A stretch of 33,991 nucleotides of DNA from Flavobacteriales bacterium (GTDB lineage: Bacteria > Bacteroidota > Bacteroidia > NS11-12g > UBA955): assembly GCA_040379725.1 (NCBI GenBank), contig JBEIKN010000001.1:1-33991 (forward strand). The letters run 5' to 3'. The notes beneath the pieces are model-generated. The model did no database searches and was not told the DNA's origin. It worked only from the letters and a program-made list of their open reading frames with translations. Positions 1-33,991 of the stretch are shown here, one piece after another. How positions within the stretch are numbered: the stretch's first letter is position 1; every line of letters starts with the position of its first letter. The translations under genes were made by a program, and so were the position numbers.

Positions 1-357
1 CAATCTGTGAATCTCATCAATGAACAATACATCGCCTTCTTCTAAATTGGTTAATAGACCAGCTAAGTCGCCTGGCTTTTCTAAAACAGGACCACTGGTG
101 ATTTTAATATTGCTTTGCAATTCATTGGCAATGATATTGGCCAATGTGGTTTTACCCAATCCAGGAGGGCCATGTAACAATACGTGGTCAAGGGCTTCGC
201 CGCGTTGTACAGCAGCCTGTACAAACACTTTTAAGTTATCAAGAATTTTATCTTGTCCGGCAAAGTCATCAAAATGAGCTGGTCTTAAAACCTTCTCAAT
301 GTCTCTGTCAGTTTGACTCAGGTTGTCAGCATTGGCATTCAGATGCTTGTTTTGCAT
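1..357 (-). CDS. ruvB: Holliday junction branch-migration helicase RuvB, N-terminal 119 codons; the rest runs off the left window edge
   Basis: Absent from the ORF track because it is open at the window edge. Reverse-complement translation from the ATG at 357-355 gives [119 protein letters not shown]. Walker A (GPPGLGKTT) and Walker B (LFIDEIHRL) have RuvB-typical spacing. Confidence 0.9.
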
Positions 358-365
358 GGTTATTG

Positions 366-373
366 CAAAGATA
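366..373 (-). promoter_or_regulatory. Candidate Bacteroidota -7 promoter box (TATCTTTG on the minus strand) for ruvB
   Basis: Plus-strand caaagata is TATCTTTG on the minus strand, matching the Bacteroidota TAnnTTTG -7 consensus. It lies 8 nt upstream of the ruvB ATG. I saw no clear -33 TTTG. Confidence 0.4.
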
Positions 374-450
374 TTCAGTAAAAGCAACCTTTTTAAACAA
401 ATATTCCTCATACTTAAAATTTTTGTATGAAATTTGAAGTGATCACAACA

Positions 451-1539
451 ATGAAAAAACAACTAACTCTACTCTTGGTGCTTAGCATTTACTCAATGGC
501 TCAAGCACAAATGTTGAATGTGGTAAAGTTTAAAAAACTATTACACGATTTTGGAAGTATTAAAGAAGAAAGTGAACGCGTCAGCACAGTATTCAGTTTT
601 CAGAATATCAGTCAATCGCCGATTTATATTACCAAAGTTGAGACCAGTTGCGGTTGTACAACACCTGAATACAGTAAAGACACTATTATGCCGGGCGATA
701 CTGGCTACGTAAGAGCCATTTATGAAACCAGAGGCAGAGGCGGCGACTTTCATAAAAACCTGTTTGTCTATTTCAATCAAAAAGATTTGTTTCAAAGTTT
801 AATGATCTCTGGGCATGTCATTCCAGAAGCCAATTTGGCTCAAAAACCAAGTCATTTTTCGACTACCTACTCTAACTTAGCTTTTACTACTACTATGGCT
901 GAGTTTCCTAATCTCAAGAACACTCAAAAACAATCATTCAAAATGAAAGCCTATAACTACATGGGCTATCCAATTAGAATATACGAAATTCAAGCACCTG
1001 AGTTTTTAAGCATTGATGTTCAAGACAGTTTGATGGATGTCAATGATTCATTAACCATTACAGTCACTATTGATGGTGCTATGGTAGGTTCATTTGGCGA
1101 AATCAGACGCCGATTTGGTATTTTAACCGATGACCCAGCAGGCACTACCAAAATCTTACATGTTTTTGCCAATGTAAAAGAAGATTTTTCAAAGATGACT
1201 GCAAAAGATAAAAAGATGGCACCTGTGTTTGACATACAACCAACAGGTACCATTGATTTGGGTAAGCACAGTGCAGGCGAAAAATTTGATTATCCAGTGA
1301 CCCTCAGCAATAAGGGTAAAACCACTCTAAAGATCCATTCCATTGTTCCTAATTGCTCTTGTATTTCTGTTCAAAGGAACAGCATGGTCATTGAACCAGG
1401 TCAATCAGCAAGCCTAGTGTTAACCGTCGACACCGTCAATCAATCTATAGCCAATCATACCAAATACATTACCATACATTCAAACGATCCTAATAAATCT
1501 GAACACAAATTGAAAGTGATAGTGAACATAACCAACTAA
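451..1539 (+). CDS. Secreted protein with two DUF1573 domains
   Basis: The signal peptide [20 protein letters not shown] starts at the second ATG (451); the track start at 427 adds 8 residues ahead of it. The N-terminal module HDFGSIKEE...[27 protein letters not shown]...PGDTGYV...[12 protein letters not shown] fits the DUF1573 pattern (FDFG...N.G..PL.I..V..SCGCT.P). A second degenerate copy is at the C-terminus ([12 protein letters not shown]...[23 protein letters not shown]...PGQSASL...ITIHSNDPN). Confidence 0.8.
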
Positions 1540-2969
1540 TGAACGATATGAAAAAAACCTTATTAAACGTAGCCATTGCCTTATTTTCTGGCGTTGTCGG
1601 CGCTTATTGTTTTTCAAAGTTAAATGAAGCTCCGAGCAGAGCAAGCATTGTTCAAGAGGAGCTTAAAGGCCTATTGACTTCCTACAATGGTAAAGCTGCC
1701 GAAGGCAGTATTAGTTTCGTATTAGCTTCTAAAGTGAGTACGCCCAGTGTAGTGTTTATTAAAACCACAGCCATGATGCAACAACGTTCGCCATTTGGGA
1801 TGTTCTTTGACGGCTGGGATCCCTTTGGTAGCATAGGTAAAGTGAGCAGTTCTGGTAGTGGCGTTATTGTCAGAAAAGATGGTTACATCGTTACCAATCT
1901 TCATGTGATTAAAGATGCACAAACCATTGAGGTAGTTTTAAACAATCAAAAGCAATCGTATACAGCCAAAATGATCGGAACGGATCCATCAACCGATTTG
2001 GCGTTATTAAAAATTGATGCGAATGATTTACCAGCCATAGTGATGGCCAATTCTGATGATGTGCAGATTGGTGAATGGGTAATTGCCGTGGGCAATCCGT
2101 TCAATTTAACCTCAACAGTTACTGCAGGGATTGTGAGTGCTAAGGGTAGAAATATCAATATCGTCAACAACCAATTTCCGATAGAATCCTTTATACAAAC
2201 TGATGCGGCCATTAACCCTGGCAATAGTGGTGGGGCATTGGTGAATTTGAACGGCGAATTAGTCGGAATCAATACCGCTATTTTTAGTCAAACAGGTTCT
2301 TATGCGGGGTATGGTTTTGCTATACCTGCCAATATTGTAGCCAAAGCAGTAAAAGACCTCATTGACTTTGGACAAATACAAAGAGGCTACTCAGGCATGG
2401 AAGCAGCCGAGATTGATGCTGCAGCTGAAAAAGCAAACAAAACCAATGCCGGAGCATTGATTAAACAATTAGACGATGAAAGTCCTGCAGCTAAAGCAGG
2501 TATGCTCAAAGGCGATGTAGTGGTTAAAATTCAAGACAAAGCCATTAATAGCAAAGCAGATTTTGATGAACATATGTCGTATTACCGACCTGGCGATAAA
2601 ATCAAAATCAATTATTACCACAATGGTGTGTTAAAAGAAAGCATTTTACAATTGACTAACCAAGATGGCGGCATTGGCATTCAAAACAGCTCATCAATCA
2701 GTTCTGAAGCATTGGGTGCAGACTTTATGAATGTGTCTAAAGTTGAGCAACAAAAATATAAAATCAGTTCAGGTGTCAAGGTTAAAAATATTAGAGGTGG
2801 ATTGATCAACAACTTGAATATTGAAGATGGATTTATCTTTATTAAATTCAATGGCAAGCCTTGTACGGATGCACAATCTTTGATAAAAGACTTAGAGAAA
2901 GCCAATGGCCGTATGCAGATTGAAGGCCTTGGAGCCGATGGCGGAAAAAGGTTTTATAATTTTTGGTAA
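1539..2969 (+). CDS. HtrA/DegP/DegQ-family periplasmic serine endoprotease with two PDZ domains
   Basis: Trypsin-like triad contexts are present: TNLHVI (His), TDLALLKI (Asp), GNSGGALVNLNGELVGINTAI (Ser). They are followed by PDZ-like segments (GALIKQLDDESPAAKAGMLKGDVVVKI and GVKVKNIRGG...GFIFIKFNGKP). An N-terminal membrane anchor is present. The start overlaps the upstream stop as TAATG. Confidence 0.9.
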   Translation: MNDMKKTLLNVAIALFSGVVGAYCFSKLNEAPSRASIVQEELKGLLTSYNGKAAEGSISFVLASKVSTPSVVFIKTTAMMQQRSPFGMFFDGWDPFGSIGKVSSSGSGVIVRKDGYIVTNLHVIKDAQTIEVVLNNQKQSYTAKMIGTDPSTDLALLKIDANDLPAIVMANSDDVQIGEWVIAVGNPFNLTSTVTAGIVSAKGRNINIVNNQFPIESFIQTDAAINPGNSGGALVNLNGELVGINTAIFSQTGSYAGYGFAIPANIVAKAVKDLIDFGQIQRGYSGMEAAEIDAAAEKANKTNAGALIKQLDDESPAAKAGMLKGDVVVKIQDKAINSKADFDEHMSYYRPGDKIKINYYHNGVLKESILQLTNQDGGIGIQNSSSISSEALGADFMNVSKVEQQKYKISSGVKVKNIRGGLINNLNIEDGFIFIKFNGKPCTDAQSLIKDLEKANGRMQIEGLGADGGKRFYNFW

Positions 2970-2972
2970 GCC

Positions 2973-3857
2973 TTAAGCCAATAGGCCTTTTAGCAATTTT
3001 TCGCGCACTGAGTCACTGACTTGATGCAATGGTTTTCTAACGGTGGTTTCGCAAATACCCATGGCATTCAAAATCACTTTAATGCCACCAGGACTACCAT
3101 CAGCAAAAATCAAATTCATCGCATCAAGCAATTGGTAATGCAATGGTTTTGCTGCCTCAAATTCATTGTTTAAACAATGCTGAATCATTTGGCTAAATTG
3201 TTTAGGATAGGCATTGGCAATCACGCTGATTACCCCTTGCATGCCCATGGCAATAAACGGCAAAGTAAAGGCATCATCGCCACTAATGACTGCAAAGTCA
3301 TTAGGTTTGTGTTGAATGATTTCCATGCATTGCGCAAAATTACCGCTGGCTTCTTTTGTGCCTAAAATATTAGCGTGTTGGGCCAATTCAAGGGTTGCTT
3401 CAACACCAATATTGCTGCCCGTTCTGCCTGGTACATTGTACAACATAATGGGTCTTGGAGAAACATCGGCCAACATGGTATAATGGCTTACAATCCCTTT
3501 TTGATTGGGTTTGTTATAATATGGGCTTACGCTTAATACGGCAGATATACCATCAAAATCTTGTTGTTTGAAGGCATCTATCAAGGCATAGGTATTATTG
3601 CCACCTAGACCCAAGACCAAAGGCAATTGGCCATTGTTTTCGGTTTTTACACAGTCAATAATGGCTTGTTTTTCGCTGGCGCTGATGCATGGGCTTTCGC
3701 CTGTGGTACCCATGATCACTAAGTAGTTAGTGCCATTGTCTATTTGGTGTCTCACCAATTTTTTTAAGCCATCAAAATCAATGGATTCATCTTGTTTAAA
3801 AGGAGTGACCAAAGCAACCCCAGTTCCTTTAAGCTGTTGTGATATACTGTGTGACAT
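2973..3857 (-). CDS. dapA: 4-hydroxy-tetrahydrodipicolinate synthase
   Basis: Motifs GVALVTPF, MGTTGESP, YNVPGRTG and TKEASG are typical of DapA. I place the start at the internal Met (MSHSISQQLKG..., 3857). This removes the apparent overlap with the upstream gene, whose stop is at 3865. Confidence 0.88.
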   Translation of the reverse strand: MSHSISQQLKGTGVALVTPFKQDESIDFDGLKKLVRHQIDNGTNYLVIMGTTGESPCISASEKQAIIDCVKTENNGQLPLVLGLGGNNTYALIDAFKQQDFDGISAVLSVSPYYNKPNQKGIVSHYTMLADVSPRPIMLYNVPGRTGSNIGVEATLELAQHANILGTKEASGNFAQCMEIIQHKPNDFAVISGDDAFTLPFIAMGMQGVISVIANAYPKQFSQMIQHCLNNEFEAAKPLHYQLLDAMNLIFADGSPGGIKVILNAMGICETTVRKPLHQVSDSVREKLLKGLLA

Positions 3858-3864
3858 GTTCTTA

Positions 3865-4383
3865 TTAAATGATTTTTCGAAGACATTTTCCAACTTCAAT
3901 CAAATAATTTTCGCAAGGATCTGCGCCATTAGGTTTGATCATGATTTCGTAAAAATGGAGGTCGGATTCTTCAATGTAGGGGCCAATTCTGAATTGTGCA
4001 TGGCAAAATGTGGCTATGGTTTTCATGTAGTTGTTTTCTGATAAACAACCATTGATCATAAGATCGTATTTTTTGTTGAGCAAGCTTCTTAGATTTAGAC
4101 TTTTGGGTCCTAAAAAGAAATTGAAATCAGCCTTACAACAGAGTTTGTAAATTTCGTTTGGCATCATGTCTTCCGATAATTTTTTAATCGGATGAAAAGC
4201 TAAAAACGTGATGTCTTTGCCGCTTTTTCTGAGTTCATGGCCAAATATTTTAATCTCTTCAATGTCAGTTCTATTTTGACTGGCATCCCAAATCAACAAT
4301 ACAGATTGAATCTGATGAAAGGGTTTGATGTGGCGCTTAATGCGCAACAATTTAGATTGCCTTATGAGACCTCTTGTTTTCAA
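3865..4383 (-). CDS. Hypothetical protein of about 172 aa; no family recognised
   Basis: Uninterrupted ORF packed between rnz and dapA on the same strand. It has a TTG start at 4383 and no signal peptide or TM segment. I see no diagnostic motifs. Confidence 0.5.
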   Translation of the reverse strand: MKTRGLIRQSKLLRIKRHIKPFHQIQSVLLIWDASQNRTDIEEIKIFGHELRKSGKDITFLAFHPIKKLSEDMMPNEIYKLCCKADFNFFLGPKSLNLRSLLNKKYDLMINGCLSENNYMKTIATFCHAQFRIGPYIEESDLHFYEIMIKPNGADPCENYLIEVGKCLRKII

Positions 4384-4427
4384 CTGAATTCAAAATTAAG
4401 ACAATTTCAGTTGAGCGCCAAATACAC

Positions 4428-5342
4428 TTATCCAATGGTGTATGTTTTTCCTTCAATGGCCAATTCAACTGGCTCAAAAATGGCTTTTGCCTCATTGTGC
4501 AATGGTTCTAAATGGCCGTAACGCGAAGAGTAATGCCCAATGATCAATTGCTTGACCTCTGATTTGAGGGCTATGGTTGCTGCTTGTTCTGCAGTGCTGT
4601 GATAATACAAATTGGCTCTATCAACATGCTCGTTGGTATAGGTGGCTTCGTGGTATAACGTATGACAACCTTTAATGCTTTCAACTATGTTCAAATCAAA
4701 AATAGTATCTGAGCAATAAGCGTAAGCACTAGGAGTTTCTGCTGCGGTTGTAAGTATGTGGTTAGCGATGGTTTGACCTTGCTCGTTGGTGTAATCAAGC
4801 CCTGCTTTTAAATCTTTGAAAGCCGTTACTGGAATCTGATGGGCATCAATGGCGGCTTTGTTGATATGTCTTTCTTTATCTGCTTCAGAAACGATAAAAC
4901 CTGTGCAGTGAATGCGGTGCTGTAGCGGCAACGTTTTAATGGTAAACACTGGCGTCTGATAAATGACGTCTTGTTGATCCATTCTGGTGACAATGTGCTG
5001 TATGTCAAAATTCAATTGCATACCACTGGCTTTTAATTGAATGTCAATGATGTCTTTGAGCATGGGTGGGCCAATAATGCTGATGGCTTGAGTTCGTCCG
5101 TATAGACTCATGGTTGATAACAACCCGATTAAACCAAAGTAGTGATCACCATGTAAATGCGAAATACAAATGGTATTAATATTGGCTTGTTTGACACCAA
5201 ACTTCATGAGCTGAGTCTGAGTGCCTTCGCCACAATCAATGAGTATTTTTTCGCCACCAATTTTTAAAACCTGGGCACTCGGATGTCGGTCTTTGGTGGG
5301 AGTGGCGCTACTTGAGCCCAATATGTACAATTCTATACTCAC
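4428..5342 (-). CDS. rnz: Ribonuclease Z (tRNA 3' endonuclease, metallo-beta-lactamase fold)
   Basis: Contains the HxHxDH motif (ISHLHGDHYFGL). The N-terminus (V)SIELYILGSSSATPTKDRHPSAQVL has the usual RNase Z shape, and HYSSRY lies near the C-terminus. I prefer the GTG start at 5342 over the track's TTG at 5363, because 5363 lies inside a TAnnTTTG promoter box. Confidence 0.82.
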   Translation of the reverse strand: MSIELYILGSSSATPTKDRHPSAQVLKIGGEKILIDCGEGTQTQLMKFGVKQANINTICISHLHGDHYFGLIGLLSTMSLYGRTQAISIIGPPMLKDIIDIQLKASGMQLNFDIQHIVTRMDQQDVIYQTPVFTIKTLPLQHRIHCTGFIVSEADKERHINKAAIDAHQIPVTAFKDLKAGLDYTNEQGQTIANHILTTAAETPSAYAYCSDTIFDLNIVESIKGCHTLYHEATYTNEHVDRANLYYHSTAEQAATIALKSEVKQLIIGHYSSRYGHLEPLHNEAKAIFEPVELAIEGKTYTIG

Positions 5343-5360
5343 TTGTATACATTCAAACAA

Positions 5361-5368
5361 CAAAGTTA
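5361..5368 (-). promoter_or_regulatory. Candidate -7 box (TAACTTTG on the minus strand) for the rnz / unknown / dapA operon
   Basis: Plus-strand caaagtta is TAACTTTG on the minus strand, matching TAnnTTTG. It lies 18 nt upstream of the GTG at 5342. Confidence 0.4.
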
Positions 5369-5391
5369 AGCCTTACCCCTAAATTTTACCT

Positions 5392-5399
5392 TATTTTTG
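5392..5399 (+). promoter_or_regulatory. Candidate -7 box (TATTTTTG) for the SDR-led plus-strand operon
   Basis: TATTTTTG matches TAnnTTTG and ends 7 nt before the ATG at 5407, implying a near-leaderless mRNA. The same 10-mer ttatttttgc recurs upstream of ald. Confidence 0.45.
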
Positions 5400-5406
5400 C
5401 CTGAAT

Positions 5407-6171
5407 ATGAATAAGGCACCTATAGCCCTAATTACAGGAGCAAGTTCTGGCATTGGCGAAGCGACCGCTATAACATTGGCTCAACATGGTTTCAATACCA
5501 TTTTAATTGGCCGACGTGCAGACCGTTTGCAAGCATTGCAGTCCAAAATTGAGTCTGAGTTTCAAGTAAAAGCGTATGTTGCAACCCTTGATGTTAGAGA
5601 CAAACAAGCGGTTGAAGATATGGTCAATGCTTTGCCACATGAGTGGCGTTCAGTTCAGGTGCTTGTTAACAATGCTGGTTTGGCTTGGGGTTTATCAAGT
5701 ATTGATCAAGGCAATATAGAGCATTGGGACACCATGATAGATACCAACATTAAAGGATTGTTGTATATGACCAAATTTGTAACGCCTTTATTGGTTGAAA
5801 ACGGCAATGGTCACATAGTTAATATAGGTAGTATTGCTGGTAAGGAAGTGTATGCCAATGGCAATGTATACTGCGCCACCAAACATGCCGTTGATGCTTT
5901 GAGTAGAAGCATGCGTTTGGATCTAAGCCATTTTCCTGTAAAGGTTTCGACCATTCATCCGGGCGCTGTTGAGACAGAGTTCTCATTAGTAAGGTTTGAT
6001 GGTGATGCCGAACGCGCAGCAAATGTCTACAAGGGTTTTGAAAACCTAGTGGCACAAGATATAGCAGACGCCATTTGGTTCATGATCAGCAGGCCGAGGC
6101 ATGTTAATATTAATGAAATGACGATTATGCCAACAGCTCAACCTATGGCGGGCGTAATACACCGTCAATAA
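5407..6171 (+). CDS. SDR-family NAD(P)-dependent oxidoreductase (YdfG-like)
   Basis: Contains TGASSGIG (the TGxxxGxG cofactor motif), NNAG, and the catalytic Y-x3-K (YCATKHAV). The length of about 250 aa fits a classical SDR. Confidence 0.85.
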   Translation: MNKAPIALITGASSGIGEATAITLAQHGFNTILIGRRADRLQALQSKIESEFQVKAYVATLDVRDKQAVEDMVNALPHEWRSVQVLVNNAGLAWGLSSIDQGNIEHWDTMIDTNIKGLLYMTKFVTPLLVENGNGHIVNIGSIAGKEVYANGNVYCATKHAVDALSRSMRLDLSHFPVKVSTIHPGAVETEFSLVRFDGDAERAANVYKGFENLVAQDIADAIWFMISRPRHVNINEMTIMPTAQPMAGVIHRQ

Positions 6172-6172
6172 C

Positions 6173-7072
6173 ATGGGGCAACATCATTTCAAGGTGCATA
6201 TTGCACTGTTTACAGTTTCGTTTATTTATGCTTTGACCTTTAGCTTGGTGAAAGACATTATGCCCTACTATTTACAAGGGTTTGGTTTTATAGTGATCCG
6301 CGTGAGTGGGGCAGCATTACTGTTTTTACTGGCTTCATCCCAAATTAAAGAACGCATCAATTGGCGAGCGCATGGATGGCGTATATTGGCTTGCGCTGTT
6401 TTTGGTGTTGCAGCCAATATGTTAATGTTTTTCAAAGGACTCGAAATTACGACACCCATCAATGGTGCAGTTTTGATGTTAGCGACCCCCATATTTGTGC
6501 TGTTGCTGAATATTGTCATCAACAAAGAACGCATGAATTTGCTTCAAGGCATAGGTGTGTTATTGGCGGCATTTGGTTCAATCATGCTAATGTCGGGCAA
6601 ATCATTTCAGTTGTCTTCGTCAACTTATATGGGCGACTTACTGATTTTATTGAATGCCATTTCATATGCAATGTATTTGGTTTTAGCCAAAGACTTATTA
6701 AGACAATACCATACCCTCACGGTTTCAAAATACACCTTTTTGATCGGTGCAATTTTGGTATTGCCATTTGGCTATCCGGAATTGGTGCAAGGTAAGTTCA
6801 ATGAAATGACCCCAGTGATCATTGCAGAAGTGTTGTTCATTATTGTTTGCACCACCTTTGTTACCTACTTGCTAAATGCTTGGGCCATTCAACAAGCAGG
6901 GCCCAACATTGTGGGTGCTTATATTTATTTACAACCCATATTGGCCAGTATAATTGCCATTATTCTTAAAAAAGATACGCTGACTGCATACAAAATGTTC
7001 TCAATATTGTTGATTTTTGCAGGCGTGTTCATTACAACCACACATTTAAAATGGTACAAATCAAAAGCATGA
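6173..7072 (+). CDS. EamA/DMT-superfamily transporter
   Basis: About 10 hydrophobic helices arranged as two similar halves, about 300 aa, typical of EamA. The gap to the SDR stop is 1 nt. Confidence 0.78.
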   Translation: MGQHHFKVHIALFTVSFIYALTFSLVKDIMPYYLQGFGFIVIRVSGAALLFLLASSQIKERINWRAHGWRILACAVFGVAANMLMFFKGLEITTPINGAVLMLATPIFVLLLNIVINKERMNLLQGIGVLLAAFGSIMLMSGKSFQLSSSTYMGDLLILLNAISYAMYLVLAKDLLRQYHTLTVSKYTFLIGAILVLPFGYPELVQGKFNEMTPVIIAEVLFIIVCTTFVTYLLNAWAIQQAGPNIVGAYIYLQPILASIIAIILKKDTLTAYKMFSILLIFAGVFITTTHLKWYKSKA

Positions 7073-7935
7073 CCGGATTCGGTTCGTTCGAAATTGAGAA
7101 CGAACAATGGCGCATTAAAACTGAAATCAAATCTTTGAATAACAAATTCTTTGATTTGAATTTAAGGTTGCCCAAGTCTTTCAAAGACAAGGACATTGAA
7201 TTGCGTCAAGACCTTAGCAATAAAATTGGCAGAGGCTCGGTATCTGTTCACATTAATGCTGAACATAAACTTGCACAAAACACTCAAGAAGCTGTTTCAC
7301 TCAACACAGAACTGGCCCAAGCTTACCATCAGAAAATTCAGGCATTAGCAAATACCTTACAATTGCCAAGTGGCGAGTTGTTGCACACCATCATTCATTT
7401 TCCGGATGTGCTCAAATACGAAGAACAATCTGCCACCGAACAGGATTGGTTAATGATGAAACAATGTGTTGATCAAGCCTTTTTGAAATTTGATGCTTTC
7501 AGAATACAAGAAGGCAATACCATTAGAACCTATTTACTGGATTGTGTGTCTAAGATCAGACACAATGTACAATTGGTTGAACAAGAAGAAGCACCAAGGA
7601 AAGCCTCAGTAAAGGGCAAGTTATTACAATCTTTAAAAGACAATCAAGAAGACAACTCAGTTGACCATAACCGATTTGAACAAGAGCTTATCTATTACCT
7701 TGAAAAGTATGATATTGGCGAGGAGAAGTCTCGATTATATAACCATTTGGACTTTTTTATCGAAAGTTTAGACAAAGATCCTAATGGCAAAAAGCTTAAT
7801 TTCATAGCTCAAGAAATGGGACGTGAAATCAATACCATGGGCAGTAAAGCCTACTATTTTCCAATTCAACAATTGGTGGTATTTATGAAAGAAGAACTCG
7901 AAAAAATCAAGGAACAATTGTTAAATGTGCTCTAA
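7069..7935 (+). CDS. yicC: YicC-family stress-induced protein
   Basis: The N-terminus MTGFG is characteristic of YicC, and the C-terminal region EMGREINTMGSKA is also typical. The start at 7069 gives an ATGA overlap with the EamA stop; the track start at 7051 is less likely. Confidence 0.85.
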   Translation: MTGFGSFEIENEQWRIKTEIKSLNNKFFDLNLRLPKSFKDKDIELRQDLSNKIGRGSVSVHINAEHKLAQNTQEAVSLNTELAQAYHQKIQALANTLQLPSGELLHTIIHFPDVLKYEEQSATEQDWLMMKQCVDQAFLKFDAFRIQEGNTIRTYLLDCVSKIRHNVQLVEQEEAPRKASVKGKLLQSLKDNQEDNSVDHNRFEQELIYYLEKYDIGEEKSRLYNHLDFFIESLDKDPNGKKLNFIAQEMGREINTMGSKAYYFPIQQLVVFMKEELEKIKEQLLNVL

Positions 7936-7944
7936 TCAATTAGC

Positions 7945-9585
7945 ATGAATGATTCGAGTCAAATACACCAAGCCAATGTTGCCAGAAGGCCATTGATTTA
8001 TGCTGTTTTATTGGCGCTTGGTTTAGTTGGCGGTATGTCGTTTCAGAAACAACAAAAAGACAAATTCACTCAGATATTAGACATTATCCAAAACGATTAT
8101 GTTGATAGCACTCAACACGATGCAATTGAAACGTCTACGATTGAGTTTATGTTGTCGCAATTAGATCCGCACAGCGCATATATACCGCCTGATTTGAGCG
8201 AGATCAATGAACGTCAGATTAGAGGCAATTACTATGGCTTGGGCGTATCCTATATAGCTTATAATGATTCTTTGGTAGTGTATTCGGTATTTCCGAAAGG
8301 CCCTGCAGATTTAGCGGGCATTCAGGCTGGAGATCGTCTGATCAAAGCCGGCAAAGTGCGCTTAACAGATTCATTAAGTTCAACGGACATTCAAGAAGCC
8401 ATTCAATCAGGGCCAGAAGCGGCCATTGATCTATTGGTTTACAGGCGCAGTAGCAATGAGCTTAAAACCATCCGCGTAAACCGTGGCGACGTTATCATGA
8501 ATAGTTCTGAAGTCTATTACATGATCAATAATACCCTCGGTTATATGCGCATTGAACGCTTTAGTGCTCAAACACACAATGAGTTTTTAAAGGCTTTGTC
8601 TGCACTTAAAAAGTCAGGTATGAAAGACTTGATTCTGGATTTGAGAAACAATGGCGGCGGTTTGTTACAGGAGGCCGCTCAAATTGCGAATGAATTTTTG
8701 CAAGCCGATGAAATGATTGCTTATACCCAAGGCTTACACAGGCTTAAACATGATTATAAAGCTGATGGCAATGGCCTATTTCAAACAGGAAAATTACTCT
8801 TGTTGATCAATCACAATACCGCTTCGGCCAGCGAGATTTTGACAGGTGCGCTACAAGACAATGACCGTGCAGTAATTATTGGCAATCGATCATACGGTAA
8901 GGGTTTGGTGCAAGAGCCATTCAAATTGGCCGATGGTTCAACCATCCGTTTAACCATTGCACGTTATTATACCCCAAGTGGTAGAAGCATTCAAAAATAT
9001 TATAGCAAAGACATTGACGCTTACCACAATGAGATTTACAAACGCGATTTTATGAAAGATACTTTGAGTCCAATTTTGGATCCCAGTATTAAAAAAGAAT
9101 TCTTTTCGAAAAATGGCCGCTTGTTAACAGCAGGCGGAGGTATCAGACCAGATATTTTTTTAAGAGATACCATAGCAGATAGCACAGAAATAGAAAGGTT
9201 GATGCCAGGTTTATTTTACAGCCGTTTGTTTGATATTTATACCCTTGACCATTTAAGGGCCCGTTATGCTAAGTCAAGCAGAATTTATACCAGCGTGAAT
9301 GATTTCATGCAACACTTTACTGTAGCAGATGCAGATGCTCAAGATTTTATCAAACAAGCACAAAAAATCAGCTATTTGAGAGGCATTAAAGCATCGACTA
9401 AAACCGTCGATATTGTCAAGAAACATTTAAAAGCAGCAGTCGCCTTTAGACTGTTTGGAGAAGTAGGAAAATCTTTGATCATCAATCAAGAAGAAGGTGT
9501 TTTCTCGAAAAGTTTAGAGGTTTTAAAGAATTACGACCGCATCTTGCACACCCAATCTAACCATACTAAGACCATTGACTATTAA
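7945..9585 (+). CDS. S41-family C-terminal processing peptidase
   Basis: Has a PDZ segment (GPADLAGIQAGDRLIKAG), then DLRNNGGGLL and the nucleophile context NTASASEIL, then YGKGLVQ. An N-terminal membrane anchor is present. Confidence 0.85.
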   Translation: MNDSSQIHQANVARRPLIYAVLLALGLVGGMSFQKQQKDKFTQILDIIQNDYVDSTQHDAIETSTIEFMLSQLDPHSAYIPPDLSEINERQIRGNYYGLGVSYIAYNDSLVVYSVFPKGPADLAGIQAGDRLIKAGKVRLTDSLSSTDIQEAIQSGPEAAIDLLVYRRSSNELKTIRVNRGDVIMNSSEVYYMINNTLGYMRIERFSAQTHNEFLKALSALKKSGMKDLILDLRNNGGGLLQEAAQIANEFLQADEMIAYTQGLHRLKHDYKADGNGLFQTGKLLLLINHNTASASEILTGALQDNDRAVIIGNRSYGKGLVQEPFKLADGSTIRLTIARYYTPSGRSIQKYYSKDIDAYHNEIYKRDFMKDTLSPILDPSIKKEFFSKNGRLLTAGGGIRPDIFLRDTIADSTEIERLMPGLFYSRLFDIYTLDHLRARYAKSSRIYTSVNDFMQHFTVADADAQDFIKQAQKISYLRGIKASTKTVDIVKKHLKAAVAFRLFGEVGKSLIINQEEGVFSKSLEVLKNYDRILHTQSNHTKTIDY

Positions 9586-9594
9586 TTTGCAAAC

Positions 9595-10929
9595 ATGTTC
9601 CAATCTGTAATCTCTGTGATCCCTGTTTTATTTAGAATTTTGTTCATGATAGCCCTAGTGGTGTTGTTTGACACTTATGCCTATCAAACCATCAAAGGAC
9701 TTTGTAAAACCATTGAACACAAAAAAGCCCGCATCATCAAGTGGTCTTATTGGATCATCAGCATACTGTTTTATGTCTTGAGTATATTTGCCATGGGAGG
9801 CCGTTTGGCTCAGTTTTCTAGAGGGGTACAAGTGAGTATTACTGGCTTTTTCTTTGCCATGTTTTTGGCTAAATTGTTAATGACCATACCATTGTTGCTC
9901 GAAGACGTTTACCGCATCATACATTGGTTGACCAAACGTTTTACTAAAGCTAAAGTTGAACAGCATTCAGAGCCAGCAACAAAAGGATTGATTTCGCGAA
10001 AAACCTTTATTGCTCGATCAAGCGCTGGGATTGGCGCGCTTACATTTTCAGGGTTAATTTATGGCGTAGCTAAAGGGGCTCACGACTATAAGGTTCACCG
10101 AACATCAGTGGCTTTTCCGAATTTACCTTCAGGTTTTAAAGGCTTAAAAATTGGTCAATTGAGCGATATACATTCCGGTAGTTTTTGGGATGTGAAAGCC
10201 GTCGAAAGAGGCATAGAAATGTTGCTAAAAGAACAACCTGATATTATTTTCTTTACAGGTGATTTGGTCAATACCATGGCCAATGAAATGACACCAGAAA
10301 TCATTGCATTGTTTGCTCGATTAAAGGCACCTATGGGCGTATTCAGTATTTTAGGCAACCATGATTATGGTGATTATTATCAATGGCAAGATAGAACCCA
10401 CATAACAGAGGGCAATAGTGCGCAATCAGATAAGTCGCACATGTCGCCAATGCAGCTGGCTAATCTTGAAGAAGTGAAATCCATTCACAAGCAAATGGGC
10501 TGGGATTTGCTCTTAAATGAGCACAGAATTTTGCGCAAAGGCGATGACAGTATTGCGCTTATTGGAGTAGAGAATTATGGCGCCAAGGGTCGATTTGCGC
10601 GTTATGGTGTGTTGTCTGATGCTTATGAGGGCACCCAACAATTACCATTCAAAATATTATTGTCACATGATCCTAGCCATTGGGATGCTCAGGTTCGCAA
10701 ATCGTATAAAGACATTGATTTGACCTTTTCAGGTCACACGCACGGGGCTCAGCTAGGCATTGAAACTGCTGGCTTTAAATGGAGTCCTATTCAATTGATG
10801 TACAAACAATGGGCAGGCTTGTATCAAGAAGGTAATCAATACATTTATGTCAACAGAGGTTTTGGTTACTTAGGCTATCCTGGTCGCTTAGGCATTCGTC
10901 CTGAAATCGCTGTAGTGACTTTAACATAA
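9595..10929 (+). CDS. Membrane-anchored metallophosphoesterase (YkuE/YaeI-like)
   Basis: Four N-terminal hydrophobic helices are followed by calcineurin-like motifs: SDIHSG, GDLVN, GNHDYG, SHDP and GHTHG. Confidence 0.8.
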   Translation: MFQSVISVIPVLFRILFMIALVVLFDTYAYQTIKGLCKTIEHKKARIIKWSYWIISILFYVLSIFAMGGRLAQFSRGVQVSITGFFFAMFLAKLLMTIPLLLEDVYRIIHWLTKRFTKAKVEQHSEPATKGLISRKTFIARSSAGIGALTFSGLIYGVAKGAHDYKVHRTSVAFPNLPSGFKGLKIGQLSDIHSGSFWDVKAVERGIEMLLKEQPDIIFFTGDLVNTMANEMTPEIIALFARLKAPMGVFSILGNHDYGDYYQWQDRTHITEGNSAQSDKSHMSPMQLANLEEVKSIHKQMGWDLLLNEHRILRKGDDSIALIGVENYGAKGRFARYGVLSDAYEGTQQLPFKILLSHDPSHWDAQVRKSYKDIDLTFSGHTHGAQLGIETAGFKWSPIQLMYKQWAGLYQEGNQYIYVNRGFGYLGYPGRLGIRPEIAVVTLT

Positions 10930-10936
10930 TCAACGT

Positions 10937-12547
10937 ATGAAACGCCTACTAGCATGCTTCATGGGATTATGTTTGCAAGGGTTATTTGCCAACAATGCTT
11001 CTATTGGGTATTTAGGCAAAGACAGGTCATGCTATGATGTTAAGCATTACGCCATCACTGTAAAGATTGATCCGTCATTGAAAAGGATATCCGGCAGCAA
11101 TGACATGGCCATTAATGTTTTGAGCTATACCAAGCTTTTGCGTATTGATTTAATGCCCACCATGCAAGTGGATTATTTAAGTTTTGATGGGCAGGCAAAG
11201 CCTTTTGTGCGCAAAAAAGATCATGTATTATTGAGGTTTGAACAGGCCTTAAAGACAGGAGATCAACATCAAATAAAAATCGCTTTTAATGGTGCACCAA
11301 GAGTTGCCGAACATGCGCCTTGGGATGGTGGTTTTGTTTGGTCACTTGATGATTACAATCGCCCATGGGTAGGCATGGCTTGTGAATCTTTAGGGCCGTC
11401 ATCATGGTTGCCTTGCAAAGACCATTGGAGCGATGAAGCCGAGCAAATGGATATGTGTATCATTGTGCCTAAATCTTTAACAGGCGTTTCAAACGGACGT
11501 TTGGTGTCTGTGCAAACCATTGATAGCAATTGGCATGCATTTAATTGGCATGTATCGTCGCCCATTAATGGCTATAATATTAGCATCAATGTGGGTGCGT
11601 ATACCCATTTAAGCGATACCTTTAAAGGCCAAGCAACTGTTGACTTGGATTATTATGTGTTGGATTACAACAGTGCAAAAGCCGAAAGACATTTTCTACA
11701 AGTGGACAAAATGCATCAGGCATTTGAACATTATTTTGGTCCGTATCCGTTTGCTAAGGATGGTTACAAATTGGTTGAAACGCCTTATTGGGGCATGGAA
11801 CATCAGTCATGTGTGGCTTATGGCAACCAATATAAAAACAACGCTTTCGGATTCGATTTTATCATTGTTCATGAAAGCGGGCATGAATGGTTTGCCAATA
11901 GTATAACGGCAGATGATCCGGCTGATATGTGGATTCACGAGAGTTTTACAACGTATTCAGAAGCCTTGTATGTAGAATATTTTATGGGTAAACAAGCGGC
12001 CAATGAATACTTATGGACCCAGCGTTTAAAGATTAGCAATAAGGCTCCCATGCAAGGTCCAAGAGGTATGTATTATCATGGCTCTGATAACGATATTTAC
12101 TACAAAGGCACCTGGATGTTACATACCATGCGTCATATGCTTAACAACGACTCTTTGTGGTTTGCTACTTTAAAACAATTGAACAACACATTCAAACACA
12201 GTATTGTCAATACCCAACAGATCATTGCTTTTTTTAACCAAGCAACTGGGCGCAATTGGCAAGCCTTTTTTGATGTGTATGTTTATAAAAGTCAATTACC
12301 CGTTTTAAATTTGAATGTAACAGAAGGCAAAGATGGCATGAATGTATACCATTTAAAATTATCTAATTGCGTTAATAAAACACAATTACCCATTGTGGTT
12401 AAAATGCCTTCAGGTGAATATCAAACATGGCAATTAAGTAAACACGGAATGAGCATTACACTGCCCAACAATTTTGATTGGATCAGTCAGGTGAAAGCTC
12501 AGTATTTGTTGGATTGGTCAGCCTATCCAAACGAAGCAGAGTTATAA
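10937..12547 (+). CDS. M1-family zinc metallopeptidase (aminopeptidase N-like)
   Basis: Has a signal peptide, the exopeptidase motif variant WGMEHQS, the zinc site HESGHEWF (HExxH) and a downstream ESFTTYSE glutamate. Confidence 0.8.
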   Translation: MKRLLACFMGLCLQGLFANNASIGYLGKDRSCYDVKHYAITVKIDPSLKRISGSNDMAINVLSYTKLLRIDLMPTMQVDYLSFDGQAKPFVRKKDHVLLRFEQALKTGDQHQIKIAFNGAPRVAEHAPWDGGFVWSLDDYNRPWVGMACESLGPSSWLPCKDHWSDEAEQMDMCIIVPKSLTGVSNGRLVSVQTIDSNWHAFNWHVSSPINGYNISINVGAYTHLSDTFKGQATVDLDYYVLDYNSAKAERHFLQVDKMHQAFEHYFGPYPFAKDGYKLVETPYWGMEHQSCVAYGNQYKNNAFGFDFIIVHESGHEWFANSITADDPADMWIHESFTTYSEALYVEYFMGKQAANEYLWTQRLKISNKAPMQGPRGMYYHGSDNDIYYKGTWMLHTMRHMLNNDSLWFATLKQLNNTFKHSIVNTQQIIAFFNQATGRNWQAFFDVYVYKSQLPVLNLNVTEGKDGMNVYHLKLSNCVNKTQLPIVVKMPSGEYQTWQLSKHGMSITLPNNFDWISQVKAQYLLDWSAYPNEAEL

Positions 12548-13948
12548 ACTTTTAAGTTCGCTTACCAATTCAGTAAGGGTCTTTTTAGCATCACCAAACA
12601 ACATGCTGTTTTTAGGGCTGTAAAACAATTCGTTTTCAATGCCGGCGTAACCTGCTTTCATGCTTCGTTTCATAACAATGGTATGAGCAGCGTCTTCAAC
12701 ATCCAAAATGGGCATACCATAAATAGGTGAGCTTGGATCGGTTTTAGCAGCTGGATTGACAACGTCATTGGCACCCACAATCAACACCACATCAGTGGTT
12801 TTGAACTCAGGGTTGATGTCGTCCATTTCAATCAATTTATCATAGCTAACATTGCTCTCAGCCAATAAAACGTTCATATGACCTGGCATTCTACCAGCCA
12901 CCGGATGAATCGCGTATTTTACTTCTACCCCTTCTTCTTCTAACACTTGTTCAAGTTCATGACACACGTGTTGAGCTTGAGCAACGGCCAATCCGTATCC
13001 CGGAACAATCACCACTTTTTTGCTGTATTTCATTAACACAGCAGCATCGGTTTTGCTGATTTCTTTGATGCTACCCGTAATGGTTTTGCCTTCGCTTGAT
13101 GAAGCAGAACTTCCACCAAAATTACCAATTAGTACATTGGTTAAAGATCGGTTCATGGCTTTACACATAACAACCGTTAAGAGGGTACCAGCGCTACCAA
13201 CCAAAATCCCACCAAATAACATGACTTTATTATCGTATAAAAAGCCACCCATAGCGGCAGCAACTCCCGTAAATGAATTCAATAATGAAATCACCACTGG
13301 CATATCTGCACCACCAATAGGCATAACGAACAACACGCCGTAAACTAAAGACAAACCCAATAACAAAAACAACACATTGGCATTGCTGATCATGCCATAA
13401 GATGCCATAAAGGCAATGGCTAAAATCACTGCTAATAAACCAATGTTAATGACTTGCTGAAGCGGCAAGGTTTTATCTTTGATCTTTTCATCCAATTTGC
13501 CATAAGCAATCATACTGCCAGCAAATGAAATGGAACCAATGATCAGGCCTAAGAAAATAATGATGAGCTTTAGGGTTGGAGCGCTTGTAAAATCGCCATG
13601 TGCACTGATGTGGTTAAACTCAACCAATGAGATCAAACCAGCACAGGCACCACCCATGCCATTAAAGAAAGATACCATTTGAGGCATGCCTGTCATTTGC
13701 ACTTTTTTAGCCATTAATGTACCAATCACAGTACCCAAAATTAAGCCACCAAAAATCCAAGCATAGTTGCCCAAGGGCTTTCCATCGCTTTCATATAAAA
13801 AGATGGTACCGAAAATGGCGAGCGCCATACCAACAGCAGCATAAAAATTGCCTTTTTTGGCTTTTTCAGGATTACCCAACAATTTGATACCGAAAATAAA
13901 ACTCACGGCACCAATCATGTATAAAATATCTAATATGTATTGCTTCAT
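12542..13948 (-). CDS. pntB: NAD(P) transhydrogenase subunit beta
   Basis: A polytopic N-terminal membrane domain is followed by the NADP(H)-binding domain III (VVIVPGYGLAVAQAQH, HPVAGRMPGHMNVLLAE, VLIVGANDVVNPAA). Confidence 0.9.
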   Translation of the reverse strand: MKQYILDILYMIGAVSFIFGIKLLGNPEKAKKGNFYAAVGMALAIFGTIFLYESDGKPLGNYAWIFGGLILGTVIGTLMAKKVQMTGMPQMVSFFNGMGGACAGLISLVEFNHISAHGDFTSAPTLKLIIIFLGLIIGSISFAGSMIAYGKLDEKIKDKTLPLQQVINIGLLAVILAIAFMASYGMISNANVLFLLLGLSLVYGVLFVMPIGGADMPVVISLLNSFTGVAAAMGGFLYDNKVMLFGGILVGSAGTLLTVVMCKAMNRSLTNVLIGNFGGSSASSSEGKTITGSIKEISKTDAAVLMKYSKKVVIVPGYGLAVAQAQHVCHELEQVLEEEGVEVKYAIHPVAGRMPGHMNVLLAESNVSYDKLIEMDDINPEFKTTDVVLIVGANDVVNPAAKTDPSSPIYGMPILDVEDAAHTIVMKRSMKAGYAGIENELFYSPKNSMLFGDAKKTLTELVSELKSL

Positions 13949-14253
13949 TACTTTTTCTTCTTTTTAAACATGTCTAACATTCTATCAGTTACCACAAAAC
14001 CACCTACAACATTTAGGGTACCTAGCACCACAGCGATAAATCCTAAGATCAATGCATAGGTACTTTCGGCTTGTCCCATAATGATAATGGCACCAATAAT
14101 TACTACCCCGTGAATCGCATTCGCACCACTCATTAAAGGAGTGTGCAAAACCGAAGGGACTTTTTCTATAAGTTCAATACCTACAAAAATCATCAGGATG
14201 ACCATGTAAATCATCAGCTGATTGTCAGATATAAATTGCATTAAGGTTTCCAT
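13948..14253 (-). CDS. pntA: NAD(P) transhydrogenase alpha subunit, membrane part (alpha-2)
   Basis: A 101-aa protein with three hydrophobic helices (HTPLMSGANAIHG motif), sitting between pntAA and pntB. It overlaps the pntB start as TAATG. Confidence 0.85.
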   Translation of the reverse strand: METLMQFISDNQLMIYMVILMIFVGIELIEKVPSVLHTPLMSGANAIHGVVIIGAIIIMGQAESTYALILGFIAVVLGTLNVVGGFVVTDRMLDMFKKKKK

Positions 14254-14258
14254 GTATA

Positions 14259-15359
14259 CTATTTTAAAATTGATCCGTCTTTACAAATTAGGGTGCCTTT
14301 AGTGATCTCTTCTTCCATTTCCCATTTAAAGCCATCTTTTGTGGCTAGATGGGTTAAGAAAGCCAATATGTTTTTTGAATAACTCTCGCTGGCATTTTGC
14401 GCCAATTGCGAAGGCAGATTCAATTCGCCAACAATTTTGACCCCATGTTTAACCACCACTTTGCCCGCTTCTGAAAGTGCGCAGTTGCCACCTTGCTCAA
14501 CAGCCATGTCAATTATGACAGAGCCTAATTTCATGGATTTTACCATGTCTTCAGTAATTAAAACGGGTGCTTTTTTACCAGGAATTAATGCCGTGGTAAT
14601 GGCCACATCAGCAACAGATAAGTGTTTGGTTAAAATCTCTCTTTGGCGTTTGAGGGTCTCTTCGCTGGCTTCTCTTACATAACCACCCTCGATTTTGACA
14701 TCGCCAGTATCAAAGCTGATGAATTTTCCGCCTAAAGATTCAACCTGTTCTTTGGTTTCAGGTCTGATATCGGTGACTTCAACCACAGCCCCTAAACGTT
14801 TAGCGGTTCCGATGGCTTGTAATCCAGCAACACCTGCTCCAAAAATCAATACTTTTGAAGGAGTAATGGTGCCAGCGGCTGTCATCAACATAGGAAATAT
14901 TTTAGCAGAATGATGAGCGGCTAAAATCACCGCTTTATAGCCGGCAAGATTGGCTTGTGAACTTAATGCATCCATACTCTGTGCTCTTGAAATTCTTGGA
15001 ATAGCATCCATAGAAAATACCGTCAATGATTTTTGATTCAAAGCTTTAACCAATTCTGGCTGACTCAGATGGTATACAAACGAAATCAAAGTTGAACCAG
15101 ATTTCATTTGGCCAATTTCTGAATCACTTGGGGCATTGACTTTTGCCAATACATCTGCTGTTTGGTAGACCGCAGTAGCATCGTTAGCAATCTTTGCGCC
15201 AGCAAGCGTGTAGGCCTCGTCTGAGAAATTAGAAGCAACTCCAGCGCCGGTTTCAACCAAGCACTCAAAGCCTTGCTTCACAAGAGATTTGATTACATCA
15301 GGACTCAAAGCGACTCTATTTTCGGCAGCTTTGGTCTCTTTTACTGTTCCGATTATCAT
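14259..15359 (-). CDS. pntA: NAD(P) transhydrogenase alpha subunit, soluble NAD(H)-binding part (alpha-1)
   Basis: The N-terminus MIIGTVKETKAAENRVALSP fits the AlaDH/PNT N-terminal domain. The Rossmann motif is IFGAGVAGLQAIGTAKRLGA. Confidence 0.9.
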   Translation of the reverse strand: MIIGTVKETKAAENRVALSPDVIKSLVKQGFECLVETGAGVASNFSDEAYTLAGAKIANDATAVYQTADVLAKVNAPSDSEIGQMKSGSTLISFVYHLSQPELVKALNQKSLTVFSMDAIPRISRAQSMDALSSQANLAGYKAVILAAHHSAKIFPMLMTAAGTITPSKVLIFGAGVAGLQAIGTAKRLGAVVEVTDIRPETKEQVESLGGKFISFDTGDVKIEGGYVREASEETLKRQREILTKHLSVADVAITTALIPGKKAPVLITEDMVKSMKLGSVIIDMAVEQGGNCALSEAGKVVVKHGVKIVGELNLPSQLAQNASESYSKNILAFLTHLATKDGFKWEMEEEITKGTLICKDGSILK

Positions 15360-15366
15360 TTGTGGG

Positions 15367-15374
15367 CAAATCTA
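15367..15374 (-). promoter_or_regulatory. Candidate -7 box (TAGATTTG on the minus strand) for the pnt operon
   Basis: Plus-strand caaatcta is TAGATTTG on the minus strand, matching TAnnTTTG. It lies 7 nt upstream of the pntAA ATG. Confidence 0.4.
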
Positions 15375-15481
15375 GGTTTTTTTTTCTATTTGACATAGGT
15401 TTAATCTATTGATAATACTGATCGAGGTCAAGCATCTGTTTTTACAGCTGAAAGTATTTTTTTAATCATGGGATTATTGGT

Positions 15482-15489
15482 TATTTTTG
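15482..15489 (+). promoter_or_regulatory. Candidate -7 box (TATTTTTG) for ald
   Basis: TATTTTTG matches TAnnTTTG and ends 22 nt upstream of the ald ATG. It shares the 10-mer ttatttttgc with 5391-5400. Confidence 0.45.
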
Positions 15490-15511
15490 CAGCACTTTTA
15501 AAAATAAGCAT

Positions 15512-16624
15512 ATGATTATTGGCGTACCAAAAGAGATTAAAAACAATGAGAACCGTGTTGCAGTAACTCCTGCAGGCGTAAGTGAATTTGTTAAGCACGG
15601 TCATACCGTGTATGTTCAAGCTACAGCCGGCGAAGGCAGTGGTTTTTCGAACGAAGAATATGTTGAAGCAGGTGCTACTCTATTGCCAAGCATAGAGGAA
15701 GTTTATGCCATTGCTGACATGATCGTTAAAGTAAAAGAGCCAATCGAAAGCGAATACAAATTGATTAAAAAAGACCAATTGTTGTTCACGTATTTTCACT
15801 TTGCCAGTCATCAACCTTTGACCAATGCCATGATTGAGAGCGGTGCAGTTTGTTTAGCCTATGAAACCGTTGAAAAGGCTGACCGTTCATTGCCATTATT
15901 GGTGCCAATGAGCGAGGTTGCTGGTAGAATGAGTGTTCAAGAAGGCGCAAAATATTTAGAGAAGCCATTGGGTGGAAGAGGTATTTTATTGGGTGGCGTT
16001 CCTGGTGTTAAGCCTGCTAACGTTGTCGTTTTAGGTGGCGGTATTGTGGGTACTCAAGCAGCTAAAATGGCTGCAGGTTTAGGCGCACAAGTAACCATTA
16101 TGGATATTTCAATTCCACGCTTACGCCAATTAGATGATATTATGCCAGCCAATGTACAAACCATGTACAGTAATACTTACAACATTAAAGAAGCCATTAA
16201 GCATGCTGACCTCGTGATTGGTGGTGTATTGATTCCAGGTGCCAAAGCACCACACTTGATCACCAAAGACATGTTAAAGCTCATGAAAAAAGGTGCTGTA
16301 TTGGTGGACGTTGCTGTTGACCAAGGTGGTTGTTTCGAAACCACAAAAGCCACAACTCATGCTGAGCCTACATACGTGATTGACAACATCATTCACTACT
16401 GTGTAGCCAACATGCCTGGCGCGGTGCCTTATACCTCTACATTGGCCTTAACCAATGCGACTTTGCCATATGCCATTCAGTTGGCCAACAAAGGTTGGAA
16501 AGACGCTTGTAAAAACAATGCTGAATTGCGTTTAGGTTTAAACGTTGTAAACGGTAAGGTGGTATACAAAGGTGTATCAGAAGCCTTCAACCTACCATAT
16601 ACTGCAGTCGAAGAGATTTTATAG
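15512..16624 (+). CDS. ald: Alanine dehydrogenase
   Basis: The N-terminus is MIIGVPKEIKNNENRVAVTPAGV, the NAD motif is VLGGGIVGTQAA, and VDVAVDQGGC and HYCVANMPGAVP are present. The length of 370 aa fits. Confidence 0.9.
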   Translation: MIIGVPKEIKNNENRVAVTPAGVSEFVKHGHTVYVQATAGEGSGFSNEEYVEAGATLLPSIEEVYAIADMIVKVKEPIESEYKLIKKDQLLFTYFHFASHQPLTNAMIESGAVCLAYETVEKADRSLPLLVPMSEVAGRMSVQEGAKYLEKPLGGRGILLGGVPGVKPANVVVLGGGIVGTQAAKMAAGLGAQVTIMDISIPRLRQLDDIMPANVQTMYSNTYNIKEAIKHADLVIGGVLIPGAKAPHLITKDMLKLMKKGAVLVDVAVDQGGCFETTKATTHAEPTYVIDNIIHYCVANMPGAVPYTSTLALTNATLPYAIQLANKGWKDACKNNAELRLGLNVVNGKVVYKGVSEAFNLPYTAVEEIL

Positions 16625-16652
16625 TAATACTTGGGTTTTTAACTTTTGATGT

Positions 16653-17003
16653 ATGGCTCACAATTTTAAAGAAATAGACGGAAATGTAATTTGCACTAAA
16701 TGTGCCAAGAGCACTGTTTGGGGAGATAATCCATGTAAAGGAAATCATAGTTTTAAGGATTTATCAGGAGAAATAATTTGCACTAAATGCGCCAAGAGCA
16801 CTGTTTGGGGAGAAAATTCGTGTAAAGGAAATCATAGTTTTAAGGATTTATCAGGAGAAATTAGATGTACAAAATGTGCCAAAAGTAAGGTTTGGGGCGA
16901 AAATTCGTGTAAAGGAACACATAGTTTTAAAATTTTGGCAGGATCTATAAAATGCAGTAAATGTGCCAAAAGTGAGGTTTGGGGAGAAAATAATTGCGGA
17001 TAA
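16653..17003 (+). CDS. Small Cys-rich protein made of four tandem 29-aa H-x10-C-x2-C-x10-C modules (putative tandem zinc-knuckle or zinc-ribbon protein); family unknown
   Basis: The 116-aa ORF starts 28 bp after the ald stop. It has 12 Cys and the four repeat His in strictly periodic positions (H3/C14/C17/C28, then +29 for each unit). Between repeats 2 and 3, 7 of 10 differing codons are synonymous, which argues for selection at the protein level. There is no signal peptide or TM segment. Confidence 0.6.
   Translation: MAHNFKEIDGNVICTKCAKSTVWGDNPCKGNHSFKDLSGEIICTKCAKSTVWGENSCKGNHSFKDLSGEIRCTKCAKSKVWGENSCKGTHSFKILAGSIKCSKCAKSEVWGENNCG
16659..17000 (+). repeat. Four in-frame tandem copies of an 87-bp unit (the last copy is 81 bp)
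   Basis: Units span 16659-16745, 16746-16832, 16833-16919 and 16920-17000. By my hand count, adjacent units differ at about 13-15 of 87 positions. There are long exact shared blocks, for example tgtaaaggaaatcatagttttaaggatttatcaggagaaat at both the unit 1/2 and unit 2/3 junctions. Confidence 0.9.
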
Positions 17004-17111
17004 TACACATTTTGCAAAAGCGGAGAAGTATCTGATTGGATAGCCTATTTGAATTTGAAACAATCCATCTTTTTTGAATAGCGCTAATGTTCTCTATCTT
17101 AAATCCCAGAG

Positions 17112-17133
17112 CAACATTGGATTAATGTTGTTT
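17112..17133 (+). terminator. Weak candidate intrinsic terminator after the Cys-repeat gene
   Basis: CAACATT-GGATT-AATGTTG forms a 7-bp AT-rich stem with a 5-nt loop, followed by TTT. It lies in the 172-bp convergent gap. The stem has low predicted stability. Confidence 0.3.
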
Positions 17134-17175
17134 ACCAGATTTTATTAGGATTTTTATGTCAAAATTGTGTCATAA

Positions 17176-17406
17176 TTAAATCAATTCACCCACCACATTG
17201 AATTTTAAAAACACTGAATCAGAATGGGGAGCATCTTTTAATTCTGCAGTAAGATCTTGACCGGCCCAATGCTCATAGTGCTTGCCATTTTTCCACAAAC
17301 GGCTATCGCTCACATCGTATATTTTCCCTTTAAAAGCTACCCAAATCTCTGGTTTGTCTTGACCATTTCGGAGGGCTAATTGTTGATGCGTGAATTTAGG
17401 CAGCAT
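17176..17406 (-). CDS. Soluble cytochrome b5-like heme/steroid-binding domain protein (76 aa)
   Basis: KIYDVSDSRLWKNGKHYEHWAGQDLTAELKDAPHSDSVF aligns by eye with the cytochrome b5 core VYDVT...EHPGGE...GHS. Both His positions that ligate heme in canonical b5 are present (EHWAG and APHS). There is no TM anchor. Confidence 0.7.
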   Translation of the reverse strand: MLPKFTHQQLALRNGQDKPEIWVAFKGKIYDVSDSRLWKNGKHYEHWAGQDLTAELKDAPHSDSVFLKFNVVGELI

Positions 17407-17424
17407 TTCTAAAAATGATTTGTT

Positions 17425-17432
17425 TATTTTTG
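17425..17432 (+). promoter_or_regulatory. Candidate -7 box (TATTTTTG) for the histidine kinase / response regulator operon
   Basis: Matches TAnnTTTG and ends 21 nt upstream of the TTG start at 17454. Confidence 0.4.
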
Positions 17433-17438
17433 TTTCAA

Positions 17439-17446
17439 CAAATATA
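17439..17446 (-). promoter_or_regulatory. Candidate -7 box (TATATTTG on the minus strand) for the cytochrome b5-like gene
   Basis: Plus-strand caaatata is TATATTTG on the minus strand. It lies 32 nt upstream of the ATG at 17406. The two divergent boxes sit back to back, 6 nt apart, in a 47-bp intergenic region. Confidence 0.4.
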
Positions 17447-17453
17447 AAGTAAA

Positions 17454-18593
17454 TTGAAAATTCGCGTTGTATTTATACTCATTTTAGTGTTTTTGTGCTC
17501 AGTGTTTGCCTGGTGGTTGTATGCGTTTATTCAATACACACAAAAGGAATACACACTGCAAAAAAACAATTTGCAGTTGCACACAATCTCCATTCAAGAT
17601 GAGTTGGTTCAATTTATAGAGGGCAAAGCTCAATCGATTGACAGCAATTTATATCAAACTTATAGTGCCCATCAATCTGAAGCCCAGGCATATTTGAATA
17701 CACTCAATGAAAAACATCAGGTATTAACCCATATAGAATTATTAGATACCTTATCTGGCAATCACCATTTTTTTAAAATCACATTAGAGGATTCAGCGCT
17801 TGAAGGCATACAAAAACAGTTTGACAAAAAACAAAGGGCCTTTTATTCCGAAGTGATTTTTTTAGCGCTTTTGATCATTGGTGGCGTTGTATGGGTGTTT
17901 CAAAGATTACAAGCCTTGCTGCGCTTGAATGCCATGCAGAATAATTTCTTATTGTCGGTAACGCACGAGCTTAAAACCCCATTAACAGCCATAAAACTCA
18001 GTGCACAAACGCTTCAGCGAAAAGATTTACCTATGGCGATTCAGTCAGAATTGAATCATCAAATACAGTCCAATGCAGACCGATTGAATGAATTGCTTGA
18101 CAACGTACTTGTTGCCTCAAGAATTGATGGTCAAGATTACAAATACAATTTTACTGAAATAGACATCACAGAGATCATTCAAAACGTTGCAGATTTGGTT
18201 TTTGATACAGCTAATTTTAAAGGACAATTTGAATTCAATGAAGCGTCTAAAATCATAAGAGCAGATGAAGTAGCCCTTAAAATGGTTTTCAGCAATTTGA
18301 TTCAGAATGCCATAAAGTATGCAGGAGACCAAGCAACTATTCGCATCAGTTATCAGTCTTATTCAAAAGGATTTGATGTTATTGTAGCAGACAACGGTCC
18401 TGGCATTGAAGAATCTGAACTCAAAGCGGTCTTTAAAAAGTTTTATAGAATCGGTAATGAGTCGGTCAGAAACAGCAAAGGCACAGGATTGGGTTTGTAT
18501 CTGGTTCAACAAATATTAAAATCACATCAAGCTAAAATAAGGGCAATAGCCAATACACCGAAAGGCACTCAATTCATCATCACATTTAAATAA
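17454..18593 (+). CDS. Sensor histidine kinase (two TM helices, about 115-aa extracytoplasmic loop, HisKA and HATPase_c domains)
   Basis: The H-box is SVTHELKTPLTAI, the N-box NLIQNAIKY, the G1 box DNGPGI, and the G2 box GTGLGL. TM helices lie at about aa 4-25 and 133-150. I see no HAMP domain. Confidence 0.85.
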   Translation: MKIRVVFILILVFLCSVFAWWLYAFIQYTQKEYTLQKNNLQLHTISIQDELVQFIEGKAQSIDSNLYQTYSAHQSEAQAYLNTLNEKHQVLTHIELLDTLSGNHHFFKITLEDSALEGIQKQFDKKQRAFYSEVIFLALLIIGGVVWVFQRLQALLRLNAMQNNFLLSVTHELKTPLTAIKLSAQTLQRKDLPMAIQSELNHQIQSNADRLNELLDNVLVASRIDGQDYKYNFTEIDITEIIQNVADLVFDTANFKGQFEFNEASKIIRADEVALKMVFSNLIQNAIKYAGDQATIRISYQSYSKGFDVIVADNGPGIEESELKAVFKKFYRIGNESVRNSKGTGLGLYLVQQILKSHQAKIRAIANTPKGTQFIITFK

Positions 18594-18600
18594 ACCAACT

Positions 18601-19293
18601 ATGAACCGTATACTATTGGTCGAAGACGAAAGCAGCTTGCACGATTTACTCAAGATGAATCTGGAGTTAGATGGCAATAAAGTTATTGGCGTTAAGGATG
18701 GCCCATCTGCCATTCAGAGATTCAATGACGAACAATTTGATTTGGTCATTTTGGATATTATGATTCCGGGCATTGATGGCTATAATGTTTGCGAAAGCAT
18801 TCGTCTAAAAAACCAATCGGTACCTATTTTATTTTTGTCGGCCAAAAACCGTGTTGAAGATAGAATTGCTGGACTTAAAAAAGGCGCTGATGATTATATC
18901 ACAAAGCCTTTTAATTTGGAAGAATTGCAATTGAGAATTAACATTCTTTTGAAACGAAGCGCAGCGCTTAATCAGGTGCATCATTCAGTCAAAGAATTTG
19001 AATTTGGCGGTAACTCTGTGAACTTTGAAAAACACGAAGCCAAAGGCATTAATGGCCATTTCAATTTGACTAAAAAAGAAGTCTTGTTATTGAAGTTGCT
19101 TGTAGAGCATAAAAATGAGGTGGTGAGTCGTGAAAAAATCCTTCAAACAGTATGGGGTTATTCGGTGTATCCTTCGACCAGAACCATTGACAACTTTATA
19201 TTGTCTTTTAGAAAATACTTTGAAAAAGACCCTAAAAATCCCAAGTATTTTTTAGCCATAAGAGGGGTTGGCTATATCTTTGAATGCCCATAG
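18601..19293 (+). CDS. OmpR/PhoB-family response regulator (DNA-binding)
   Basis: Receiver motifs are present: LLVEDE, the phospho-acceptor context DLVILDIMIPGIDG, and ITKPF. The C-terminal winged-helix region contains LTKKEVLLLKLL...VVSRE...VW and RGVGY. Confidence 0.9.
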   Translation: MNRILLVEDESSLHDLLKMNLELDGNKVIGVKDGPSAIQRFNDEQFDLVILDIMIPGIDGYNVCESIRLKNQSVPILFLSAKNRVEDRIAGLKKGADDYITKPFNLEELQLRINILLKRSAALNQVHHSVKEFEFGGNSVNFEKHEAKGINGHFNLTKKEVLLLKLLVEHKNEVVSREKILQTVWGYSVYPSTRTIDNFILSFRKYFEKDPKNPKYFLAIRGVGYIFECP

Positions 19294-19361
19294 GGCAATT
19301 GCTTTACTGTCAGTAATTTGTCATATTAAGTTCTGCTTAGTGTTGAATTGGTTTGAGCAAT

Positions 19362-19369
19362 TAATTTTG
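19362..19369 (+). promoter_or_regulatory. Candidate -7 box (TAATTTTG) ahead of the HmuY-like / TonB-dependent receptor genes
   Basis: Matches TAnnTTTG and ends 22 nt upstream of the ATG at 19392. Confidence 0.4.
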
Positions 19370-19391
19370 CGCCATCAATCAAACCAATATC

Positions 19392-20684
19392 ATGAAAAAA
19401 TCATTTATACTTTTGGCGTGTTTACTCGGCTTAGGCTCAGTTTATGCGCAATGTCCTGCCAACGACAGCGCCCTTATGGGTCCTGGTTCTCTTAACGATG
19501 TGTTTTACAGTTTTAAGAAAGCTGCTCAAACAGGCAATGGCGTTGTTTCAACTGTATCAAATACCAATTGGCATTTAGCCTTTTCAGTGATGCCAAGCAA
19601 TTTTCCGAACAATCCTGCTAATGGAGTAGCCATTAGAGTCAATTCTCCACTAGGCGAAAATTCACAAGCACAAACCACAGGTACTAGCTTGGTTAAATTG
19701 ATTGGCGCCAATGCCAGCAATTGGAGAAACATTGATACTACAGGTTTGTATGCCTTGCAACCCATTTATGATAATGACAGTACTTGGAATTTGAGTGCCT
19801 TTACAAGAGGGTATAAAACAGCTGATCCATTCAATTTTATTTGGGGCAGTTATAATCCAACTTCTCATAATGTAGAAGGCAATAGTTCTGTATATGTTCT
19901 ATACAATAAGAGTGCTAATTGGTATAAAAAAATTACCATCAAAGAAGTCACTTTAGATACCATGTGGAATTTTGTCATCTCTAACATTGATAACACAGAT
20001 TCTCAAAACATCATCTTTAACAAAAAAGCCTACCCTAAAAAACTATTTGTGTATTACAACGTGTTAACCCATGCAATATCAGACAGAGAGCCAAGCGTTG
20101 ACCAATGGGATCTTGTTTGGACTAAGTACAAAGGTATGGTATCAATGGGCCCAGGTCCTAAGGTTCCTTATACTGTAACCGGTGTGTTAAGCAATCCATT
20201 TACTAGAGTTGCCAGAAATACTGGCAAACGATGTGACCAAGTGTGGTTGGCCAACAAAACAGCTCAGCCTCAAGATAAAATCTCCTGCATAGGTCATGAT
20301 TGGAAATTCTTTAACGGCATGTCTTATGACATTATAGATACCTTGGTGTATTTTGTTTCGACACGTGATTCACATACTTATAAAATGACCATGAAATCAT
20401 TCAGAAGTGCTAAAACCACTTTCAATTTTTATGAGTCAACATTATCGGTTAATGCGCTTCAGTCAGAGTCAAACATTAGAGTATTCCCTAACCCAAGTAA
20501 TGGTTTGATTCAAATTGAATCTGCATCTGCTATTCAAATGGTTGAAGTCTTTAATGCCATGGGACAAAAGGTTTTGAGCAGCAATGCTTCTACAATTGAT
20601 TTACAAGCTCAAGCAACAGGTATATACCATTTAGCCATTTATACTGAAAAGGGCATGGTCATGGGTTCTGTTCTTAAAAACTAA
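19392..20684 (+). CDS. HmuY-like domain protein with a T9SS C-terminal sorting domain
   Basis: Has the signal peptide MKKSFILLACLLGLGSVYAQ. Its body is paralogous to the ORF at 22710-23732 (NWHLAF vs DWDIRF; WDLVWTKY...PYTVTGVLSN...AR vs WDFMFTRY...PYRVAGVLCN...AR; IGHDWKFF vs IGYDWKSH; YKMTMKSF vs FKLRFLDF). Those motifs resemble the HmuY family (WDLAF-type). The C-terminal 69 aa are a typical Por/T9SS tail. Confidence 0.7.
   Translation: MKKSFILLACLLGLGSVYAQCPANDSALMGPGSLNDVFYSFKKAAQTGNGVVSTVSNTNWHLAFSVMPSNFPNNPANGVAIRVNSPLGENSQAQTTGTSLVKLIGANASNWRNIDTTGLYALQPIYDNDSTWNLSAFTRGYKTADPFNFIWGSYNPTSHNVEGNSSVYVLYNKSANWYKKITIKEVTLDTMWNFVISNIDNTDSQNIIFNKKAYPKKLFVYYNVLTHAISDREPSVDQWDLVWTKYKGMVSMGPGPKVPYTVTGVLSNPFTRVARNTGKRCDQVWLANKTAQPQDKISCIGHDWKFFNGMSYDIIDTLVYFVSTRDSHTYKMTMKSFRSAKTTFNFYESTLSVNALQSESNIRVFPNPSNGLIQIESASAIQMVEVFNAMGQKVLSSNASTIDLQAQATGIYHLAIYTEKGMVMGSVLKN
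20475..20681 (+). other. T9SS (Por) C-terminal sorting domain coding segment
   Basis: IRVFPNPSNGLIQIESASAIQMVEVFNAMGQKVLSSNASTIDLQAQATGIYHLAIYTEKGMVMGSVLKN fits the T9SS type A CTD pattern (vyPNP..g...i......v.v.n..Gq.v.......idl..l..GiY.l.i). Confidence 0.75.
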
Positions 20685-20715
20685 TTTCAATTTTTTGTTC
20701 TTGACCCTGCGTCAT

Positions 20716-22713
20716 ATGATGAGTGTAATGGCAATATCCATAATGGGTATCGCCTTTGCGCAAACCGATGATACTACTGATATTCAACGTGCAGTAGTAG
20801 CTACAGGGAATATTATGCCCAGCAATGCCTCAAAAACGGTTCATAATGTCAAAATAATCACTGCAAAAACCATTGAAAAACAAGGGGTATTCAATTTAAA
20901 GGATCTTTTACTCAAAGAGAACACCATACGCATCAGCAATGATAATCTCTTGGGTGCCTCGATGAGCCTGCAAGGCATGAGTGGCCAAAACATCAAAATT
21001 TTATTGGATGGTGTGCCCATTACTGGTCGCGAAAATGGCAATATTGACTTGGGGCAGATGAATTTGAATAACATCGAAAGGATTGAAATCATTGAAGGCC
21101 CCTTATCGGTCATTTACGGCACTGATGCCTTGGGTGGTGTCATCAATATGGTGTCAAAGCGCATTGTATTAGACAGTACTAAACCTTATTCAGCATTTGC
21201 TAACGCCTATTCTGAAAGCATTCAACAAAACAATATTGGTGCTGGTGCTTTGGTCAAGTTACAAGGGCTCAATTTAGGGGCTAGTTTGAATAGAAATTTC
21301 TTTGGAGGCTATTCGCCCAATTCAAACAGCCGTGTGATGCTTTGGAAACCGAAAGAACAGGTGTTTGGACATTTTACTTTGTTGCAACAAAATGGCAAAC
21401 TCAAATTGAGGTTTAAATCCGATGTTTTCAATGAGAAAATAGAAAACAGAGGTGAACCCGTGATCAACCATTTGGAGGCTTATGCATACGATGAATACTA
21501 TTTAACCAATCGCAGCATGACTTCCTTGAACCTCGAAAAACAAATCAAGCCAAAAACCTATTGGCAGGTCTTAACGTCGTTTAATATTTACCAGCGCGAT
21601 AAAGTCACCTATTTGAAAGACCTCACACAGTTCAATAAAATGACTTTGGTGCAAAATCCTGATGCCAATAGTTCAACGTCTTTTTTGAATGGCATGAGCA
21701 GAGGCACCTATAACAATGCCAGCAAACAGTCATTTGCTTATCAGTTGGGATATGACATCAACCTGAACAATGCATTTGGTACTAAAATAGAGGCTGACAA
21801 AGGCAAAATGAATGATTATGCGTTTTTTGCTTGCGCGGAAATCCAATCCCTTAAACACTTTAACATCAAACCAGGTTTTAGAGCCAGTTTTAACACCAAG
21901 TATGCAGCGCCTTTTATCCCATCTATTCAAGTAAAATACGATGGCATCAAACATGTCAGCATACGTTATGCCTACGGAAGAGGTTTTAGAGCACCAAGTC
22001 TTAAAGAATTGTACTTGTATTTTGTGGATTACAACCACAATATATTAGGCAATCCAGATTTACAATCGGAGTTATCCAATAACCACAGCGCGGCATTCAA
22101 GTACCGTTTCAAAATCAAGCAATGGCAATTGACTTTAGACAATACCTATTTTTACAACAGCATCTTTAATCAAATTGCATTGGTCAGATTGAATTCTAGC
22201 AATTTGGAATACACTTATCAGAACATTGACCGGTTTAAATCTTTAGGCAGCAATTTGCAGTTAAACTTTCAAAAGCGCCGCTTTAGTGGCAATATGGGGG
22301 CCGCCTACACAGGCATCTATAACAATGCATTTGAACTCTTCAATAAACAGCAATATTTGTATTCTCCAGAGCTAAGAACCCAATTGTTTTATCAACTTAA
22401 ATCCAAGCGATTTTATGATCAAACCACCGTGTCTGTTTTTTATAAATATGTTGGCAAAACAGCAGGCTATGCTTTGGACAATTTAAGACAAGTGGTAAAC
22501 ACTTATACGCAGGCTTATAGCATGCTTGACATTACCCTTAACAAAGCCTTTATGCACAATAAACTCCATTTGACTATGGGTGCTAAAAACCTGTTCAATG
22601 TTAGCACCATTAGGGCTGTTAACGTATCGAGTAGTTTTCACAACGCCGGAAGCAACAGCATGCCAGTGTCAATAGGACGTTCAGTATTCATTCAATGTGC
22701 CTACAAACTATGA
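20716..22713 (+). CDS. TonB-dependent outer-membrane receptor (HmuR-like in size and context)
   Basis: The signal peptide MMSVMAISIMGIAFAQ starts at the ATG at 20716; the track uses a TTG at 20695. Plug-domain motifs are present (NVKIITAKTIEKQG, IEIIEGPLSVIYGTDALGGVINMV), followed by a long beta-barrel with alternating hydrophobic residues. The last strand is GRSVFIQCAYKL. Confidence 0.85.
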   Translation: MMSVMAISIMGIAFAQTDDTTDIQRAVVATGNIMPSNASKTVHNVKIITAKTIEKQGVFNLKDLLLKENTIRISNDNLLGASMSLQGMSGQNIKILLDGVPITGRENGNIDLGQMNLNNIERIEIIEGPLSVIYGTDALGGVINMVSKRIVLDSTKPYSAFANAYSESIQQNNIGAGALVKLQGLNLGASLNRNFFGGYSPNSNSRVMLWKPKEQVFGHFTLLQQNGKLKLRFKSDVFNEKIENRGEPVINHLEAYAYDEYYLTNRSMTSLNLEKQIKPKTYWQVLTSFNIYQRDKVTYLKDLTQFNKMTLVQNPDANSSTSFLNGMSRGTYNNASKQSFAYQLGYDINLNNAFGTKIEADKGKMNDYAFFACAEIQSLKHFNIKPGFRASFNTKYAAPFIPSIQVKYDGIKHVSIRYAYGRGFRAPSLKELYLYFVDYNHNILGNPDLQSELSNNHSAAFKYRFKIKQWQLTLDNTYFYNSIFNQIALVRLNSSNLEYTYQNIDRFKSLGSNLQLNFQKRRFSGNMGAAYTGIYNNAFELFNKQQYLYSPELRTQLFYQLKSKRFYDQTTVSVFYKYVGKTAGYALDNLRQVVNTYTQAYSMLDITLNKAFMHNKLHLTMGAKNLFNVSTIRAVNVSSSFHNAGSNSMPVSIGRSVFIQCAYKL

Positions 22714-23732
22714 GCAAACCAATAAGTGCTATACCGTTGTTTTTGACGCTTGCTTTAACAGCCTGTTTTAAGCAAGAAGACCCAATTGTTTTGCCTCAAG
22801 GCAATAGTCAAATTAGTACTTGTTTTATAGGTACCGATTACGAGAACAATGTGTATTTTGATTTGGGAACGAATACTTATCAGATCCATCCTTCAGATGA
22901 TTGGGACATCCGTTTTGAAAGCGATGATACAGCATGGGGCATGTTCATCAATACGGGTAACAACATCAAATTGTATAAAACCGATTTGTATGCGCTTAAT
23001 GACCCGCGTTCTGATGATACCAATTACATCAAATCATTCAAACCATTAATAGATGCCCCAGAGGGCAATCCTTTTACGTCTGCATCAGCTAATTGGCGTT
23101 TATTTAAACGCCGGGGTATTGCAGATTCATTGGGTGTGTATGTTATTGATTTAAGTTATGAAAGTGGTTCAAGTCAATACAAGAAAGTTCAAATTCTAAA
23201 TGTCACACATGCCGCCTACCGCTTTGTGATAGCCGATCTTTACAGTACCCAATCAGATACCATTATCTTATTAAAGGACAAATCCAGTAACTACAGTTAT
23301 TTCTCCTTCAGAAATGGCGGTCAAATAGTACAATCTGTTGAACCCAATCAAGCACACTGGGACTTTATGTTTACCCGTTACAACCATAATTTTATGGGCA
23401 TTTTGCCTAATAATGAACCATTTCCGTATAGGGTTGCTGGAGTTTTATGTAATCGCAATGGGGTTTTAGTTGCTAGAGATTCTACAACTGGATTTGACGC
23501 CATCAATGCCGGAATGATTCGCCAATTGCAGTTTTCTGATCGAGCAAATGCCATTGGATACGATTGGAAATCACATGCTTTTGCTGCTGCTGGCAATTAT
23601 GTTGTGAATCAAAAAATAACTTACATTATTAAGGATACCGATGGTCAATTTTTCAAATTAAGGTTTTTGGATTTTTACAATGCTAAAGCTGAAAAAGGCT
23701 ATCCCAAATTTGAATTTATTCGCATTCAATAG
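22710..23732 (+). CDS. HmuY-like lipoprotein
   Basis: The start at 22710 gives an ATGA overlap with the receptor stop. The lipobox is LALTAC. The protein is a paralog of the product of 19392-20684 (motifs listed there) but has no T9SS tail. Confidence 0.7.
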   Translation: MSKPISAIPLFLTLALTACFKQEDPIVLPQGNSQISTCFIGTDYENNVYFDLGTNTYQIHPSDDWDIRFESDDTAWGMFINTGNNIKLYKTDLYALNDPRSDDTNYIKSFKPLIDAPEGNPFTSASANWRLFKRRGIADSLGVYVIDLSYESGSSQYKKVQILNVTHAAYRFVIADLYSTQSDTIILLKDKSSNYSYFSFRNGGQIVQSVEPNQAHWDFMFTRYNHNFMGILPNNEPFPYRVAGVLCNRNGVLVARDSTTGFDAINAGMIRQLQFSDRANAIGYDWKSHAFAAAGNYVVNQKITYIIKDTDGQFFKLRFLDFYNAKAEKGYPKFEFIRIQ

Positions 23733-23857
23733 GGCCTTTTTGTGCTCAAAATCTTCTTGTTTTTAGGACAAATTGTCTGAATTCTCGATAAAATCCCCAT
23801 ATTAAGGGCAAAAGTATTGGCATAAACTGCTGTAAATTAAGCATCTTTGTAGCTTGT

Positions 23858-24880
23858 ATGACGGGCATTCATTCGGCTAAAACGATATTAGAAAACATTC
23901 AAGCAATCAATGGGGCAAAAGTGGTGATTACAACCCACCATAAACCAGATGCTGATGCTATGGGTTCTAGTTTGGGTTTAAGACAATTTTTAATCCATAT
24001 CGGCTGTTCGGTGACAGTGATTACACCAACCGACTATGCCTCTTTTTTAAAATGGATGAAAGGCGAGGAGCACACCATTGTTTTTGAAGATCAAGTTGAA
24101 GTGGCCACCCGTATTACTCAAGAAGCAGATTTTATCTTTTGCTTAGACTTTAATCAGTTGTCAAGAATCAATGAATACGGCGATGTTGTTGGCAATGCCA
24201 AAGGCTTAAAAATCTTAATGGATCACCATCAATACCCAGAGGGTTTTGAAGATTTTACCTATTGGGATGACAAAGCAAGTTCAACCTGCGAATTGGTGTA
24301 TCGATTTATCAACGAAGCTGGTAAAGCCGATATGATTGATGCTGATACAGCAGCCTGTTTGTATACTGGTATCGTTACAGATACTGGTTCATTTAGATTC
24401 AGTAGTTGCAGCAGTCAGACCATGCGCATTGCCGCAGATTTAATGGATAAGGGCATTAACCATAGCAGTATTTTTGATTCCGTTTACGATAGTTTTTCAG
24501 AGTCTCGTGTTAAGTTTATTGGGTATGCCATCAGTCAAAAACTAGAAGTACTACCAGAGTATAAAACCGCTTTAATCACCATAGATCATGAAGAACTTAA
24601 GCGCTTTAACATTACTACAGGCGACACCGAAGGTTTAGTGAATTACGGCTTAAGCATTGAGGGCATTCGCTTTGCTGTTTTGATCATCGATAGAAGCAAA
24701 TTAGTGAAAATGAGTTTCAGAAGCAAAGGCACGTTTGCGGCCAATGTATTTGCTATGAATCATTTTAGCGGAGGCGGGCATTTTCATGCAGCAGGTGGCA
24801 GTAGTACCGATGATTTGAACACCACCATAGAGAAATTTAAATCAGCATTAATCAATTATAAAGATCAATTGAATGGGTAA
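23858..24880 (+). CDS. nrnA: DHH/DHHA1-family phosphoesterase (NrnA-like oligoribonuclease / pAp phosphatase)
   Basis: Motifs present: HHKPDADAMGS, DFN, MDHHQ (the DHH motif), and GGGHFHAAGG (the DHHA1 GGGH motif). Confidence 0.8.
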   Translation: MTGIHSAKTILENIQAINGAKVVITTHHKPDADAMGSSLGLRQFLIHIGCSVTVITPTDYASFLKWMKGEEHTIVFEDQVEVATRITQEADFIFCLDFNQLSRINEYGDVVGNAKGLKILMDHHQYPEGFEDFTYWDDKASSTCELVYRFINEAGKADMIDADTAACLYTGIVTDTGSFRFSSCSSQTMRIAADLMDKGINHSSIFDSVYDSFSESRVKFIGYAISQKLEVLPEYKTALITIDHEELKRFNITTGDTEGLVNYGLSIEGIRFAVLIIDRSKLVKMSFRSKGTFAANVFAMNHFSGGGHFHAAGGSSTDDLNTTIEKFKSALINYKDQLNG

Positions 24881-25742
24881 ACACTTTTTTTATATTATTG
24901 GCATCATTGGCCTTATTGGCTTGAGTAGTTGTAATGGTTTTTCTAATACAGAATCGGGCTTGCGCTACAAATTTTTAAAACGCAGTCAAAATCAAGCATT
25001 GCCAAATTTTGGACAGTATTTGCAATGTTATTACAGCATTCAAAATTCTGAAGATTCTTTGATTTACAATTTGTTCGGACAAACCCCAGACCGCATTTTA
25101 TTGACCACTTTTACGCACAAGGGTGGTGATATTATGGAAGCTTTGAGTAGTATGGCTGAAGGCGACAGTGCTCAGTTCCTCATCAGCGCAGATTCCTTTT
25201 TCTTAAAAACCAGAGGCGAAATCGTATTGCCCTCTTACATTCAGGCAGGAACTGATCTTAAATTTACCATCAAGATGGATAAGTTCTTGAACAAACGCCA
25301 AGTGGATAGTTTGGTGAATGTCGAAAAGTTAGCCCGATGGAACGAAGAGATTAAAAACATCAATGCCTATGTGCGCAAAAATAGTTTGGTGGTAGAGATT
25401 GATACCGCAACAGGTATCCGTTCTCAGGTGCATCAAAAAGGTGCTGATACAGCCAAACGCATAACAGAGGGTTCAATCGTGAATTTTCATTTTATTGGAA
25501 AATTGACGGATGGTACTGAATTTTATAATTCCTATACAGCAGGTCAGCCTCAAACGGTTAAGGTCATCAAAACACAATTTGAACCGATTGGCATGTATGA
25601 AATTTTAATGGGTATGAAAGCGGGCGAGAAAGCCACCTTTATTTTGCCTTATGATTTGGCCTTTGGGCCTGAGGGCGTCGAAGGCATGAGTCCACCATAC
25701 GCTACCTTGGTGTATGAAGTCAATATTTTAAACGTACGATAA
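24873..25742 (+). CDS. FKBP-type peptidyl-prolyl cis-trans isomerase lipoprotein
   Basis: The lipobox is GLSSC. The C-terminal FKBP_C domain is [21 protein letters not shown]...[21 protein letters not shown]...[16 protein letters not shown] degenerate FKBP-like N-terminal half is also present. The start overlaps the nrnA stop by 8 nt. Confidence 0.75.
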
Positions 25743-26563
25743 TGATGAATACTTTTTTAAAAACCACCTTTGTATTGGCTTTGAGCTTGTGTGTATCGCA
25801 AGTGGCAGAAGCTAAAAAAACCCCTAAAGTAAAACCCAATGATACCGTTACTACGGCTTCTGGCCTAAGGTATATCATTACCCAACGCAACCCAAGTGGT
25901 GAGTTGGCTGCTAAGGGCGATCAAGTGACCGCACATTATACCGGCACTTTGATCAATGGTAAGAAATTCGACAGCTCAAAAGACCGCAATCAACCCTTTT
26001 CATTCGTATTGGGTGTTGGACAAGTGATTAAAGGATGGGATGAGGGTTTTGGTGTTTTGCGCAAGGGCGAAAAAGCCACATTGGTCATTCCATCGACTTT
26101 GGGTTACGGTGCTCAAGACATGGGCGATATTCCGCCGCATTCAACGTTGATTTTTGAAGTAGAGATGTTAGACATCAGAAAACCAATGCAATACACGCCC
26201 TTTAGTGGATTTGGCAAGGATACCATTACAACGGCTTCAGGTTTAAAATACATTGTGATTGACAAGGGTATAGACTCTGTTCAAGCTAAGGCGGGTCAAA
26301 ATGCAGCTGTTTTCTACGCTGGTTATTTTACAAATGGCGATAAATTTGACGGCAACTTTAATCAGTTTGAGCCAATTGTATTGCCTGTTGTTGGTGCAGG
26401 GGTTATTAAAGGTTGGCAAGAAATGTTGCCTTTAATGCACTTGGGTATGAAAGTGAGGGTGATAATTCCTGGTCATTTGGCTTATGGTGAAAGAGTCTAT
26501 CCTGGTGTGATTGAACCTAATGCTACCTTGATCTTTGATATGTATTTAAGCGATTTGTTGTAA
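25742..26563 (+). CDS. Secreted FKBP-type peptidyl-prolyl isomerase with two FKBP domains
   Basis: Has a signal peptide and two copies of the FKBP core ([18 protein letters not shown]...VIKGWDEG...[15 protein letters not shown]...[16 protein letters not shown], plus a second, more divergent copy). Both ends overlap neighbours as TAATG. Confidence 0.85.
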
Positions 26564-27615
26564 TGAGAAAGTTACTGATAACTGGCGGCGCAGGGTTTAT
26601 TGGTTCGCATGTGGTTAGGCGTTTTGTGCGCATGTACCCAAACGATCAAATTTTCAATTTGGATAATTTGACCTATGCCGGCAATTTGGAAAATTTAAAA
26701 GACATTGAACAAGCCAGTAATTACCATTTTGTTAAAGGTGATATTACCGATTCGGCCTTTATACAAAACTTGTTCGAAACCCATCAATTTGATGGTGTTA
26801 TACACTTAGCGGCGGAGTCGCATGTTGACCGTTCCATTAGCAATCCTATGGCTTTTGTGATGACCAATGTAGTTGGAACAGTGAATCTGTTAAACGCAGC
26901 GCGTCACATTTGGAAGGCTTCAGAAGGCAAACGTTTTTATCATGTGAGCACAGATGAAGTGTATGGTCAATTGGGTCATGAAGGCAAGTTTGTAGAGACA
27001 ACCCCATACGACCCTAATTCGCCTTATAGTGCTTCTAAGGCTGCTAGCGATCATTTTGTGCGTGCTTATCATCATACTTATGGTTTGCCGGTTGTGTTAT
27101 CGAATTGCAGCAACAATTATGGTTCACATCATTTTCCTGAAAAATTAATTCCGTTGATGATCAATAACATTCTTCAGAAGAAACCTTTGCCGGTCTATGG
27201 CAAGGGTGAGAATGTGCGCGATTGGTTGTTTGTTGAAGACCATGCTGCTGCCATTGATGTGATTTTTCATCAAGGTGTTTTAGGCGATACCTATAATATT
27301 GGCGGCAACAATGAATGGAAAAACATTGATTTGGTAAAACATTTGTGCCGATTGATGGATCAAAAATTGAACCGCAACGCGGGTGAGTCTGAACAATTGA
27401 TTACCTATGTGACAGACCGTGCCGGTCATGATTTCAGATATGCGATCGATTCGAGTAAGTTGATGTCTGAATTGGCTTGGAAACCGTCTGTGACCTTTGA
27501 GCAAGGCTTAGAAAAAACTGTGGATTGGTATTTGGCCAATCAAGAATGGTTGAACCACGTTACCAGTGGCGCCTACCAACAATATTATCAAAACATGTAT
27601 AGCAACAGATCATGA
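26563..27615 (+). CDS. rfbB: dTDP-glucose 4,6-dehydratase
   Basis: Motifs present: [27 protein letters not shown], and [10 protein letters not shown] (YxxxK). The length of 350 aa fits. Confidence 0.92.
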
Positions 27616-28481
27616 AAGGTATCATATTAGCCGGCGGAAGCGGCACGCGTTTACATCCTTTAACTTTGGCGGTTAGCAAGCAGTTGATGCCTGTTTACGA
27701 CAAGCCAATGGTGTATTATCCATTGTCCATTTTAATGATGGCAGGTATTAAAGAGATTTTGATCATTTCGACCCCACATGATTTGCCACACTTTAAAAAA
27801 TTATTGGGTGATGGACAAAATTTGGGTTGTCGTTTTGAATATGCAGAGCAAGCTGTTCCTAATGGTTTGGCTCAGGCTTTTGTGATTGGAAAAGCATTCA
27901 TTGGCAATGATAAAGTGGCTTTGATTTTGGGCGATAATATTTTCTTTGGTGCCAGTTTGCAAAAATTGTTGCAAAGCAATAATGACCCTCAAGGTGGTGT
28001 AATTTACGCCTACCATGTGAGTGATCCTGAGCGCTATGGTGTGGTTGAGTTTGATGACAACAACCAGGTCTTGAGTATCGAAGAAAAACCGCTTGCACCT
28101 AAGTCTAATTATGCTGTGCCTGGCTTATATTTTTACGATAATCAGGTGGTAGAGATTGCAGAAAATTTGCAACCTTCAGCGCGTGGAGAATATGAAATCA
28201 CCGATGTTAATAAAGAATACTTAAAACGCGGTCACTTAAAGGTGGGTATTTTGGAACGCGGTACTGCTTGGCTTGATACAGGTACATTTGCCAGCTTAAT
28301 GCAAGCTGGACAGTTTGTGCAAGTGATAGAAGAACGTCAAGGGTTAAAGATTGGTAGTATTGAGGAAGTCGCTTGGCGCATGGGTTATATCAATGACGAA
28401 CAATTAAAAGCATTGGCTTTGCCTTTAACCAAGAGTGGTTATGGCACATACTTATTAGGACTAATCAAACATGAAAACTAA
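27612..28481 (+). CDS. rfbA: Glucose-1-phosphate thymidylyltransferase
   Basis: Motifs present: [44 protein letters not shown] and EEKP. The start overlaps the rfbB stop as ATGA. Confidence 0.92.
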
Positions 28482-29244
28482 AGCATTTTTATTGGTATCA
28501 CTTGTAATGGTGTTGCTACAGAGTTGTAGCTCATACCGTTCAAACATCATTTTGCAAACCAAGCCAGAAGATCTGAATTGGCAACAGACTTTTGAGAAAG
28601 TAGTGGTGGAGAATCCAATCAAGTTGGGCGATAAATTACAGTTCTCGGTGTTTACCAATCAGGGGGAGTCTATTATTGATCCGAGTGGTAATGCTGTGGC
28701 GATTAAGAATTATGGAGATGCTAATAACAATGCTATTGATAAGCCAAGTTACGATGTTTTAGAGTCTGGAATTTGTCATTTTCCTTTGATAGGTAAAGTG
28801 GCGGTTTTGGGACTTAAAACGTCTCAATTGGATTCTGTGTTATCGAGTAAATACGAACAGTTCTACAATGGTGTGTATGTATTGTCAAAGGTGGTAAATA
28901 AAAAGATTGTTGTCTTGGGTGGCTCTGGTAGTAAAATCATTCCGTATACCACCAACATGACTTTATTAGAAGCGATTGCTTTGTATGGTGGTTTAGATGA
29001 ACAAACAAAGGGAGCCAATATCCGTGTGATTCGCGGCGACCTTAAAAATCCTGAAGTAACGGTGGTGAATCTTAAAACCATTGCCGATATGAAAAAATCC
29101 ATTGTGAATTTAAGACCAGACGATGTGGTGTATATTGAGCCTATTCGTCGTCCGGGTACTGAAGCCTTTAGAGATAACCTCTACATTTTTAATATCATTC
29201 AGGTGATTACTACCTTGAGCGTTTTAATTTATACTTTAAAATAA
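28471..29244 (+). CDS. Polysaccharide export outer-membrane lipoprotein (Wza-like)
   Basis: The lipobox is LLQSC. Poly_export-type motifs are present (GDKLQFSVF; [31 protein letters not shown]), followed by an SLBB-like segment ([14 protein letters not shown]...IRVIRGD). The start overlaps rfbA by 11 nt. Confidence 0.75.
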
Positions 29245-29245
29245 C

Positions 29246-31618
29246 ATGAAAGATTTCGACCAAGAGGATGCCCCTATCAGTCAACGTCAATTGTCTGAAC
29301 AAGCAGGGTTTTCGTCTGAAAAATTTTTATTGATTTTTAAGCGCTATTGGTTCTGGGTGCCTTTGTCGATTTTAATGTCGGCTTTTGGGGCTTATAGTTA
29401 TTTGAAATACAGCAAACCGACTTATCAGGCGAGTTCTATGATCCGCCTTGAGGTTCAAAAGGAAGCTAATAATTTGGGGATTACTCAGATTCAAACCATG
29501 CCGGTTGATAATCTTGAGGGCGAGCTTGAGTTGATCCGTTCTCAGCGTGTGGCGCAACATGTTTTGAATACCATTGATTTGCAGATTTCGTATTTTAGAG
29601 AGGGTAATATTTTGACCACTGAGTTGTACAAATCTTGTCCGTTTAAGGTGCAGGTTTTGAGTCCAGCTAAACAGACCCCTTACGATGTCTTGCACAAGCT
29701 AAAATTTGTGTCGGCATACGAATACAAATTAGAGAATGGCAAGGCGTTTAAAGTGGGCGATAAAGCCAATATAGATGGCTTTGAATTCAGTTTGCAATGG
29801 ACAGATGTGGTCGAGCAAGATATTGATGGCATAGAATACTTGTTTGTGGTACATTCTAATGGTGCTTTATTGAGTTATTTACACGATAATTTGGTGGTAG
29901 AGGCTAATAGCACAGAGGCTAGAACTTTGTCTATAGCGTTTAAAGATTTTAACCGATTTAAAGCAACAGATATAGTGAATGCCTACGATTCTGTTTACTT
30001 TAATCAGTCGATTGAGAAAAAGCAGAAGAGTCATGAACAGACCTTACAATTTATAAAGACTCAGATTGAGGAAACAGCCTTAAAATTGGAGGGTTATGAG
30101 AAGGATTTAGAGTCATTTGTTAAAAGAAATGGGGCTTTAGAACCTAACGATGAGTTGATCGGAATAGTCAAAGAAGTTGACGAATTAGAAAAGTCAAAAC
30201 AGGGCTATAATAAGCTGATGAAGTCGTATTCTGATGTTTTGAGTTTTGTGCAGTCAGACGCTTCAGAAGAGAATATTGTGCCTTTGGTGTTTGGCATGGA
30301 TAATATGCAAGTGGCTGATGCCATAAACAAATTGAACGATTTATATAAACAGCGTGAGTTGTTGAAGTTGTCCAGCAAAGAGGTGACTACGCCATTTAAG
30401 AAACTGGAGCTTGAGATTTCGATTGTGAAGTCTCAGTTATTGAGTTTTGTATCAGAGGCTAAGCGTGCTTTGTCTGATCAAAATGCTGAGACCAATGCTC
30501 AGATTGCCAAATTGAATGGTCAGTTTTCTGGTTTGCCAGATAAGGAAACAGAACTTAACCGTTTAAAGCGTTTTAATACTTTGTATGAGAAGTATTATTT
30601 GGATTTGATAGAGAAACAGATTGAGTATCAGATTTCAAAGGCTGGAACTGTTCCTGAGTTTACGGTTTTGTCTGAAGCTTATGCGCCTTCAGAACCGATT
30701 TCGCCTAAGAAGAATAAGGTTTGGGCTTTGTTTTTAATTTTAGGGATAGTGCCTGTTGGCTTGTTTTTGTTGATCAAATACTTCTTAATGGATGTGATTT
30801 ATTCTCAAAAACAATTACAAGATGCTTTGAAAGCGCCTTTATTGGGGGCTATTCCGTCTTACAATAAAAAGATGCCGGTGTCTACTTTGGTGGTTGATAA
30901 AAATCCTAAGTCTTCAATTAGTGAGGCCTTGAGAACCATTCGAACCAATTCTGATTTTATGCTGCCAAAAAAAGACAAGCAGTTGTTTGGGGTGACGTCG
31001 ACCATTAGTGGCGAGGGTAAGACCTTTTTTGCGATCAATTATGCAGCGATTATAGCTTTGACAGGTAAGCGTGTTGTGGTCTTGGATTTGGATATGCGTA
31101 AACCTAAGATTCACGTTGGTTTTAATGTGGAGAATAAAGTGGGTATGAGTTCTTTGTTGAGTGGAATGCATACTTGGAATGAGGCGATTAGACATTCACC
31201 TTTAAATGGCTTAGATTTTATTACTGCCGGGCCAATTCCACCGAATCCGAATGAGTTGTTGTTAAAGCCTGAATTTGATGCTTTGATTGATGAGTTGTTT
31301 AAGCATTACGATGTGATCATGGCTGATAATCCGCCGATTGGTTTGGTGACAGATGCTAGTACGGTGTTTAAGCGTTGTGATTTGTCTATTTATGTGGTGC
31401 GCTCTGGATACTCTAAGGCGCATGTGATCAATAATATTAATCAGTTGTATTCGAGTAAGAATTATACCAATTTGTCTGTTGTGATCAATGATGTCAATAA
31501 GGCCAATACTTATGGACATAAATATGGTTATGGCTATGGCTACGGGTATGGTTATGGCTACTATGATGATGAGCATGAACAATTGAACTGGTGGCAAAAA
31601 ATTTGGTCTAAAAAATAG
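29246..31618 (+). CDS. Polysaccharide co-polymerase / bacterial tyrosine autokinase (Wzc-like)
   Basis: Two TM helices flank a long coiled-coil periplasmic domain. The C-terminal kinase has Walker A (TSTISGEGKT), Walker A' (VVVLDLDMRKP), Walker B (DVIMADNPP) and a Tyr-rich tail. Confidence 0.85.
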   Translation: MKDFDQEDAPISQRQLSEQAGFSSEKFLLIFKRYWFWVPLSILMSAFGAYSYLKYSKPTYQASSMIRLEVQKEANNLGITQIQTMPVDNLEGELELIRSQRVAQHVLNTIDLQISYFREGNILTTELYKSCPFKVQVLSPAKQTPYDVLHKLKFVSAYEYKLENGKAFKVGDKANIDGFEFSLQWTDVVEQDIDGIEYLFVVHSNGALLSYLHDNLVVEANSTEARTLSIAFKDFNRFKATDIVNAYDSVYFNQSIEKKQKSHEQTLQFIKTQIEETALKLEGYEKDLESFVKRNGALEPNDELIGIVKEVDELEKSKQGYNKLMKSYSDVLSFVQSDASEENIVPLVFGMDNMQVADAINKLNDLYKQRELLKLSSKEVTTPFKKLELEISIVKSQLLSFVSEAKRALSDQNAETNAQIAKLNGQFSGLPDKETELNRLKRFNTLYEKYYLDLIEKQIEYQISKAGTVPEFTVLSEAYAPSEPISPKKNKVWALFLILGIVPVGLFLLIKYFLMDVIYSQKQLQDALKAPLLGAIPSYNKKMPVSTLVVDKNPKSSISEALRTIRTNSDFMLPKKDKQLFGVTSTISGEGKTFFAINYAAIIALTGKRVVVLDLDMRKPKIHVGFNVENKVGMSSLLSGMHTWNEAIRHSPLNGLDFITAGPIPPNPNELLLKPEFDALIDELFKHYDVIMADNPPIGLVTDASTVFKRCDLSIYVVRSGYSKAHVINNINQLYSSKNYTNLSVVINDVNKANTYGHKYGYGYGYGYGYGYYDDEHEQLNWWQKIWSKK
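31511..31564 (+). other. Tyrosine-cluster tail of Wzc: YGHK(YG)6YY
   Basis: The DNA tat gga cat aaa tat ggt tat ggc tat ggc tac ggg tat ggt tat ggc tac tat encodes 9 Tyr in 18 residues, the usual autophosphorylation cluster. Synonymous variation interrupts the DNA repeat. Confidence 0.8.
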
Positions 31619-31620
31619 TC

Positions 31621-32355
31621 ATGTCTTTGTTTGGTAAATGGTTTGCTAAGTCTGAGTCGTTCAATCATTGTATTGAATGGGATATGCACAACCATGTACT
31701 GTTTGGTATTGACGATGGCGCTAAGACCATAGAAGATGCTGTTGCGATGTGCCAACAGTTTATTGATCTTGGGTATAAAAAAATCATTTGTTCGCCGCAC
31801 ATTATGAGCGATTATTACCGCAATTCTGCCGAGACCATTGAGCCGATTATAAAGGCCTTGAGAGCGGAATTGCAGTTGAGACAATTGCCTTTAGAATTAG
31901 ACTTTGCTGCGGAGTATTACATGGATGATGTGTTTATGCATAAGGTTAAAGCCCGCGAGCCTTTATTGAGTATTAATGGTCAATATGTGTTGGTGGAGAC
32001 TTCTTTTTTGAACAAGCCAATGTTTTTTGAGCAGTTGTTGTTTGATATCAAAACTGCTGGATATATGCCGGTTTTGGCGCATCCTGAGCGTTATGTGTAT
32101 TTGCAAGAGCGCTATGATTTGGTGGAGGATATAGTGTCATCAGGGACTTTATTGCAGATCAATTTGTTGTCGTTGGCAGGATTCTATTCGCCTAATGCAA
32201 AGAAGTTGGCAGAGTGGTTGATCAAAGAGGGGTATTATCAGTTTTTGGGTTCTGATGCGCATAGCCCGAGGCAGATGCAAATTTTGAGCACTGTGCTTAA
32301 GGGTAAGGCTTTAAATAAAATCAATTGGGATCAGGTATTGAATGCACGTCTGTAG
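31621..32355 (+). CDS. PHP-family protein-tyrosine phosphatase (CpsB/YwqE-type)
   Basis: The N-terminus DMHNHVLFGIDDGA (HxH) is followed by SPH, AHPERY and GSDAH metal-ligand motifs typical of CpsB. It starts 2 nt after the Wzc stop. Confidence 0.8.
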   Translation: MSLFGKWFAKSESFNHCIEWDMHNHVLFGIDDGAKTIEDAVAMCQQFIDLGYKKIICSPHIMSDYYRNSAETIEPIIKALRAELQLRQLPLELDFAAEYYMDDVFMHKVKAREPLLSINGQYVLVETSFLNKPMFFEQLLFDIKTAGYMPVLAHPERYVYLQERYDLVEDIVSSGTLLQINLLSLAGFYSPNAKKLAEWLIKEGYYQFLGSDAHSPRQMQILSTVLKGKALNKINWDQVLNARL

Positions 32356-33617
32356 TGATAGCCTTTTAGGGCTATGGCGTAATAGATGGGCAAGAGTGGT
32401 ACCAAGAATCTGCTAGCACCTATGGGGCCAGTTAGGCCTAATACTAAGATTGGTATTATAAACCAGATGATTTTTTCTTTTAAGGGTGTTTTTTTGCTAA
32501 AAGCGTAGGCAAGTACCCAAAGCAGTAAAATGAGCTTGCTAATGGCTACTAAAATGAGCCAGGTGCCCAATGGGTTGAGGTAGAGCCATAAACTGCGTTT
32601 GAGGCCTTTTGTGTTGATGTTATACAATCCATTTTCAGTGTGGGCTAAATTCAGTATTTGAGTGTAGTCAAATTTGCCTGGGTCTAAACAGGCCAATGCC
32701 ATGCCTCTGAGGTGAAGGTAACTGTAGGTGCCTAAGTTATTTTTTAAAATGCTTTTGCAGTTGTTTTCAATGTATTCTGTTTGTTGGGCGTAGGTGGTTT
32801 GTGAAGCGGCCTGATGGCGGATCTCGTCAATGATGCTGTCAGCTTCATGTTGCCCTTGTTTGTAGAGCAAAAGGCTGTAGGTGTTGTAGTGTAATAAATT
32901 GATTTTACTGATGGACGAATAGTGCTTGTAGCCTGTTTCGGCTTGATGGATTTTACTGAGTCCAAAATAGACTATGATTGGTAATAGGCTTAACAGATAC
33001 AGGGTTTTTAGAGCGGGTGTTTTTTTGAGGACTATGTATACCCAAGGTAAGCCTATGGCTATGGGCATAAACACCGGTTTAATGAGCATGGCAAGAACAG
33101 ATGCGCCTATGATGATGAGCCAGTGTTTGTTTTTAAAGGGCGATTTTACACTGCAATAAACGATACAAAAAATACAGGCGCTAAGAAGGGTTTCGCTCAT
33201 GAGAAAGTTGGCGTAAATGGGTAAGGCCAAACCTGGTAATAGGGCGATGTATTGATAGGGTGTTTGTAAGGATTGTATGGCTGGTTTTAACCATTGGGTG
33301 AGTTTGAAAATGATGCCAATACTGATGAGGTTTTGCAACAAATAGACCAGGGCAAAGAACCATGTATTTTGAGCGCCGCATAGGGCTTCAATGAGGGCTA
33401 AAAAACTTGGATAACCGGGTGGGCGTTTGCTGAAAAATGCTGGCTGAAAAGGCGCTTGCCACTCTGCACAGTACCAATGACCATGCTCAAGCATGTTGTG
33501 TCCGGCTTGTAAATACTCTTGTGAATCTTGCAACAAACTATGCTGCAGAAACACCTGCTTACACCACAATGCAGCATGCACAGCCAGCACCAAAACCCAA
33601 AACAAACGTTGTTTCAC
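32331..33617 (-). CDS. Polytopic membrane protein, probably a GT39/GT83-like (ArnT/PMT-fold) glycosyltransferase
   Basis: About 10 or more hydrophobic helices. The first loop DSQEYLQAGHNMLEHGHWY...KRPPGYPSFLAL resembles the D-x-x-Y...A.n...G / PPLY region of ArnT-like enzymes. The assignment is tentative. Confidence 0.5.
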   Translation of the reverse strand: MKQRLFWVLVLAVHAALWCKQVFLQHSLLQDSQEYLQAGHNMLEHGHWYCAEWQAPFQPAFFSKRPPGYPSFLALIEALCGAQNTWFFALVYLLQNLISIGIIFKLTQWLKPAIQSLQTPYQYIALLPGLALPIYANFLMSETLLSACIFCIVYCSVKSPFKNKHWLIIIGASVLAMLIKPVFMPIAIGLPWVYIVLKKTPALKTLYLLSLLPIIVYFGLSKIHQAETGYKHYSSISKINLLHYNTYSLLLYKQGQHEADSIIDEIRHQAASQTTYAQQTEYIENNCKSILKNNLGTYSYLHLRGMALACLDPGKFDYTQILNLAHTENGLYNINTKGLKRSLWLYLNPLGTWLILVAISKLILLLWVLAYAFSKKTPLKEKIIWFIIPILVLGLTGPIGASRFLVPLLPIYYAIALKGYHYRRAFNT

Positions 33618-33660
33618 CCTTCAATGATACAACATTTTTTAAAAAAGGAAACCAAGCGCT

Positions 33661-33709
33661 CTATAAAACAAAAACGTTTCACCATGCTCTGTGCATAAGG
33701 TGAAACGTT
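33661..33709 (-). terminator. Intrinsic terminator for the upstream minus-strand gene
   Basis: A perfect 11-bp inverted repeat, AACGTTTCACC (33673-33683) and GGTGAAACGTT (33699-33709), with a 15-nt loop. On the minus strand the hairpin is followed by TTTTGTTTTAT. It lies 33 nt downstream of the stop at 33742. Confidence 0.55.
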
Positions 33710-33741
33710 GATGAAATTGATAATTTATAAATACTATAACT

Positions 33742-33990
33742 TTAAAGTGTTAACTCCATCTTGGAGCATACATTCCCTTCATAATCTGCGATTCCTTCCC
33801 AGATAACAACATCATCTTGATCTTTAACTTGAAAAGTATATGATTTGCTTTTTGAGCTACCTAAATTTTTTGTAACAGTAACTGAAGCTGACTGACCACA
33901 ATCTGGTGCACCTGTCCAATATAAGCTAGCTTTTTGCGAACCTACTATTTGACCATTAACGTAAGAGGTGAGAGATGTGATGTTATTGTT
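33742..33990 (-). CDS. C-terminal 82 codons of an unidentified protein; the 5' part lies beyond the right window edge
   Basis: Absent from the ORF track. Reverse-complement translation is open from the edge to the TAA at 33744-33742: NNNITSLTSYVNGQIVGSQKASLYWTGAPDCGQSASVTVTKNLGSSKSKSYTFQVKDQDDVVIWEGIADYEGNVCSKMELTL. It is followed by a good terminator. No family recognised. Confidence 0.4.
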   Translation of the reverse strand, partial: NNNITSLTSYVNGQIVGSQKASLYWTGAPDCGQSASVTVTKNLGSSKSKSYTFQVKDQDDVVIWEGIADYEGNVCSKMELTL

Positions 33991-33991
33991 C

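Follow-up and report, generated by a model that had tools for sequence, protein, structure and literature searches.

Zinc-ribbon and rubredoxin-knuckle domains, among them the TFIIS/RPB9 ribbon (1qyp), eL37, eL40, eL43, Nop10 and rubredoxin, are small, basic and usually nucleic-acid-associated, and are built on a hairpin leading into a C-x-x-C-G knuckle with a distal Cys about 10 residues beyond it; classical ribbons hold two C-x2-C/H knuckles. LIM domains, which are eukaryotic, and other tandem zinc-finger arrays (CRP2, LMO2) string consecutive small zinc modules of hairpins into binding scaffolds. Haloarchaeal C(P)XCG micro-proteins (HVO_0758, HVO_2753, Brz) are very small and hold only predicted zinc-binding motifs of the C-x-x-C-G type, paired for each zinc and not arranged in a periodic array; some have two or more sites (PMC11241148, PMC10716476, PMC6562870, PMC2253796). 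Several of these micro-proteins are reported not to bind zinc (PMC11241148), so caution is needed with motif-based inference.

Here we analysed a mini-protein gene within a 33,991-nucleotide stretch of a Flavobacteriales genome (the window; GenBank contig JBEIKN010000001.1). Its product shares with zinc-ribbon and rubredoxin domains the hairpin (here predicted) and knuckle, the distal Cys, small size and basic character, with C(P)XCG micro-proteins a very small, motif-only composition, and with LIM-type arrays the serial arrangement of modules. Unlike ribbons and rubredoxin, it consists of units strung head to tail and nothing else, each with one knuckle, a His 10 residues upstream and the distal Cys, whilst sequence homology to C(P)XCG proteins was not detected. 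LIM-type arrays did appear among weak Foldseek and profile matches, but their ligand spacing and order differ and TM-scores of about 0.15 amount to no real structural match. We refer to the arrangement as HCCC, after its candidate ligands.

The mini-protein gene and its four modules

The original prediction described an open reading frame of four 29-aa units with nothing outside four complete ligand sets, and translation agreed on each count: every unit follows the pattern H-x10-C-x2-C-x10-C, and the last Cys is followed by a single residue and the stop codon (Table 1). Because the frame is closed by a TGA 6 nt ahead of the ATG, Met-Ala-His is the true N-terminus, and several relatives likewise begin M-x-H. 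The protein contains 12 Cys (10%) and 4 His. It is Lys-rich and devoid of hydrophobic stretches, as had been proposed (18 K+R versus 11 D+E, pI 8.8), and has no leader or signal peptide; across this protein and its close relatives the pI ranges from 8.8 to 9.4.

Table 1. Coordinates of the mini-protein gene, its modules and its flanks in the window
Feature	Position	Strand	Description
Alanine dehydrogenase gene (ald)	15512..16624	+	Pfam AlaDh_PNT_N, AlaDh_PNT_C; upstream neighbour, not part of the feature
Spacer, ald stop to mini-gene ATG	16625..16652	+	28 nt
Mini-protein gene	16653..17003	+	116 codons and stop; Met-Ala, then four HCCC modules; from ORF list and translation
Module 1 (aa 3-31)	16659..16745	+	H3, C14, C17, C28
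Module 2 (aa 32-60)	16746..16832	+	H32, C43, C46, C57; half of the middle-unit duplication
Module 3 (aa 61-89)	16833..16919	+	H61, C72, C75, C86; other half of the duplication
Module 4 (aa 90-116)	16920..17000	+	H90, C101, C104, C115
Non-coding spacer before convergent cytochrome-b5-like gene	17004..17175	.	Holds the position of the relatives' UDG gene

Tandem Repeats Finder reported a period of 87 at 16687..16991 (3.5 copies, 85% matches), and modules 2 and 3 are 85% identical at the DNA level. The closest relative found, on contig L158, has three units in all with a single middle unit, and its last unit matches module 4 at 25/27 residues. Gain of a fourth unit by duplication of the middle unit is the best explanation for the window copy. 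Since tandem duplication by itself produces periodicity inside one gene, the evidence that the pattern exceeds chance comes from the conserved ligands of relatives.

The pattern of substitution demonstrates a real gene under purifying selection, as originally proposed, and the dN/dS values rule out a non-coding tandem repeat. Against the L158 gene, 70-71/87 residues are identical (about 80%), with a pN of 0.12 and a pS of 0.81, at which silent sites are saturated. Two other relatives, L157 and L172, differ by 19 synonymous and 10 non-synonymous changes (omega 0.115), and units 2 and 3 within the window gene differ by the seven synonymous and three non-synonymous codons previously counted (Nei-Gojobori omega 0.075). 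The exact window protein was called on eight independent metagenome contigs, where the frame is intact. Strain-level contigs (L083-L088; 98.7-99.6% identical overall) had no substitutions in the frame, local divergence there being too low to inform.

A rare and unnamed protein family

For this analysis, the family was defined by at least two tandem H-x(10-12)-C-x2-C-x(8-16)-C units with invariant H/C/C/C, usually with nothing else in the protein, and the window protein, with four such units, belongs to it. Alignment of 41 units from 12 proteins left H1, C12, C15 and C26 as the only invariant columns. Our sequence comparisons establish that an HCCC family exists and is unnamed, in keeping with the initial failure to recognize it: no significant match to the window protein was found in Pfam, NCBIfam, PHROGs, PADLOC, PDB sequences or Foldseek, and Rfam gave no relevant match in the region of the gene.

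Members of the family are rare accessory genes, distributed patchily in Bacteroidota and in a few bacteria and archaea outside that phylum. Exhaustive search of 1.84 billion proteins yielded 11 true cluster representatives, after P0006 and P0009 were dismissed as low-complexity artefacts, and further copies were recovered by DNA pattern and by translation of loci. Among 5.8 billion proteins, a word-indexed search gave no match with the single window protein and only two already known members with the family alignment as query, and a scan of genome contigs with the window protein gave no match. Overall, about 15 distinct relatives emerged from billions of public proteins and contigs, from Bacteroidota-like, archaeal and Ca. 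Hatepunaea sequences. No HCCC relatives were found by tblastn in phage and plasmid collections, and the N-terminal signature DNA pattern had no matches on viral contigs; 50 viral-contig matches to a generic two-unit H/C DNA pattern were attributed to chance, being mostly stop-containing with a few unrelated open frames.

Variation in repeat number, which the original prediction had suggested checking, was found among the relatives, which carry two, three, four or six units. The difference extends to strain level (three units in L150, two in L152), tandem paralogues are also present, and gain and loss of whole units is the best explanation for how the array evolves. In one relative, P0004, the N-terminus carries a signal or membrane anchor. 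Gene callers had placed a wrong-frame 46-aa ORF at the HCCC gene in L169-L171 and left an 85-aa copy in L150 uncalled.

Predicted fold and putative metal sites

AlphaFold performed poorly on the single sequence (pLDDT 59), whilst an alignment of 12 sequences gave a pLDDT of 82, a pTM of 0.72 and one hairpin per unit, with the hairpin of module 1 predicted at residues 5-8 and 11-14. Foldseek searches of PDB and BFVD returned no match below E 0.3 and no similar overall structure. By sequence, the unit comes closest to a zinc-ribbon or rubredoxin knuckle. The initial reading of the ligand order as zinc-ribbon grammar was supported by searches of the unit profile against PDB, which returned only zinc-ribbon and rubredoxin knuckles (TFIIS/RPB9, rubredoxin, eL37, eL40, Nop10), all of them marginal (E 0.01 or weaker). 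The best Pfam zinc-ribbon models, including Zn_ribbon_5, Zn_Ribbon_TF and DZR_2, scored 19.6-22.8 bits against cutoffs of 28.6-29.3 and therefore below family level, and ten relatives likewise fell under the zinc-ribbon cutoffs.

The unit also departs from the defining features of described classes. Where a zinc ribbon is expected to draw its four ligands from two knuckles (C-x2-C or C-x2-H), each on a hairpin of its own, the unit offers one C-x2-C, with a solitary His 10 residues ahead of it and a solitary Cys about 10 residues beyond. Similarly, in place of paired C(P)XCG motifs each unit has just one C-x-K-C-[A/G], its other candidate ligands being His and a single Cys. Metallothioneins are marked by very high Cys content in C-x-C/C-C clusters, few aromatics and little regular secondary structure, whereas the window protein is 10% Cys, conserves a Trp or Phe and a Gly throughout its units and is predicted to form hairpins. 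EGF_Sp38_C (PF20626), a 50-position EGF-like domain from a eukaryotic extracellular protein, reached a summed score of 30.5 against a cutoff of 24, but through four partial matches, the best spanning positions 32-49 of 50; we read this score as an artefact of the Cys spacing of the repeats, and no match to this model was found among the ten relatives scanned at E up to 0.01. A c-type haem site was rejected, as no C-x2-C-H is present.

Each module most likely holds one Zn2+ via His1, Cys12, Cys15 and Cys26. In relatives, H-x(10-12)-C and C-x2-C are fixed whilst the stretch between the last Cys of one unit and the His of the following one ranges between 3 and 7 residues, as in an inter-module linker, which supports one self-contained HCCC site per unit and disfavours a ligand grouping of C-x2-C...C-x3-H across adjacent units. 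The module would thus be zinc-ribbon-like, with the His before the hairpin and the single distal Cys replacing the second knuckle.

Position beside alanine dehydrogenase

As noted at the outset, the mini-gene begins 28 bp after ald with no obvious terminator or promoter between them. Consensus scans found no terminator-like hairpin in this spacer, which folds no better than its shuffles; one weak sigma-70-type match (16702..16730) begins within the reading frame. The spacer downstream of the mini-gene has only a weak AT-rich hairpin (17109..17133, z -1.1). DNA similarity to the L158 locus fades about 22 nt past the stop codon, and strain L087 differs in sequence at 17039..17150.

The functional tie to ald, pntAB and NAD(P)H metabolism suggested by this position found no support. 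Neither the mini-gene nor this synteny was found at any of 80 ald-anchored loci of other Bacteroidota, L158 has 275 nt of non-coding DNA where the window has ald, and neither ald nor pnt lies beside the gene on the contig of any relative, whatever its degree. Across the loci compared, the adjacency is not conserved and is unique to the window species, and the place of the mini-gene beside ald is an accident of position. Co-transcription in the window genome is possible across the short gap, but it would be a positional accident too.

Recurrent pairing with a UDG-like gene

The recurring neighbour of the relatives is a gene of the uracil-DNA glycosylase (UDG) superfamily directly downstream of the HCCC gene. 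On six contigs from three lineages (L157, L158 and L169-L172), a UDG-like gene of 227-239 aa lies on the same strand, 7 to about 36 nt after the HCCC stop codon. Membership of the superfamily was judged by a score above the cutoff of Pfam PF03167 and by the presence of both motif A (G-x-x-P) and motif B (H-P), all of which were found in the L157 partner (30.6 bits, cutoff 24.3); the P0022 partner protein likewise passes PF03167. The partner carries a motif-A-like GLEPR and a motif-B-like HP, with G84, E86, P87, R88, H218 and P219 invariant in 29 sequences of its family. Most of its 164 homologues bear a UDG family annotation, and many carry PF03167. In these motifs, and in a weak match to TM0511, the partner resembles family-4-like UDGs, but it is very divergent from known UDGs (PDB profile E 0.07) and its glycosylase activity is putative.

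By gene order on these contigs, the pairing clearly recurs. The paired enzymes fall on two branches of their family and are only 38% identical to each other, so chance adjacency is not an easy explanation for a recurring tight pair. The partner of another relative, L159, resembles the UDG-like family in one motif only (hhalign E 0.0025, probability 12%). No UDG-like coding sequence was detected by tblastn anywhere in the 34-kb window. Moreover, close homologues of the L158 partner are preceded by other genes, namely unrelated 76-aa and 62-aa genes for P0023 and P0026 (71-72% identical to that partner) and a 285-aa gene for P0036, indicating that the UDG-like enzyme does not need the HCCC protein. 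Distant HCCC relatives neighbour ExbB/ExbD, a GNAT acetyltransferase, aldehyde dehydrogenase, LRR_5 proteins and TerB-like genes. A link to TerB was considered and rejected, as the TerB-like gene near L141, L150 and L156 lies at varying distance with marginal scores. No viral relatives of the UDG-like family were found, and PADLOC gave nothing meaningful for either gene. We know of no described UDG with a dedicated zinc-array partner gene, and a literature search found none.

Candidate functions of the array

We tentatively favour a role, well short of assured, as a basic string of zinc-stabilised modules that binds DNA or protein and ancestrally worked with the glycosylase-like enzyme. The product would be a small, basic, cytoplasmic protein made of four autonomous mini-domains, each 29-aa module forming a beta-hairpin that ends in the C-x-K-C knuckle. 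In the closest relatives its gene sits directly upstream of that of the divergent UDG-superfamily enzyme, with which it is probably co-expressed, and on this arrangement the array would bind DNA, or the enzyme, and so target or control it. A Zn(Cys)3(His) site is net negative, which would reduce the effective positive charge of the array. In the window genome, the presumed glycosylase partner is not adjacent to the array gene.

It is doubtful that the array, instead of acting as an adaptor to DNA, regulates or inhibits the enzyme or is its immunity-type partner, within a two-gene conflict (defence or counter-defence) or toxin-antidote cassette in which the small upstream gene would be, with similarly low likelihood, an exchangeable component. 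Such a role would account for the swapping of the upstream gene among close UDG-like relatives (HCCC array, 62-aa, 76-aa or 285-aa), for the patchy family with its tandem paralogues and unit numbers that vary between strains, and for the abundance of small unknown ORFs, TerB-like genes and BspA-type LRR genes around HCCC genes. However, neither gene was matched by PADLOC, no relatives were found in phage or plasmid collections or on viral contigs, and the window copy has been kept under selection with no partner beside it. Known UDG inhibitors are acidic DNA mimics, whereas the window protein is basic.

Equally improbable is a stand-alone regulatory micro-protein that binds nucleic acid or protein, the UDG-like neighbour being incidental. 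The window copy and several distant relatives do lack that neighbour, and the protein is small, basic and made of modules only, comparable to the one-domain haloarchaeal zinc-finger micro-proteins that act in stress, biofilm formation and swarming (PMC6562870, PMC10716476, PMC11241148). The recurrence of the tight pair across such divergent enzymes is nevertheless not easily put down to chance.

We consider it distinctly unlikely that the protein is a metal or thiol buffer, a zinc store or a redox switch for ald/pntAB, or a zinc-releasing, redox-regulated protein like Hsp33/Ruc. Redox-regulated zinc-ribbon chaperones such as Ruc provide a precedent (PMC7448276), and 12 Cys and 4 His in 116 residues, 28 nt from ald, would suit such a function. 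With an ald link confined to the window species, the buffer or redox-sensor idea loses its only contextual support, and no consistent redox or NAD(P) enzyme lies beside the relatives. The regular hairpins, conserved Gly and aromatics, and modest Cys content further point to structural zinc sites, not metallothionein-type clusters.

Finally, a ribosomally made peptide precursor or secreted disulfide-rich peptide is highly improbable: the sequence is Cys-rich and repetitive, the neighbourhood of distant relative P0011 includes a radical-SAM gene with 47-aa peptides and P0004 has its N-terminal signal or anchor, but the window protein lacks a leader, neither its gene nor those of close relatives have a modifying enzyme, protease or exporter nearby, the radical-SAM cluster in L145 comes with 47-aa precursors of its own, and the invariant His and knuckle fit metal binding.

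Implications

In bacteria, small proteins consisting solely of zinc modules are poorly catalogued, and the HCCC family has no representative in Pfam, NCBIfam or PDB, its genes sometimes being missed or read in a wrong frame by gene callers. Its ligand set is unusual, with a His, one C-x2-C knuckle and a distal Cys in each module, in a strictly modular protein whose unit number varies between strains. Our analysis also does away with the guilt-by-association link to alanine dehydrogenase and transhydrogenase, which was misleading. A more specific scheme, which we regard as unlikely, is that the array and the divergent UDG enzyme form an undescribed two-gene module. Recognition of DNA by the array, perhaps of modified or damaged DNA, would then steer or gate a specialised glycosylase, and environmental Bacteroidota could use such a module for repair or against phages; in the window genome the array gene would have been kept without its partner. 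Ultimately, the pairing with a very divergent UDG-superfamily gene provides a concrete hypothesis for both orphan families.

A selected gene built from four HCCC units

An in-frame TGA lies 6 nt 5' of the ATG of the mini-gene downstream of the alanine dehydrogenase gene (ald), so that the encoded protein begins Met-Ala-His, and Tandem Repeats Finder detected a repeat with a period of 87 nt (3.5 copies, 85% matches). Translated, the gene is four 29-aa H-x10-C-x2-C-x10-C units (one His and three Cys each, HCCC), and the original prediction proved accurate in every detail observed: all His and Cys positions were exact, the chain ends one residue past the last Cys, and units 2 and 3 differ by seven synonymous and three non-synonymous codons (omega 0.075). 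The protein is basic (18 K+R vs 11 D+E, pI 8.8) and no hydrophobic segment is present in it.

Eight independent ENA metagenome contigs, all with identical gene order, encode the exact protein; as these belong to the same species (98.7-99.6% DNA identity), the complete lack of substitutions in the ORF among them says little. Relatives were also sought in JGI metagenomes using a DNA pattern for M-A-H-x-[FY]-K-x7-C-x-[KR]-C-[GA], which gave three hits, all true family members (3/3). The closest relative found, on contig L158, encodes an 87-aa protein of three units, with 70-71 of the 87 aligned residues matching the window protein. Between these two genes synonymous sites were saturated (pS 0.81) whilst pN was 0.12, and the orthologues of L157 and L172 (79/87 identical) differ by 19 synonymous and 10 non-synonymous changes (omega 0.115), bearing out the earlier claim of a selected peptide rather than a non-coding repeat. 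The first and last L158 units match window units 1 and 4 and the single middle unit matches both 2 and 3; therefore, the window lineage duplicated its middle unit, both copies then being kept under purifying selection. Selection acts on the mini-gene, which represents a rare and unnamed family.

Family membership and unit architecture

An exhaustive search of 1.84 billion representative proteins returned 13 hits, of which 11 (84-345 aa) were built from the HCCC unit and two were rejected as low-complexity artefacts. All source names were "hypothetical protein", each 90% cluster held only 1-5 members, and the sources included Bacteroidota-like contigs, an archaeal contig (GatD/E, DUF555), Ca. 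Hatepunaea meridiana and others. Translating the loci revealed additional copies; tandem second paralogues are carried by L150 (85 aa, missed by annotation) and L156 (112 aa), and in L169-L171 an 87-aa copy was hidden beneath an ORF miscalled in another frame (Table), which suggests that protein databases count too few of its members. Unit number varies among relatives, a question raised in the original prediction: L152 carries a two-unit allele of the three-unit L150 gene, an in-frame gain or loss of a unit between strains.

Across a 41-unit alignment the only invariant columns were H1, C12, C15 and C26, with Gly at position 8, Lys at 14 and Gly or Ala at 16 frequent, and many of the proteins start M-x-H and end no more than three residues past the last Cys. 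The His-to-Cys spacing (x10-12) and C-x2-C are fixed; the knuckle-to-distal-Cys spacing ranges over x8-16 and that from the last Cys to the next His over 3 to 7 residues. This last segment behaves like a linker, which favours a putative self-contained HCCC site in each unit over sites spanning adjacent units. The family combines strictly conserved H/C/C/C positions with a modular architecture and variable unit number. Each unit of the L157 and L172 genes also contains a conserved G-H-H just before the distal Cys (S-L-G-H-H-x-C), which could supply additional or alternative metal ligands.

Neighbours of the distant relatives include a GNAT acetyltransferase, an aldehyde dehydrogenase, BspA-type LRR proteins, and TerB-like and other small unknown genes. 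ExbB and ExbD directly precede the 345-aa form (P0004, six units), whose N-terminus bears a signal or membrane anchor and whose gene takes the position expected of a TonB-like gene. An RiPP-like cluster adjoins a 265-aa member (P0011), and a conserved array is shared by L150 and L156.

Coordinates of the mini-gene and of features in the window and in loci of relatives
Locus	Coordinates	Strand	Feature
Window	16653..17003	+	Mini-gene ORF, 116 codons
Window	17039..17150		Intergenic, 112 nt
Window	17176..17406	-	76-aa stand-alone cytochrome-b5-like haem/steroid-binding domain protein
Window	17454..23732	+	Histidine kinase, OmpR-type response regulator, Por_Secre_tail (T9SS) protein, TonB-dependent receptor, HmuY-family haem-binding protein
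L087	1350..1430		81 nt, unalignable with the window intergenic stretch
L081; L082	6804..9038; 4636..6870		P0004 locus with ExbB and ExbD
L145	3043..7914		Two 47-aa peptides, 494-aa unknown, radical-SAM enzyme, 92-aa protein, LRR_5 protein
L150; L156	4620..7826; 182..1722		Two Lys-rich histone-H1-like peptides (54, 61 aa), TerB-like 137-aa protein, duplicated 104-aa unknowns, 113-aa unknown, two tandem HCCC paralogues, then BspA-type LRR_5 protein
L150	7017..7274		HCCC gene, 3 units
L152	1140..1298		Same HCCC gene, 2 units
L157; L172	88..351; 196..459		HCCC genes with extra G-H-H
L160; L173	1162..1350; 860..1090		Small genes (62 aa; 76 aa) in HCCC-gene position
L169	2331..2594		Real 87-aa HCCC gene, unannotated
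L169; L170; L171	2458..2598; 1073..1213; 917..1057		Public 46-aa GTG-start ORF, wrong frame

Comparison with known families and folds

No Pfam, NCBIfam, PHROG or PADLOC model claimed the window protein or ten relatives, consistent with the original description of an unnamed family. The sole above-cutoff Pfam score for the window protein, EGF_Sp38_C (30.5 bits, the sum of four partial matches), was treated as a Cys-spacing artefact, the best partial match covering profile positions 32-49 of 50 and 0/10 scanned relatives matching at E up to 0.01. Against PDB sequences the whole protein had no match and the unit profile only marginal ones (E 0.01-1), all via the x-x-C-x-K-C-G knuckle (TFIIS/RPB9 zinc ribbon, rubredoxins, ribosomal eL37, eL40, eL43 and eS27, Nop10 and LIM domains). 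AlphaFold with a 12-sequence alignment predicted one beta-hairpin per unit (pLDDT 82, pTM 0.72) and performed poorly on the single window sequence; Foldseek found nothing similar in PDB or BFVD (best E 0.3, TM about 0.2).

The proposed zinc-ribbon grammar stands in part, being echoed by the marginal knuckle matches but lacking the defining two knuckles per site. These are found in the nearest described proteins, zinc-ribbon knuckle domains and haloarchaeal micro-proteins with C(P)XCG zinc fingers (PMC11241148, PMC10716476, PMC6562870), whereas the window protein, itself small and zinc-ribbon-like, has a His, one knuckle and one Cys per unit in a pure tandem array. According to PMC11241148, several zinc fingers predicted from their motifs do not bind zinc, so that metal binding by the window protein is putative, as is the function proposed for the array.

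Pairing with a uracil-DNA-glycosylase-like gene

In the closest relatives, the HCCC gene recurs immediately upstream of a uracil-DNA-glycosylase (UDG) superfamily gene. This 227-239-aa gene lies on the same strand, 7 nt downstream in L157 and L169-L172 and, depending on the start codon chosen, about 36 nt downstream or overlapping in L158. Its superfamily membership draws on the L157 protein, which passes Pfam PF03167 (30.6 bits vs cutoff 24.3), on its 164 homologues, many of them bearing PF03167 or the name uracil-DNA glycosylase, and on G-L-E-P-R and H-P motifs invariant in 29 sequences; a profile search matched family-4 UDG TM0511 weakly (E 0.07). Two branches of the enzyme family, only 38% identical to each other, show the pairing. 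In L159 a 229-aa gene lies 10 nt downstream; its similarity to the UDG-like family is tentative and confined to the WFGD...VGLNPSD motif.

Each unit may bind one zinc through HCCC, and the basic bead-string may bind DNA or the UDG-like enzyme, the array ancestrally working with a glycosylase-like protein that it would target or control. We hold this combined reading tentatively, as somewhat short of an even chance; we give considerably higher odds to the narrower claim that the units are structural metal modules arranged in tandem.

The enzyme does not depend on the pairing: unrelated genes of 76 and 62 aa lie ahead of P0023 and P0026 (which share 71-72% identity with the L158 enzyme), and P0036 follows a gene for a 285-aa Fib_succ_major protein. 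In L160 and L173, likewise, the place of the HCCC gene ahead of close homologues of the enzyme is taken by unrelated small genes lacking a Cys motif (Table). The upstream partner looks exchangeable, and the HCCC protein might instead act within a swap-prone conflict cassette, as an inhibitor of the enzyme or as its immunity-type partner, which we regard as unlikely. Within the window there is no UDG-like coding sequence, DNA similarity to L158 fading ~22 nt past the stop codon; a stand-alone regulatory zinc-finger micro-protein is a further reading, again with little probability.

Local gene order and the ald junction

Between the ald stop codon and the start of the mini-gene lie 28 nt. Site scans of this spacer found no terminator-like site, the sole sigma-70-like match touching it starts within the ORF, and it folds no better than shuffled sequence, all of which agrees with the predicted short gap free of terminator or promoter box. 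The gene is flanked by ald (+) and a convergent cytochrome-b5-like gene, with pntAB divergent upstream of ald and a two-component system, then a T9SS, TonB-receptor and HmuY cluster, downstream; the latter stretch looks like a regulated haem-uptake locus. The intergenic stretch beyond the mini-gene is replaced in one strain-level contig (L087), between flanking genes ~99% identical.

Among 80 ald-anchored loci of other Bacteroidota, including a Flavobacteriaceae MAG with a 91% identical Ald, neither the mini-gene (0/80) nor the pnt, cytochrome-b5 and histidine-kinase synteny (0/80) was found, and 275 nt of non-coding DNA lie upstream of the L158 gene in place of ald. The link to ald is incidental. 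The original finding holds, and its description was accurate. The tie to NAD(P)H metabolism suggested with it is unsupported, and the accompanying metal, thiol or redox role is improbable. A peptide precursor can be practically discounted.

The HCCC family is genuinely uncatalogued and rare, and its UDG-like partner provides a concrete new lead in the form of a testable gene pair.
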